This document shows positions 1 through 60,854 of a stretch of 60,854 bases of DNA, in pieces (the first letter of the stretch is position 1; each line of letters starts with the position of its first letter). Source of the DNA: Fidelibacterota bacterium (GTDB lineage Bacteria; Fidelibacterota; Marinisomatia; Marinisomatales; TCS55); NCBI GenBank assembly GCA_046861385.1, contig JBHHTW010000010.1:1-60854 (forward strand). Direction: 5' to 3'. Under the pieces are notes generated by a model. It searched no databases. It saw only the letters and a program-made list of their open reading frames with translations, and was not told where the DNA came from. The position numbers and the translations under genes were made by a program.

Positions 1-76
1 GAATAGATTTTTTGATACCTTTTTGTGCACAGATTTCTACTAAATCATATATGTGCTGGGTATGCTTTATACTCAT
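1..76 (-). CDS. menD: Probable 5' end of MenD (SEPHCHC synthase), truncated by window edge
   Basis: Own translation from ATG at 76 (alternative ATG at 85 overlapping the menF stop): MSIKHTQHIYDLVEICAQKGIKKSI..., resembling MenD N-termini; directly downstream of menF. Confidence 0.55.
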   Translation of the reverse strand, partial: MSIKHTQHIYDLVEICAQKGIKKSI

Positions 77-81
77 AGTCT

Positions 82-1371
82 TCATTGTGTTTTCAATTTA
101 TTTGTCTCCGCGTTCTCCCCGCCTGCGTGCCTTCGGCGGACAGGTGTGTCTCTGTGGCTATTTCCATTCATTACATCCAGTAAGGTCTGGCACTTCAATG
201 CAGTCTCATCCCATTCTCTCTCCGGTATCGAATCATGGGTAATACCCGCTCCCGCATATAGAACCGTTCGGGTTCGTAGGATCTGCATGCATCTGAGATT
301 TACATAAAGACAAGATTGTCCATCCATATTGACAGGCCCCAAAAAGCCGCTGTAGAATTCACGCTTTAAATGTTCATTTGACAGAATAAATTCCACCGAA
401 GGTTTTTTGGGCTGACCACACACAGCAGATGTAGGATGAATCATGTGGAGCATCACGGTAGCCAATTCGGGAAAATGAACTTTATTTAAATCCACATTGT
501 ATTCAGTTTTCAAATGAATCATACTTCCAGCGCGAACAGTTCGGGGACCGGTTTCTACAAATTCCCGTAAACGGACTGTTTTGAACTGCTCAATGATATA
601 GCGGCTCACCATGGCTTGTTCTTCAATTTCTTTTTGGTTCCATGCTGCTTTCGATAAATCGGCATCTTCAGGAAACGGTTGTGTACCGGCCAAGGAAACG
701 GTTCGAAAATGTTCTGCCGATGATTCAATCAACAACTCCGGCGTCGCTCCCATCCAAGTGCCTCTTCCAGGTATGGAGAAGAAATTGACAAATACATCAG
801 GATAAGCTTTTTCCATTCGTTGAAATTGATCCAGCACATCAAAATGTTCTGATAACGGCACATCAAGCGTTCTGGCTGTTACAACCTTATCAAACTTTCC
901 ATTGTTAATAGCTTTTATTCCATCCTGTACCATCTGGATAAAATGGTTTTTTTTGCCGGAAATTTCTGTATCGGGTCGTGCATTCAGATGATAATGAACT
1001 GGATGATGATTTGGTTTTGTTTCATTCATAGAATTCCAAAAAGATTCCGGTACGGCATCGGAGATTGTTATGTCTGATTGCCCTTGTGAGAAAGTCACAT
1101 GCAGATTTGCTTTCAGGAAGAGCGTTTCATTTCCCTCCTTACTAACGAAAGGGCTAATTACAAATCCGGGAGGCGAGGATCGAAAATCAGTCCTGCCTTT
1201 TTTTGGTTCTGACAAAAAATCACAGAGAAAATGAACTGTATCATCATTAGGCAGCCGCCAAATTGCGATAGATGCTTTCTGCGCCATGGCAGAATTCCAA
1301 TATCCTCTTAACGATTGTCTGTTTGTTTGAAGGTTTTTAATAGGAATTTCCTTGCTTATTGAATGATTCAC
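82..1371 (-). CDS. menF: Isochorismate synthase (chorismate-binding MST family)
   Basis: Motifs KVVTAR, WMGATPELL, SLAGT, KEIEEQ, HPTSAVCGQP, REFYSGFLG, LYVNLRC, YAGAGI; likely GTG start at 1371 overlapping the menI stop (GTGA); men gene context. Confidence 0.88.
   Translation of the reverse strand: MNHSISKEIPIKNLQTNRQSLRGYWNSAMAQKASIAIWRLPNDDTVHFLCDFLSEPKKGRTDFRSSPPGFVISPFVSKEGNETLFLKANLHVTFSQGQSDITISDAVPESFWNSMNETKPNHHPVHYHLNARPDTEISGKKNHFIQMVQDGIKAINNGKFDKVVTARTLDVPLSEHFDVLDQFQRMEKAYPDVFVNFFSIPGRGTWMGATPELLIESSAEHFRTVSLAGTQPFPEDADLSKAAWNQKEIEEQAMVSRYIIEQFKTVRLREFVETGPRTVRAGSMIHLKTEYNVDLNKVHFPELATVMLHMIHPTSAVCGQPKKPSVEFILSNEHLKREFYSGFLGPVNMDGQSCLYVNLRCMQILRTRTVLYAGAGITHDSIPEREWDETALKCQTLLDVMNGNSHRDTPVRRRHAGGENAETNKLKTQ
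106..156. repeat. 51-bp dispersed repeat (CACAGAG-bounded, internal GCC-TTC-GGC hairpin), copy 1
   Basis: 49/51 identical to the reverse complement of 36493-36543. Confidence 0.9.
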
Positions 1372-1784
1372 TTCGCTTTCACTACTGCCAATGTTAATCG
1401 AGAGACACAAACCAATTGATCATCGTCATTGGTGATACGAATATCCCAAACATGAGTTCGTTTTCCAACATGAACTGGTAATGCAACTCCGTATACCCAT
1501 CCCGATCTTGCTGTTTTGATATGGTTTGCGTTGATTTCAGCCCCCACAACAAATACATCCGGATAATCTACATTTATGGTTCCGGCAATGCTCCCAAGCG
1601 TTTCAGCGAAGGCGACTGATGCACCGCCGTGAAGCGTTCCCATGAGTTGTTTTGTGCGGCCATCCACAGGCATTTTTCCCTCTACCTTTTCCTTTGACGC
1701 ATTTGTAATCACAATACCAAGATTTTCAGCAAGAGTATTCACCTCCGCGCTTTGGATTATTTGTAATAAGTCTTTTTCAGTCAT
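1368..1784 (-). CDS. menI: Hotdog-fold (PaaI/YdiI) thioesterase, probable DHNA-CoA thioesterase
   Basis: QLMGTLHGGASVAFAETLGS and EINANH motifs; between menG and menF. Confidence 0.8.
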   Translation of the reverse strand: MTEKDLLQIIQSAEVNTLAENLGIVITNASKEKVEGKMPVDGRTKQLMGTLHGGASVAFAETLGSIAGTINVDYPDVFVVGAEINANHIKTARSGWVYGVALPVHVGKRTHVWDIRITNDDDQLVCVSRLTLAVVKAK

Positions 1785-2532
1785 ATTTTTTCTTTCCTAT
1801 ATACAGGGTACAAACCCCAAACGTTAATGAAATTGCTCTACAGTCTACCAATCCGACAGATTCCATCAGTTTAATGAATTCAAGTTTTGTAGGGAAATTC
1901 AAAATAGAGTCCGCCAGGTATTCATACGCAGCTGGATTTTTTGTAAATAATCTGGCCAGCTTCGGAAGCATCCCATTAAGATAAAAATGGTAAATATTCT
2001 TCCACCATCCCGGCTCCGGAGTAGTCAATTCGAGGACCAGTACTTGTCCGCCCGGGACGACCACTCGTTGCATCTCTGACAGTGCTTTCACTTTATCTGG
2101 AATATTTCGAATTCCGAACGCCACAGCACTGACATCAAATGTATTATTTTCAAATTTTAAATCAGTTGCATCTCCCCAGATTAACCGAACCTGATCAGTT
2201 AAACCTAATTCAGTGACTTTTTCCAATCCTTTATCGACCATTTTCTGAACAAAATCCACCCCAACAACTTTGACATCAGAATAATGTTTTGCACAGTCCA
2301 ACGCCAAATCGCCTGTACCGGTGGCCACATCCAAAAAACGATGAGTATTAAAAAAATTCATTTCTTTTATGGTACGCTTTCGCCACGCTACATCTCGTCG
2401 ACCAGAGAGGAATCGATTCAAAAAATCATACTTATCTGTCACAGAAGTAAAAATATCTTTAACAATACCGATACGTTGATCATCAGTCATTTCCTTTACG
2501 GAAGGATATTCTTTATTTAGTATTTCATTCAC
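1777..2532 (-). CDS. menG: Demethylmenaquinone methyltransferase (UbiE/MenG)
   Basis: YDFLNRFLS, LDVATGTGD, AFGIRN, EMQRVVVPGG, AYEYLADSI motifs. Confidence 0.9.
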   Translation of the reverse strand: MNEILNKEYPSVKEMTDDQRIGIVKDIFTSVTDKYDFLNRFLSGRRDVAWRKRTIKEMNFFNTHRFLDVATGTGDLALDCAKHYSDVKVVGVDFVQKMVDKGLEKVTELGLTDQVRLIWGDATDLKFENNTFDVSAVAFGIRNIPDKVKALSEMQRVVVPGGQVLVLELTTPEPGWWKNIYHFYLNGMLPKLARLFTKNPAAYEYLADSILNFPTKLEFIKLMESVGLVDCRAISLTFGVCTLYIGKKKYD

Positions 2533-2538
2533 AGTTGT

Positions 2539-3153
2539 TTATGAAAATCCTTTTGTAAATAAATCTGATATTCCCTTCACCCAAGTCTTCGTGTCAAATC
2601 TATTCCTATTTCCTGTTTCAAGTGCTTCATGATAATCCTTTAAAAATCGATTCAATACAGCATCCAAAAAGAAAACAGCCTGGGCTTTATCCAATCCCTG
2701 ATTCAATTCGCCTCGGCTCATGGCATCTTGTATGATATTCCCCAAATAGTTATCCGACATGGTTTGCAATTCGTTAACTATAAGCTTTCTATTGGGAGAA
2801 TCACCGGAGTAAACCAGCCTGAAATAAATCCTGGCCAGTCGTGGATGTTCGGTAATGAATTGAATTCCAGCGCTAACAATTTTTGAAAGGCGAATTTCAA
2901 AGGAAAGGTCAGCCGTTTCATCCCTGACTTTTCGCAAATATCCCTTTACCTCTCCCAGCGCTAACTGGTAGATATGCAAATACAGGCTGCTCTTGGTTTT
3001 GAAATAATTGAATAATGATCCTTTTGAAATGCCTGCCTGTTCCACCACTTTATTCATTGATGCATTTCCATAATTTCTTTCAGCAAATTCTGAAATAGAT
3101 GCATTTACAATGCGCACTTGCTTTTCGATGGGTAGTTTTTCAAATGGTTTCAT
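2539..3153 (-). CDS. TetR/AcrR family transcriptional regulator
   Basis: N-terminal HTH ASMNKVVEQAGISKGSLFNYFKTK. Confidence 0.9.
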   Translation of the reverse strand: MKPFEKLPIEKQVRIVNASISEFAERNYGNASMNKVVEQAGISKGSLFNYFKTKSSLYLHIYQLALGEVKGYLRKVRDETADLSFEIRLSKIVSAGIQFITEHPRLARIYFRLVYSGDSPNRKLIVNELQTMSDNYLGNIIQDAMSRGELNQGLDKAQAVFFLDAVLNRFLKDYHEALETGNRNRFDTKTWVKGISDLFTKGFS

Positions 3154-3181
3154 GTTGTTTATCGAGACAAATACTGTATAA

Positions 3182-3195
3182 TGACCGGGTGGTCA
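3182..3195. promoter_or_regulatory. Candidate TetR operator TGACC-N4-GGTCA
   Basis: Inverted repeat tgacc-gggt-ggtca about 30 bp upstream of the tetR start in the divergent intergenic region. Confidence 0.5.
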
Positions 3196-3542
3196 AATTA
3201 GTTAATATTTTGGTAAAAAATAACATATTATATTTTGAAATTTTTATCATTTTAAAAAAAATTTCGCTGATTACCATTTACCATTCATATAATTACCCTG
3301 AATTTCAAATTAAATAATTTATATTGTTTACTTGCGAATAGTTTCCATGTGAATTATTGTATTGCTTTATTACCATAACAATATATAATTTAAATATTCC
3401 ATCACTTATTTCTTACTTTCTGTAATTAACTGAATGGTACATTTATCCATTCACCAATATTTGAAATGGTTATTCAAAAATTTGACAAAAGAAAATATGC
3501 GCTATCAAAAAAAATCAATATTAATAATTGTTCCATACATTT

Positions 3543-5561
3543 ATGAGCTATAATTATAAAAGTTTGTCAATAAATCAACTTTCCATAATTGGGGCAGGTC
3601 AGATAGGTCCGGACATTTGTCTACACTTTTCAAAAGTATTTTCAAAACATCATGTTGCCTTGATATTGGTAGATATCTCTGATGAGGCACTTAATAATGC
3701 AAAGACAAAAATAGAAAAGAAAATCCAAAGAGGCGTTGAATCCGGCGCGTTTAAGCCTGATATGGCTGAATCCATGAGAAACAGCATTACATATACCTCG
3801 GACTATCAAAAAATAGCCGGATCGGAAATTGTGTTGGAAGCTGCCACCGAAGATGAAAAAATAAAAAATGTTATCTTTGGACAGGTTGAAAAAATTTGTG
3901 ATGATCAATGTTTATTCTTATCAAACTCTTCCCACATGCGACCAGAGGTTATTTTCCAAAATATTGAGAATAAAAAACGCTGCCTGGTCACCCATTATTT
4001 TTTCCCGGCAGAACGTAATCCCATTGTTGAAATTATTCCCGGAGAAGCAACCGGCAAAAGTATTACAGATATACTGCTCGGTTTTTATGAAGCTATTGGG
4101 AAGGTTCCAATAAAAGTGAAAAGTTCTTACGGTTATGCAGTAGATCCTATTTTCGAAGGTCTGTGTCAAACTGCTATTTATTGTCTTGAAAAAGGCTATG
4201 GTACCGTTAAAGAAATTGATGCCGCCGCCCGGAAATCTCTCGGTTTGGGAGTCGGTCCTTTTACAGCTCTTGCTTTGACCGGTGGAAACCCCATTACAAA
4301 TCATGGATTGGACGAAATGGGCCATGAACTTATGCCGTGGTTCCGATCGCCAAAAGCTTTGCAGGACGCCGTCAATAATGACACATCCTGGGATATAGCA
4401 AAACAAGGTGAAATAATAGAAACTTCTCCTGAAAAGGAAGCTGTATTAGAAAAGCAATTCCTGGGTGCCTATTTTGCCCTGGTTTCTTATGTAATGGATA
4501 TTGGAATTTGCAATCTAAACGATTTGAATATGGCATGTGAAATTGCATTGGTTGTAAAAGCTCCTTTTACATTAATGAATACAATTGGACTTGACGATGC
4601 TTACGAAATTGTAGAAAAGTTTTGTGCTGAACACAAACGTTTTCCTATTCCAGAATCCCTTATAAATGCGAAAGCTGAAGGAAAATGGAAAACCTCGCAT
4701 CTGGTTAAATCAGTGAAAGATTGCGTTGCCATTTTCACTATACGCCGACCCAGCGTTTTAAATGCATTGAATCTTGATGTTATAGCTGATTTAGAAGCAG
4801 GGTTGGTTGAAACAGAAAGTGATGATTCTATCCTCGGATCAGTCATCACCGGTTTCGGAGTAAAGGCTTTTGTATCTGGAGCGGATATAAATATGCTTGC
4901 ATCCCTAAAAACTCCGGAAGAGGGCTACAATAATGCCAGGAGTTTCCAAGTGGTTTTTAGTAGAATTCAGAAACTGAAGAAACCGGTAATTTGTGCCATG
5001 AACGGATTCGCATTTGGTGGCGGGAATGAACTTGCCATTAGCTGCACCATGAGAATTTGCAAAAAAGGATTGCCCATATTGGCCTGCCAGCCGGAAGTAA
5101 ACCTTGGTTTTATTCCCGGCGCAGGAGGAACACAACGTCTACCGAGATTGATCGGTCTAGACATTGCTGCCGAAATATTACGCACCGGCCGCCCGATCTC
5201 TTCTTCAGAAGCATTCGACATTGGCCTCGTTGATAAAGAAGTAGATGGTGATCTGATTGGACAAGGAATTTCACTTGTAAATCAAATTGCAGAGGGTTCA
5301 TTACTTGTGAAACCCATGACTGAAACACCCATCGCCCTTGGCGAAGGGATTCCCGATATTGAATTGGGTCATTTAAGCCGGGCCATTGACACCATTTTGG
5401 TTGATACAATTTATAAAGGAGGCGAAATGACTCTGGAGGAAGGTCTGGAATTTGAAGCCAGGCAGTTTGGGAAATGTATGAAAACAAAAGATATGAAAAT
5501 CGGACTGAAAAATTTTATAGAGAACGGTCCGAAAGTGAAGGCTGATTTTATTCATGAATGA
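3543..5561 (+). CDS. 3-hydroxyacyl-CoA dehydrogenase / enoyl-CoA hydratase fusion (IaaP-like)
   Basis: N-terminal GAGQIG Rossmann, EAATE, SNSS; C-terminal crotonase AFVSGADI, GGGNELA, QPEVNLGFIPGAGGTQRLPRLIG; ATG at 3543 preferred over TTG 3528. Confidence 0.85.
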   Translation: MSYNYKSLSINQLSIIGAGQIGPDICLHFSKVFSKHHVALILVDISDEALNNAKTKIEKKIQRGVESGAFKPDMAESMRNSITYTSDYQKIAGSEIVLEAATEDEKIKNVIFGQVEKICDDQCLFLSNSSHMRPEVIFQNIENKKRCLVTHYFFPAERNPIVEIIPGEATGKSITDILLGFYEAIGKVPIKVKSSYGYAVDPIFEGLCQTAIYCLEKGYGTVKEIDAAARKSLGLGVGPFTALALTGGNPITNHGLDEMGHELMPWFRSPKALQDAVNNDTSWDIAKQGEIIETSPEKEAVLEKQFLGAYFALVSYVMDIGICNLNDLNMACEIALVVKAPFTLMNTIGLDDAYEIVEKFCAEHKRFPIPESLINAKAEGKWKTSHLVKSVKDCVAIFTIRRPSVLNALNLDVIADLEAGLVETESDDSILGSVITGFGVKAFVSGADINMLASLKTPEEGYNNARSFQVVFSRIQKLKKPVICAMNGFAFGGGNELAISCTMRICKKGLPILACQPEVNLGFIPGAGGTQRLPRLIGLDIAAEILRTGRPISSSEAFDIGLVDKEVDGDLIGQGISLVNQIAEGSLLVKPMTETPIALGEGIPDIELGHLSRAIDTILVDTIYKGGEMTLEEGLEFEARQFGKCMKTKDMKIGLKNFIENGPKVKADFIHE

Positions 5562-5578
5562 CAGGAACTGGATAAAAA

Positions 5579-7696
5579 ATGAAATATAAACTGGGCGTCG
5601 ACATTGGCGGGACATTTACGGACTTTTTCCTCGTATCCAGTACCGGCGAAGCCACCATGCACAAAACACTCTCTACCCCGGAAGATTCCTCCATTGGCTT
5701 TATGACTGGTATCAAGGAGCTGGCTGAAAAATTGTCTGCCAAAGAGGATCAATTCATTCGAAATATCGAAACCATTGTTCATGGAACAACTGTTGCCACC
5801 AATACATTGCTGACTTTAAAAGGAGCTAAAACAGCATTAATAACAACGACGGGATTTCGGGATGCGTTGGAAATGAGACGCGGCATCCGGGAAGAACAAT
5901 ATAATAACCATTACCAAAATGTAACACCCCTTGTCCCCCGATATCTGCGATTGACTCTGGATGAAAGAATTGATGCAGATGGAAATGAAACAACACCGGT
6001 GGATTTGTCACTATTAGATGTGATTATTGATCAGCTAAAAGCGGAATCGGTTGAATCGGTTGCTGTCTGTTTTATGAACTCCTATTTGAACAATTCCCAC
6101 GAAAAACAGGTAACCGAATATTTAAAAACACATTTAAAAGATATTTTTATTACCGCTTCTTATGAAGTACTACCTTCTATCCGATTTTATGAACGGATCA
6201 GTACAACGGTTGTAAATGCTTATATCGGTGTTGTAGTTGACAAATATATCGCCTCATTACTAGCCAAGTTAGAAGCTCTGAACTTTAAAGGTGGTTTTTC
6301 CATCATGCAGTCTAATGGTGGTGTCGTTTCGCCTGATATTGTTCGAAAAATTCCAGCGGTGACTGTTTTATCTGGTCCCGCAGCAGCACCCATTGCCGGT
6401 GCCTATTATGCCGACATACTTGGTTTCAACCATTGTATTACGATGGATATGGGTGGTACCAGTTTTGATGCCAGTATGGTGGTGAATGGTCAATGCGTTA
6501 CCAGCACCGATGGGGATATTAACCGCTATAGGATAGCACTCCCTTCATTGGACATTATTACTATTGGAGCCGGTGGTGGAAGCATTGGCTGGGTTGACAG
6601 CGGCGGACTGCTGAAGATGGGACCCCAAAGCGCAGGCTCATTGCCGGGACCTGTTTGCTATGATAGAAACGGAGAAGAACCTGCCTGTACTGATGCGGAT
6701 TTAATTTTGGGCTACCTTCATCCAAATTTTTTTGCCGGAGGTAAATATCCTCTCAATAAAGAGAAAGCTTCGAAAGAATTGGAGAAAAAGTTAGCTGTTC
6801 CACTAGATCTTTCGATAATGGAAACAGCCGCCGGTATGTACCGCGTAATCAATATGAATATGGCACAGGGTGTTCGTCAGGTATCGGTTGAGCGGGGTTA
6901 TGACCCCAGAGAATTTTTAATGATTGTTGCCGGTGGTGCCGGACCGATTCACGCTGGGGAGATATGTCGTGAATTGGAAATCCCCATGTTTGTTGTTCCC
7001 AATGTTGCTCCTATTTTCTGTGCGACAGGCATGTTATTAGGTGACCTAAAACATGATTATGTTCGATCATATATCACACGATTTTCGGATATTGATAAGA
7101 CGTTCTTCCTTAATTTATATCATGAAATGAAACAGGAAAGTTTTGATACACTGTCCAGGGAAGGAATTGATCAAGATAAAATAGAATTTATTCCCACCCT
7201 TGATTTGCGTTATGTTGGGCAATATCATGAGGTTCCTCTTCAGGTCGGAATGGGTGATATTTCTTCATTCAACCTGGATAATATTAAAAATGAATTTCAT
7301 AAAGAACACAATCGTCAATTTGGATACTCGTTAAAAGAAGAAGATACGGAATTGGAAATAATTAATGTTCGTTTACGGGCAATAGGTATAACTCAAAAGC
7401 CAAATAGTTTTGCGAAAATTGATAATTCTGAACCGATAAAAAACCCTGATTTTGCACTAAAACATCTCCGGAATTCTTATATTCCAGAATTGAATGATTT
7501 AAATGAGATTCCTGTCTATGACGGAGAAAAGCTAACGGGAAAATACACCATCGAAGGTCCTGCAATTATTGAACAAATCAATACTACCATTTTTCTTGGA
7601 AAAACTTACGATTGTGATACAGGAATTGGTGGTTCATTTATTGTTTATAACAAAGATAAATACCCCGATGGATTTGACATCATAAAGCACAATTAA
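5579..7696 (+). CDS. Hydantoinase A / oxoprolinase family ATP-binding subunit (IaaC/E-like)
   Basis: GVDIGGTFTD, HGTTVATN, SGPAAA, DMGGTSFD, GAGGGSIG, GPQSAG motifs. Confidence 0.9.
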   Translation: MKYKLGVDIGGTFTDFFLVSSTGEATMHKTLSTPEDSSIGFMTGIKELAEKLSAKEDQFIRNIETIVHGTTVATNTLLTLKGAKTALITTTGFRDALEMRRGIREEQYNNHYQNVTPLVPRYLRLTLDERIDADGNETTPVDLSLLDVIIDQLKAESVESVAVCFMNSYLNNSHEKQVTEYLKTHLKDIFITASYEVLPSIRFYERISTTVVNAYIGVVVDKYIASLLAKLEALNFKGGFSIMQSNGGVVSPDIVRKIPAVTVLSGPAAAPIAGAYYADILGFNHCITMDMGGTSFDASMVVNGQCVTSTDGDINRYRIALPSLDIITIGAGGGSIGWVDSGGLLKMGPQSAGSLPGPVCYDRNGEEPACTDADLILGYLHPNFFAGGKYPLNKEKASKELEKKLAVPLDLSIMETAAGMYRVINMNMAQGVRQVSVERGYDPREFLMIVAGGAGPIHAGEICRELEIPMFVVPNVAPIFCATGMLLGDLKHDYVRSYITRFSDIDKTFFLNLYHEMKQESFDTLSREGIDQDKIEFIPTLDLRYVGQYHEVPLQVGMGDISSFNLDNIKNEFHKEHNRQFGYSLKEEDTELEIINVRLRAIGITQKPNSFAKIDNSEPIKNPDFALKHLRNSYIPELNDLNEIPVYDGEKLTGKYTIEGPAIIEQINTTIFLGKTYDCDTGIGGSFIVYNKDKYPDGFDIIKHN

Positions 7697-7706
7697 TTGA
7701 ATTAAA

Positions 7707-9389
7707 ATGGTTAAAATAGATAAAATTCTCCTTTCGATTTTCCAGCGGACTTTCAAATCCATTACGGATGAAATGAGTATTTCATTAACCAAAACAACCC
7801 GATCTCCCATCTTATGCGAAGCGAAAGATTTTGTAACCGGATTATATGACGCAGAAGGCCAAATGCTGGAACAAACAGAGAATCTTCCCATCTTGTCCTT
7901 TTCCCTTGGCCCGGTATGTCGTGTTATATTAGAACAGTATGGGGATAATATTTTTCCCGGGGATGTTATTATCCATAATGATGTATTTTCTATGGGAAAT
8001 CAGAATAATGATGTGGCCATTTTTAAACCCATTTTTCACGAAAATACCCTCATTGGCTGGGCAGCCGCGAAAGGCCATCAGGCGGATATCGGCGGTGCAG
8101 TTCAGGGCGGGTACAATCCCAATGCGACAGAAGTCTGGCAAGAGGCGATTCGAATTCCAGCTGTCAAACTCTATGAAAATGGTGAATTGAGGGAAGATGT
8201 TTGGAATCTTATCTTTGCGAATATTCGTTTGACCATGGTTCAAGAAGATATTAAAGCGCAAATTGGCGCATGTACATTAGGTGAAAGACGTCTGGAAGCT
8301 CTAGTGAATAAATATGGAATCGAATCATTTAATGCCCATAAACAGGAATTATTTGATGCAACTGAAACAATGATGCGCGGTGAAATCGCTGCCATTCCCA
8401 ACGGTGTTTATCATGGTGACAGTATGGTGTTTTATGACGGGAAACATAAGGGATCAGAATTTACCGTTCGAGCAAAAATAACCGTTAAAGATGATTCAAT
8501 TTCGTTTGATTTTTCTGATTCGTCTCCCCAGACGAAAGGATTCGTAAACGGTACATATACATCCACTTGTTCTGCGATTACATTGACATTTCTTCAAATG
8601 GTCAATTCAGATATCCCCCACAACGAGGGTATGATAAAACCCTTGGAATACATTGTGCCAGAAGGAATTATTTTAAATGCTTCCTATCCGGCTGCAACCA
8701 CTTTTGGGAATCACTTATGCCCCCAGGTTGCAGATTCTATTGCCAAGGCGTTGAGCAAAGCCATTCCCGATAAAATCACAGCCGGTTGGAATCATTTACT
8801 CTGTTCATTATTTACAGGCAATCATCCAAAAACGAATGAAAAATATGTAGATATTTGTTTTCTTGGGCTTAAAGGTGGTTCAGGAGCATTGAACGGTTCT
8901 GACGGTTACGACCATATTGGAATGATTGATGCTTCCGGCGGTATATTGGACCAGGATTACGAAATGTTTGAACAGCAGACGCCACACACACTTTTACACC
9001 ACGAATATTTGCAAGACTCCGGAGGGCCAGGTCAATGGCGGGGCGGTTTGGGTGTAGTGACAAAAATCAAACTGGGTGGTGACGATACAACCATGGTGGT
9101 ATTTGGCGACGGGGATGTGAAACCACCCTATGGTTTATTTGGAGGTGAAACAAGTATTCTAAACAGTATATCTTTAACGTATCCTGATGGCAAGAAATTG
9201 GTTCCAATGAGTAAAGATATGATCGAAACTATTCCAAACGGAACGATTTACCGCCAAGTTGCCGGTGGTGGCGGTGGTTATGGAAAACCTGAAGATAGAG
9301 ATCCAAACGTTGTGAAAAATGATTTTTATAATGAAGTAGTATCCAAAGAACAAGCAGAAAAAATTTATAAAGTTCAAATAAAGGTTTAA
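7707..9389 (+). CDS. Hydantoinase B / oxoprolinase family subunit (IaaC/E-like)
   Basis: PGDVIIHND, HQADIGG, EVWQE, DSGGPGQWRGGLG, GGGGGYGKP motifs; paired with the A subunit. Confidence 0.9.
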   Translation: MVKIDKILLSIFQRTFKSITDEMSISLTKTTRSPILCEAKDFVTGLYDAEGQMLEQTENLPILSFSLGPVCRVILEQYGDNIFPGDVIIHNDVFSMGNQNNDVAIFKPIFHENTLIGWAAAKGHQADIGGAVQGGYNPNATEVWQEAIRIPAVKLYENGELREDVWNLIFANIRLTMVQEDIKAQIGACTLGERRLEALVNKYGIESFNAHKQELFDATETMMRGEIAAIPNGVYHGDSMVFYDGKHKGSEFTVRAKITVKDDSISFDFSDSSPQTKGFVNGTYTSTCSAITLTFLQMVNSDIPHNEGMIKPLEYIVPEGIILNASYPAATTFGNHLCPQVADSIAKALSKAIPDKITAGWNHLLCSLFTGNHPKTNEKYVDICFLGLKGGSGALNGSDGYDHIGMIDASGGILDQDYEMFEQQTPHTLLHHEYLQDSGGPGQWRGGLGVVTKIKLGGDDTTMVVFGDGDVKPPYGLFGGETSILNSISLTYPDGKKLVPMSKDMIETIPNGTIYRQVAGGGGGYGKPEDRDPNVVKNDFYNEVVSKEQAEKIYKVQIKV

Positions 9390-9390
9390 T

Positions 9391-9879
9391 ATGAGTTATA
9401 CAATAGAACAAAAATTTAGTGCTCTATGTAAAATTACCCGGGCATCTCATTTTGAATGGCGGGAGGCGTTTATAAAAATGTTTCCCAACATGGACTCAAA
9501 AGAAGCTGTTTTGAAATATTGGGAAATTGTTGGCCATGATACTGCCAAGGCATACCTAAAACGAATGGACAGTGCTAAGCCAGTCGCTCCTCAAATTGCT
9601 GAAATGATTGTCAACAGTTCGTTGGCTATGGGTGAGGATGCAGAAATGACAGAGGAAAATAGTGGGAATGTCCGGTTGGTTCATTCCGCGTGTCCTTGGT
9701 ATGACTGGCATAAAAAATATAATGCTCTTGAAGAAGACCAGCCCGGTTGTGACCGTTGGATGCAAACACTCGTGGATGATATCAATCAAAAACTTGGCAC
9801 CCATATTAAAGTCAAAACGATGAGTTCACTGCCAAACGGGAATGACAATTGCACGCGGATTTTTTCGGAGAAAAAATAA
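9391..9879 (+). CDS. Small Cys-motif protein, ATC-hydrolase/V4R-like fold, function unknown
   Basis: CPW...GCD...GNDNC pattern; translationally coupled between hydantoinase B and the acyl-CoA dehydrogenase. Confidence 0.65.
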   Translation: MSYTIEQKFSALCKITRASHFEWREAFIKMFPNMDSKEAVLKYWEIVGHDTAKAYLKRMDSAKPVAPQIAEMIVNSSLAMGEDAEMTEENSGNVRLVHSACPWYDWHKKYNALEEDQPGCDRWMQTLVDDINQKLGTHIKVKTMSSLPNGNDNCTRIFSEKK

Positions 9880-11006
9880 TGAATTTTTCATTGAATAATG
9901 ACCAGGAGCTAATTCAAAAAACTTTCAGGGATTTCGTTGAAAAGGAAGTGAAGCCCCAAGCAGAATCCATTGATAAAAATAAAACATTTCCTGTTGAATT
10001 ATTCAAAAAAGTCGGAGAGCTTGGATTTTTTGGGATGCGATATCCTGAGTTGGCAGGTGGAACCAATTTAGATACACTCTCTTACTGCCTGGCAGTCATC
10101 GAACTGGCAAAGGGTTCTTTATCCCTGGCTGCAGCCTGTACCATGCAATCTTTAATGGCTACCTATTTTCTATTTAAATATGGAGATGAAGAAGTCAGAG
10201 GCTTTTTCAATCAAGCTTTGAAAGGGGAGAAAATCGGCGGCATTTGCATGACAGAACCCAATGCCGGAAGCGATCTGAATAATATCCGAACCAAAGCAAA
10301 AGTCCTGGAGGATCATTTTTTGTTGACCGGTCAGAAAACCTGGGTCACTTCCGCACCGGTTGCTGATTTTTTCACTGTATTCGCCAAAACCGATAACCAT
10401 GAAAAATTATCTATATTTTTTGTTCCCATCCGTTTAGACGGTGTCCATATTGGCAAACCAATTGAAAAGTTAGGTGTACGTGGTTCTGTGACCAGTGAAG
10501 TGGCATTTGATGAAGTAAAACTACCGAAAAATTATTTGTTGGGGGAAATAGGCGGAGGAACTGATTGTCTTAAGGATATTTTAGCTGAAATACGAATTAT
10601 GACCGCTGCTTTGGCTGTCGGTGTTGCCACAGCCGCATTTGAAGCGGCAGTTGAATATGCTAAAACCAGGAAACAGTTTGGCAGACCAATTGGAAAGTTT
10701 CAGGCTATTCGGCTCAAGATTGCAGATATGGGTGTTCAGTTGGAAACCGCCAGACAATACGTTTTTTATGCTGCTGCTTTGAGCGACCAAGATTCCCCGA
10801 TGCAGAAAGAATCGATGATAGCAAAACTTTATGCCTCTGAATGTGCCAACTCCATTTGCGATACTGCTTCCAGAATTTTCGCCTCTTACGGTTATGCCAT
10901 GGAATATCCCATACAGCGTTATTTAAGAGATGCCCGATTTACGCTCATCGGCGGAGGCACATCGGAAATACTGGGTATCAACATTGGTCGAGAATTAGGT
11001 CTGTGA
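9879..11006 (+). CDS. Acyl-CoA dehydrogenase (IaaF-like, probably decarboxylating)
   Basis: CMTEPNAGSD, GQKTWVT, RKQFGRPIGKFQAI, YGYAMEYP, IGGGTSEI; ATG at 9879 overlaps the upstream stop. Confidence 0.88.
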   Translation: MNFSLNNDQELIQKTFRDFVEKEVKPQAESIDKNKTFPVELFKKVGELGFFGMRYPELAGGTNLDTLSYCLAVIELAKGSLSLAAACTMQSLMATYFLFKYGDEEVRGFFNQALKGEKIGGICMTEPNAGSDLNNIRTKAKVLEDHFLLTGQKTWVTSAPVADFFTVFAKTDNHEKLSIFFVPIRLDGVHIGKPIEKLGVRGSVTSEVAFDEVKLPKNYLLGEIGGGTDCLKDILAEIRIMTAALAVGVATAAFEAAVEYAKTRKQFGRPIGKFQAIRLKIADMGVQLETARQYVFYAAALSDQDSPMQKESMIAKLYASECANSICDTASRIFASYGYAMEYPIQRYLRDARFTLIGGGTSEILGINIGRELGL

Positions 11007-11028
11007 ACAATTATCAACAGGAGAAATA

Positions 11029-12237
11029 ATGCAATTCAATAACGCATACATTCCTTATGGCGGCTATTGGAGTACGCCATTTTGTAAATGGCAAGGTAGC
11101 TTTGCAAATCTTCACCCTCTGAAATTTGCTGCAGATGTCGCACGGAAATCTCTGAAAAAACGCAAAATTGATATAAACGAATTTAACGCACTCCATTTGG
11201 GAAATACTGTGCCGTCAAAATCCTGTTTCTATGGAGCCCCATGGGTTGCAGGAATGATTGGTGCGGAAGGTATTACTGGACCCATGATTGGACAGGCTTG
11301 TGCCACTTCTGCCAGAGTAATCGCCGGAGCTGCTTTTGAAATCGATTCTGAAAGTGAAAACGATCAATCAATATTATGTATTACAACAGATCGGACTTCG
11401 AATGGCCCACACATTGTTTACCCTAACCCCATGGGTCCCGGAGGAAGAGGATTAACGGAAGATTGGGTTTGGGATAATTTTAACCATGACCCTTTTGCTC
11501 GTAATGCCATGCTTCAAACAGCTGAAAATGTGGCGAAAGAAGCGGGGATTACCACAGAAGAACAACACGAAATTGCTCTTTTACGCTATGAACAATATCA
11601 GGATGCATTGGCCAATGACAATGCCTTTCATAAACGGTATATGGTTTCACCGGTAAATATAAATCCGACAGGACGCAAAACCATCGGTATTGTGGAGTCC
11701 GATGAAGGTATTTTTCCCACAACGGTCGATGGGCTGAATCAATTAAAGCCTATTTTACCCGGAGGAACCGTCACCTTTGGCGGACAGACCTTCCCCGCCG
11801 ATGGAAACGCAGGCATGGTTGTAACCTCTCAAGAAAAAGCGAAAGAAATGAGTTTAAACCGAACCATTTCTATCCAGTTGGTCAGCTTTGGGCAAGGCAG
11901 GGTTAAAAAAGGATTTATGCCGGCGGCAAATGTTCCGGCGGCAAAAAAGGCCATCTCCAATACCGGGATCAATATCTCTGACATAAAGGCCATTAAAACA
12001 CATAATCCGTTCGCAGTCAACGATATTTATTTTGCCAGGGAGATGGGTGTGGATAAAAAATCGATGAATAACTATGGTTCGTCACTTATCTGGGGCCATC
12101 CTCAAGGTCCTACGGGAATGCGTCTGGTCATTGAATTGGTGGAAGAATTGGTCCTTTTGGGTGGGGGTTACGGACTCTTTACAGGATGTGCCGCCGGCGA
12201 TACAGCAGCAGCGATTATTATCAAGGTGGATTCGTGA
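11029..12237 (+). CDS. Thiolase family protein (IaaA-like)
   Basis: QACATS catalytic Cys, HNPFAVND, GHPQGPTG, GCAAGD. Confidence 0.85.
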   Translation: MQFNNAYIPYGGYWSTPFCKWQGSFANLHPLKFAADVARKSLKKRKIDINEFNALHLGNTVPSKSCFYGAPWVAGMIGAEGITGPMIGQACATSARVIAGAAFEIDSESENDQSILCITTDRTSNGPHIVYPNPMGPGGRGLTEDWVWDNFNHDPFARNAMLQTAENVAKEAGITTEEQHEIALLRYEQYQDALANDNAFHKRYMVSPVNINPTGRKTIGIVESDEGIFPTTVDGLNQLKPILPGGTVTFGGQTFPADGNAGMVVTSQEKAKEMSLNRTISIQLVSFGQGRVKKGFMPAANVPAAKKAISNTGINISDIKAIKTHNPFAVNDIYFAREMGVDKKSMNNYGSSLIWGHPQGPTGMRLVIELVEELVLLGGGYGLFTGCAAGDTAAAIIIKVDS

Positions 12238-12267
12238 TAACAATTGAAGAAATGAAAAAATATATTA

Positions 12268-12299
12268 AACTTTGCGGGAGTTTGAAACTTCCGCAAAGT
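12268..12299. repeat. REP-like palindrome, dispersed copy of the RAYT-flanking repeat
   Basis: aactttgcgggagtttgaaacttccgcaaagt closely matches 37771-37802 and 38441-38471; intergenic. Confidence 0.85.
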
Positions 12300-12316
12300 G
12301 ATGAAAAATAAATCTA

Positions 12317-12715
12317 ATGAAAGTATTATTAGCAAAACCGGGACTGGACGGACATGATGTGGGCGTAAAAGTGCTGGCCCACGGAATTAAAGAAGCAGGA
12401 TTTACAGTGGTTTATTCCGGATTGAGAAAATCCATTGAAAATATTGTACAAAAAGCAATCGATGTCAAAGCGGATGTGATTGGTCTTTCAATTCTTTCCG
12501 GTACCCACTTGATCCTTTGCAGGAAAATGAAAGAAGTGATGGATGAAAAAGGAATAACCATTCCCTGGCTGGTGGGAGGCAATATTCCACACGGAGATGT
12601 AAAGCCGCTGTTAGGACTCGGAGCCATCGCCGCTTTTCCCACAGGAACCAAAGTGGATGGTGTGGTAAATTATTTAAAAAAACTGGATCATCAGCCCCAT
12701 GGAAAGATTAAATAA
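12317..12715 (+). CDS. Cobalamin-binding small subunit of acyl-CoA mutase (IaaG/H-like)
   Basis: KPGLDGHDVG (DxHxxG), IGLSILSG, VGG motifs. Confidence 0.9.
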   Translation: MKVLLAKPGLDGHDVGVKVLAHGIKEAGFTVVYSGLRKSIENIVQKAIDVKADVIGLSILSGTHLILCRKMKEVMDEKGITIPWLVGGNIPHGDVKPLLGLGAIAAFPTGTKVDGVVNYLKKLDHQPHGKIK

Positions 12716-12717
12716 CG

Positions 12718-14304
12718 ATGACTGATAAAAAAGTATTTCTGGAATCCGGGATTGAAGTAAAACCTCTCTATACCCAGGAAGATATTAAAGTTTCTGAAGC
12801 AAGTAAGAATATGCCCGGGCAATATCCTTTCACCCGGGGAATTCATCCGGGAATGTACCGGACCCGTCCATTCACCATTAGACAGTATGCCGGTTTTGCT
12901 TCTCCCGAAAAAACCAACGAACGGTTTAAGTTTTTAATTGAGAATGGTCAGACGGGATTAAATGTTGCATTTGATTTACCTACTCAATGCGGTCTCGATT
13001 CAGATGATCCCAGCTCTCTTGGAGAGGTGGGACGGGTAGGAATGGCCGTAGATACTCTCGATGATTTTGAGATTGCTTTTCAGGGGATTGATTTGGATAA
13101 AATTACCGTTTCCCTGACGATCAACGGTTCTGCCATTGTTCTCATGGCCATGTATTTTGCTTTGGCAGAAAAACGAGGTTACGACATCAATAAGCTAAGG
13201 GGTACAGCTCAGAATGATATTCTAAAGGAATTTATCGGTCGTGGTACCTGGATTTTTCCTGTCGATACTTCTGTTAAATTGGTAGTGGATACTGTTGAAT
13301 ATTGTGCACATCATGTTCCCAAATACAGCCCGGTCAGTATTTGCGGATACCATATCAGAGAATCAGGCGCCAACCCGATTCAGGAAATGGCCTATGCATT
13401 TTGTATCGCGAAAGCTTATACCGATGAAACATTAAAACGGGGAATTTCTATCGATGAATTCGCATCCCGACTTTCATTCAATTTCGATATTTATGGTAAT
13501 CTCTTTGAACAGATTGCCAAATTTCGTGGCGGGCGCCGTCTCTGGGCAAAAATTATCAGGGAGGGATATCATGCGAAAAATGATAAATCTTCCTGGCTAC
13601 GCATGATAGCAGGTGGTGGCGGCGGAGGGCTGACCAAAGAACAGCCGGAGAATAATATTATCCGCAGCGCATATTACGCGTTGATCAGCGCCCTTTCCGG
13701 AACCCAAACCATGGCTCTTTGTTCTTATGATGAAGCATATACAATTCCCACGGAAAAAGCTGCAGAACTTTCATTAAGAACCATGCAAATATTGATTCAT
13801 GAAATGGGAATTTGTGATACGGTGGATCCTTTGGGTGGCTCATATTACGTTGAAACGCTGACAGATCGGTTTGAAAAAGAGATTCAGGAAGAAATGAAAC
13901 TGGTAGACGAAATGGGCGGCATCATTGAATCTGTGGCCTCCGGAAAAATTCAGGAAAAAGTGTCTCAGCAGGCTTATGAACGGGAAACTGGAATTCAAAA
14001 CGGAACCATCCCAAAAGTTGGAGTAAATATTTTTCAAAAAGATGAAGATCCTAAACCTGTGGCATTTCATCCCTACAACGAAAAAGCGGCGAACGATCAA
14101 ATTGAAAAACTAAAACGAATCAAAGCGGATCGAAATGGAGAAAAAGTCCACTCTGCACTTGATGAACTAAAGAAAGATTGTTTACAAAATATAAATCTAA
14201 TGCCGGCAGTTATTGAAGCAGTTAAAGCCTATGCTACCGTCGGAGAAATTATCGGCGTTATGAAAGATGTTTATGGAGAATATGATGAACCAATTTTCTT
14301 TTAA
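12718..14304 (+). CDS. B12-dependent acyl-CoA mutase large subunit (methylmalonyl-CoA mutase family, IaaG/H-like)
   Basis: PGQYPFTRG, RQYAGF, AFDLPTQ, QNDILKEF, GYHIRE, DPLGGSYYVE; unusual IAGGGGGG segment. Confidence 0.9.
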   Translation: MTDKKVFLESGIEVKPLYTQEDIKVSEASKNMPGQYPFTRGIHPGMYRTRPFTIRQYAGFASPEKTNERFKFLIENGQTGLNVAFDLPTQCGLDSDDPSSLGEVGRVGMAVDTLDDFEIAFQGIDLDKITVSLTINGSAIVLMAMYFALAEKRGYDINKLRGTAQNDILKEFIGRGTWIFPVDTSVKLVVDTVEYCAHHVPKYSPVSICGYHIRESGANPIQEMAYAFCIAKAYTDETLKRGISIDEFASRLSFNFDIYGNLFEQIAKFRGGRRLWAKIIREGYHAKNDKSSWLRMIAGGGGGGLTKEQPENNIIRSAYYALISALSGTQTMALCSYDEAYTIPTEKAAELSLRTMQILIHEMGICDTVDPLGGSYYVETLTDRFEKEIQEEMKLVDEMGGIIESVASGKIQEKVSQQAYERETGIQNGTIPKVGVNIFQKDEDPKPVAFHPYNEKAANDQIEKLKRIKADRNGEKVHSALDELKKDCLQNINLMPAVIEAVKAYATVGEIIGVMKDVYGEYDEPIFF

Positions 14305-14373
14305 TTTTATGATGGTTCATTTTTTACCATTTATTTTAACCTGCAAGTATTGTAATAATTGAATCTTATTGAG

Positions 14374-14392
14374 TAGTATCACAATAGTATCA
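14374..14392 (+). promoter_or_regulatory. Candidate HicB operator (direct repeat TAGTATCA x2)
   Basis: TAGTATCA at 14374-14381 and 14385-14392 just upstream of hicA. Confidence 0.3.
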
Positions 14393-14398
14393 TAAATT

Positions 14399-14605
14399 AT
14401 GCCAAGGAAAATCCGGGAATTAATCAAAGAATTAAAAAAAGCAGGGTTTGTCGATCGGGGCGGAAGAGGCAGTCATCGGAATTTCAAACATAAGAATGGT
14501 GCCATTCTAACCATTTCTGGGAAATTGGGTTCGGATGCAAAACCATATCAGGAAAAATATGTTAAAATGAAAATTAGAGAATCAAAATATGAAAGAAAGC
14601 GATAG
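14399..14605 (+). CDS. hicA: HicA-family mRNA interferase toxin
   Basis: 68 aa basic protein with GFVDRGGRGSHRNFKH motif, overlapping a HicB-like gene. Confidence 0.85.
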   Translation: MPRKIRELIKELKKAGFVDRGGRGSHRNFKHKNGAILTISGKLGSDAKPYQEKYVKMKIRESKYERKR

Positions 14606-14918
14606 ATATTTAAAAATTGTTGAATGGTCTGAAGAAGACCAAAGTTACGTAGGGTCTGTACCCGGTTGGATAGGTCCCTGTTGCCATGGAAGCGATGAAG
14701 AAAAAGTCTATAAGGAATTATGCCGGATAGTAGATGAATGGATTGAGATCTACAAGGATGATAACCAAAAACTTCCACCACCCACAAACAAGCATTACTC
14801 AGGAAAATTCATTTTAAGAACAGGATCAGAAATGCATAAAGCATTGGCTGTTCGCGCAGTTTCTGAAGGGGAAAGCCTGAATAAATATGTAGTTAAGAAA
14901 TTAAAATCAATACTTTGA
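14589..14918 (+). CDS. hicB: HicB-family antitoxin (C-terminal RHH)
   Basis: WSEEDQSYVGSVP...HG N-domain; YSGKFILR...HKALAVRA...SLNKYV ribbon-helix-helix. Confidence 0.85.
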   Translation: MKESDRYLKIVEWSEEDQSYVGSVPGWIGPCCHGSDEEKVYKELCRIVDEWIEIYKDDNQKLPPPTNKHYSGKFILRTGSEMHKALAVRAVSEGESLNKYVVKKLKSIL

Positions 14919-15026
14919 TTCCTCTTGGTTCTGACCTTGTAATTATAATGACATCTCTTTTAGACAGATATAATATTTATACTGAAGGTAAAAAGTGATG
15001 AATAAAAAATTCTACGGGTTGAACTG

Positions 15027-15305
15027 ATGAAAAAAGAAATTATTAAATCGCTGACAAATGAGTTTAAATCTTATGTCAAATTTACAAATCAGGGCGTTGA
15101 GTTCTGGTTTGCCCGGGATTTACAGCATCTGCTGGGATATACCGAATGGCGGAATTTTAAAAAAGTAATTAATAAAGCAAAGACCGCCTGTGAGACGGTT
15201 GGTTACTTAATAATCGATCGTTATGTTGATACCAGCAAAACAATTTTCGATAGTCGAACCAGAGACTCATTTAGATTTAAAAGCGATATTTTTCGAGATG
15301 GCTAA
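15027..15305 (+). pseudogene. N-terminal fragment of DinD/BRO-like DNA-damage-inducible protein
   Basis: EFWFARDLQHLLGYTEWRNFKKVINKAKTAC is the DinD N-terminus; similarity ends near 15245 and the ORF runs out of frame into the next gene; far shorter than a full DinD. Confidence 0.7.
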
Positions 15306-16503
15306 ACAGAAAACAATTATAAGCCTCGAGCAGGCCCTAACTCTCCCTTATGCTACGCAACGGTTTGTCCAATTAGGTTGGCGGGTCATTCGAATAGAAT
15401 CTCCCGGTAAACCGGGGCAAAAAACCTCCGGAGATCCAAATCGATATATTGGTGAAGATACGGGAGAGGAAGATTTGCATGCCTATTACATCGCTCCGAA
15501 TGTGGGGAAAGAAGCAATCACAATTAACCTTCAGAAACCTGAAGGTCAAGCATTGCTAAAACGAATTATTCAAGAATTGAACGTCGATGTTTTTCTATGC
15601 AATACACTTCCGAAAAGATATAAACAGCTTGGGATTGATTACAATTTGTTGAATGAAGCAAACCCGTCTCTCATTTGGTGCGGCATTTCTGCATTGGGGC
15701 CTGATTATCCGGATCGTGCTGGATATGACCCGGCGTTGCAGGCAATGTTTGGCTACATGTCTCTTACCGGAGAGCCTGATCGTGACCCTATGTTATGCGG
15801 TTTGCCGATCATTGATTTGAAAGCCGGCGATGAAGCTTTTACTCAGGTCATCCTTGCCATGATGGAAAAGCAGGAAACAGGAAAAGGGAAACGGATTGAT
15901 ATTGCCATGGCTCAATGCGCCTCATCATGGTTAATAACCGCCCTGCCTCAACTGGAGTTTGTAGAAGATGAAGCAGATCTATTTACCCGGAGCGCAAATG
16001 AACATCGCAGTTTCGTACCATCCAATTGTTACCCGACAAAAGATGGATATGTGTATCTGGCCATCGGCAGCGATTCACAATGGGAAAAGCTAACAAAGAT
16101 CAATAGGTTTGACCACCTTACTGCAGACATTCGCCTTACTAATAATGGACGGAAAGCAGACAGAGAAAATATTTATCACGATATAAGAAAAGGTCTGGAG
16201 ACGTATACAACAAATGATTTTATAGATATTTGCCTGGAAAACAATTTGGCAGTAGCGCCGGTGAATACGGTTAAAGATGTTGCTCGTCTCGATTTAATCA
16301 AAAAAATAATGATAAAAACAACACTGCCTAACGGAATAAAAGCTAACCTGTTTCCTGCTCCGATGAATACTGAATATTTAGCAACAAAGAAGAATACACT
16401 TCCATGCGCCCCAAAACTGGGGGAACATAATTTATCCGTATTATCCGAAATTGGTCTTACGAATTCCGAAATTTCAAATTTAAATAGTAAAGGTATAATT
16501 TAA
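15223..16503 (+). CDS. Family III (CaiB/BaiF) CoA transferase (IaaL-like); start uncertain (15223 or 15298)
   Basis: VIRIESP, GDPNR, NVGKEAITINL, AGYDPALQAMFG, DLKAG, PSNCYPTKDG, APKLGEHN. Confidence 0.85.
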   Translation: MLIPAKQFSIVEPETHLDLKAIFFEMAKQKTIISLEQALTLPYATQRFVQLGWRVIRIESPGKPGQKTSGDPNRYIGEDTGEEDLHAYYIAPNVGKEAITINLQKPEGQALLKRIIQELNVDVFLCNTLPKRYKQLGIDYNLLNEANPSLIWCGISALGPDYPDRAGYDPALQAMFGYMSLTGEPDRDPMLCGLPIIDLKAGDEAFTQVILAMMEKQETGKGKRIDIAMAQCASSWLITALPQLEFVEDEADLFTRSANEHRSFVPSNCYPTKDGYVYLAIGSDSQWEKLTKINRFDHLTADIRLTNNGRKADRENIYHDIRKGLETYTTNDFIDICLENNLAVAPVNTVKDVARLDLIKKIMIKTTLPNGIKANLFPAPMNTEYLATKKNTLPCAPKLGEHNLSVLSEIGLTNSEISNLNSKGII

Positions 16504-16507
16504 CCAA

Positions 16508-19045
16508 ATGATGAAAGACAAAATTGAAGCACAAATAAAAGCGCCCGCCAACAGCCCATATATTTTGCAAGGCAATGCTGCTTTTGCATTGGGTGTTATC
16601 CATGCCGGTTACCATGCGGCAACGGGTTACGCAGGAACTCCCAGCACAGAAGTAATTGATAAAACACTGGCTTTTGCACAGGATTCCATGAAAGTCGGCT
16701 GGTCGGTAAATGAAGCGGTTGCAGTGTCAACAGGCGTTGGTCATGCCATTGCCGGATTTGACTCTTTAGTGACCATGAAAATTCCTGGTGTTTTTCAAGC
16801 GGCTGATGCTATTACAACCTCCGCATTTTTTAGTGGAAAGTCAGGAGCCCTTGTGATTTTCGCCGCAACAGATTATGCGCCTTCCAGCACCCAGCACGTG
16901 ATTGATCCACGATACTTTTTTGCATCAACACGGCTCCCTGTATTACAGCCACGCAACCATCAGGAAATGTATGATATTGCTCGAACGGCTGCAGATATGA
17001 GTAGAAATTATCATACGCCTGTGATTGTTCTGGCTTCTGGGATTCTTTCACATTCAGAGGCATTGATACGGACGAAGGAGTCCAGGATAATCGAACCAAT
17101 GGAATTGCCTGACACGCTCCACGAATGGATGCTTTTACCCAGTATCGCCAGAAAAAACTATAATAAAGCCACCCAAAAACGTATTCCTTCAATTCAGGTT
17201 TGGGCTGAAACGTCAGAACTCATTACCGAAACAACCGGAAAAGATGAATGGGGTATCATTGTCTGCGGAAATACGGAAGGGACTGTTCGGGAAGTTTTAA
17301 GCAGTTTGAATCTCGACCCATCCATTCTATCCATTGGAATTACAAATCCAATTCCCAAAAAACGTATCGGTCAGTTTGCTGAAAAAATTTCAAATAACAT
17401 TTTTGTAATTGAGGATGGCGATCGATATTTAGAAGAGAAAATTCGTCTTATGGGAATAGAGGCTATTGGTAAAAATGAGGGTAGCGTTTTAACTCTGTGG
17501 ACCCCTGAAGACGTGATTCAACTTTTATCAAAACAACTGGACTTACCTCCAATCCAAAAACCAAATACAATTGAATTGGAACCATTACCCAGGCCTCCCT
17601 CCATTTGTCCAGGGTGTTCTTATAAAGCATTCGCCTTATCCGTCGCCAAATTGAAAAAAAGAAAAAAGATTTATGCAGCCTTTGGCGATATAGGTTGTTC
17701 TACACTATTATTTTATAATAACGCATTGGATACTGTTTCATGCATGGGAGCATCCGATTCTATGCGGCAGGGCTTTGTATTATCAAGGCCGGAAATGGCT
17801 CATAAAGTAATTAGTGTGATTGGGGATTCAACAGAATGTCATTCAGGATTAGATGGAACTCGGAATGCAATTTTTCGAAATATACCTGGGGTAAAAGTTA
17901 TATTGGACAACTATAGCACCGCCATGACCGGCGGACAGCCATCGCCCAGTTCCAAGGCAAATTTAGAAGGCCGTCCAAACAATTTCAGCCTAAAGGAGGC
18001 TGTGGAAGCTGAAGGGGGACGTACAATCGTCGTGGATGCGTTTGATGTTAAAGGTGTTGATAATTCATTAAAAAAAGCACTGAAATTGGCTGAGGAAAAA
18101 ATATATACAACTCTAATTCTCGAAGGGGACTGCATCCACGATGTGGAGAGAAACAAATTGGAGCGCAATCTTGAATTCAATTATGATAATTGTAAGAATT
18201 GTGATTTATGCAACATTTGTCCAGGGATTGAAACAGATGATTCAAAGACACCCCATTTTACAAGCATGTGTTCAAACTGTTCTTCGAATAACCAAGTTTG
18301 TGTTCAGCGCTGCCCCTTTGATGCAATTTCTATTATTGCCGACAATGGAAAAAGTGAAAATGATTTTCAACATATTGACATACCCAAATTCACCGAACCT
18401 GTGGAAATTGATAAAAATAAACTACCGGAATCATTGAAAATTGCTATCAGGGGAATTGGCGGTCAGGGGAATATATTCTTTGGCAAAGTTTTATCCGAAG
18501 TGGCATTACGCACTCCTTATGCTGACGCCCACATTATTAAAGGAGATACGTTGGGAATGGCAAGGCTTGGCGGATCAGTTATCTCTACATTCAGCTGCGG
18601 GAATGCATACTCTCCCATCCTGGCGCCAAATTCTGCCGACGTATTAGTGGTTATGGAAGCGAGCGAAGTTCTCCGCCCCCGGTTTTTGGAATTGTTAAAA
18701 CCCAACGGATCCATCATTATGAACGAATATTCCGCTTTACCAATTAATGCTCATAAAGAAGAATATCCGGATATTGAATCTATTCGAAAAGTGTTGGATG
18801 GCTATAAGATAATAAGCGTCGACGCGAACCAAATTGCGATAGATATGAACGACAAGAGGGCCATGACTGCCAATGTAATTATTGTTGGATTACTATCAAC
18901 AATTGAACCGTTTAATCATATTCCCAGCGAAATCTGGCAAGCAGCCATATTGGAATTGTCTCCAAATAATTTGATCAAATCCATGAACCTAACAGCATAT
19001 AGCAAAGGGAGAAATTGGATTAATAAACAAACGGTTGCACTTTAA
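16508..19045 (+). CDS. iorAB: Indolepyruvate:ferredoxin oxidoreductase, fused alpha+beta (IorA-IorB)
   Basis: GNAAFALG, YAGTPSTE, NEAVA, RPPSICPGC, GDIGC, GDSTECHSG...DNYSTAMTGGQ (TPP), CxxCxxC ferredoxin, then IorB-like GIGGQG and GMARLGGSV. Confidence 0.85.
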   Translation: MMKDKIEAQIKAPANSPYILQGNAAFALGVIHAGYHAATGYAGTPSTEVIDKTLAFAQDSMKVGWSVNEAVAVSTGVGHAIAGFDSLVTMKIPGVFQAADAITTSAFFSGKSGALVIFAATDYAPSSTQHVIDPRYFFASTRLPVLQPRNHQEMYDIARTAADMSRNYHTPVIVLASGILSHSEALIRTKESRIIEPMELPDTLHEWMLLPSIARKNYNKATQKRIPSIQVWAETSELITETTGKDEWGIIVCGNTEGTVREVLSSLNLDPSILSIGITNPIPKKRIGQFAEKISNNIFVIEDGDRYLEEKIRLMGIEAIGKNEGSVLTLWTPEDVIQLLSKQLDLPPIQKPNTIELEPLPRPPSICPGCSYKAFALSVAKLKKRKKIYAAFGDIGCSTLLFYNNALDTVSCMGASDSMRQGFVLSRPEMAHKVISVIGDSTECHSGLDGTRNAIFRNIPGVKVILDNYSTAMTGGQPSPSSKANLEGRPNNFSLKEAVEAEGGRTIVVDAFDVKGVDNSLKKALKLAEEKIYTTLILEGDCIHDVERNKLERNLEFNYDNCKNCDLCNICPGIETDDSKTPHFTSMCSNCSSNNQVCVQRCPFDAISIIADNGKSENDFQHIDIPKFTEPVEIDKNKLPESLKIAIRGIGGQGNIFFGKVLSEVALRTPYADAHIIKGDTLGMARLGGSVISTFSCGNAYSPILAPNSADVLVVMEASEVLRPRFLELLKPNGSIIMNEYSALPINAHKEEYPDIESIRKVLDGYKIISVDANQIAIDMNDKRAMTANVIIVGLLSTIEPFNHIPSEIWQAAILELSPNNLIKSMNLTAYSKGRNWINKQTVAL

Positions 19046-19054
19046 TTAGTCATT

Positions 19055-19534
19055 ATGCAAACTGCTGACAACAAAATATCTTTTACTATTAACGGGAGAA
19101 AAGTGGAGCAAACCATTTCCTCCTCCATGCTCCTTATCGATTTTATTCGAGATGAACTGAAACTAAAAGGTACAAAACCAGGCTGCCTCGGCGGGGAGTG
19201 CGGTGCTTGTACGGTATTGGTTGACGGCATGGCGGTTAATTCTTGTCTCTATCTTGCCATAAACGCTGATGGAAAATCCGTTACTACCGTTGAAGGTCTT
19301 TCCTCTGGTAATGCATCTTTAGATATGGTTCAGCAATCCATGGTGGATCATGGAGCTGTCCAATGCGGATTTTGCACCCCCGGGATAGTCATGGCCATTA
19401 AATCATATAAAAATCAATGTGACCAGAATAATCATAAACCAGGCCGGGAAGAAATAAAGAAAAGTCTGGAAGGGAATATATGCCGCTGCACCGGTTATGT
19501 TAAAATTATTGATGCTGTTGAGGCGTTGTTCTAA
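19055..19534 (+). CDS. Xanthine-dehydrogenase-family 2Fe-2S subunit (IaaIJK-like complex)
   Basis: GCLGGECGACTV, QCGFCTPG, GNICRCTGY. Confidence 0.9.
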   Translation: MQTADNKISFTINGRKVEQTISSSMLLIDFIRDELKLKGTKPGCLGGECGACTVLVDGMAVNSCLYLAINADGKSVTTVEGLSSGNASLDMVQQSMVDHGAVQCGFCTPGIVMAIKSYKNQCDQNNHKPGREEIKKSLEGNICRCTGYVKIIDAVEALF

Positions 19535-19536
19535 AC

Positions 19537-21843
19537 ATGAATCAGGATAAAAAATTTACCGTTATCGGCAAACGCATTCCCAAAATCGACGCCAGAGACC
19601 GGGTCACAGGTAAATCGGTTTTTGGATATGATCTAGAATTACCGGGGATGCTCCACGGGGCTATTTTACATTCAAAATATCCTTCAGCAATTATTAAGTC
19701 CATCGATACTTCAAAAGCGAAGAAACTCGCTGGTGTTGAATGTATCATCACAGCAGACGATGTTGACACCAATAATCTCAACTATCTCCAGGATCATCCT
19801 GTTTTAAAAAATGAGGAAGTGAATTGTATTCGTGACGAAGTCGCTGCCGTGGCGGCTGTATCAAAAGAAATCGCCATGAAAGCACTGGAATTAATCGAAG
19901 TGACCTACGTTGAACGGAAAGGTGTTTTTGATCCTTTCGATGCGCTGAAAGATGATGCTCCTAAAATCAATAAATTCGGAAAGGGAAATACACGTCATCA
20001 AAATATTTCTGAATCATTTCATTATGAACACGGAGATTTAGAAAAAGAAAAGAAAAGAAGTACCTGTATTATCACCCGGCAATATGTTCTTCCAAAAGTG
20101 TCCCCCACATGCTTGTCTCCCAGTAGTATTACTGCAAGTTATTCTGTTGAAAACGATATCCTGACACTTCACAGTTCCACCCAGGTGCCCTTTTTATATC
20201 AAAGGGAAATATCTCACGTGCTTAAAATGGATCCGTCCAAAATCCGGGTGATTCAACCCATTATTGGTGGCGGATTTGGAACAAAACTGGATATCCATCC
20301 TTTTGAACCGATTTGCGCTCTTTTATCGATGAAAACCGGTAAACCGGTTCAAGTTTTATTTAGCAGAGAGGAAGAATTTCACCATTCTGCCATCCGGCAA
20401 TCCATGGTCATTGACTTAACAACCGGCGCAGACAAAAACGGACGATTTACTTTCAGGGAAGTAAAAGTGACCAAAGATAACGGAGCCTATACTTCCTGGG
20501 GAGCCAAAACTTCCTTTGTGATTATGCAGACATTTTCATCGTTATATCAGGTGCCCGCCTGCGTATACCATGCCGATGCCGTTTATACCAATAATGTTTT
20601 TGCCGGGTCAATCAGAGGGTTTGGTAATCCACAAGCGACCTTTGCCCTGGAAAGGAATATTGACTTAATGGCCGAAGAATTGGGAATGGACCGGACTGAA
20701 ATTCGATTAATAAACGCGAATTTTCCTGGAGAAATTTCTGGACAGGGTCTTGAATATCACTCTTGTGGTCACAAACCTGCCCTGGAAACAGTTATTAAAC
20801 AAAGCGGTTATTTGAATATACATCAGCAAAATGATTCAGGCAGATATAAAAGAGGGATTGGTTTTGCTTCCATGCTGCATGTGGGGGGTGGCGCCAAGAT
20901 TTACCGGTCTGACGGTTGTGGAACGACACTCAAACTAGACCCATATGGCTACCTGACCATTATTACAGGATCAAGTGAAATCGGACAAGGTTCGGAAACA
21001 GTATTGGCCATGATAGCAGCAGAAGAGTTGGGAATAGAATTAAATAAGATAAAAGTCATCAATACAGATACAAATGTGAAACCCTGGGATGTGGGTGTTC
21101 ATGCATCCAGAACCAGCTTTGTGGCCGGGAATTCAATATTGGGAGCCTTGAAAAAATTAAAAGAGAAACTGTTGAAAAAAGCGTCTCAGCTCCTAAATAC
21201 AACAAGCGATGATTTGGTATTTGAATCGGGCGAGATTAAATCGATAAAAACAAGTGATTCATTAAAGATTGATAAAATTGTTAGAGAGCTGCATTTTAAA
21301 CCTCCTCATGAATTATGTGAGGTTTCATATTTTTACGAACCGTCCAGTCAATTTCAAGATAAGAATTTCAAGGGTAATGTATCCGGCTGTTATGCGTTTG
21401 CTGCTCAGGCGGTGGAAGTTGAAGTGGATACATTAACCGGAAAAGTAGAAGTATTGCATGTACATGTGGGTCAGGATGTTGGGAAAGTCCTAAACCCCTT
21501 GGGGCTTGAAGGTCAGATAGAAGGTGGTGTTGTCATGGGGATGGGTTACGCTTTGACTGAAGAAATGATTTATAAAAACGGATATTTGCAAAATACTACT
21601 TTTCACGATTATAAGGTTCCGACTCCGCGAGACATCCCGGAGATTCATTTTTATCCGATTGAGACACATGAGAAAACGGGCCCCTATGGCGCGAAAGGCA
21701 TGGCAGAGGCTCCTCTGGTTCCGACTCCTGCGGCTATTGCAAATGCTGTATCTAATGTGTTGGGCGTTGAACTTAATTCACTCCCAATCACTCCAGAAAA
21801 AGTACTGAAAGCCATTTACGAAAAACAGTCTGGAAATAATTAA
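19537..21843 (+). CDS. Xanthine-dehydrogenase-family molybdopterin subunit (candidate indoleacetate 2-hydroxylase)
   Basis: STQ, IGGGFG, GSIRGFGNPQ, EIGQGSET, HASRT, QIEGG, GAKGMAE motifs. Confidence 0.88.
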   Translation: MNQDKKFTVIGKRIPKIDARDRVTGKSVFGYDLELPGMLHGAILHSKYPSAIIKSIDTSKAKKLAGVECIITADDVDTNNLNYLQDHPVLKNEEVNCIRDEVAAVAAVSKEIAMKALELIEVTYVERKGVFDPFDALKDDAPKINKFGKGNTRHQNISESFHYEHGDLEKEKKRSTCIITRQYVLPKVSPTCLSPSSITASYSVENDILTLHSSTQVPFLYQREISHVLKMDPSKIRVIQPIIGGGFGTKLDIHPFEPICALLSMKTGKPVQVLFSREEEFHHSAIRQSMVIDLTTGADKNGRFTFREVKVTKDNGAYTSWGAKTSFVIMQTFSSLYQVPACVYHADAVYTNNVFAGSIRGFGNPQATFALERNIDLMAEELGMDRTEIRLINANFPGEISGQGLEYHSCGHKPALETVIKQSGYLNIHQQNDSGRYKRGIGFASMLHVGGGAKIYRSDGCGTTLKLDPYGYLTIITGSSEIGQGSETVLAMIAAEELGIELNKIKVINTDTNVKPWDVGVHASRTSFVAGNSILGALKKLKEKLLKKASQLLNTTSDDLVFESGEIKSIKTSDSLKIDKIVRELHFKPPHELCEVSYFYEPSSQFQDKNFKGNVSGCYAFAAQAVEVEVDTLTGKVEVLHVHVGQDVGKVLNPLGLEGQIEGGVVMGMGYALTEEMIYKNGYLQNTTFHDYKVPTPRDIPEIHFYPIETHEKTGPYGAKGMAEAPLVPTPAAIANAVSNVLGVELNSLPITPEKVLKAIYEKQSGNN

Positions 21844-21846
21844 ACA

Positions 21847-22710
21847 ATGAATTTTCAAACGATTAGCCCACAAACCACTGATGAACTTTTAGAAATGATC
21901 AGACAGAATCAGGGAAAACATTTCAGGTTCGGTGCCGGATACACGGATTTGTTACCAGAACTACAATCAGAGATGGAAGATGGTTTAACCGTTATCAATC
22001 TTGCAAAATTAAAAGATGATTATTTTATATCAATCAATCTTTCGGAAGATGGAATCAGAATTGGCGCACTGACAACAATGTCCGACGTATTATCCAGTAA
22101 ACACCTCCAAAAATTCCCTGTCTTAATTGAAGCGGTTGAAAGTCTGGCATCTACCCAGATCAGGTCTGTAGCCACCGTTGGGGGGAATTTATGTACTGCT
22201 TCCCCGGCCGGAGATGTCTCTTGCGCTTTGATGGCTCTAAACACATCATGTGAAATATTGGACACAGATGGACAAATTAGAACCGTGCCGCTTACTCAAT
22301 TTTTTACCGGTGTGAAAACAACCACATTGAAAACGAATGAAATACTACGAGGCGTTTTAATTCCTCGTCAAGATTCTGGAAATAAAATTATTTCCGGATT
22401 TATCAAAATTGGAAACCGTAACTCTATGGAGATAGCGCTGGTTTCCCTAGCATATCATATAATGGTAGATAGAAATGGCGTTATTACAAAAGCTGGAGCA
22501 GCTGTGGGTTCTGTTGCAGAAACAATCAAATATACAGAATTGGCCTGTGAATTTTTATTGGGGAAAAAAATGGATCGATTGTCTGAAAAGGATAAACAAA
22601 CATTTGCTGATCATGTTTTGGAATATACAAATCCCATTTCTGATATCCGTGCATCTGCATGGTATCGTCGCAAGGTTCTATGGAATGTAACCAAAAGTAT
22701 TCTGGAATAA
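21847..22710 (+). CDS. Xanthine-dehydrogenase-family FAD subunit
   Basis: AGYTDL, QIRSVATVGGNLCTASPAGD, PISDIRASAWYR. Confidence 0.88.
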   Translation: MNFQTISPQTTDELLEMIRQNQGKHFRFGAGYTDLLPELQSEMEDGLTVINLAKLKDDYFISINLSEDGIRIGALTTMSDVLSSKHLQKFPVLIEAVESLASTQIRSVATVGGNLCTASPAGDVSCALMALNTSCEILDTDGQIRTVPLTQFFTGVKTTTLKTNEILRGVLIPRQDSGNKIISGFIKIGNRNSMEIALVSLAYHIMVDRNGVITKAGAAVGSVAETIKYTELACEFLLGKKMDRLSEKDKQTFADHVLEYTNPISDIRASAWYRRKVLWNVTKSILE

Positions 22711-22725
22711 ATATTATGGAAAAAT

Positions 22726-22767
22726 AACAATAAAAAAGGGAGAAAAAATTCTCCCTTTTTTATTGTT
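22726..22767. terminator. Bidirectional intrinsic terminator
   Basis: aacaataaaaaagggagaa-aaaa-ttctcccttttttattgtt, 19-bp perfect stem with A/T tails, between convergent genes. Confidence 0.9.
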
Positions 22768-22783
22768 TTGGTGTGATTGATTG

Positions 22784-24145
22784 TTATACTGTGGGCAATC
22801 CTTCCAGCGCTTTCAGGTTTTCGGTGACTTCTTCATCCGTCATGGCGTGGTCTTCGAGATTACCAGCAAGGAAATTGGAATAGGCGGACATGTCAAAGTA
22901 TCCATGACCTGATAGGTTAAACAGGATGACTTTTTCTTCTCCGGCTTCCCGAGCTTCGATTGCATGTTTCACAGCTCCATGAACTGCATGGCTGGATTCC
23001 GGTGCAGGAACAATTCCTTCGGTTTTTGCAAAGGTAATTGCCGATTCGAAACAATCGACTTGACCATACGCTTCTGCTTCAATTAACCCATCCTTTACCA
23101 ACTGGGATAAAAGGGGAGAATCGCCATGATATCTCAGCCCACCAGCGTGAATGGGTGGAGGTACAAATCCGTGTCCCAGTGTATACATAGGCGACAATGG
23201 TGTTAACTGTGCAGTATCGCCAAAATCATACCGGAATTCACCCTTGGTCAGGGTCGGACACGATGCCGGTTCAGTTGCAACAAAACGCGTATCTTTTCCA
23301 TTGATTTTGTCTCTCAAGAATGGGAATGCTAATCCGGCATAATTGGATCCGCCGCCGCAGCAACCAATAATAATATCGGGATATTCGCCGGCAATTTCCA
23401 TTTGTTTCATTGCTTCCTGTCCCACAACCGTTTGATGGAGGAGAACGTGGTTTAACACAGAACCGAGAGCATACCGGGTATCATCTCTCGTGGCTGCATC
23501 TTCAACTGCTTCGGATATTGCAATACCGAGACTACCTGGAGTGTCCGGCATTTTTTCTAGAATGGCTCTTCCGGCATTGGTGTCTGGTGAAGGACTGGCT
23601 ACGATCTGTGCTCCGTATGTTTCCATCAGTGCTTTACGGTACGGTTTCTGATCAAAACTGATCCGGACCATATATACTTTGACTTCCTGTCCAAACAGGT
23701 TCCCGGCAAAGGCCAGTGAACTTCCCCATTGTCCAGCACCCGTTTCAGTGGCAAGGCGCATAACGCCCTCTGCTTTATTAAAATATGCTTGAGCTACAGC
23801 GGAATTCGGCTTATGACTTCCGGTCGGACTGACACCTTCATATTTATAATATATTTTGGCAGGTGTATTTAATGCTTTTTCCAACCCGGTTGCGCGAATC
23901 AAAGGAGACGGTCTCCAAATTCTCAATGCCTCCAAGACCGGTTCCGGTATATCAACAAATCGATCCTGACACACTTCTTGAAGAATTAACCCCATAGGAA
24001 ATAAGGGGGCCAAATCATCAGGTCCGATGGGTTGACCGGTTCCTGGATGAAGAATCGGAGGTGGTTGGTTCGGCATGTCTGCTACAATATTATACCATTG
24101 TTTCGGTATATCTTGTTCAGATAATACAATTTTCTTTTGATTCAT
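22784..24145 (-). CDS. trpB2: Tryptophan synthase beta chain, type 2 (stand-alone TrpB2)
   Basis: [22 protein letters not shown] (PLP Lys), [34 protein letters not shown]; start at 24145 has AAAGGAAG RBS; no trpA nearby. Confidence 0.92.
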
Positions 24146-24389
24146 GTGACTTCCTTTCAGAGTAGTGGGAGGAGGATTACTATTAAAAAACCGGCGAGCC
24201 GATTTAAGAGTACGAGATATGAAATTGCCATTCATATTAAAAGAATATCCCGACATGAGGATACAATAATCAAGTATTTTTTTATTTAATGTGTTTTAGT
24301 AAAATGCCGTTGCGTTCCAGTCGTTATTACTTAAATAATACATGGTGCAGACAATCCACTAATTATAATCAAAAGAAAGACTAATCTAA

Positions 24390-25409
24390 ATGTTGAAGAA
24401 TAATATCAATACTGTTCGTCTAATGTCTAATGAGAATCCATTTGGTCCTTCGCCGAAAGCTCTAGAGGCAATTAATAAATACAGTAAAGACATTCATTGC
24501 TATCCAGGATGGTATCCTAAAAAATTAAAAGCAAAACTTGCATCAAAATACCAAGTATCTCCGGAAAATATTGCTGTCTCTGCAGGGTCCTATGAACTCA
24601 TAAATCTTATTACCCGGTTTTTAGTTGCGGGTGATGAGGAGATCCTTACCTTTGATAATACATTTATGGCTTATAGTTACAGTGCAAAGCGTAATGGAAG
24701 AAAATGTGTTATCGCAAATATGTCCGGCTTTGACTGCGATTTGAATGATCTCGTTCCCCTTTGCGGAAAGAAAACAAGGGTCATATTTATTGCCAATCCA
24801 AATAATCCGACAGGAACCATTGTTACTGCTAGTTCACTAAAAAAACTATTAAAAACGATATCCACTGATATTTTGGTTGTTGTAGATGAAGCCTATTTTG
24901 AGTATGTCTCTGATGAATCGTATCCAGACACTGTTTCACTCCAAAAAGAATTCCCAAACTTAATAACCCTCCGTACCTTTTCAAAAATATATGGATTAGC
25001 CGGAATCCGAATCGGATATGGAATAGCCAATGAGAAACTGGTTAAAATACTCGAAGGCAACCGACTTTTGCGCTCTATAAACTATTTAGCTGAAAAAGCA
25101 GCTGAAGCAGCAATAGATGATTTCGATTTTATAAACCAATCAGCAAAATATAATGAACTAGAACGTACTAATTTACAGAAAGAATTAACACAGCTTGGAT
25201 TTAATGTAATACCCTCACATGCAAATTTTTTATACCTGCCTTTTGAGAATAATGATAAAAAGAATAATGTATATGCACAATTAGCCGATCACGGGTTAAA
25301 GGTTTGTGATTTAGCAATTTTTGGACATGAAAAAGCTTTGCGAATCACTGTTGGAAAAAATGATGCCAATATTCGCATCATTAATTGTCTCGCTCAGATA
25401 AAAGAATAA
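24390..25409 (+). CDS. HisC-like class II PLP aminotransferase (candidate aromatic amino acid aminotransferase)
   Basis: SNENPFGPSP, NPNNPTG, DEAY, RTFSKIYGLAGIRIGY, LRITVG; a second paralog sits in the his operon. Confidence 0.85.
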   Translation: MLKNNINTVRLMSNENPFGPSPKALEAINKYSKDIHCYPGWYPKKLKAKLASKYQVSPENIAVSAGSYELINLITRFLVAGDEEILTFDNTFMAYSYSAKRNGRKCVIANMSGFDCDLNDLVPLCGKKTRVIFIANPNNPTGTIVTASSLKKLLKTISTDILVVVDEAYFEYVSDESYPDTVSLQKEFPNLITLRTFSKIYGLAGIRIGYGIANEKLVKILEGNRLLRSINYLAEKAAEAAIDDFDFINQSAKYNELERTNLQKELTQLGFNVIPSHANFLYLPFENNDKKNNVYAQLADHGLKVCDLAIFGHEKALRITVGKNDANIRIINCLAQIKE

Positions 25410-25757
25410 ATACAATCATTTAATAACTTTAGATATTTTGAAATAAGTATTTTTCATTTCCCCTTTTGCGGGCAAGTTATTTTATGTTTAATCATGAAAA
25501 ATACTAATTAATTTATTTTATCCAACTTGGGGAGTAAAATTCGCCCTGAAAACAAAGACTTGATCCCGTGATTTTTTCTAAAGCGGTAGTTTCCTTTAAT
25601 TCTTTCCTGCCCACCGGAACTGAAATCAGGGCAGTTACAGGTTAAGAAAAGTACTGTAGATAACTACTATCTATTTCTACACAACTTTTTGAAGATTGCA
25701 TTATACCCTTACACTAATTGTATTAAGATAGGTTTTGGAGAAATTTGTAAAATCCTT

Positions 25758-25807
25758 GCAAACTATATAGTTTGCTTGAATATAGTTCACATGTGAACTA
25801 TATTCAA
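25758..25807. promoter_or_regulatory. Tandem perfect palindromes (18 bp + 32 bp): candidate MarR operator overlapping a sigma70 promoter
   Basis: gcaaactatatagtttgc (25758-25775) and ttgaatatagttcacatgtgaactatattcaa (25776-25807); the latter contains TTGAAT-N17-TATATT. Confidence 0.75.
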
Positions 25808-25859
25808 TTATCGATAGTTATGATTATTAATTCTTTTACCCAAAAATTGTATTAAAGAG

Positions 25860-26315
25860 ATGAATATGAGTTATGATAACCCAGCGGGAACCATGGAAAA
25901 AACGACTGGATTTCTAATGTTTAGAACGGCAAGGGGAATGAAAAAATTGCTGGATACCCGATTGAGCGAATTCAACATCACCTCCTCCCAGGCAACGGTG
26001 TTAAATACCCTAAGTTATCAGGACGGCCAATCTCTGTCGGATATTGGGAAAAGTATTCACCTTGATAAACCGGCCATCACCGGTTTGGCTGACAGAATGG
26101 AAAAAGATGGATTGGTTGAACGGCGGCGAACATCTTCAGATCGAAGAATCATTCAGCTCTTTTTTACAGAAAAAGGAAAAAAACTCTTTCATCAGATCGA
26201 AAAGGTTATTGTGGACGTCGATAATGAACTGGTGGAAGCACTTAGGGAAAAAGAAATCGAATCGCTGCATTCAATGCTGCAACGAATATGGAATAAATCA
26301 AACGGACAACCATAA
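25860..26315 (+). CDS. MarR family transcriptional regulator
   Basis: ITSSQATVL, LDKPAITGLADRMEKDGLVERR, DRR, TEKG winged-helix motifs. Confidence 0.92.
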   Translation: MNMSYDNPAGTMEKTTGFLMFRTARGMKKLLDTRLSEFNITSSQATVLNTLSYQDGQSLSDIGKSIHLDKPAITGLADRMEKDGLVERRRTSSDRRIIQLFFTEKGKKLFHQIEKVIVDVDNELVEALREKEIESLHSMLQRIWNKSNGQP

Positions 26316-26357
26316 CAAAGCGCCAATGCGCTGTATAAAATAAAAAGGGTCTTCACT

Positions 26358-27524
26358 ATGACTGTAAACGTAATGGAAGAATGGAAAGGGAAATCTCTCG
26401 ATGATATTCTTTGGCTTTGTCAGGAAACAATCGAAGATGCAGACGTAATGACCGTCAAGCGCTGGAGAGAAGCCGGTGGAAAAGTGGTGGGTCATTTCCA
26501 GGTATATTTTCCGGAAGAAATTGTTCATGCTGCCGGCATGCTGCCGATGAAAATGTTTGGCGCTTCGGTGGAAACAAAAAATTCAGACAGTCATTTTGGT
26601 TCTTATCTCTGCTCAATTATGAAAACCTGTCTAGAACAGGTTCTCTCCGGTCGGGTGGAACTGGATATGTTTGTCACCCACCCCATTTGTGACGCTGCCC
26701 GAAACCTGGCGCCCATCTGGGGAAGAAATTTTGATTATCCATGCCAGATTCTTTATCTACCTCAAAACCCCAATTCCGGTTATTCTGTTCAATATTTAAA
26801 AGAAGAATACGAGAGAATTAAAGGAGTCATCGAAGGAGTAGCCGGAAGAAAAATCACCAACGAAAATTTAGAAAATTCTATTTCTGTTTTTAATAAGAAC
26901 CGGGCATTACTAAGGAAATTATATCAAATCAAAATGGATCAACCCTGGTTGGTTTCTATCAATGAGGCCTATGTGCTAATGGCCATTGGGGGATTAATTC
27001 CCCGGGAAGAGCATAACGAAATTCTGGAAGAAGTTCTCCCGATGATTGAAAAAAGAAAAAATAGGAAACAGGATCGGATCCGGGTAGTATTTGAGGGCGG
27101 TTTTTGCGAACAGCCACCATTGGATATGTTGAGAACCATTGGCCGTTCCTGCTATGTGGTGGATGATGATTTATTAATCGGCCTCCGGTATTTGCTGGAA
27201 GATGTTGAACCGAACGGAGACCCCTTAAAGGCCATGGCAGAAGCCTATATCCATCATTCCACTTACAGTCCGGTGCAGCACGATCTCCGAAAACCAAAAG
27301 AAAGAATGTTGAGGGAACGGGTTCAAAATGCAAAGGCTGAAGCTGTCATCATTACCGCAGCAAAAATGTGTGAACCTGGGCTGGAAGAACAAGTGACTTA
27401 CACCCAGGAGTTTGATAAAAATAATACACCATACTTCGTTAGTGAATTTGAAGAAAATATGACCAGTTTTGATCATTTGGAAATACAATTAGAGACATTC
27501 GTTGAAAATTTAATATTTGATTGA
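26358..27524 (+). CDS. bcrC: Class I benzoyl-CoA reductase subunit C (BcrC/BadD-like)
   Basis: [43 protein letters not shown]; synteny with had/oah/dch. Confidence 0.85.
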
Positions 27525-27532
27525 GGTAGATA

Positions 27533-28831
27533 ATGAATAAGTTAAAATCAAAGAATATTGTTGGTAGAGGAACCCGTGAAGGAGCATCTTTATTTAGAGA
27601 TTGGTTCCAGGCCTTGACCAAAAAAGCAGAAAAAGGTGAAACCGCCGCCTATGTATTTGTCATGGGCAGCATTGCGGAAATACTCCGTGTATTTGACCTT
27701 CCTATGGTTTTTCCGGAAATCCATTCGCTACAAACTGCTGTGAGGCATGTGGCGGATGATTACCTGAATATAGCGGAAGATTATGGCTATTCTCCTGATA
27801 TCTGCGGGTATGTGAAAGCAGACTTTGCCATGCAGATGCAAAATGGTAAACACCCCATGGGGCAAATTCCAAAACCGGGGATTGCCGTGCTAACCAATGC
27901 CTGCAACACCTATTTGAAATGGGGAGAAATCTGGGAAAGAATTTATGATATTCCCATGTTCTCGATTGATGTCCCTGCCACACGGCAAGCCGGAACCAGA
28001 TCCTGGCCGGGCGATGAACAGTTTGAACGGGAAAGAAAATACGTCAAAGCACAACTACTGGAATTGATTGAACTGTGTGAAAAAGTAACGGGAAAGAAAT
28101 TTGATATTGACCGCCTGAGGGAAATCCTGGGCCATGTGAATACCATGAGCCGAGGCTGGGAAAGGGTGTTGGAATTAAATCAAAGCAGGCCTTCCCTTTT
28201 CAATGCGCTCACTGACGGAACCGTCTATCTGGGAATGTCCAATGTATTCAGAGGAACAGCGGAAGGGGCCCGATTCTTTGATCGACTGGTTGAAGAAATG
28301 GAATATATGTCTGCCAATGGAATCGGAACGCTCACAGATGAAAAATACCGGTTGAGTTTTATTGGTGTTCCCTGTTACCCGATTTTTCGACGGTTTAATG
28401 AAATGTTTACTGAATGGGGAGGCTCCTTTGTCATGTCCACTTATTTATGGTTTGCCGCCGGCGGATCCAATTTGGGGTTTCAATATGACTTAAATAATCC
28501 CATTGATTCCCTTTCCGAAGGGGTTCTCATCAGCGTACGGGATGCTATGGATTCCATGTTTCATCCTGAATTGACCGTTCTGAAAAAAGCCAATGAGTTT
28601 AATATTGACGGTGTCGTGTACCACCCCATCAAGAGCTGTCGTACCACCTCAGCCGGGATGGCAGACAATCGTCGCTCACTCATGGAAAACAGCGATCTGC
28701 CCAGCCTGTTCATTGAATCGGACATGATGGACTCACGGGTAGTCGGTGAAGCACAAATGAAAAATCGTATTGACGCCTTTTTTGAGGGATTGGCATCCCG
28801 AAAAACAAGGGCCGCAACGGTAGGAGTTTAA
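27533..28831 (+). CDS. bcrB: Class I benzoyl-CoA reductase subunit B (BcrB/BadE-like)
   Basis: [39 protein letters not shown] motifs. Confidence 0.85.
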
Positions 28832-28832
28832 T

Positions 28833-29642
28833 ATGGCATTAGCAGCAGGAGTGGACGTGGGATCCACACAAACAAAATCGGTTATTATTAATGAAGATCT
28901 GAAAATTGTGGGCCGTTCCTTGATTGACACCGGCGCCAATGTCATCAAGGCAGCAGAAAAAGCCTATCTGGAGGCATTGACTGACAGCAATCGGCGGGAA
29001 GAAGAAGTCGCGTATGTCATCGGAACCGGTTACGGAAGGTATAAAGTGACTTTTGGAGACACCCAGGTAACGGAAATCAGCTGTCACGGGCGAGGGGCCG
29101 TTCACATGTTCCCCAGCACCCGGACCGTTTTGGATATGGGAGGACAGGATACGAAAGCCATTGCCGTTAGTGAAACGGGAGAAATTATTGATTTTTGCAT
29201 GAATGATAAGTGCGCTGCCGGAACCGGCCGCTTTCTCGGAGCAGCATCCATGGCCCTGGATATTCCCCTAAACGAATTGGGGCCCACTGCCCTCCGATCT
29301 CAAAAACCAGTGAAAATCAGTACCACCTGTACCGTTTTTGCTGAAACTGAAGTATTATCTTGGTTGGGAAAGGGGAAAAAAATAGAGGACATTCTCCTGG
29401 GAGTACACAAGTCCATTTCATCTCGGTCCATCTCTTTGCTAAGACGGGTTGGTCTGAATGAACATATCACCTTTACCGGAGGAGTTGCCAAAAATATTGG
29501 TATGGTAGAAGTTCTCAATGAGAATCTGGAGATGAAAATGAACGTCAGTGAGGAATCTCACTACATGGGTGCCCTCGGGGCGGCCTTGTTTGCCATGGAC
29601 CACATTCAGGAAAGCCGGTTGCCGGCAGGAGGCCAAGCATGA
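28833..29642 (+). CDS. bcrA: Benzoyl-CoA reductase ATP-binding activase subunit (BcrA/BzdQ-like, short form)
   Basis: [45 protein letters not shown]; symbol partly by synteny. Confidence 0.75.
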
Positions 29643-30445
29643 AAAATTATGTTATCGGAGTAGACGTGGGGTCTACCTACACAAAAGCCGTCATTCTGAC
29701 GCCCAACAAAGAGCTGGTGGGTAAAGCCATGGTTCCCACCGGATTTAAGCTGGATAAAGCATCTGAAAATGTCTACGATCAAATCCTAAAAGATTCCGGC
29801 GTATCGAAAGATGAAATCGGCTATGCCATTTCCACCGGATACGGTCGCCATATGGTTCCATACAGGGATATTACCGTGACCGACTTAACGGCCACTGCCC
29901 GGGGATCAAACTATTTGTTTCCCGGAACACGAACGGTACTGGATATTGGCGGGCAGACCATGAAAGCCAGCCGCCTGGACGAAAGAGTAAAAGTGAAGTC
30001 CTTTCGTCTGAACGATAAGTGCGCCGCCGGAACCGGGGCTTTTCTGGAAAAAACAGCCCGGTATATGGGGTTTGAAACAGAGGAAATCGGACCGCTCGTT
30101 CAGACATCCAAAGATGAAGTTCCCATCTCCGGTGTGTGTGCCGTCTTTGCCGAATCAGAAGTCATTAATCAGCTATCTTTAGGTTCAGCACCGGCGGATA
30201 TTATGCACGGCGCCATGTCTTCACTGGTCAAGCGTGCCATTCAATTATTAAAGCGGGTGAAAATGGAATCACAGATTACACTCACCGGTGGCATTATGCG
30301 TTTTAAAACCATGGTGGATGTTTTGACGGTAAATGTTCCTGTCAAAATCAACGTCCCTGACGGTGAAATGGTTCAATTTACCACAGCCCTCGGTGCCGCC
30401 ACGCTGGCCCTTCAGCGACTGGATAAAGTTAGGGCATCTGCATGA
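29639..30445 (+). CDS. bcrD: Benzoyl-CoA reductase second ATP-binding activase subunit (BcrD/BzdP-like)
   Basis: [34 protein letters not shown]; overlaps previous gene; symbol by synteny. Confidence 0.7.
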
Positions 30446-30705
30446 GCGAACTCTGCGGAATATCATCATCTCCCAAAGATGAAGAATTGATGGCAGAAGG
30501 GTGGGTAAAACAATTCACCTGTGGTGAGCCAAGATTATCCGAATCCTGTGAATTATTTGAATCCATGGGCAGAGAGGTACACCTGGAAAAAATGAGAAAG
30601 GAAGATCAACCCATGGGGGCTGAATGTGACCTGTGCTTCATAACTTGTGGCGATGATATGATGACCATTTGGACCCGGGTAAAACAGGAGAGCCCAGCCA
30701 AATGA
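30442..30705 (+). CDS. Small hypothetical protein with CxxC, coupled to bcr genes
   Basis: ATGA overlap with the upstream stop; EGW...EPRLSE...EVHLE...CDLC...IWTR pattern. Confidence 0.7.
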   Translation: MSELCGISSSPKDEELMAEGWVKQFTCGEPRLSESCELFESMGREVHLEKMRKEDQPMGAECDLCFITCGDDMMTIWTRVKQESPAK

Positions 30706-30748
30706 TTCATGAATTGACAGGGACTTTTTATGAACAGGAGTTGGCTCC

Positions 30749-32467
30749 ATGATACAACGCCCGATTCATTCCAGCTCAATTCCTTTACCTGATTATGCCC
30801 AAAACCTGGCCGTGCTGTTAAAAAATAATGCTGAACAGTTTTCTGATAATCCCATTTATCAGGAAGTGAATAACCAATCCTATGTGCCGTTGAAATGGAA
30901 TTTGTTTTATCAACGGTTACGATCCATTCAATCCTGGCTCCTCGATCATGGATTTCAGCCCGGCGACCGGATGGCTATTTTATCCAGAAATTGCCAAAAA
31001 ATGCTGGAGTTGGAGCTGGCTGTCATGTCCATGGGAGCCGTATCTGTGCCAATATTTTCAGGATATCCTCCCCGCCAGGCCAACCAGCTTCTTCAATTTT
31101 GCAACCCAACCATGGTGGCGGTTGATGATTTGAATCAACTTCAAAAAATCGAATCGCCGGATCAATTCAGCCATATCATCACCTTTTCATCTGTCGAAAA
31201 GAACACCCTATCCAATCTGTTTCATGTTGATACATTAACCTCGGCTCATCCCTTGACGGAAATTGTAGGATCAACTGTTCCCCCGGAGACTGTTTCTTTG
31301 ATGATGTACACTTCCGGAACCATGGGAATACCGAAATGTGTTCAATTGACCCATCAAAATATCCTGTCCCAGCAGGCGGCTATGAAAGCATTATGGGATT
31401 TAAATAGTCAGGATCGTTTTTTGTCTTATTTGCCCTGGCATCACAGTTTTGGGGGTATCTTTGAAAAGTATGCCGCCATTGTTAATGGCGCCCTATTGTC
31501 CTTGGAACACGGATACGGAAAAAATATTGATATATTGCTGGAAAACTGGGATAAGGTTCGCCCAACTGTCTTTTTCAGTGTTCCCCGTATTTACCAGGCA
31601 ATTGCCACGCGCATAATCCAGGATAAAGAAATAGAAAAAATGATTTTTCATCCTGAATTGCGGTTTATTTTCACCGCTGCCGCTCCCCTGCCAAAAAACA
31701 TTGCCGATCTTTTTGACGACCATGGAATTCCGGTGGTGGAAGGTTGGGGACTCACCGAGACTTCTCCCTGTTGTACTGTCACGGATCCCACCATTCCGCG
31801 GGAGCCGGGGGTAGTGGGAAAACCCATTCCAGGAGTATTTGTTAAAATAGATGAAAATGGTGAAATACTGGTTCAGGGTCCCAATGTGATGACCGGCTAC
31901 TACCGTAATCCGGAAGCAACCAAAAAGGTAATGAAAGAAGACGGGTGGTTTTGTACCGGCGATGTGGGTGAATATACGGAATCCGGGTTGAAACTGGTTT
32001 CCCGTAAGGACAGGATTTTTAAGTTAGTCAATGGCGAAAAAGTGGTCCCAACGGAGATTGAAAATATTATTGCCAAAGACTGTGCTTACCTGGCCCACGC
32101 CTTTGTCACCGGAAACGGACGGGATTATCCGGTGGTTCTGCTCTTTCCCAATAAGAATTTATTTTCCCAAAAACCCGATGAATCTCTCCTGCTGACGAAT
32201 TGTCAATGTCCCTCAGGAATGGAGGATTATGTTCAATGTCTGACCAAATGTCTTAATAAATGGAATCAATCCATCGATGCGAAATTTTCCAGATATAAAA
32301 AAGCCATGTTGATCGATTATGAACTCAGTATTGAAAATGAAGAGTTAACGCCGTCCATGAAACTGTCACCCAACCGGGTGGGGAACATTTTTAAAGCCAG
32401 GATTGAATCTCTTTATGAAAATGAAGATATTGATTCTGAAGAAGTTTATGTTATTAATTTGGAATAA
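30749..32467 (+). CDS. AMP-forming acyl-CoA synthetase (long-chain-ligase-like clade)
   Basis: YTSGTMGIPK, YLPWHH, EGWGLTETSP, GWFCTGDVG, RKDRIFKLVNGEKV, ELTPSMK; AGGAG RBS. Confidence 0.9.
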   Translation: MIQRPIHSSSIPLPDYAQNLAVLLKNNAEQFSDNPIYQEVNNQSYVPLKWNLFYQRLRSIQSWLLDHGFQPGDRMAILSRNCQKMLELELAVMSMGAVSVPIFSGYPPRQANQLLQFCNPTMVAVDDLNQLQKIESPDQFSHIITFSSVEKNTLSNLFHVDTLTSAHPLTEIVGSTVPPETVSLMMYTSGTMGIPKCVQLTHQNILSQQAAMKALWDLNSQDRFLSYLPWHHSFGGIFEKYAAIVNGALLSLEHGYGKNIDILLENWDKVRPTVFFSVPRIYQAIATRIIQDKEIEKMIFHPELRFIFTAAAPLPKNIADLFDDHGIPVVEGWGLTETSPCCTVTDPTIPREPGVVGKPIPGVFVKIDENGEILVQGPNVMTGYYRNPEATKKVMKEDGWFCTGDVGEYTESGLKLVSRKDRIFKLVNGEKVVPTEIENIIAKDCAYLAHAFVTGNGRDYPVVLLFPNKNLFSQKPDESLLLTNCQCPSGMEDYVQCLTKCLNKWNQSIDAKFSRYKKAMLIDYELSIENEELTPSMKLSPNRVGNIFKARIESLYENEDIDSEEVYVINLE

Positions 32468-32470
32468 GAA

Positions 32471-33670
32471 ATGGCTCAACTAAAATCACAATTATTACTT
32501 AAAGGAGTATTAAAAGATTATTTTACCGGCATGAAATCTCCCGTTGCCTGGTGTACCAGCGCCGGACCTGCAGAAATTTTGCGGGCTCTGGGATTTGACG
32601 TTTATTTTCCTGAGAATCATGGTGCATTATTGGGCGCTTCCCGAGCGGCTGAAAAATACATCCCCCGGGCCCATCAGGAAGGATACGACGGCGAAATATG
32701 TTCTTATTTAACAGCGGACATCGGGGCGTGGCTGATGAAAGAAACGCCCCTGACAAAAATTTATGGACTAAAATCTGTTCCAACGCCTGATTTGATTGTA
32801 TTTAACACCAACCAATGCCGGGAGGTGGCAGAATGGTTTAATTTCTTTGGACGACAGTACCAATGCCCGGTTGTCGGCATTTTTCCACCCAGATATCTGG
32901 AAGAAGTCACCCCGGCAGATGTGGATAATGTGGTGGAGCAATTAAAAAAGCTCATCACCGTCGGAGAGGAAATTATCGGATCCACCCTGGACCCGGCTAA
33001 ACTATCGAAAACAGTTGAATTGAGTTTTGAAGGATCCCGCCTTTGGAAAAAAGTACTGGAAACAGCGATTCATTCACCATCGCCTCTGACCTTTTTCGAC
33101 GGGTGTATATTAATGGCACCCATTGTCGTTCTCAGGGGCACAGAAATTTGTGTTGATTTCTATAAAGAAACACTGGCAGAATTAAATGATTTAGTTAAAA
33201 AGAACAACGGGGCCGTCCCAAATGAGCAGGTACGAATTTATTGGGAAGGGATGCCCGTTTGGGGGCGATTAAGATCCCTGTCTAAACTGTTTGCTGAAAA
33301 CCAGACATCTGTGGTGGCTTCCACCTATTGCAATAGTTGGGTATTTGATGACTTCGATCCTCAAAAGCCCCTGGAATCCATGGCTTATGCCTATACACAG
33401 ATTTTTATCAATCGGGGAGAAAATACCAAGCTGGAAATGATGAAGAACCTCATGGAAACGTTTCAGGTAGATGGCGTTGTCTTTCATGATTCCAAAACAT
33501 GTTTTAATAACGCAAACAGTCGTTTTGGATTACCCGGGCGAGTGAAAGAGTCTACCGGGAAAGATACTATTTCATTTGATGGCGATTTAGTAGATCTGAG
33601 ATTTTATTCTGACGGTCAAACCAAGACTAAACTTGAAACCTTTATTGAACAGTTAAAGTTTAAAAAATAA
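32471..33670 (+). CDS. 2-hydroxyacyl-CoA dehydratase family subunit (HgdA/FldB/BcrB paralog)
   Basis: FPENHGA, ICSY, NQC, HDSKTC, DGDLVD, TKLETFIEQL. Confidence 0.85.
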   Translation: MAQLKSQLLLKGVLKDYFTGMKSPVAWCTSAGPAEILRALGFDVYFPENHGALLGASRAAEKYIPRAHQEGYDGEICSYLTADIGAWLMKETPLTKIYGLKSVPTPDLIVFNTNQCREVAEWFNFFGRQYQCPVVGIFPPRYLEEVTPADVDNVVEQLKKLITVGEEIIGSTLDPAKLSKTVELSFEGSRLWKKVLETAIHSPSPLTFFDGCILMAPIVVLRGTEICVDFYKETLAELNDLVKKNNGAVPNEQVRIYWEGMPVWGRLRSLSKLFAENQTSVVASTYCNSWVFDDFDPQKPLESMAYAYTQIFINRGENTKLEMMKNLMETFQVDGVVFHDSKTCFNNANSRFGLPGRVKESTGKDTISFDGDLVDLRFYSDGQTKTKLETFIEQLKFKK

Positions 33671-34645
33671 ATGATCGATCATCCGAATAAGTCAAATAAA
33701 TCTGACCTGCCGTTAACCTTGGGTATCATTGGGGCAGGACCAGTGGGTCTCACCTTAGCCGCCCACCTGATTGAGGCAGGGAGTCAGGTGATCCTTTGCG
33801 ATATTGATACAGAAAAAATGGACGTGATAAAAAAGTCCGGAATTCACTTAACTCACACCATTCAAAAACAAGTGAACGCGGATCATGTTTGTTATTCCAT
33901 TGATGAACTGGAAGTTTTTCATCTGGACTTGGCAATCATATCGGTGAAAACGACCGCATTACCGATGGTGATTAAGCAGTTATCTAAAATAGATAATGGA
34001 CACATGTATGTCATGTGTGCTCAAAACGGCATCGATAACGAATTGATCGCTGCTGAAAAATTTGGTAAAGATAAAACATTAAGAATGGTCATTAATTACG
34101 CCGGTGGTATGAAAACACCGAATACAGTGGATATTACATTCTTCAATCCACCCAATTATGTGGCTCCCCTGAAAGAAGAAGGAAAACCTATTGCTGAAAA
34201 AGTGTGTATTTTTTTGAATTCAGTTAACTTGAATACTGATATTTGTGGATCAAATGAAATTCAGAATCACGTCTGGGAAAAAGCAATATTGAATGCAGCA
34301 TTGAGTGGTCTTTGCGCTATATCGCGCCGTACCATGAAAGAAGTGATGAGTTTTCCTGAAACAGTCGATATTATTACGGGGCTTATTGACGAATCTATTC
34401 AAGTTGCAAAAAAAGAAAATATCGAAATAAGAGACGGATTTCGTAATGATGGTATTGGCTACTTAAAAAACGCCGGTCATCATAAGCCATCCATGTTGAT
34501 TGACGTTGAGAATGGAGTAAAAACCGAAATTGATCAATTGAACGGTAAAATCGTGGAATATGGTAAAAAACATGGTTTAAGAACACCATTGAATCAAGCC
34601 GTTACAGCGTTAATTCATTTGCAGGAACGAGCAGAAAATGGGTAA
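33671..34645 (+). CDS. Ketopantoate-reductase (PanE/ApbA) family 2-oxoacid reductase
   Basis: GAGPVG, SVK, QNG, WEKAILNA, HKPSMLID, TEIDQLNG. Confidence 0.85.
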   Translation: MIDHPNKSNKSDLPLTLGIIGAGPVGLTLAAHLIEAGSQVILCDIDTEKMDVIKKSGIHLTHTIQKQVNADHVCYSIDELEVFHLDLAIISVKTTALPMVIKQLSKIDNGHMYVMCAQNGIDNELIAAEKFGKDKTLRMVINYAGGMKTPNTVDITFFNPPNYVAPLKEEGKPIAEKVCIFLNSVNLNTDICGSNEIQNHVWEKAILNAALSGLCAISRRTMKEVMSFPETVDIITGLIDESIQVAKKENIEIRDGFRNDGIGYLKNAGHHKPSMLIDVENGVKTEIDQLNGKIVEYGKKHGLRTPLNQAVTALIHLQERAENG

Positions 34646-35399
34646 TCATTATCTCGGGATTGACCTTGGCTCCTCTTACACAAAATTTGCAGTAATAGAT
34701 AATTCCACCAACCTTGTGTTTAATAATGTGATTCCAACATTGAGCCGGAATAAAGACATGTTCAAAAACCAATTGGATGATATTTATAATCAGTTTTCTA
34801 TCAGACGGATATGTACCACCGGATACGGACGTGATACATTTGAAGGTGACCTCAAAAAAACAGAACTCATTTGTGCTTCCGCCGGAGTTTCAGCATTGTT
34901 CCATGAACATAAATGCATCATTGACATTGGCGGTGAAGATATCAAGATCATTGAAAGCGGTCCTGGTGGAGAAGTAATCAACTTTTATATGAATGATAAG
35001 TGTTCTGCCGGGACAGGAACTTTCATTACAGAAATCGCAGAAAAAGCTGAATTAGAAATTGGTGAAATGAGCGATCTCGCCAAAATATCCTCAGGTTCTA
35101 AAATAATAAACAGTTTCTGTACTGTTTTTGCCAAATCAGAAATCCTGGGATGGAAGTTCAACGATATTCCCATTGAGGAAATAGCAAAAGGAATTTACCT
35201 GTCAATTGTATCACGATTACGAAAATTACCTGTTAAAACCAATATTCCCATCATTTTAAGTGGTGGCGTGATTGCATATCATCCTTATCTGAAGGACTTA
35301 TTATCTGAAGAATTTTTAACTGATGTGATTATTCCATCTAATCCCCAGTACATGGTTGCATTGGGGGCTTCAATTTTGGCAATGAAATATGAAGCATAA
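34638..35399 (+). CDS. CoA-substrate-specific activase (HgdC/FldI family)
   Basis: GIDLGSS, TGYGR, DIGGED, MNDKCSAGTG, CTVFAKSE, ALGA. Confidence 0.88.
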   Translation: MGNHYLGIDLGSSYTKFAVIDNSTNLVFNNVIPTLSRNKDMFKNQLDDIYNQFSIRRICTTGYGRDTFEGDLKKTELICASAGVSALFHEHKCIIDIGGEDIKIIESGPGGEVINFYMNDKCSAGTGTFITEIAEKAELEIGEMSDLAKISSGSKIINSFCTVFAKSEILGWKFNDIPIEEIAKGIYLSIVSRLRKLPVKTNIPIILSGGVIAYHPYLKDLLSEEFLTDVIIPSNPQYMVALGASILAMKYEA

Positions 35400-35426
35400 G
35401 AAATATTTTTTCAGGAGTTTTCAGGA

Positions 35427-36485
35427 ATGAATAAAATCCAAGCTTGGCAAATGATCGAAAAAGATCACCCTTTTGAAAAAGTGGAATTGCCAATATCCGA
35501 ACTGAAAAATGACTGTGCAATAGTTGAAGTTTCCGGGTGCGGTGTGTGCCACACAGATTTGAGTTTCTGGCATTATGGCGTTCCAACACGTCACGAACTT
35601 CCTCTTGTTTTAGGTCATGAAATCAGTGGGATGGTCATTGATGGCCCAGCTCATTTAGTGGAAAAACCAGTGATTATCCCGGCAGTAATGCCCTGCGGAG
35701 AATGTGACTTATGCCTAGCCGGAAGAAGTAATATTTGTCAAAAACAACAGATGCCCGGGAATGATTTCCATGGCGGTTTTGCTAGCCATGTGGTAACCCC
35801 TGCCAGGTATTTGGCGGAAGTTTTAGATGAAGCTTTGCTTAATCATACTTTAGCAGAGCTTGCTGTTATTGCCGATGCCGTATCCACTCCTTATCAAGTC
35901 ATGGTGAAAAGCAAAATTCAAGAAGGTGACTTTGCAGTAATCATTGGTGTAGGCGGTGTGGGCATTTATGCGGCTCAACTGGCAAATATTTTTGGTGGGA
36001 ATGTTTTGGCGTTGGATATTTCTCAGGAAAAACTGGATCAGCTTCAACTGGTGGGGATTAATCAAACAATAAATATTTCCGGTTTGGACGTGCGCGAAAT
36101 TAAATCGGCTGTTAAAGAAAAATGCCGGGAAATGGGTGCCCCTTCTACCCGATGGAAGATTTATGAAATGTCCGGTACAAAACAGGGACAGGAATTGGCC
36201 TTTGCCCTGCTGGGAATCGCCAGTACTTTATCAATCGTTGGATTTACTATGGATAAATTGGATGTTCGATTAAGTAACCTCATGGCATTTGATGCAAATA
36301 TTATTGGTACGTGGGGGTGTAAACCTGAACTTTATGCAGATGTCCTAAAACTGGTTTCTGAAGACAAATTAAAAATAAAACCATTTTCAGAAACATTTCC
36401 CATGTCACAAATCAATGAAATATTTCAACAAACATTAGAACATAAATTGAGTAAACGATCTGTGATGATACCGGATTTTGAATAA
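35427..36485 (+). CDS. had: 6-hydroxycyclohex-1-ene-1-carbonyl-CoA dehydrogenase
   Basis: Zn-ADH GCGVCHTDL, GHEISG, PAVMPCGECDLC, QQMPGNDFHGGFASH, RLSNLMAFDA, WGC; adjacent to oah. Confidence 0.9.
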   Translation: MNKIQAWQMIEKDHPFEKVELPISELKNDCAIVEVSGCGVCHTDLSFWHYGVPTRHELPLVLGHEISGMVIDGPAHLVEKPVIIPAVMPCGECDLCLAGRSNICQKQQMPGNDFHGGFASHVVTPARYLAEVLDEALLNHTLAELAVIADAVSTPYQVMVKSKIQEGDFAVIIGVGGVGIYAAQLANIFGGNVLALDISQEKLDQLQLVGINQTINISGLDVREIKSAVKEKCREMGAPSTRWKIYEMSGTKQGQELAFALLGIASTLSIVGFTMDKLDVRLSNLMAFDANIIGTWGCKPELYADVLKLVSEDKLKIKPFSETFPMSQINEIFQQTLEHKLSKRSVMIPDFE

Positions 36486-36492
36486 ATTTTGA

Positions 36493-36543
36493 CACAGAGA
36501 CACACCTGTCCGCCGAAGGCACGCAGGCGGGGAGAACACAGAG
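36493..36543. repeat. 51-bp dispersed repeat, copy 2
   Basis: cacagagacacacctgtccgccgaaggcacgcaggcggggagaacacagag; inverted copy of 106-156. Confidence 0.9.
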
Positions 36544-36638
36544 GAAGAAATATGGAAAACTGTTTTTTTAGGGATTCTACCCGCTGGTAGGAGATTAGAG
36601 TTGTTGTGTCTTGACGACAAGAAATAAGGAGAAAAAAT

Positions 36639-37724
36639 ATGAGTAAAAATTTAGTAAACCACAATTTAGTAGATATTGATTATAAAGAAATTATCTATGA
36701 GTTACGTCCATGTTTTGATAATGAAGGGAATGCGGTTGATGGATTAAACAATGCATGGATTTTTCTAAATAATCCAATCCAGTACAATTCTTACACAACC
36801 GCTGCTGTGAAAGAAATTATACTTGCTTTTCGTGAAGCTTCAAATGATCGTAGTGTCGTCGCTGTTATTTTTTCAGCTGTTGGCAATAAAGCATTCTGTA
36901 CCGGGGGAAATACAAAAGAATATGCAGAGTATTATTCAGGCAAACCCCTGGAATACAAGCAATACATGCGATTATTTAATGACATGATCACCACCATTTT
37001 GCATTGCGACAAACCGGTCATTTGCCGAGTGAACGGCATGCGGATCGCCGGCGGACAGGAAATCGGAATGGCCTGTGACTTTTCCATCGCCAGCGATTTG
37101 GCCGTCTTTGGACAGGCAGGACCTAAACATGGCAGCGCCCCTGATGGAGGCAGCACGGATTTTCTCCATCTCTACGTGGGAATCGAACGAGCCATGCTGA
37201 GCGGCGTCCTGTGTGAAATGTGGACGGCCTACGAAGCGAAGAATTTTGGGTTGATCACCGATGCGATTCCTGTGTTGAAAATCAACGGTGAATTCGTGCA
37301 AAACCCTCTGTTAATCACCGATAGATGGGTCAATGATTCCGGTGAAGTTGTTTTCGGTAAAAAGAAATCCGGAGATGAATACAAAGCAGGTAAAAAGTTA
37401 CTGATGAATGGAGAAATTGATCTATCGCCGTTGGATGATGCTGTGAATGAAATGGCCACAAAAATGATGTACCTTATGCCGGAATGCACCAGCAAAACTT
37501 TGAACAGTCTTCGTAAAAAGAAACTGGAACATTGGGATCAAAATAGTCAAACCAATCGAGATTGGTTGGCACAAAACATGGTAACAGAAGCGCGGGCTGG
37601 ATTCAGGGCGTTTAACGAAGGCCCAAAAGGAAACCGTGAAGTGGACTTTATCAAACTTCGTCAAATGCTGGCTGAAGGGCATCCCTGGGATGATGAATTG
37701 GTAGAAGCGATATTACCTAAATAA
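36639..37724 (+). CDS. oah: 6-oxocyclohex-1-ene-1-carbonyl-CoA hydrolase (Oah/BamA)
   Basis: QYNSYTT, AFCTGGNTKEYAEYY, RVNGMRIAGGQEIGMACDF, QAGPKHGSAPDGGSTDFL, GFRAFNEG. Confidence 0.95.
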   Translation: MSKNLVNHNLVDIDYKEIIYELRPCFDNEGNAVDGLNNAWIFLNNPIQYNSYTTAAVKEIILAFREASNDRSVVAVIFSAVGNKAFCTGGNTKEYAEYYSGKPLEYKQYMRLFNDMITTILHCDKPVICRVNGMRIAGGQEIGMACDFSIASDLAVFGQAGPKHGSAPDGGSTDFLHLYVGIERAMLSGVLCEMWTAYEAKNFGLITDAIPVLKINGEFVQNPLLITDRWVNDSGEVVFGKKKSGDEYKAGKKLLMNGEIDLSPLDDAVNEMATKMMYLMPECTSKTLNSLRKKKLEHWDQNSQTNRDWLAQNMVTEARAGFRAFNEGPKGNREVDFIKLRQMLAEGHPWDDELVEAILPK

Positions 37725-37770
37725 GGTGTTGCCACAGAGACGCAGAGAAAAAATGAATATAATGAACTAC

Positions 37771-37802
37771 ACTTTGCGAAAGTTTTCAACTTCCGCAAAG
37801 TT
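37771..37802. repeat. REP palindrome upstream of RAYT
   Basis: actttgcgaaagtt-ttc-aacttccgcaaagt hairpin; 37772-37802 is the exact reverse complement of 38441-38471. Confidence 0.9.
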
Positions 37803-37820
37803 CTTTTTTAGAGATAAACC

Positions 37821-38384
37821 ATGACATTTATTCAAGGACATTATTATCATATCTACAACCGGGGATGCAATAAAGAAAAGATTTTTTTCTGTGAAAACAA
37901 TTACTATTATTTACTAAAGAAAATGAAAACTTCTTTTCAAGATTATGGTGCGAATGTGATTGCATATTGCCTGATGCCGAATCACTACCATTTTCTTGCG
38001 CAGCAAATAACGGGAATGAAATTTTCAAAGTGGCTGCGCAAAATATTTAATGGTTATTCTCAAGCCATCAATAAACAGAAAAATCGAACCGGTACATTAT
38101 TTGAAGGCCGCCCTAAACATATTTTGATCGATAAGGAAGAATATTTGGATCATTTGATGTGGTATATTCACACCAATCCTGTTTCTGCTAATATAGTTGC
38201 CAAACCGGAACAATGGAAATTTTCAAATTATCTGGAGTGTATTGGAAAACGGGATGGATTAATGTTTGATAAGGACTTTATACATCAAAGATATGGTTCA
38301 TTCCATGAATACGAAAAATTTATCAATGAATATGAAGGAAACCAATTATTAGAAATGGGAATGGGAGAATATCTTTTTGATTAA
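37821..38384 (+). mobile_element. REP-associated tyrosine transposase (RAYT, Y1 HUH family)
   Basis: YYHIYNRG, AYCLMPNHYHFL (HUH), RTGTLFEGR, YIHTNPV, WKFSNY; flanked by inverted REP palindromes. Confidence 0.9.
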
Positions 38385-38440
38385 GGAAATCCATTTGGAC
38401 GATAGAGATAAAATTCAAATTTGCAGAGTTTTCAAAACAA

Positions 38441-38471
38441 AACTTTGCGGAAGTTGAAAACTTTCGCAAAG
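38441..38471. repeat. REP palindrome downstream of RAYT
   Basis: aactttgcggaagttgaaaactttcgcaaag, perfect 31-bp inverted copy of the upstream REP. Confidence 0.9.
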
Positions 38472-38531
38472 CTAGAAAACTAATGAGAAAAATATTACAA
38501 ATAAATATTTCCTGGCGAATAAAGGAATTGT

Positions 38532-39299
38532 ATGAATAAAATAATTAAAGAAGAACTATTTGACGGCCAGGTTATTCGCTTTACGCTCAATGCCCCCAAG
38601 GCAAATGTTCTGGATGCAGAAATGATGGAACAACTACAATCTGGACTTGGAGAAATTAGTACCAATGTAAAACTTATTCAATTGACAGGTACGGGAGAAC
38701 ATTTCAGTTTTGGCGCATCCGTCACTGAACATACCAAAGAAAATGCACCTAAAATGCTTCGACAGTTTCACAGTCTTTTTAAAACAATGATTAATTTATC
38801 TATACCGACGATGGCAATGGTATCCGGCCAATGTCTTGGCGGGGGATTGGAGTTAGCCATTTTCTGCAATTTCCTGTTTCTAGATGAAACGGCGCGTATG
38901 GGACAACCGGAAATTATGTTGGGTGTTTTCGCTCCGCCCGCATCCCTGATTCTACCAATGAAAGTAGGACAGGCAAAAGCCGATGATCTGCTTCTCACCG
39001 GCAGAAGTATGAAACCAAAAGAAGTGATGTCATCAGGTTTGGGGACACAGTTGTTTGAAGACAACCAGTCCATGATTAAAGGGGCAGATTCGTGGGTGGA
39101 AAAACACATCTTACCCAAAAGTGCATCATCATTACGGTTTTCAAATAGTGCAGCACGGACTATTTTTCATGAAACCCTAAAAGAAAAATTGGACAAACTT
39201 GCAGAATTTTATACAAACGAATTGATGGAAACCCGCGATGCTAATGAAGGAATTAACTCTTTTCTTGAGAAGCGAAAGCCCCGGTGGAAAAATAAATAA
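38532..39299 (+). CDS. dch: Cyclohexa-1,5-diene-1-carbonyl-CoA hydratase
   Basis: PKANVLD, HFSFGASVTEH, GQCLGGGLE, GQPEIMLGVFAP; benzoyl-CoA pathway context. Confidence 0.88.
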   Translation: MNKIIKEELFDGQVIRFTLNAPKANVLDAEMMEQLQSGLGEISTNVKLIQLTGTGEHFSFGASVTEHTKENAPKMLRQFHSLFKTMINLSIPTMAMVSGQCLGGGLELAIFCNFLFLDETARMGQPEIMLGVFAPPASLILPMKVGQAKADDLLLTGRSMKPKEVMSSGLGTQLFEDNQSMIKGADSWVEKHILPKSASSLRFSNSAARTIFHETLKEKLDKLAEFYTNELMETRDANEGINSFLEKRKPRWKNK

Positions 39300-39318
39300 C
39301 CAAATACAGGATCATTCA

Positions 39319-40068
39319 ATGAAAAAACGACTTGATGGAAAAATTGCCCTGGTAACAGGAGGAAGTTCCGGTATCGGAACAGCCATTGTTCACAGTCTGG
39401 CAAAGGAAGGAGCCCATGTAGCTTTCACTTACCACAGCAATAAAGAAGGGGCGAAAACGGTTCTTTCCGATATAAAATCAATGGGAGTGGAAGGGGTCTA
39501 TTTTCAAGCAGATATGGCTGATTTTTCCAACGCTCAGGAAGTAACGGATCAAGTAACTGATCAATATGGAACTCTGGACATTTTAGTGAATAACGCCGGG
39601 GCCAATCAAGACAAAGTCATTTGGAAAATGACTGAAACGATGTGGGACGAAGTGATCGACACTGACTTGAAAGGTGTTTTTAATTACATTCGTGCTGCTT
39701 CACCTAATTTTAGAGAACAGAAATCAGGGCGAATAATAACAGTTTCTTCGATTAATGCTCTCCGTGGGAAATTTGGTCAATCAAATTATGCAGCTGCCAA
39801 GGCCGGGGTTATTGGCTTATCTAAAAGTGTTGCCAAGGAATTGGGGAGATCAAATGTGACAGTCAATGTTGTTTGCCCGGGTCTTATTGCCACAAAGATG
39901 ATTCAAAATATGCCCGATGATTTTAAACAAAAAGCCATGGAAGAAATTGTTCTGGGTCGAATTGGCACTCCAGAGGACATTGCAGAATTGGTGACATTTT
40001 TAGCCGGTGACAGCGCCAGACACATTACAGGCGAAGTAATCAAAGTAGATGGGGGTCAATACATATAA
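39319..40068 (+). CDS. SDR oxidoreductase (FabG-like; candidate 3-hydroxypimeloyl-CoA dehydrogenase)
   Basis: TGGSSGIG, NNAG, YAAAK, VDGG; ATG at 39319. Confidence 0.85.
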   Translation: MKKRLDGKIALVTGGSSGIGTAIVHSLAKEGAHVAFTYHSNKEGAKTVLSDIKSMGVEGVYFQADMADFSNAQEVTDQVTDQYGTLDILVNNAGANQDKVIWKMTETMWDEVIDTDLKGVFNYIRAASPNFREQKSGRIITVSSINALRGKFGQSNYAAAKAGVIGLSKSVAKELGRSNVTVNVVCPGLIATKMIQNMPDDFKQKAMEEIVLGRIGTPEDIAELVTFLAGDSARHITGEVIKVDGGQYI

Positions 40069-41210
40069 TGGCAAAAGCATTTTTAATCGATGGCTGTCGT
40101 TCACCCATTGGCCGGGGACATCCTGAAAAAGGCATCTTTTCAGCCATTCGGGCAGATGAATTATGTGTTCAAGTATTACAATCACTTATTGAAAGAACAA
40201 AACTTAATCCTGAATTGATTGATGATTTCTATCTCGGATGTGTGGGACAGCATTTGGAGCAGGGGAAAAATTTAGCCCGGCTTACCGTATTACTGGCCGG
40301 ATTACCCAATACCATTCCCGGGGCCACTATCAATCGCCTTTGTGCATCCAGTCTCACTGCTTTGCAAATGGCTTCGGATAGTATTAAAACAGAAACCAAT
40401 AATCAATTGCTTGTTGGCGGTGTGGAACATCTGGGTCATGTCCCCATGACAGCTGCCTTAAACTATCATCCCGATCTGTTTAAGGGATACGATCTTCACT
40501 GGACCAATATGGGACTGACAGCAGAAAAATTATCGGAAGATTTCCAAATCAGTAAACAAAAGCAGGATTTGTTTACCATTGAATCCAATCAGCGGTATTT
40601 CGCTGCGAAAGAAGCTGGTTTTCTGGATAAAGAAGTGGTTTCTATTACCCTACCCGATGGCCAGACCGTTGTAGATGACCAGGAACCGCGATTATCATCA
40701 CTGGAATCCCTGGGGAAACTGCGAACGGTATTCAAAGAAAACGGTACCATTACCGCCGCCAACAGTTCCGGAATATCCGATGGGGCGTGTATGGCATGGG
40801 TCGGCAATCAATCTGTCGTTGATCAAGTTGATGAAAATCCTCTGGCCGAAATCGGCCCCACTGTTAATGTGGGTCTTGACCCGGAGACCATGGGACTAGG
40901 ACCTGTTTTTGCCATAAAGAAATTATTAAATAAGACGGGATTAGCTTTAGATGATATCGGTTTATTTGAGATTAATGAAGCATTCGCCGTTCAGGTGTTG
41001 GCCTGCAGAGATGAATTGGGAATCGACCCCAAAAAACTGAATATTCACGGCGGAGCCGTTGCCCTGGGCCATCCTCTTGGAATGTCCGGGCTGAGAATTG
41101 CCGTGACGCTGGCCCACAGCATGATTGAAAAAAATGTACCATATGGTATTGCATCGCTTTGTGTTGGCCACGGTCAGGGTGTTGCCATGCTGCTGAAACG
41201 AAATCCATGA
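40068..41210 (+). CDS. Acetyl-CoA C-acyltransferase (candidate 3-oxopimeloyl-CoA thiolase)
   Basis: NRLCASS, EINEAFA, GHPLG, LCVGHGQG. Confidence 0.9.
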   Translation: MAKAFLIDGCRSPIGRGHPEKGIFSAIRADELCVQVLQSLIERTKLNPELIDDFYLGCVGQHLEQGKNLARLTVLLAGLPNTIPGATINRLCASSLTALQMASDSIKTETNNQLLVGGVEHLGHVPMTAALNYHPDLFKGYDLHWTNMGLTAEKLSEDFQISKQKQDLFTIESNQRYFAAKEAGFLDKEVVSITLPDGQTVVDDQEPRLSSLESLGKLRTVFKENGTITAANSSGISDGACMAWVGNQSVVDQVDENPLAEIGPTVNVGLDPETMGLGPVFAIKKLLNKTGLALDDIGLFEINEAFAVQVLACRDELGIDPKKLNIHGGAVALGHPLGMSGLRIAVTLAHSMIEKNVPYGIASLCVGHGQGVAMLLKRNP

Positions 41211-41265
41211 GATAATGATCTATATTCCTGGAAATCAACGAAATTGATAAATAAATCTGAATACG

Positions 41266-41739
41266 ATGAATTCGGTTAAAATTGAGTTAACTATTAACGG
41301 TTTTAGACGATCTGTGCTGGTGGATCCCCATGAAACCATTTTGGACACATTACGGAACCGATTCCATTTAACCGGGACGAAAAAATGCTGCGATGAAGGA
41401 ACCTGTGGCAGCTGTACCATTCACTTGGATGGCAAACCGGTTTTGGGATGTTTAACACCTACGTTTCGGTGTGTCGGAAAACAAATTGTAACGATTGAAG
41501 GAATCAGTGTAGGAAAGGAATTGCATCCCGTCCAAAAACATCTGGTGAAGGATGGCGGCCTCCAGTGTGGTTTCTGTACTCCTGGAGTGGTCATGACCGC
41601 TGTCCCATATTTAGAAGAAAATCCCAATCCTTCCGTGGATGAAATTAAAGAAAGCCTTTCGGGTAATTTATGCCGATGTACCGGTTATAAAAAAATTATT
41701 GAAGCGGTGAAAGATGCGGCAGAGGAAATGAATCCATGA
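41266..41739 (+). CDS. hcrC: 4-hydroxybenzoyl-CoA reductase gamma (2Fe-2S) subunit
   Basis: CDEGTCGSC, QCGFCTPG, GNLCRCTGY; hcrCAB order. Confidence 0.8.
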   Translation: MNSVKIELTINGFRRSVLVDPHETILDTLRNRFHLTGTKKCCDEGTCGSCTIHLDGKPVLGCLTPTFRCVGKQIVTIEGISVGKELHPVQKHLVKDGGLQCGFCTPGVVMTAVPYLEENPNPSVDEIKESLSGNLCRCTGYKKIIEAVKDAAEEMNP

Positions 41740-44018
41740 GCGGCCCCATCGGAAAACCGACTCCTTACATTGATGCGGTCCAGAAGGTGACCGGGCAGGC
41801 CATGTATACCGACGATTTCCAATTTCCAAATATGCTTTATGTTGGCCTCCTTCGCAGTCCCTACTCCCATGCGAGGATAAAAAATATTGATACCTCAGCC
41901 ATAGCGAATGATCCTTCCGTTGCTGCTGTCGTTGTCGGACAAGATTTACCCGTCTCTTTTGGTGTTCTTCCCATTAGTCCGGATGAAAATGCCATCGCCG
42001 TGGAAAAGGTTCGCTATATCGGGGAAATCGTTGCCGCTGTTGCGGCTGAAACCATTGAGGATGCGAGAGAATCAATCAAAAAAATCAAGGTCGAATACGA
42101 ACCCATTCGCTCTTTTCTCGAGCCGGAAGATTCTCTGGAAGTATGCGATCCGGATGAACAGATTCACAGCCATTCAAAAAATAATAAAAATATTCATAAA
42201 ACAGCAGAACTCCGTTTTAATCACCCCGAAGAAGAAATTGAGTCAGCCCAATACGTCCGCAAAGAAAAATTCAAATTTGCCGGTGTCACCCATGCTTTCA
42301 CCGAGCCCCATTCAACCATCGCCATTTGGAATAGAGACGAAACACTCACCGTAATCAGCGCCACCCAGGTACCTCATTATCTCCATAAAAATTTGGCGAA
42401 AGTGCTGGGTCTTCCCATGCATACGGTTCAGGTAAAAAAACCGGCACTGGGCGGAGGTTTTGGGGGAAAAAGCGACCCATTTGCCCATGAAATCATTACT
42501 GCTTATTTATCGAAAAGAACAAAACGCCCTGTAAAATGCACTTTTTCCCGGGAAGAAGTTTTTTTGGCAAACCATGGGAGGCACCCTACCGAAATTGACA
42601 TGGCCGTCAGCTGCAGTCCCGATGGAAAAATCACCGCTCTGGATACAGATGTAATTATCGATGGCGGCGCCTACGGCAGTTTTGGGGTCGTGACTTCATA
42701 CTATAACGGTGTCTTATTGCAAGGCCCTTATCGAATAGATAAACTGGGATTTAGGACACGGCGGGTCTATACCAATAAACCTCAATGTGGTGCCATGAGG
42801 GGACATGGTGCCGTCAATCCACGGTATGCAGTGGAGGTGGTATTGGATATACTTGCCCATGATTTGAATATGGATCCCTGTGATTTACGGCTGAAAAATT
42901 TTCTGCCTGATAATACCATTACCGTGGGACAATTACGGATTACCAGTAACGGTATTCGGGAATGTTTGGAAACAGTGCGTAAAAAATCCGGCTGGGACCA
43001 GCGGCATGGGAAATTGCCTTATGGCAGAGGATTAGGTGTGGGTTGTGGATTTTTTATCAGTGGGAGCGCTCTTCCCATCATTTGGAATCGTTATCCTCAA
43101 ACGGTGGTTCACGCCAAACTGGATTTTGACGGCCGGATTGTGATGTTCAGCGGTGCCAGCGATATTGGTCAGGGAAGTGATACGATGCTGGTCCAAATTG
43201 CTGCGGAAGAATTGGGTATTTCCATGAACCGCGTTCAGGTGGAAGTGGCAGACACAAAAATCACCCCAATGGATTTGGGAAGCTATTCCAGCCGGGTCAC
43301 TTTTATGGTGGGAAACGCAGCAAAACAGGCTGTTGAAAATATCCGTCTGGAAATGGTTAAAGCCATCTCCAGGGAAAAAGGAGTTCCGTCTGAGGAAATA
43401 TTTTTTAGAAATGAAACCATATACACAAAGAATAATGATTGGACGATTTCCTGGGACGAAGGTGTTGAAATGGCCTTGGCAGGCCGGGGAGCCATTGTAG
43501 AAAGCGGATTTTATATTTCACCCAAGATGGGAGGTAATTTTAAAGGGGCCGGGGCCGGATTAAGCCCTGCCTATAGTTTTGGGGCCTTTATTTCTGAAGT
43601 CATGGTTCAGCCTGATACAGGAAAAGTGCAGGTCGAAAAAATATGGGCCGCCCATGATTGTGGCAAAGCATTAAATCCACTGGCAGTGGAAGGACAAATT
43701 GAGGGCAGCATCCATATGGGGTTGGGTCAGGTCCTTTCTGAAGATATGCGGTATGTCAAAGGACAAATTATGAACCCTAATTTTTTTGATTATCGAATCC
43801 CCACCAGCCTGGATACACCGGAAATGGACGTGACCATTATTGAATCAAATGATCAAGAAGGACCCTATGGTGCCAAAGAAGCAGGCGAAGGACCAATTCA
43901 TCCTGTCCTGCCTTCCATTGGAAACGCTATTTTCGACGCCGTTGGAATCCGAATGACGGCATTACCCATTACACCGGATAAAATATTGGCAAAGTTGAAG
44001 GAAAAGAATAAATCATGA
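41736..44018 (+). CDS. hcrA: 4-hydroxybenzoyl-CoA reductase alpha (molybdopterin) subunit
   Basis: FGVLPI..E..IAVEKVRY, TQVPHY, CGAMRGHG, FFISG, DIGQGS, GSYSSRVTFMVGNA, GAKEAGEG match HcrA-type sequences. Confidence 0.82.
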   Translation: MSGPIGKPTPYIDAVQKVTGQAMYTDDFQFPNMLYVGLLRSPYSHARIKNIDTSAIANDPSVAAVVVGQDLPVSFGVLPISPDENAIAVEKVRYIGEIVAAVAAETIEDARESIKKIKVEYEPIRSFLEPEDSLEVCDPDEQIHSHSKNNKNIHKTAELRFNHPEEEIESAQYVRKEKFKFAGVTHAFTEPHSTIAIWNRDETLTVISATQVPHYLHKNLAKVLGLPMHTVQVKKPALGGGFGGKSDPFAHEIITAYLSKRTKRPVKCTFSREEVFLANHGRHPTEIDMAVSCSPDGKITALDTDVIIDGGAYGSFGVVTSYYNGVLLQGPYRIDKLGFRTRRVYTNKPQCGAMRGHGAVNPRYAVEVVLDILAHDLNMDPCDLRLKNFLPDNTITVGQLRITSNGIRECLETVRKKSGWDQRHGKLPYGRGLGVGCGFFISGSALPIIWNRYPQTVVHAKLDFDGRIVMFSGASDIGQGSDTMLVQIAAEELGISMNRVQVEVADTKITPMDLGSYSSRVTFMVGNAAKQAVENIRLEMVKAISREKGVPSEEIFFRNETIYTKNNDWTISWDEGVEMALAGRGAIVESGFYISPKMGGNFKGAGAGLSPAYSFGAFISEVMVQPDTGKVQVEKIWAAHDCGKALNPLAVEGQIEGSIHMGLGQVLSEDMRYVKGQIMNPNFFDYRIPTSLDTPEMDVTIIESNDQEGPYGAKEAGEGPIHPVLPSIGNAIFDAVGIRMTALPITPDKILAKLKEKNKS

Positions 44019-44941
44019 GTCAATATTTTCGTCCGGCTACTATTAATGAGGCCTTATCCATTGCGTCTGAACAAAAAGGAAAATACACCTATTTTAGCGG
44101 CGGGACTGATTTACAAATTTATCGTAAACAAATGCTTCTGGAAAATGAAACTATTATTGATTTGAACGATATTGTAAACTCTGATTTAATCCATAAAAAT
44201 GGTGATTCCCTTGTCATCAGCGCATTTACTTCCCTTCAAGACATTATTTCATCACCATTAGTTCAGAAACACGTTCCTCTTCTGGCGGAAGCTGCTTTAT
44301 CTGTTGCCACGCCTGTCATTAGGAAAACCGCTACCATTGGAGGAAATTTATTAGTCAATAACCGGTGTACATTTTATAATCAATCACAAGAATGGAGAAA
44401 TTCCATTGGCTCCTGTATGCGGGATGTGGGTGAAATCTGCCAGGTGACCGGGGGAAAAAATAAATGTTTTTCCAGAAACGTATCCGATACGGCTCCTTCA
44501 TTAATCGCGTTGAATGCTGTGGTTACTATTTATAATCAAATGGGGAATAAAGAAACTCCGGTGTTGAATCTATATGCGCCGGACGGAATTCATTTTCACG
44601 ATGGGTTGGAACAAGATGCCATTCTGACTAAGATAACTATTCCCATCCGTCCTCAAAAAACCTGGTTTAAAAAACTCCGCTTGAGAAAAGCGGTGGACTT
44701 TACTTCACTCACCGTTGCAGCGGCTGTTGACAGTTCAAATATGGCGCGGGTTTGCTTGAACGGCATATCCATGTCACCCATCCTGATTGAAAAGTCTCTT
44801 AAAGAACTCACACTGGATCAATTGATCCGCACAGCCAGAAAAAACTGTAAAACAGTAGACAATGATCTCATTCCGTTGAAATATCGTCGGGAAATGATCG
44901 ATGTCTTTTTAAAAGAGTGGTGGGATTCTATTCCAGAATAA
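44015..44941 (+). CDS. hcrB: 4-hydroxybenzoyl-CoA reductase beta (FAD/4Fe-4S) subunit
   Basis: GGTDL; HcrB-type four-Cys insert RCTFYNQSQEWR...C...C...C; LRLRKAVDF. Confidence 0.82.
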   Translation: MSQYFRPATINEALSIASEQKGKYTYFSGGTDLQIYRKQMLLENETIIDLNDIVNSDLIHKNGDSLVISAFTSLQDIISSPLVQKHVPLLAEAALSVATPVIRKTATIGGNLLVNNRCTFYNQSQEWRNSIGSCMRDVGEICQVTGGKNKCFSRNVSDTAPSLIALNAVVTIYNQMGNKETPVLNLYAPDGIHFHDGLEQDAILTKITIPIRPQKTWFKKLRLRKAVDFTSLTVAAAVDSSNMARVCLNGISMSPILIEKSLKELTLDQLIRTARKNCKTVDNDLIPLKYRREMIDVFLKEWWDSIPE

Positions 44942-44998
44942 TAATCATTTTATTGTTTTGTTCGTAACGGAATATTTCCGAACGTCCAAATCAGAACA

Positions 44999-46159
44999 AT
45001 GTTAAAAAAACTTACATTTCTTACAGCCGGTGAATCCCATGGTCGGGGTTTACTGGGAATCCTGGATGGCTGTCCGGCCGGATTGAAGATAACGGAAGAT
45101 TATATCGGTAAAGAATTAATCCGGCGTCAAATGGGTCATGGCCGCGGTGGCCGAATGAAAATTGAAGCAGACAGGGCTGAAATTTGGTGCGGTGTCAGAC
45201 ATGGTCAGACCATTGGCGCTCCTGTGGGGCTTCTTATTCATAATAAAGACTGGGAAAACTGGACCCTGAAAATGTCTGTGGCTCCGGTGGAAAAAACGGT
45301 GAAAAAGGTAACCCTTCCCCGCCCCGGACATGCTGATCTGGCCGGTATTCAAAAATATGGATTTGATGATATTCGAAATGTCCTGGAAAGGTCTTCCGCC
45401 AGGGAAACCACCATGCGGGTTGCCCTAGGATCCATATGCAGAAAATTGTTGGAAGAAGTGGGAATTACTGTGGGAAGCCGGGTCATTCAAATCCACCATA
45501 TCAAAGATGAATCACCTATCCACACCCATATGACACCCGATGAACTCAATGCGGCTGCAGATGCTTCTCCGGTTCGCTGCCTGGATAAATCAGCAGAAGC
45601 AGCCATGATCAATATGATTGATGAAGCAAAAAAGAATGGAGATTCAGTGGGAGGAATGTTCGAAGTGATTGCCTTTGGATTGCCCTATGGATTGGGTACC
45701 CATACCCAATGGAATAAGAAACTACAGGCCAGGATCAGCGGATTAATGATGAGTATTAATGCATTCAAAGGGGTTGAAATTGGAAGCGGTTTTTCCAGTG
45801 GCGAACAATTTGGCAGCGATGTTCATGATGAAATCGGTTGGGATGGCAAACAATATATCCGTTATTCAAATAACGCCGGAGGGATTGAAGGAGGCATGAG
45901 CAATGGTCAGCCTATTTATCTCAGGATGGTAATGAAACCAATTCCCACATTAATAAAGCCCCTTCGATCCGTTGATATTGAAACAAAGAAAAATAAAGAC
46001 GCTCATAAAGAACGGACCGATGCATGTGCGGTCCCGGCAGCATCCATTATTGCTGAAAGTATGCTCTGTTTCTGTCTTGCAGATGCCCTGCTGGAAAAAT
46101 TCGGTGGCGATTCCATGGAACAGTTGATCGCACATATGAACGCCACAGCAAAATATTAA
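44999..46159 (+). CDS. aroC: Chorismate synthase
   Basis: TAGESHG, PRPGHADL, LERSSARET, NNAGGIEGG, MKPIPTL. Confidence 0.97.
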   Translation: MLKKLTFLTAGESHGRGLLGILDGCPAGLKITEDYIGKELIRRQMGHGRGGRMKIEADRAEIWCGVRHGQTIGAPVGLLIHNKDWENWTLKMSVAPVEKTVKKVTLPRPGHADLAGIQKYGFDDIRNVLERSSARETTMRVALGSICRKLLEEVGITVGSRVIQIHHIKDESPIHTHMTPDELNAAADASPVRCLDKSAEAAMINMIDEAKKNGDSVGGMFEVIAFGLPYGLGTHTQWNKKLQARISGLMMSINAFKGVEIGSGFSSGEQFGSDVHDEIGWDGKQYIRYSNNAGGIEGGMSNGQPIYLRMVMKPIPTLIKPLRSVDIETKKNKDAHKERTDACAVPAASIIAESMLCFCLADALLEKFGGDSMEQLIAHMNATAKY

Positions 46160-46237
46160 AACATTATAAAATGTTCATGTGTTTATGTTTTTGTGTTTAT
46201 TTGCTCACCACTATTCTTCAGTTCTAAACTTGAACAT

Positions 46238-46750
46238 ATGAACGTTGGAAATATTTACTTAATTGGCATGATGGGATCGGGAAAGACGACTGTGGGTAAA
46301 CTGTTAGCTGATAAATTGCAAACCGCTTTTATTGACTTAGATGAAATGATAGAAACAAATACCCAAAAGACTGTGCGTGACATATTCGAACAAAATGGTG
46401 AATTACATTTTCGGAAATTGGAATCTGAAACGTTGGTTAATGTAAACCAGAAGAATTCAGTCGTTGCCTGCGGTGGCGGAATCGTTCTGAAAAAGTCTAA
46501 TCGGTCATTCATGCGGTTAACAGGAAAGGTTGTTTTTTTAAATTCATCGATTGATGAGTTGGTTAATCGACTGAAGACAGCTCCGGATCGTCCTTTACTG
46601 AAAGGAGGCCAAGTGAAAGAAAAAATGAACAACATCTGGATAGAACGAAAAAAATATTATAAAGAGACTGCCCATATTACCATAAATGTAGATGGTCAAA
46701 CACCCAAACAAATCACTGAATTAATTATCAAAAGTGGCTATGTTCTATAA
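46238..46750 (+). CDS. aroK: Shikimate kinase
   Basis: GMMGSGKTT, DLD, GELHFR, CGGG, RPLL; ATG at 46238. Confidence 0.95.
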   Translation: MNVGNIYLIGMMGSGKTTVGKLLADKLQTAFIDLDEMIETNTQKTVRDIFEQNGELHFRKLESETLVNVNQKNSVVACGGGIVLKKSNRSFMRLTGKVVFLNSSIDELVNRLKTAPDRPLLKGGQVKEKMNNIWIERKKYYKETAHITINVDGQTPKQITELIIKSGYVL

Positions 46751-46776
46751 ACTTACTGAATTAGACATAATAAAAA

Positions 46777-46931
46777 TATTCAACACCTACGGCGTTGTCG
46801 AACTATTATGATTGGATGTTATAGACATTTGACTCCTAACGGAGTCTATAAATATGAATGGAATCCTGTAGGGATTATATGTCTATAAAGGCACTGAACA
46901 CGGCAAACACGAACTCCATCGGAGTTCAATA
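46777..46931. repeat. Symmetric four-hairpin intergenic repeat (REPIN/BIME-like)
   Basis: Short hairpins at 46781-46797, 46831-46846, 46862-46876 and 46911-46927 arranged as two nested inverted pairs; ttatagacat/atgtctataa perfect inverted arms. Confidence 0.7.
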
Positions 46932-46994
46932 AGGTGGTGTAAACAGCATGCAAATCATTTTATCTTTAAAACATAGCCTCAACAGTCTGAACCG

Positions 46995-48065
46995 ATGAAA
47001 ACAATCCAAGTAAATCTTGACACGCGCTCCTACCCTATCCATATAGAATCCGGACTCATAAAACAGATTTCGACTATTTTGAGCGAGAGAAACCAAGGAC
47101 AAAAATGGGTTATTATTTCACAAAAAGGCATTTTATCCCGTTATGGGACTACGTTGAACGAATTATTATACAATCAAGGATTTGACGCAATTATTCTTGA
47201 GGTCACGACAGGAGAAAAAGCAAAAAGTTTTTCTGAATATCAAAAATTAATATCCCGCATGGTAGCCTCAGGGTGTGACAGGTCAACAACGATTCTTGCC
47301 CTTGGGGGAGGCGTCACCGGTGATTTAGCAGGATTTACTGCCGCAACCTTTATGCGGGGGATTGATTATTATCATATACCCACAACGTTACTTGCCATGG
47401 TGGATTCTTCGATTGGAGGTAAAACAGGAATCAACATTCCTGAAGGGAAAAATTTAGTCGGTTCTATTTATCAACCGAAGGGTGTTTTAATCGATCCGGA
47501 TATGCTCCATTCGCTTCCGGGTAAAGAAAAAGTATCCGGTTTGGGTGAAATCATAAAATATGGCGCAATTTATGATAAAGAATTTTTGATAAATATCTCT
47601 GAGTGGTTGAATCAACCTGACTCATTTCCATTTGAAAAAGCCATCATTCGCTCCTGCCAGATTAAGGCAGATATTGTGGTACAGGATGAACGGGAAGATG
47701 GTTTAAGACGGATTTTGAATTTCGGCCACACAATTGGCCATGCTTTAGAAGCTTATCTGGGATACGGAAAAATCCGCCACGGAGAAGCGGTCTCCCTGGG
47801 CATGGTGTGTGCCGGATGGATTTCCAATCAGTTGGGTCTGTTATCATCGGACGGATATACCCAATTAAAAGAAACCATTCAAAAACTACCGTTGCCTTTG
47901 ATTCAAGATTTAAATAATGAGCACGTTCTTTCCTATGTCAAAAATGATAAGAAAACTGTTTCAGGGAAACTGCATTTTGTTGTCTTGAATGAATTAGGCT
48001 CTGCAAAAACAACCGATGGCGTGTCTGATGATTTAATCATTGAATCGTTAAAGGAAATTCAATGA
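46995..48065 (+). CDS. aroB: 3-dehydroquinate synthase
   Basis: [53 protein letters not shown]. Confidence 0.97.
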
Positions 48066-48496
48066 GAATACTGATTATTAATGGACCAAATCTAAATTTA
48101 CTTGGAAAACGTGAACCTGATATTTACGGTTCTGAAACATTATCTGATATTGAATCCTGGTTGGCTGCTACACAGGAAGCAAGTTCACATGATATTGAAT
48201 GGTTTCAGTCCAATCATGAAGGTAAAATCATCGATCGAATTCACGAAGCGATGGAAAATGTTGAAGGAATTATAATAAACCCCGGTGCTTTTACTCACTA
48301 TTCATACGCCATTCGAGATGCGATTGCTTCCTCAAATATTCCTACAGTAGAAGTTCATTTAAGTGATATAGAAGACAGAGAGGCTTTCAGGAAGGTTTCC
48401 GTGATAAAAGATGTATGCATTGATCAGGTTAAAGGGTTGGGGAAAAAAGGTTATTTAAAGGGTTTAAATTTACTGATTCAATTACTTCAAAAATAA
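48062..48496 (+). CDS. aroQ: Type II 3-dehydroquinate dehydratase
   Basis: [38 protein letters not shown]. Confidence 0.97.
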
Positions 48497-48565
48497 AAAA
48501 AACAGATTTATTGATATTTTCATTTGCTCCGTTTTCTACTTAATCTCTACCTTCCCGGTCACATT

Positions 48566-48640
48566 ATGAACATGCGACGCCGACCTAACCATCATCATCG
48601 CCCCTTTACTCAAAGAGGAAGGTCAGGCCGAGCTACATAA
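48566..48640 (+). CDS. hisL: Attenuator leader peptide MNMRRRPNHHHRPFTQRGRSGRAT
   Basis: 24-codon ORF with three tandem His codons (cat cat cat), followed by a terminator and then hisG. Confidence 0.8.
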   Translation: MNMRRRPNHHHRPFTQRGRSGRAT

Positions 48641-48663
48641 TTTTTTAACAAAATATTAAATTC

Positions 48664-48701
48664 AAAAAAGCTCCCCGGCTTTCCCGGGGGGCTTTTTTTT
48701 T
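48664..48701 (+). terminator. Attenuator terminator upstream of hisG
   Basis: aaaaaagctccccgg-ctttc-ccggggggc followed by nine T. Confidence 0.88.
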
Positions 48702-48716
48702 ACATAAAGGTCACAC

Positions 48717-49592
48717 ATGGACAAACAATTAAAAATGGGTTTACCGAAAGGCAGCTTGCAGGAAACAACACTGAAACTGTTGAAAAAAGCAGGGTGGAAT
48801 TTCACTTTATCAAGCAGAGCATATAAGCCCTATTGCGACGATCCGGATTTAGAAGCATGGCTTATCCGGGCACAAGAAATGTCGGTATATGTTGAACAAG
48901 GCGTTTTTGATATGGGCATCACAGGCAAAGATTGGATTGAAGAAAATGAATCGGATGTTGTGGAGGTCTGTGAATTAATATATGCAAAATCCTACATGCG
49001 CCCGGTTCGTTGGGTATTAGCCGTTCCGGAAAAAAGTTCGATTCAATCTGTGAAAGATCTGGAAGGGAAACGAATCAGCACCGAAGTTATCAATATAACA
49101 AAAAAATATTTGTCGAAAAATAAAGTAGACGCTTACGTTGAATTTTCCTGGGGGGCTACAGAAATAAAGCCAGGCATTCTAGTGGATGCCATTGTGGAAG
49201 TTACGGAAACAGGTTCATCCTTAAGAGCAAACAACCTCCGGATTGTGGAAACAGTAATGGAATCAAGCACCCGGTTAATTGCCAATAAGGATTCATATCG
49301 TGATCCATGGAAAAAAATGAAAATTGAAAATATTGCCAGACTGCTCCAAAGCAGTATTATGGCCACAGCCAGAGTCGGGTTAAAAATGAATGTCACCGAT
49401 CAAAACCTGGAATCATTATTGTCTGTCCTCCCTGCCATGAAAAAACCAACCATCAGTCAATTAACCAATGGTTCGGGAGTGGCTGTAGAAATAATCGTGG
49501 AAGAAAAAATTGTACGGGATTTTATTCCATTGTTGATCGAAAGCGGAGCAACAGATATTATTGAATATCCTTTAAACAAAGTGATTCCCTGA
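48717..49592 (+). CDS. hisG: ATP phosphoribosyltransferase (long form)
   Basis: [36 protein letters not shown]-terminal ACT-like domain. Confidence 0.95.
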
Positions 49593-50863
49593 TGATGCAA
49601 TTCCTGGAAAACAAATCGATACTTCTGTCCCGGTTGAATAATGGGCGTTTTCTTGCTCAATCAGAATACAATCGTGTGGAAAATATTATTGCATCCGTTC
49701 AGGATGATGGCGACAAAGGTTTAAGAAAATTTACTCTGGAATTTGATGGAATTTCCTTAAAAAATATTCAGGTACCTGAAAAAATCTTGTTAGAAAATAG
49801 TGTATTAAAAAACAAAGATTTACATGAAGCCATCACACAAGCGGCAGAAAATATTCGATTATTCCATGAAAAACAAATGCCTTCAGGTTTTCATCTCACT
49901 CAACCGGATGGAACGCATGTTACTTTCAACTGGAGACCAATCGGCCGGGTGGGTATTTATATTCCCGGGGGGAATTATCCATTATTGTCCACAGTACTCA
50001 TGAATGTCATCCCGGCACAAGTCGCTGGTGTAAAAGAAATCATTGTGTGCACGCCGCCACAGAAGAACGGAAGCCCTGACCCGGCAATTCTAAATGTGTG
50101 TGAGTTATTAGGCATTAATGAAATTTACCAAGTTGGTGGCGCTCAGGCCATTGCGGCCATGGCGCTAGGCACACAATCCATTCCGAAAGTGGATAAAATT
50201 ACCGGTCCGGGAAATCGATATGTCAATGCAGCCAAATATCTTCTCTCCAACCGTGTTGGCATAGATATGATTGCCGGGCCAACAGAGTTAATTGTGGTAG
50301 CTGATGAAACCGCCAATCCGAATTTTATTGCCGCCGATCTTATTTCCCAGGCAGAACATGATGTGGATGCGATGACATTATTATTGTGTCCTGATCAAAC
50401 AATTATTAACAACACGATGAATAAAATAGAATGTTTACTGAAACAGACAGATACCAAAATGATGGCAGAAAAATCCTTGAGAAATAATGGATTTATTTTA
50501 AAAACAGAATCCATCAATGAATGTATTTCCATTTCCAATCAGATCGCTCCAGAACATCTATCCCTTCACTTAAACAATCCGGAAAAAGTTCAACACCAAT
50601 TCATTGCAGGTGTCATATTTCTTGGTCAACAAACGCCTGTGGCCTGGGGAGATTACTGGGCAGGGCCGAACCATACACTCCCGACTTCCGGGACAGCTAC
50701 CTTTAGAGGACTACTAACTGTATTTGATTTTCTTGTTCCATTTTCTACCATTGAAGCAAATATTTCCAGAGAAAACAAGGGTCATGTTATTTCTATGGCG
50801 AATGGGGAGGGCCTTTCAGGCCATGCCTTATCGGTCAAAACCAGGGGGATGAATCATGATTGA
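49592..50863 (+). CDS. hisD: Histidinol dehydrogenase
   Basis: GIYIPGG, GGAQAIAA, GPGNRYV, IDMIAGPTE, SQAEHD, APEHL, GPNHTLPT. Confidence 0.95.
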   Translation: MMQFLENKSILLSRLNNGRFLAQSEYNRVENIIASVQDDGDKGLRKFTLEFDGISLKNIQVPEKILLENSVLKNKDLHEAITQAAENIRLFHEKQMPSGFHLTQPDGTHVTFNWRPIGRVGIYIPGGNYPLLSTVLMNVIPAQVAGVKEIIVCTPPQKNGSPDPAILNVCELLGINEIYQVGGAQAIAAMALGTQSIPKVDKITGPGNRYVNAAKYLLSNRVGIDMIAGPTELIVVADETANPNFIAADLISQAEHDVDAMTLLLCPDQTIINNTMNKIECLLKQTDTKMMAEKSLRNNGFILKTESINECISISNQIAPEHLSLHLNNPEKVQHQFIAGVIFLGQQTPVAWGDYWAGPNHTLPTSGTATFRGLLTVFDFLVPFSTIEANISRENKGHVISMANGEGLSGHALSVKTRGMNHD

Positions 50864-51908
50864 AAAATGGATAAAACAGGATATATTGAAACAACAGCCC
50901 TATTCCGTTAAAATGGTTGATCACAAAATTAAACTAAACCAGAATGAATCACCCTGGGATTGGCCTGATGACATTAAAAAAGTGATTACAGATCGCCTTT
51001 TCTCCGTGGAATGGAATCGGTATCCTAGTCTCAATCCAGAACGCCTTAGGGCAACCATAGCGTCTTATCACTCCCTGTCTGCCAATCAGGTATTGATTGG
51101 TAATGGTTCCAACGAAATTCTTCAAGCGATTATGAATGCAACCATTCTGCCGGGTGATTATGTTTGTACTCTGTCACCAACTTTCACTATCTATCGGATA
51201 TTGGCAGAGCAAAGAGGCGGCCGAATCATCTCTTCATTTTTATCTTCCTCTTTTGAGGTAGACAGTACAGATTTGCTGGCCAAATCATCTAAATCAAGAT
51301 TAACCATTATTTGTAATCCGAATTCACCCACCGGAACGTTTTATCCACTTTCATCGATAGAAATGTTGTTAAAAAACACACCGGGATTGGTTGTAATCGA
51401 TGAAGCTTACGCCGATTTTTCAGGAAAAACGGTCATGGATTTCTTATCTCTTTATCCCAACCTAATTATCACCCGGACTTTTTCGAAAGCATTTGCCCTG
51501 GCAGGATTCAGGGTTGGGTATGGGTTGATGGCACCGGATTTAGCGATTGAAATACAAAAATGCTTACTTCCTTTTCATTTCGATATACCTTCCATGGTTG
51601 CCCTGGAAACCATATTAGATTATCCCGGGCTGGTTCGAAAAAGGGTAACTAAAATCATTAAAGAAAGAGACAGGCTGATTACGGAATTAAACTTAATCGA
51701 AGGTATTTCTGCCTTGGGTTCACACACCAATTTTTTCCTGTTAAAATCAACCCACGGCGCGGAGAAAATATTTGAATTTCTGGCAAATAAAAGTATCCTG
51801 ATCCGAGATGTTTCCTCCTATCCCGGGCTGGAAGCCATGGTGAGAATTACAGTCGGAACCCCCGATGAAAATAATACTTTAATCCGGGCTTTTCAGGAAA
51901 TGTCATGA
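50856..51908 (+). CDS. hisC: Histidinol-phosphate aminotransferase
   Basis: KLNQNESP, NRYP, GNGSNE, PNSPTG, DEAY, RTFSKAFALAGFRVG; his operon position. Confidence 0.92.
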   Translation: MIEKWIKQDILKQQPYSVKMVDHKIKLNQNESPWDWPDDIKKVITDRLFSVEWNRYPSLNPERLRATIASYHSLSANQVLIGNGSNEILQAIMNATILPGDYVCTLSPTFTIYRILAEQRGGRIISSFLSSSFEVDSTDLLAKSSKSRLTIICNPNSPTGTFYPLSSIEMLLKNTPGLVVIDEAYADFSGKTVMDFLSLYPNLIITRTFSKAFALAGFRVGYGLMAPDLAIEIQKCLLPFHFDIPSMVALETILDYPGLVRKRVTKIIKERDRLITELNLIEGISALGSHTNFFLLKSTHGAEKIFEFLANKSILIRDVSSYPGLEAMVRITVGTPDENNTLIRAFQEMS

Positions 51909-52711
51909 AGTACGATGGTTTTATCTTTGATATTGATGGTGTATTACTGGATACAAGTCAATCTTTTACTCAAGCCGTATTGCTGGCAGTTAAAACAGCA
52001 ACCGGATCCGGGTTATTTAATGAAAAACATATTGTACAATTAAAAGGTATTCCCGGGTTTAATAACGATTGGGATGTGGCAGTTGCCGGAGCAATTTGGA
52101 CCGGGAAAAGCGATGGTGAATCTTTCAATGATTTTATTCACAAGCTGGAACAATATCATGGCGGCACTGAAGCACTACAGAGTTTGGCGCCTTCTGATTA
52201 CAAAATATTTAAGGAGCCTGTTCCCCGACTAGTGATGGAAGCCTACGGTGGAACCAGTGCCTGCCAGACTCTTTATGGGTTTGAACCCCAGACAATCCTG
52301 GTTGAAGGGATGTGGAAAAATGAAATTTCTTTTGTATCCCCGGAAATGATCTATCCTTATTTACCTGTTTCCGGTATTGTATCAGGCAGGAACAGAACTG
52401 AAATGGAACTGGCATTTAAAATCCTTGGCTGGGAATTACCCTGGGAGCGGGTGGCTTTTTCAGATATCCCTGCGTTTAATAAACCCAATCCAGCATATCT
52501 GGTTCGTATCATGAACAGAATGAATTGTCAATATCCTGTCTTTCTGGGGGATTCTAGAGATGATTTGGAATTGGTAAAAAACTATATTAATCAAACAGGA
52601 AATCCAATGGACTTTTGCTGCGTGGGAATTCAACATGGGATTAAGGAGTTTAGTCTCAGGGTTAACCATATTTCTGAATTTTTCAATAACGTTGGGCAAT
52701 ATCATGGTTGA
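51905..52711 (+). CDS. HAD-superfamily hydrolase, candidate histidinol-phosphatase
   Basis: FDIDGV, FNNDWD, KPNP, GDSRDD motifs; between hisC and monofunctional hisB. Confidence 0.75.
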   Translation: MKYDGFIFDIDGVLLDTSQSFTQAVLLAVKTATGSGLFNEKHIVQLKGIPGFNNDWDVAVAGAIWTGKSDGESFNDFIHKLEQYHGGTEALQSLAPSDYKIFKEPVPRLVMEAYGGTSACQTLYGFEPQTILVEGMWKNEISFVSPEMIYPYLPVSGIVSGRNRTEMELAFKILGWELPWERVAFSDIPAFNKPNPAYLVRIMNRMNCQYPVFLGDSRDDLELVKNYINQTGNPMDFCCVGIQHGIKEFSLRVNHISEFFNNVGQYHG

Positions 52712-53276
52712 GTTTTCAAGAAAAACAAATGAGACCAGTATTCAATTATCGCTGAATATTTATGGAGAAAAGAATATTAACGTCAAAACAGGCATCGGTT
52801 TTTTTGATCATATGATTACATCAATGGCATTTTGGGCCGGATGGGACTTAACCCTGAGATGTCAGGGAGATCTTGAAATTGACACCCATCATACAGTGGA
52901 AGATGTTGGACTTTCTTTGGGAAAGGCTTTTCATACCATGTGGTTTAAACATCAAAATATCGTCCGGATCGCCCATGCTTTTTGTCCGCTGGACGATGCA
53001 TTGACACGGGTAGTCGTTGATGTGTGCAATCGCCCATACAGTACATTTGATGCAACATTCAATGTTGAAAAAGTCGGTGCTTTTGAAACGGCGATGACAG
53101 GACATTTTTTCAGATCATTTGCACAGGAAGGGCGCATTACCCAGCACATACGGGTCCTCCACGGACACAATGCTCACCATATGATTGAAACCATATTTAA
53201 AGGATTAGGATTGGCGTTAAAAAGGGCCTGTACGTTAACAGACGTGGGAACCCAGTCAACAAAAGGATATTTATGA
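52704..53276 (+). CDS. hisB: Imidazoleglycerol-phosphate dehydratase (monofunctional)
   Basis: RKTNET, TGIGFFDHM, DTHHTVED, NAHHMIE, STKG; ATG at 52704. Confidence 0.95.
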   Translation: MVEFSRKTNETSIQLSLNIYGEKNINVKTGIGFFDHMITSMAFWAGWDLTLRCQGDLEIDTHHTVEDVGLSLGKAFHTMWFKHQNIVRIAHAFCPLDDALTRVVVDVCNRPYSTFDATFNVEKVGAFETAMTGHFFRSFAQEGRITQHIRVLHGHNAHHMIETIFKGLGLALKRACTLTDVGTQSTKGYL

Positions 53277-53869
53277 TTGGAATCATTGATTACGGAATAG
53301 GAAATATCGGATCTCTGACCAATGCATTCCGGCGGTTAAATATATCCTGCCTCGTTTCCGGGAATTCAAAGGAATTGAATCAATGTGACCAATTGGTTTT
53401 GCCCGGGGTCGGTGCTTTTCGGCCAGCCATGAATATGTTATCCACTCTCCGGTTGGGTCCGTTCATTTACACTTGGGGAATGGAGGGAAAACCCATCTTA
53501 GGCATATGTCTGGGAATGCAGCTTCTTTTTTCAGAAAGTATGGAAAATGGTCTTACGTCTGGATTGGATATTATTCCTGGCACCGTTTCTCCACTCATTG
53601 GAGGTAAGAGAAAAATTCATATCGGATGGAATCAGGTAAAACCAACACAAAATTATTCCCGATTCCAGACGCCGGGATATGCATATTTTGTTCATTCATT
53701 CATTTGCAGGCCGGCTGAAGAATCCCATATTATTGCCGAAACAGAATATGGGAGCATTTTCCCCAGCATGGTTCAAAAAGGAAATGTGATAGGTGTTCAG
53801 TTTCACCCGGAAAAATCACAGGAATTCGGAATGGAAATATTGAGGAGGTTTTCCGTTGAATTCATTTAG
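53273..53869 (+). CDS. hisH: IGP synthase glutaminase subunit
   Basis: DYGIGN, LPGVGAF, GICLGMQ, HIGWN, YFVHS, QFHPEKS. Confidence 0.96.
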   Translation: MIGIIDYGIGNIGSLTNAFRRLNISCLVSGNSKELNQCDQLVLPGVGAFRPAMNMLSTLRLGPFIYTWGMEGKPILGICLGMQLLFSESMENGLTSGLDIIPGTVSPLIGGKRKIHIGWNQVKPTQNYSRFQTPGYAYFVHSFICRPAEESHIIAETEYGSIFPSMVQKGNVIGVQFHPEKSQEFGMEILRRFSVEFI

Positions 53870-54578
53870 AGTCATTCCGGCAATTGATATTATGGGAGGA
53901 AAATGTGTTCGTCTCACTCAAGGCAGTTATTCGCGAAAAACGATTTACAAAACGGATCCAGAAACGGTGGCCAAACAATTTTTAGATAATGGATTCGATT
54001 TCGTTCATGTCGTTGATTTGGATGGAGCAAAAACGGGGAAACCGGTGAATTTGATATCCGTTGAAAAAATTTCCGCCACCGGGATTACCATTGAGTTGGG
54101 CGGTGGACTCCGAAATCAAGACCATTTAATGCAGGCAATGGATGCGGGAGCATCCGACTTAATCATCGGAACAAAACTCCTGGATTTGGAAACAGTCATA
54201 TCTGATTGGATTACAATGTTTCCCGGCCACCTTATTGCCGGAATTGATGCAAAAAATGGAATGGTTGCTGTGCAGGGATGGGAAAAAAAATCAATTATTA
54301 CTGCGATAGAATTAATAAAAAAAATAGAAGAGATGGGATTTTCAAAATTGATATACACCGATATTGAAAAGGATGGTGTTCTGGCCGGACCGAATATTAA
54401 AGAAATAAAAAAAATAGCCAACGCCACATCCATCCCTCTTATTGCCTCCGGCGGGGTGAGTTCAATGGAAGATATTGAAAAAATAAAATCCATTTCAAAT
54501 CAAAACATTCGTGGCGTGATTGTTGGGAAAGCTATTTACGAAAATAAATTATCGTTGGCGGCATTAAGATCATGCTGA
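53856..54578 (+). CDS. hisA: ProFAR isomerase
   Basis: PAIDIMGGKCVRLTQG, HVVDLDGA, GGGLR, TDIEKDG, ASGG; TTG start. Confidence 0.95.
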   Translation: MNSFRVIPAIDIMGGKCVRLTQGSYSRKTIYKTDPETVAKQFLDNGFDFVHVVDLDGAKTGKPVNLISVEKISATGITIELGGGLRNQDHLMQAMDAGASDLIIGTKLLDLETVISDWITMFPGHLIAGIDAKNGMVAVQGWEKKSIITAIELIKKIEEMGFSKLIYTDIEKDGVLAGPNIKEIKKIANATSIPLIASGGVSSMEDIEKIKSISNQNIRGVIVGKAIYENKLSLAALRSC

Positions 54579-55342
54579 CCAAACGAATCATTCCCTGTCT
54601 GGATATTAAGGATGGAGCGGTAGTGAAGGGAGTTCATTTTCGTCACCTTACCCAAGAAGGGGATCCGATTGAACTGGCATCAAAATACTCTGATGATGGT
54701 GCCGATGAACTGGTTTTTCTTGATATTACTGCTTCTTTGGAATCACGGAAGCATGTGGTTGATTTGGTCCGGGAAGTATCTAAATCCGTTTTTATTCCAT
54801 TGACCGTTGGAGGAGGAATCCGGACATTAAAAGATATTTCAGAATTGTTGGATGCAGGGGCAGATAAAGTGTCGATCAATTCAGCCGCTCTCAATAATCC
54901 TGATCTCTTGAGCAATGTTTCCGGAAAATTCGGTTCCCAGTGTATCGTGCTTGCTGTCGATGTAAAATTCGACAAACATCAATGGACCGTCTTTTCCCAT
55001 GGCGGAACCAGGAGAACCAATCAAGAAGCCATCCTTTGGACCAAAGAGGGTGAAGACAGAGGTGTTGGAGAAATATTACTAACCAGCATGGACGCAGATG
55101 GAACACAAGGGGGAATTGATCTGGAAATAACACGCAATGTCAGTCGACAAATTTCTATTCCGGTCATTGCTTCCGGAGGAATCGGCCGGTTGGAGCATTT
55201 TAAAGAAGCATTTGAAACAGGTGAAGCAGATGCGGTTCTGGCTGCTTCTGTCTTTCACCGTAACAAATTTTCATTAACACAGGTAAAAGCATATTTAAAA
55301 CAAAACGGATTCATCATCCGGGAACCAGGGAGATATCAGTGA
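54572..55342 (+). CDS. hisF: IGP synthase cyclase subunit
   Basis: MLTKRIIPCLD, GADELVFLDI, VGGGI, ADKVSINS, TSMDADGT, IASGG. Confidence 0.97.
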   Translation: MLTKRIIPCLDIKDGAVVKGVHFRHLTQEGDPIELASKYSDDGADELVFLDITASLESRKHVVDLVREVSKSVFIPLTVGGGIRTLKDISELLDAGADKVSINSAALNNPDLLSNVSGKFGSQCIVLAVDVKFDKHQWTVFSHGGTRRTNQEAILWTKEGEDRGVGEILLTSMDADGTQGGIDLEITRNVSRQISIPVIASGGIGRLEHFKEAFETGEADAVLAASVFHRNKFSLTQVKAYLKQNGFIIREPGRYQ

Positions 55343-55728
55343 AAACGATTGAGGAAACCGATGAATTGAAATTAGATTTTCGAAAATTAAAACAAATTGG
55401 AATGATTGAGGAAAATGTCATTCCTGTGGTCGTTCAAAATGTTCAAACAGACGAAGTTGTTATGGTGGCTTATGTCAATCAAATGGCGTTGGATTTTACT
55501 TTAAAAAACCATCTGGCTACTTTTTGGAGCACTTCCCGGAATGAACTTTGGGTCAAAGGAGCCAGTTCAGGAGACGGGTTGGAAGTGGTGGGCGTTCGGG
55601 TCAATTGCGATCAGAACTCCCTGTTATACCGTGTCCGGCTATCAAAAAAGAATGCCTGTCACACCCACAGACCCTCGTGTTATTATCGAAAAATTAAATT
55701 AAACAAACTGGAGTATATTCATGAATAA
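55339..55728 (+). CDS. hisI: Phosphoribosyl-AMP cyclohydrolase (no HisE domain)
   Basis: [34 protein letters not shown]...SCYY. Confidence 0.9.
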
Positions 55729-56974
55729 AAAAGTTGTTCTGGCTTACAGCGGCGGATTAGATACGTCTGTTATTTTGAAGTGGCTGGCCAATAAAGGATA
55801 CGAAGTTATTTGCTTTATCGGAAATGTGGGGCAAAAAGAAGATTTCTCGACAGTGGAGAAAAAAGCACTTTCCACCGGTGCATCCTCCGTATATACGGAG
55901 GATCTTCAAACAGAATTTGTCACCGATTATATTTTTCCTGCTTTAAAAGGGAATGCCCTTTACGAAGGCCGGTATTTGCTGGGAACATCCCTGGCCAGAC
56001 CTTTACTGGCCAAAAAACAAATTGATATCGCTGCCCGGGAAGGTGCGGGGTACGTTTCCCACGGATCAACGGGAAAAGGAAATGATCAGGTTCGATTTGA
56101 ATTGGCCTATTATGCCCTGAATCCGGAAATTAAGGTGATCGCTCCGTGGAAAGATCCGGAGTTTTTAGACCAGTTCAAAGGTCGAACCGATATGATTCAT
56201 TACGCCAAAAAATGGAACATTGAAATAACCGCATCAAAAAAACGGCCCTATAGTGAAGATGAAAACTTAATGCACATCAGTCACGAAGCAGGCGTATTAG
56301 AAGATCCTGCGCTCCGGGCAAATGATGATGTATTCACGATTTCCAATACAGTCCAAAATACTCCTGACAGGGAGACATTAATTGAGATTCAATTTGAAAA
56401 CGGGGTTCCTGTCCTGGTAAAAAATCTATCAGATGGGACTCAAAAAACTGATCCATTGGATTTATTTTTATACCTGAATAAATTGGGTGGAGAAAACGCC
56501 ATTGGTCAATTGGATATGGTGGAAAATCGCTATATCGGCATTAAATCCAGAGGAATATATGAGACGCCTGGGGGAACCATATTATGGGCTGCACACCGGG
56601 ATCTGGAAGGCATTAGTATGGATAAAGAAGTCATGCATCTCAGAGATATGCTTATCCCAAAATTTTCTGAGTTAATTTATAATGGTTTCTGGTTTTCCCC
56701 GGAAATGGACTTTATTATGAGCGCATTTAATAAAAGTCAGGAAGCCATTAATGGAACGGTTCGTATGGCACTTTATAAAGGGAATATGATTCCTGCCGGA
56801 AGAGAATCCGCCACTTCTCTGTATGACCAGAATTTATCCAGTATGGATATTGAAGGAGGTTTTAATGCCATGGACTCTAAAGGGTTTATTAACATTAATG
56901 CCATTCGGTTGAAAGCGCACCATATTGTGCTTCATAACAATAAACCTTATCGCTGGCGGAAAGTGAATTCATGA
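55721..56974 (+). CDS. argG: Argininosuccinate synthase
   Basis: [60 protein letters not shown]. Confidence 0.97.
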
Positions 56975-58158
56975 AGAAACTATGGGATAAAGGCTATGAT
57001 TTAGATCAGGCTATTGAAGCATTTACGGTCGGAAATGATTTCCAATTAGACCAGTCATTGGTTTATTATGATTGCCTGGCATCAATCGCCCATGTAAACA
57101 TGCTGGAGAAAATGGATATATTGACTTCCGAAGAAAAAATAAATCTTGTTCAAACATTAAACCATATTATTGATTTGAACCGTACTGGAAAATTTGAAAT
57201 TAAACCGGCGCAGGAAGATTGCCACACAGCCATTGAAATGTTTCTGATTGAATCATTGGGTGAAACTGGCAAAAAAATCCATACCGCCAGATCTAGAAAT
57301 GACCAGGTGTTGACTGCCCTGAGACTTTATTACAAAGACCAGTTAGAGAATGTTCGACAGTTGATTAAACAATTGAAAGGAGCAATCAATAAATTTATCA
57401 TTCAATATGGAAATATCCTCTATCCCGGTTACACGCATATGAGAAAAGCCATGCCCTCCTCTTTCCATTTATGGGGAAACAGCATTATTGATTCCATGTC
57501 TGATAACCTTCAGATATTAAATGCCATTTATACGCTCATCGATCAATCTCCCCTGGGAACAGCGGCCGGTTATGGGGTTCCTCTGGACATTGATCGAAAA
57601 TCTACAGCCGACGAACTGGCCTTTTCCCGTATTCAGGAGAATCCCATATATACCCAGAATAGCCGGGGGAAATTTGAAAAATCCATTTTGCATATATTAT
57701 CTCAAATTATGCTCGATTTAAACCGGATTGCTTCAGATTTAATTTTATTCAGTATGGAAGAATTCGGATACGTTGAATTACCGGATGAATTCTGTACAGG
57801 AAGTTCCATTATGCCCCAGAAAAAAAATCCGGATGTATTGGAACTCCTGAGAGCAAAATACCATGTAGTTGCTTCATACGAGTTTCAGTTATCCGGACTG
57901 GTCTCTGACCTTATTTCCGGCTATAACAGGGATGTACAATTAACAAAGGAACCGGTGATGAATAGTTTTTCAATCGTGACGGCCAGCCTGGGTATCACCC
58001 AAATCCTATTTCAATCCCTGAAGGTCAATAAGGATAAATGCCAGGAAGGGATGACGGATGAATTATTTGCCACCGAACGGGTCTATCAACTGGTTAAAAA
58101 AGGTATGCCTTTTCGGGAAGCTTATCAGAAAGTAGCCAAATCAATCAAAAAAAGTTGA
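56971..58158 (+). CDS. argH: Argininosuccinate lyase (short, 395 aa)
   Basis: [46 protein letters not shown]. Confidence 0.93.
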
Positions 58159-59303
58159 TGAAACGGACCTTATCTCCATTAAACCGAATAGTCGTCAAAA
58201 TCGGCAGTTCAAGTCTTTGCCATGAAAATGGGAAAATCAACCCTATTTTTATTAAGACCCTGTCAAGCGATATTGCATATTTGATTGACCGGGGGATACA
58301 GGTCGTTTTGGTATCCAGCGGTGCCGTTGCTTCCGGTCGCCATTTGTTAAATGAAAATGGATCCTCCATCGAAAATAAACAAGCAGCAGCAGCAATAGGA
58401 CAACCCTTGCTTCTTGCGGCATTCCGCCAGTTTTTCGAAGCGCATAAAATAAAAACGGCACAAGTACTATTAACCCATAATGATTTGCAAGACAGATCCA
58501 GATATCTCAGCGCCCGAAATACGTTGGAAATATTGTTGATACACGGAATTATACCCATTATTAATGAAAATGATACTGTCAGTACTGAAGAAATTCAATT
58601 CAGTGACAATGATTTTCTGGCTGCATTATGTACCAATTTGGTCAGTGCCGATCTCTTTATCATTCTATCCAATATTGAGGGAATTGGCAGGGAAGATCCA
58701 TCTGTAAATCCCAACACTTCCATATACAAAACGTTGACTGTTCATGAATTGGAGGAGTTGAAAAAACAATTCCCCCATCAAAAAAGTGGAGGAATCAGCC
58801 GGGGAGGAATTTTCACCAAACTGGAAGCACCCATCATGGCCGCCCAATATGGCGTTCCCACTATTATTGCCAATAGCAGGGCTGAGTCCATTCTACAACG
58901 AATCGTCAATGGAGAAGATATCGGGACCTACGTGAAACCTGTAGAAACAAATCTCAATTCAAAAAAGGCTTATATTGCCCATGCCATAAAGCCGAAGGCA
59001 AAAATTATTATCGATGAAGGAGCGGCCTACGCCATCCAAACTAACAAGGCCAGTCTGCTGCCCTCCGGAATCCAAAAAACAGAAGGAAATTTCCAAAGAG
59101 GAGACGGCGTCCTCTGTTGCCTGTCCAATGGTACGGAAATAGCCCGGGGTATTGTGGAGTACGATCGGAGTGAAATTGATCAAATTTCCGGAAAACAATC
59201 CAGGGAAATTGAGTCCATTCTAGGATTTCAACGCCGCCGGGGAATCATCCATCGGGATAATATGGTTATAACCAAAGGAATCACCTCACATGAATTTAAA
59301 TAA
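58158..59303 (+). CDS. proB: Glutamate 5-kinase with PUA domain
   Basis: VKIGSS, VSSGAV, QAAAAIGQ, NENDTV, DND, GGIFTK, SLLPSGI, IHRDN. Confidence 0.96.
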   Translation: MKRTLSPLNRIVVKIGSSSLCHENGKINPIFIKTLSSDIAYLIDRGIQVVLVSSGAVASGRHLLNENGSSIENKQAAAAIGQPLLLAAFRQFFEAHKIKTAQVLLTHNDLQDRSRYLSARNTLEILLIHGIIPIINENDTVSTEEIQFSDNDFLAALCTNLVSADLFIILSNIEGIGREDPSVNPNTSIYKTLTVHELEELKKQFPHQKSGGISRGGIFTKLEAPIMAAQYGVPTIIANSRAESILQRIVNGEDIGTYVKPVETNLNSKKAYIAHAIKPKAKIIIDEGAAYAIQTNKASLLPSGIQKTEGNFQRGDGVLCCLSNGTEIARGIVEYDRSEIDQISGKQSREIESILGFQRRRGIIHRDNMVITKGITSHEFK

Positions 59304-60531
59304 AATCGGAGAAGAAATAAAAAGAGCCAGCCTTCACCTGCCAATGGTGACGACAAAACAAAAACAAGTTATTTTACGGGAAATGGCAGAAGAAATAATC
59401 GCCAACAAAAATACCATTCAGGAAGAAAACAATAAAGATATTCGTCGGGCACAATCAAATGGCTTATCATCAGCTATGATTGATCGCCTTCGTTTGACTG
59501 GTACCCGAATTTCCGGGATGGCAGAAAGTATCAGAGAAGTTGCAGAACTTCCTGATCCGGTTGGAGAAATAACGGAAGATTACTACAGACCCAATGGGCT
59601 TAGAGTTCAACGCAGAAGAATTCCATTGGGAGTCATTGGTGTGATATATGAATCAAGACCCAACGTTACGGTTGAAGCGGCTTCCCTGTGTTTTTATGCT
59701 GGCAATGGCTTGTTGCTCAGAGGAGGATCGGAAGCGTTTCATTCGAATCAGATATTGGTGGAGATATTAAAATCAGTATTAAAAAATCGTGGCTTGGAAA
59801 ATATAATCGATATGGTTCCTTCAACCGATAGAGCCAATGTGGATAAAATGGCAAAAATGAATGATGTACTTGATGTTATTATCCCCAGGGGAGGAGAAGG
59901 ACTGATACGGCATATTTATAAAGTAGCCACGGTTCCCGTCATTGCACATTATAAAGGGAATTGTCATATGTTTGTGGATGCGTCTGCAGAGGTTGATCAC
60001 GCCAGAGCAATTGTAATGAATGGCAAGGTTCAGCGCCCGGGAGTGTGTAATGCCCTGGAAACGTTACTCATTCATCAGGACATCGCTGATTCTTTCCTGC
60101 CCGAAATGTTGGATGAACTAATAACTGCCGGTGTAGAAATAAGGGGGTGCAAACAAACACAAAAATATTCTGATAATATTAAACCAGCGTCAGATATAGA
60201 TTATGATACGGAATTCCTTAATCTCATTTTAGCAGTAAAAGTAGTAGAAAATATACAAGAAGCCATTGATCATATTCATCATTACGGCAGTAATCATACA
60301 GAAGGAATTGTCAGCCGGGATCCACAATCCATCGATCAATTTATTCAGGCCCTGGACAGTTCAGCTATTATGGTGAATGCTTCCACACGTTTTAACGATG
60401 GCGGTCAATTGGGTCTGGGAGCTGAAATTGGAATCAGTACGACCAAATTGCATTCTTTCGGTCCCATGGGGCTTCGGGAACTGACGACCACAAAGTTCGT
60501 CGTAACCGGGGATGGCCAGGTTCGAGAGTAA
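59290..60531 (+). CDS. proA: Gamma-glutamyl phosphate reductase
   Basis: PLGVIGVIYESRPNVT, LRGGSEA, IPRGG, CNALETLL, NASTRF, AEIGIST, GPMGL. Confidence 0.97.
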   Translation: MNLNKIGEEIKRASLHLPMVTTKQKQVILREMAEEIIANKNTIQEENNKDIRRAQSNGLSSAMIDRLRLTGTRISGMAESIREVAELPDPVGEITEDYYRPNGLRVQRRRIPLGVIGVIYESRPNVTVEAASLCFYAGNGLLLRGGSEAFHSNQILVEILKSVLKNRGLENIIDMVPSTDRANVDKMAKMNDVLDVIIPRGGEGLIRHIYKVATVPVIAHYKGNCHMFVDASAEVDHARAIVMNGKVQRPGVCNALETLLIHQDIADSFLPEMLDELITAGVEIRGCKQTQKYSDNIKPASDIDYDTEFLNLILAVKVVENIQEAIDHIHHYGSNHTEGIVSRDPQSIDQFIQALDSSAIMVNASTRFNDGGQLGLGAEIGISTTKLHSFGPMGLRELTTTKFVVTGDGQVRE

Positions 60532-60607
60532 TGAAACAAGAACAATTCACAAACAAGGGCGGAGGCATTCCAATCACATTTGTACAAAACGTTTGATTAA
60601 GGTCAGG

Positions 60608-60669
60608 CAATTACCCCGTTATTTATGGCGGGGACGGTATAGATACAATAATTGGGGCTTTAGCCCAAT
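60608..60669. repeat. REP-like hairpin doublet downstream of proA
   Basis: ccccgttatttatggcgggg and attggggctttagcccaat imperfect hairpins; may also act as terminators. Confidence 0.5.
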
Positions 60670-60751
60670 CATAATAGGTAATCCCTCAGCGACAGGGGCA
60701 GGTTAAAAGCGAAAAAACAATACTTAATCTCCCTGGTTTTGCTAACCGAAG

Positions 60752-60818
60752 GAGATTGCCGCACTCCACTGCCCTCCTGCGCTGCGCTTCGGCGGACAAG
60801 CGTTCCATTCGCAATGAC
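60752..60818. repeat. GAGATTGC...GCAATGAC-type intergenic repeat carrying a nested CTTCGGCGGACA hairpin
   Basis: gagattgccgc...cgcaatgac bounds; inner cttcggcggaca is identical to the core of the repeats at 106-156 and 36493-36543. Confidence 0.55.
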
Positions 60819-60854
60819 AGATATTTTTATCGGGGTGAAGTTTACAATCCCGTA

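Follow-up and report, generated by a model that had tools for sequence, protein, structure and literature searches.

Why would a transcript for histidine biosynthesis, which in this genome runs on without a gap into argG, argH, proB and proA, be headed by a short open reading frame with more arginine than histidine codons, and to which amino acid shortages would such a leader respond? This is the question raised by the locus analysed here, which lies in a metagenome-assembled genome of Marinimicrobia (SAR406) that is 97.85% complete. The analysis covered the whole stretch of 60,854 nucleotides (hereafter, the window) together with relatives from the same order and phylum, for which G-numbers denote genomes, L-numbers loci and C-numbers contigs (G000 being the source genome). 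The first-pass annotation of this DNA had proposed a trivalent attenuator, in which stalling of the ribosome on histidine, arginine or proline codons opens the operon. The attenuator itself and its histidine and arginine signals find support in the folding of the leader and in the way arginine runs track the linked genes, and the proline signal is not supported, since proline codons fail to track proBA. The reading that we favour, with moderate confidence, is that a ribosome-mediated attenuator controls a single hisGDC-HAD-hisBHAFI-argGH-proBA transcript and most likely senses charged tRNA-His and charged tRNA-Arg.

The operon was delimited by combining NCBIfam matches with the coordinates of the open reading frames. 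All its genes lie on the plus strand and start at 48717 (hisG), 49592 (hisD), 50856 (hisC), 51905 (an HAD-type hydrolase, probable histidinol-phosphatase), 52635 (hisB), 53273 (hisH), 53856 (hisA), 54572 (hisF), 55339 (hisI) and 55721 (argG), followed by argH (56971-58158), proB (from 58155) and proA (59290-60531). The histidine genes thus occupy 48717-55728, the argG and argH block 55721-58158 and the proB and proA block 58155-60531. The overlaps at the block borders and within the distal blocks amount to 8 nt between hisI and argG, 4 nt between argG and argH, 4 nt between argH and proB and 14 nt between proB and proA. Because all junctions from hisG to proA overlap or abut, intergenic terminators have no space, and the earlier description of one uninterrupted his-argGH-proBA operon agrees with this gap-free arrangement. 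A single promoter-like match is found ahead of argG (55658-55686), in a generic scan that returned 41 matches against 41.6 in shuffled sequences, and argG may have its own internal promoter. The argH product is 395 aa long and aligns to positions 11-392 of a 455-position argH model; since the relatives have the same short form, a naturally shortened C-terminus is more probable than a truncation.

The leader open reading frame (48566-48640, plus strand; ATG at 48566, TAA at 48638-48640) comprises 24 codons plus the stop and translates as MNMRRRPNHHHRPFTQRGRSGRAT. Translation reproduced the codon count and clustering reported earlier, with seven Arg, three His and two Pro codons arranged as RRR-P-N-HHH-R-P, and codons 4-12 (RRR-P-N-HHH-R) make up the regulatory window of the leader. 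The Arg triplet, CGA CGC CGA (48575-48583, plus strand), overlaps the 5′ arm of the protector helix described below, and is followed by three consecutive CAT His codons (48590-48598, plus strand). A role of the Arg codons as rare codons was considered and rejected: the genome uses its Arg codons evenly (CGA 20%, CGC 12%), and those of the leader are therefore not rare. Upstream of the reading frame, a putative promoter (48523-48551, plus strand) combines a −35-like TTTGCT (48523-48528), a 17-nt spacer and a −10-like TCTACC (48546-48551). The block is conserved among the aligned upstream regions of eight relatives, with TTGACA…TATATT or TTTGCT…TATACT at the equivalent position, and its assignment as a promoter is to be read against the same generic scan, with 41 matches for 41.6 in shuffles. 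A promoter at this position would give a 5′ UTR of about 8-12 nt, without a Shine-Dalgarno sequence.

The claim that a terminator follows the leader is borne out by a hairpin of −24.3 kcal/mol that ends 15 nt before hisG. This intrinsic terminator (48664-48701, plus strand) is separated from the leader reading frame by an AU-rich spacer and consists of a 5′ arm (48664-48678, segment 3), a loop (48679-48683), a 3′ arm (48684-48698) and a run of nine U residues (48693-48701), with GCUCCCCGG/CCGGGGGGC as its GC core. It is conserved, with two compensatory pairs, in an alignment of the 11 closest leaders. The minimum free energy (MFE) structure of the full leader reaches −42.1 kcal/mol (z = −3.56; none of 200 shuffles folded equally well) and contains the protector, or 1:2, helix of the first-pass annotation, in which segment 1 (GCCGACCU, 48579-48586, plus strand) pairs with 48620-48628. 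The 3′ arm of this helix belongs to segment 2 (GAAGGUCAGGCCGAGCU, 48617-48634, plus strand), a switch strand that can serve either as the protector 3′ arm or as the 5′ arm of an antiterminator.

The effect of the ribosome on this choice was modelled by folding the transcript up to the terminator loop with a 28-nt footprint forced to remain unpaired. These masked folds recovered the switch between the two alternatives, protector and antiterminator, that had been put forward for folding. With Arg4, Arg5, Arg6, Pro7, His9, His11 or Arg12 in the A site, segment 2 engages the terminator at its 5′ arm and loop, through 48625-48634 with 48669-48673 and 48677-48681 or through GAAGGUC with GGCUUUC. The antiterminator originally drawn between 48627-48634 and 48669-48679 thus appears in the MFE structure, shifted by one base, once the footprint masks codons 4-12. 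When the A site is instead placed on Arg19, Arg22 or the stop codon, the footprint covers segment 2 and the antiterminator is absent. Although the count of seven Arg codons was correct, masked folding indicates that only four of them (R4, R5, R6 and R12) are placed where a stall favours read-through; R17, R19 and R22 are themselves part of the antiterminator strand. The same position dependence was seen in 8 of the 11 leaders modelled and was less clean in G013, G026 and G119.

Across 23 leaders, the stalled-state folds paired between 3/9 and 10/12 of the terminator-arm bases with upstream sequence, and their z-scores were modest (−0.2 to −2.8). In alignment A1, which holds the 11 closest leaders, 91.9% of the cells at the antiterminator positions are paired, versus 30-56% with slid partners; the changes seen on this alignment are one-sided, with no compensatory double changes in the antiterminator. 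Applied to these 11 leaders, RNAalifold recovered the terminator and an inner hairpin; the long-range protector, which varies in register from one subfamily to another, was not recovered.

If they act like the well-known attenuators of the his and trp operons, these computed structures would decide termination as follows. Transcription would start a few bases before the leader reading frame. A ribosome that reaches the stop codon (48638) would cover segment 2 (48617-48634), so that the terminator at 48664-48701 folds and transcription ends 15 nt before hisG. A ribosome stalled with Arg4-6, His9-11 or Arg12 in the A site would instead sit on segment 1 (48579-48586), and the freed segment 2 would bind the terminator at its 5′ arm and loop (AGGCCGAGCU with AGCUC…GGCUU, or the GAAGGUC alternative with GGCUUUC). 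RNA polymerase would then continue into the operon. Under this scheme, the Arg run would be a regulatory addition that accompanies argGH (and proBA) behind the his genes, and the Pro codons would be non-regulatory.

How general is the leader? A search for hisG across 233 genomes of the order gave 24 with the gene, and in 23 of these it is preceded by a His-cluster reading frame and a terminator. The shared layout places an AU-rich spacer after the His-codon reading frame and ends in a terminator at a distance of 13-20 nt from hisG; in G001 and G005 the terminator lies about 180 nt before the gene. In these two genomes (L012:350-532, L002), and also at L137, an insert of about 180 nt with inverted-repeat-like ends separates terminator and hisG, and the other relatives are without it. 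A leader with the same layout was present at all 15 additional hisG loci from other families of the phylum, and among the close metagenome contigs that were added it was readable in 15 of 16. The His cluster is found in the leaders of all 38 relatives examined.

The exception among the 24 hisG-bearing genomes is G113, where argH is directly upstream of hisG. This genome carries the reversed fusion argG-argH-hisG-hisD-hisC (L222 at the end of C67; L219/L043 on C90), and in the leader before its argG, which has a terminator behind it, Arg codons are interspersed with His codons (K-R-H-Q-R-H). It was not counted as a reciprocal composite leader because the junction spans two contigs and because a weak hairpin with eight U residues separates argH from hisG.

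The His cluster is common to all these leaders, and the question is what the Arg codons add to it. The position of argG relative to hisG was determined in all loci with enough sequence, and codons were tabulated up to the end of the His cluster. In argGH-linked operons, where argG follows hisI, an Arg run lies directly 5′ of the His cluster in nine of nine distinct leaders (16 loci), as RRR in seven and RR in two, with three to five His codons each. Of the 19 distinct leaders (21 loci) that head his-only or argG-remnant operons, only two have such a run; the other 17 have at most one Arg before or at the His cluster and three to seven His codons. Both exceptions, L141/L143/L144 (RRR) and L145 (RR), belong to one clade nested among linked relatives, and L141/L143/L144 retain RRR though hisI is there followed by proC-asnB-ilvD and not by argG. 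This clade is evidently a recent rearrangement, because its hisG is about 0.02 substitutions per site from that of the linked L140 and because the junction contains a gene remnant and a duplicated leader promoter.

When the loci were placed on a hisG tree, five independent pairs differed in linkage; the Arg run differed in the predicted direction in four of them, in the opposite direction in none and not at all in one, which gives p = 0.125 in a sign test that five pairs are too few to bring to 0.05. Within the genus of the source genome, G003, which is 88% complete and yielded no argG, reads QRQ-HHHHH versus RRR-(H/P)N-H(H/Y)H in its congeners. The argG-remnant genomes G026 and G120 read H-R-HHH versus RR-HHH in their sisters G054 and G036; G013, where argG lies elsewhere, reads R-HN-HHHHH versus RR-HHH in L149; and L145 reads RRH versus RRR in its relatives. 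These comparisons suggest that the Arg run tracks argGH linkage, that is, that codons for a second amino acid in the regulatory window covary with operon content, as far as an underpowered set of contrasts can indicate.

Several features of the gene neighbourhood after hisI were recorded alongside. In G026 (L017) and G120 (L039/L220), hisI is followed by what is left of argG, about 160 codons interrupted by stops; since the search of these two genomes yielded no further argG, arginine synthesis has apparently been lost. The gap between hisI and proC in L141 (14536-14889; also in L143 and L144) holds the truncated start of a PALP gene (PLP-dependent, cysteine-synthase-like) that elsewhere lies between hisI and argG, as well as a second copy of the his promoter and first leader codons, 79% identical to the original and ending in an early stop, so that in these three loci a copy of the leader promoter now stands directly before proC. 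The PALP gene occurs sporadically between hisI and argG (L147:16993-18009; L011:8005-8997; remnants in L040 and L141), follows hisI in G003 and is frameshifted in G119. Downstream of proA in G194 (L035), the order proA-proC-asnB-ilvD includes spacers of 249 nt before asnB and 386 nt before ilvD, which could hold further attenuators.

The alternative that survives best is that the attenuator responds to histidine only and that the Arg codons, without regulatory role, are there for a G+C-rich segment 1 or through shared ancestry. We consider this unlikely, though it accounts for several observations. The His cluster is the sole universally conserved codon feature of the leaders. The Arg triplet overlaps segment 1, and since CGN codons bring G+C to this segment of an AT-rich leader, an RNA-level reason for them is possible; however, segment 1 is built without Arg runs in 17 of the 19 leaders of his-only or argG-remnant operons. 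Three of the seven Arg codons are clearly structural, and the 'GRS' codons in segment 2 are also kept in the his-only G003. As regards the triplet, its Arg identity in linked operons survives synonymous nucleotide changes. The leader alignment has it as CGA-CGC-CGA here and as CGA-CGA-CGC in six rows, four of them confirmed as argGH-linked and the other two being G031 and L139, whose linkage is unknown; in the unlinked L141 it reads CGC-CGC-CGC. Shared ancestry would fit the RRR that stays in L141/L143/L144 and the non-significant contrast test, but each sufficiently diverged loss of argGH shows the Arg codons replaced, mostly by His, at the same positions. The bivalent reading, in turn, has to accommodate that p value, the RRR of L141/L143/L144, the antiterminator without double changes and a leader with three His codons versus four to eight in the his-only relatives.

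A further argument against a purely histidine-responsive leader comes from the same clade, in which Arg-run leaders precede argGH where these genes stand alone. The search of the order (233 genomes) located argG in 37, and 22 loci in which it stands alone were examined. Fifteen of them (L050 in G013, L052 in G009, L053 in G135, L234-L238, L240-L245 and L248) carry a leader of 21-27 codons some 160 nt ahead of argG, in which 4-9 codons specify Arg, with RR or RRR runs among them; its terminator lies 15-47 nt from the gene. The remaining seven are without an Arg leader: two are cut by the contig end, one has an ArgR-like gene upstream, two have a Lys-rich mini-ORF and a terminator, one has a terminator only and one has neither. 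The stand-alone leaders are mostly located downstream of a carB-like gene and contain at most two scattered His and 0-2 Pro codons, and proB follows argH where the sequence extends far enough (G009). They represent a candidate class of arginine attenuators for the order, and the clade may thus use Arg-codon attenuation independently of the his leader. Like the leader of the window, they combine a short reading frame, an AU-rich spacer, a terminator before the first gene, RR or RRR runs and CGN codons, and the one in G013 even has the string RRRPNH in common with it. Whereas they would control argGH only, the leader of the window joins an Arg run and a His run before hisG.

Within the source genome, the search for a second Arg-run leader, for example before argF on contig C42, found none. 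A genome-wide scan for short reading frames with triple codon runs before strong terminators returned only the leader described here, a Leu run on C72 and a Met run on C9. On the minus strand of C72, the reading frame with the LLL run ends 33 nt before a terminator whose T-run lies at about 139557 (reverse-complement coordinate), and it may be a Leu-type leader. The argF gene (C42, 6049-6945, minus strand) has a perfect 28-nt palindromic hairpin about 30-60 nt upstream, with neither a T-run nor an Arg leader.

Taken together with the bivalent reading, these comparisons lead to a broader proposal, towards which we lean only slightly: the leaders of this phylum may be re-codable 'codon cassettes', in which an Arg run is acquired or kept when the his genes fuse with argGH-proBA and is overwritten by His codons when argGH is lost. 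If so, arginine, including in the stand-alone leaders, would be a bona fide attenuation signal for arginine biosynthesis, and the loci would form a natural evolutionary series of regulatory codons that follow operon content.

The trivalent version, in which a stall on Pro7 or Pro13 during proline shortage would also open the operon, appears quite improbable. It can point to the proBA genes within the operon, to the position of both codons within the stretch where a stalled ribosome frees the antiterminator, and to a Pro7 change specific to the source genome, its relatives having His there. Yet the two Pro codons are single and form no run, and two or more Pro in 24 codons are expected about 25% of the time at the 4.0% Pro of this genome (binomial), which is chance level. 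P13 (in 'PFT') is kept in the his-only relatives G003, L141 and L145, P7 is absent from eight of the nine distinct leaders linked to proBA/argGH, and the other proBA-linked leaders have 0-1 Pro in the regulatory window. The low Pro content of the stand-alone argGH leaders, with proB behind argH where seen, also speaks against it. The expectation that Arg and Pro codons would follow their linked genes in relatives therefore holds for Arg (9/9 linked versus 2/19 unlinked leaders) and fails for Pro, and a regulatory role of the Pro codons is not supported by the comparison of leaders.

The presence of proBA in the operon may have another explanation. The source genome, 97.85% complete, has argF and proC, and neither argB nor argC reached the cut-off in it. 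Because of this, proBA may serve arginine synthesis, glutamate semialdehyde from ProBA being a possible precursor of ornithine; in that case, proBA would likely need no signal of its own and may fall under the Arg signal. A search for an ornithine aminotransferase returned three class-III aminotransferases, all below the family cut-off.

That the element is non-regulatory, with the hairpin as the terminator of the upstream aroB-aroQ genes and the short reading frame as a chance frame, is hardly credible: the terminator does lie some 170 nt beyond the end of aroQ (stop at 48496) and looks bidirectional because A- and U-tracts flank both sides, but the reading frame, His cluster, spacing and close terminator recur before hisG phylum-wide, with aroQ upstream in some loci only, the fold has the low z-score given above, and because of this conservation across order and phylum the element is, on comparative grounds, a conserved his leader and neither a chance frame nor merely the aroQ terminator.

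Leader-peptide attenuation is a textbook mechanism, and arginine as a signal would extend the list of amino acids whose synthesis is controlled in this way. It would also show attenuation in routine use in the abundant, uncultured marine SAR406, which appears to employ it without Shine-Dalgarno-led leaders. In the literature searched, including PMC2965389 and PMC8632094, no description of an arginine leader-peptide attenuator for arginine biosynthesis was found, an absence that carries little weight because subscription journals were little covered. The closest arginine sensor is orf34 upstream of Salmonella speF, where two consecutive Arg codons sense low arginine by ribosome pausing and select an alternative mRNA structure (PMC6386406). 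The two systems have in common consecutive Arg codons in an upstream reading frame, in the present case as a probable arginine sensor. Unlike the leader described here, orf34 works through RNase G sensitivity, Rho and access to the ribosome binding site on a polyamine gene and has no intrinsic terminator before an amino acid biosynthesis operon (PMC6386406).

By mechanism, the element is most likely a classic leader-peptide attenuator that lies outside the Rfam His_leader family. In a permissive search it scored 24.6 bits against RF00514, versus a gathering score of 49, with sub-threshold matches driven by the terminator, and no Rfam family reached its gathering score in the window. In the enterobacterial his leader, the position of the ribosome chooses between termination and read-through. 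The leader described here resembles hisL in its short reading frame with consecutive His codons, its predicted, mutually exclusive 1:2, 2:3 and 3:4 hairpins and a terminator just before hisG. It differs from the E. coli leader, which has seven His codons, in having three, immediately preceded by an Arg triplet, and it differs from enterobacterial hisL in that it belongs to the phylum Marinimicrobia, displays no sequence or structure homology and precedes an operon that also carries argGH and proBA.

Multivalent attenuators are known from Enterobacteria, where those of the thr (Thr and Ile), ilvGMEDA (Ile, Leu and Val) and ilvBN (Val and Leu) operons relieve termination upon shortage of any of their amino acids. 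The leader studied here would be like them in that one leader peptide contains regulatory codons for more than one amino acid. If its arginine role is real, it would be a compact natural part of about 140 nt and potentially a two-input OR gate. The codon content of such leaders could be read as an annotation of the genes on the transcript, one that changes with the operon, and would offer an inexpensive way, based on comparison, to predict which genes of metagenome-assembled genomes are co-transcribed and by what logic they are regulated. While the known multivalent cases unite the amino acids of one branched pathway, the composite sensor proposed here would serve two unrelated pathways joined by operon fusion and, unlike the thr and ilv attenuators, its codons would change as the operon gains or loses the arg genes.
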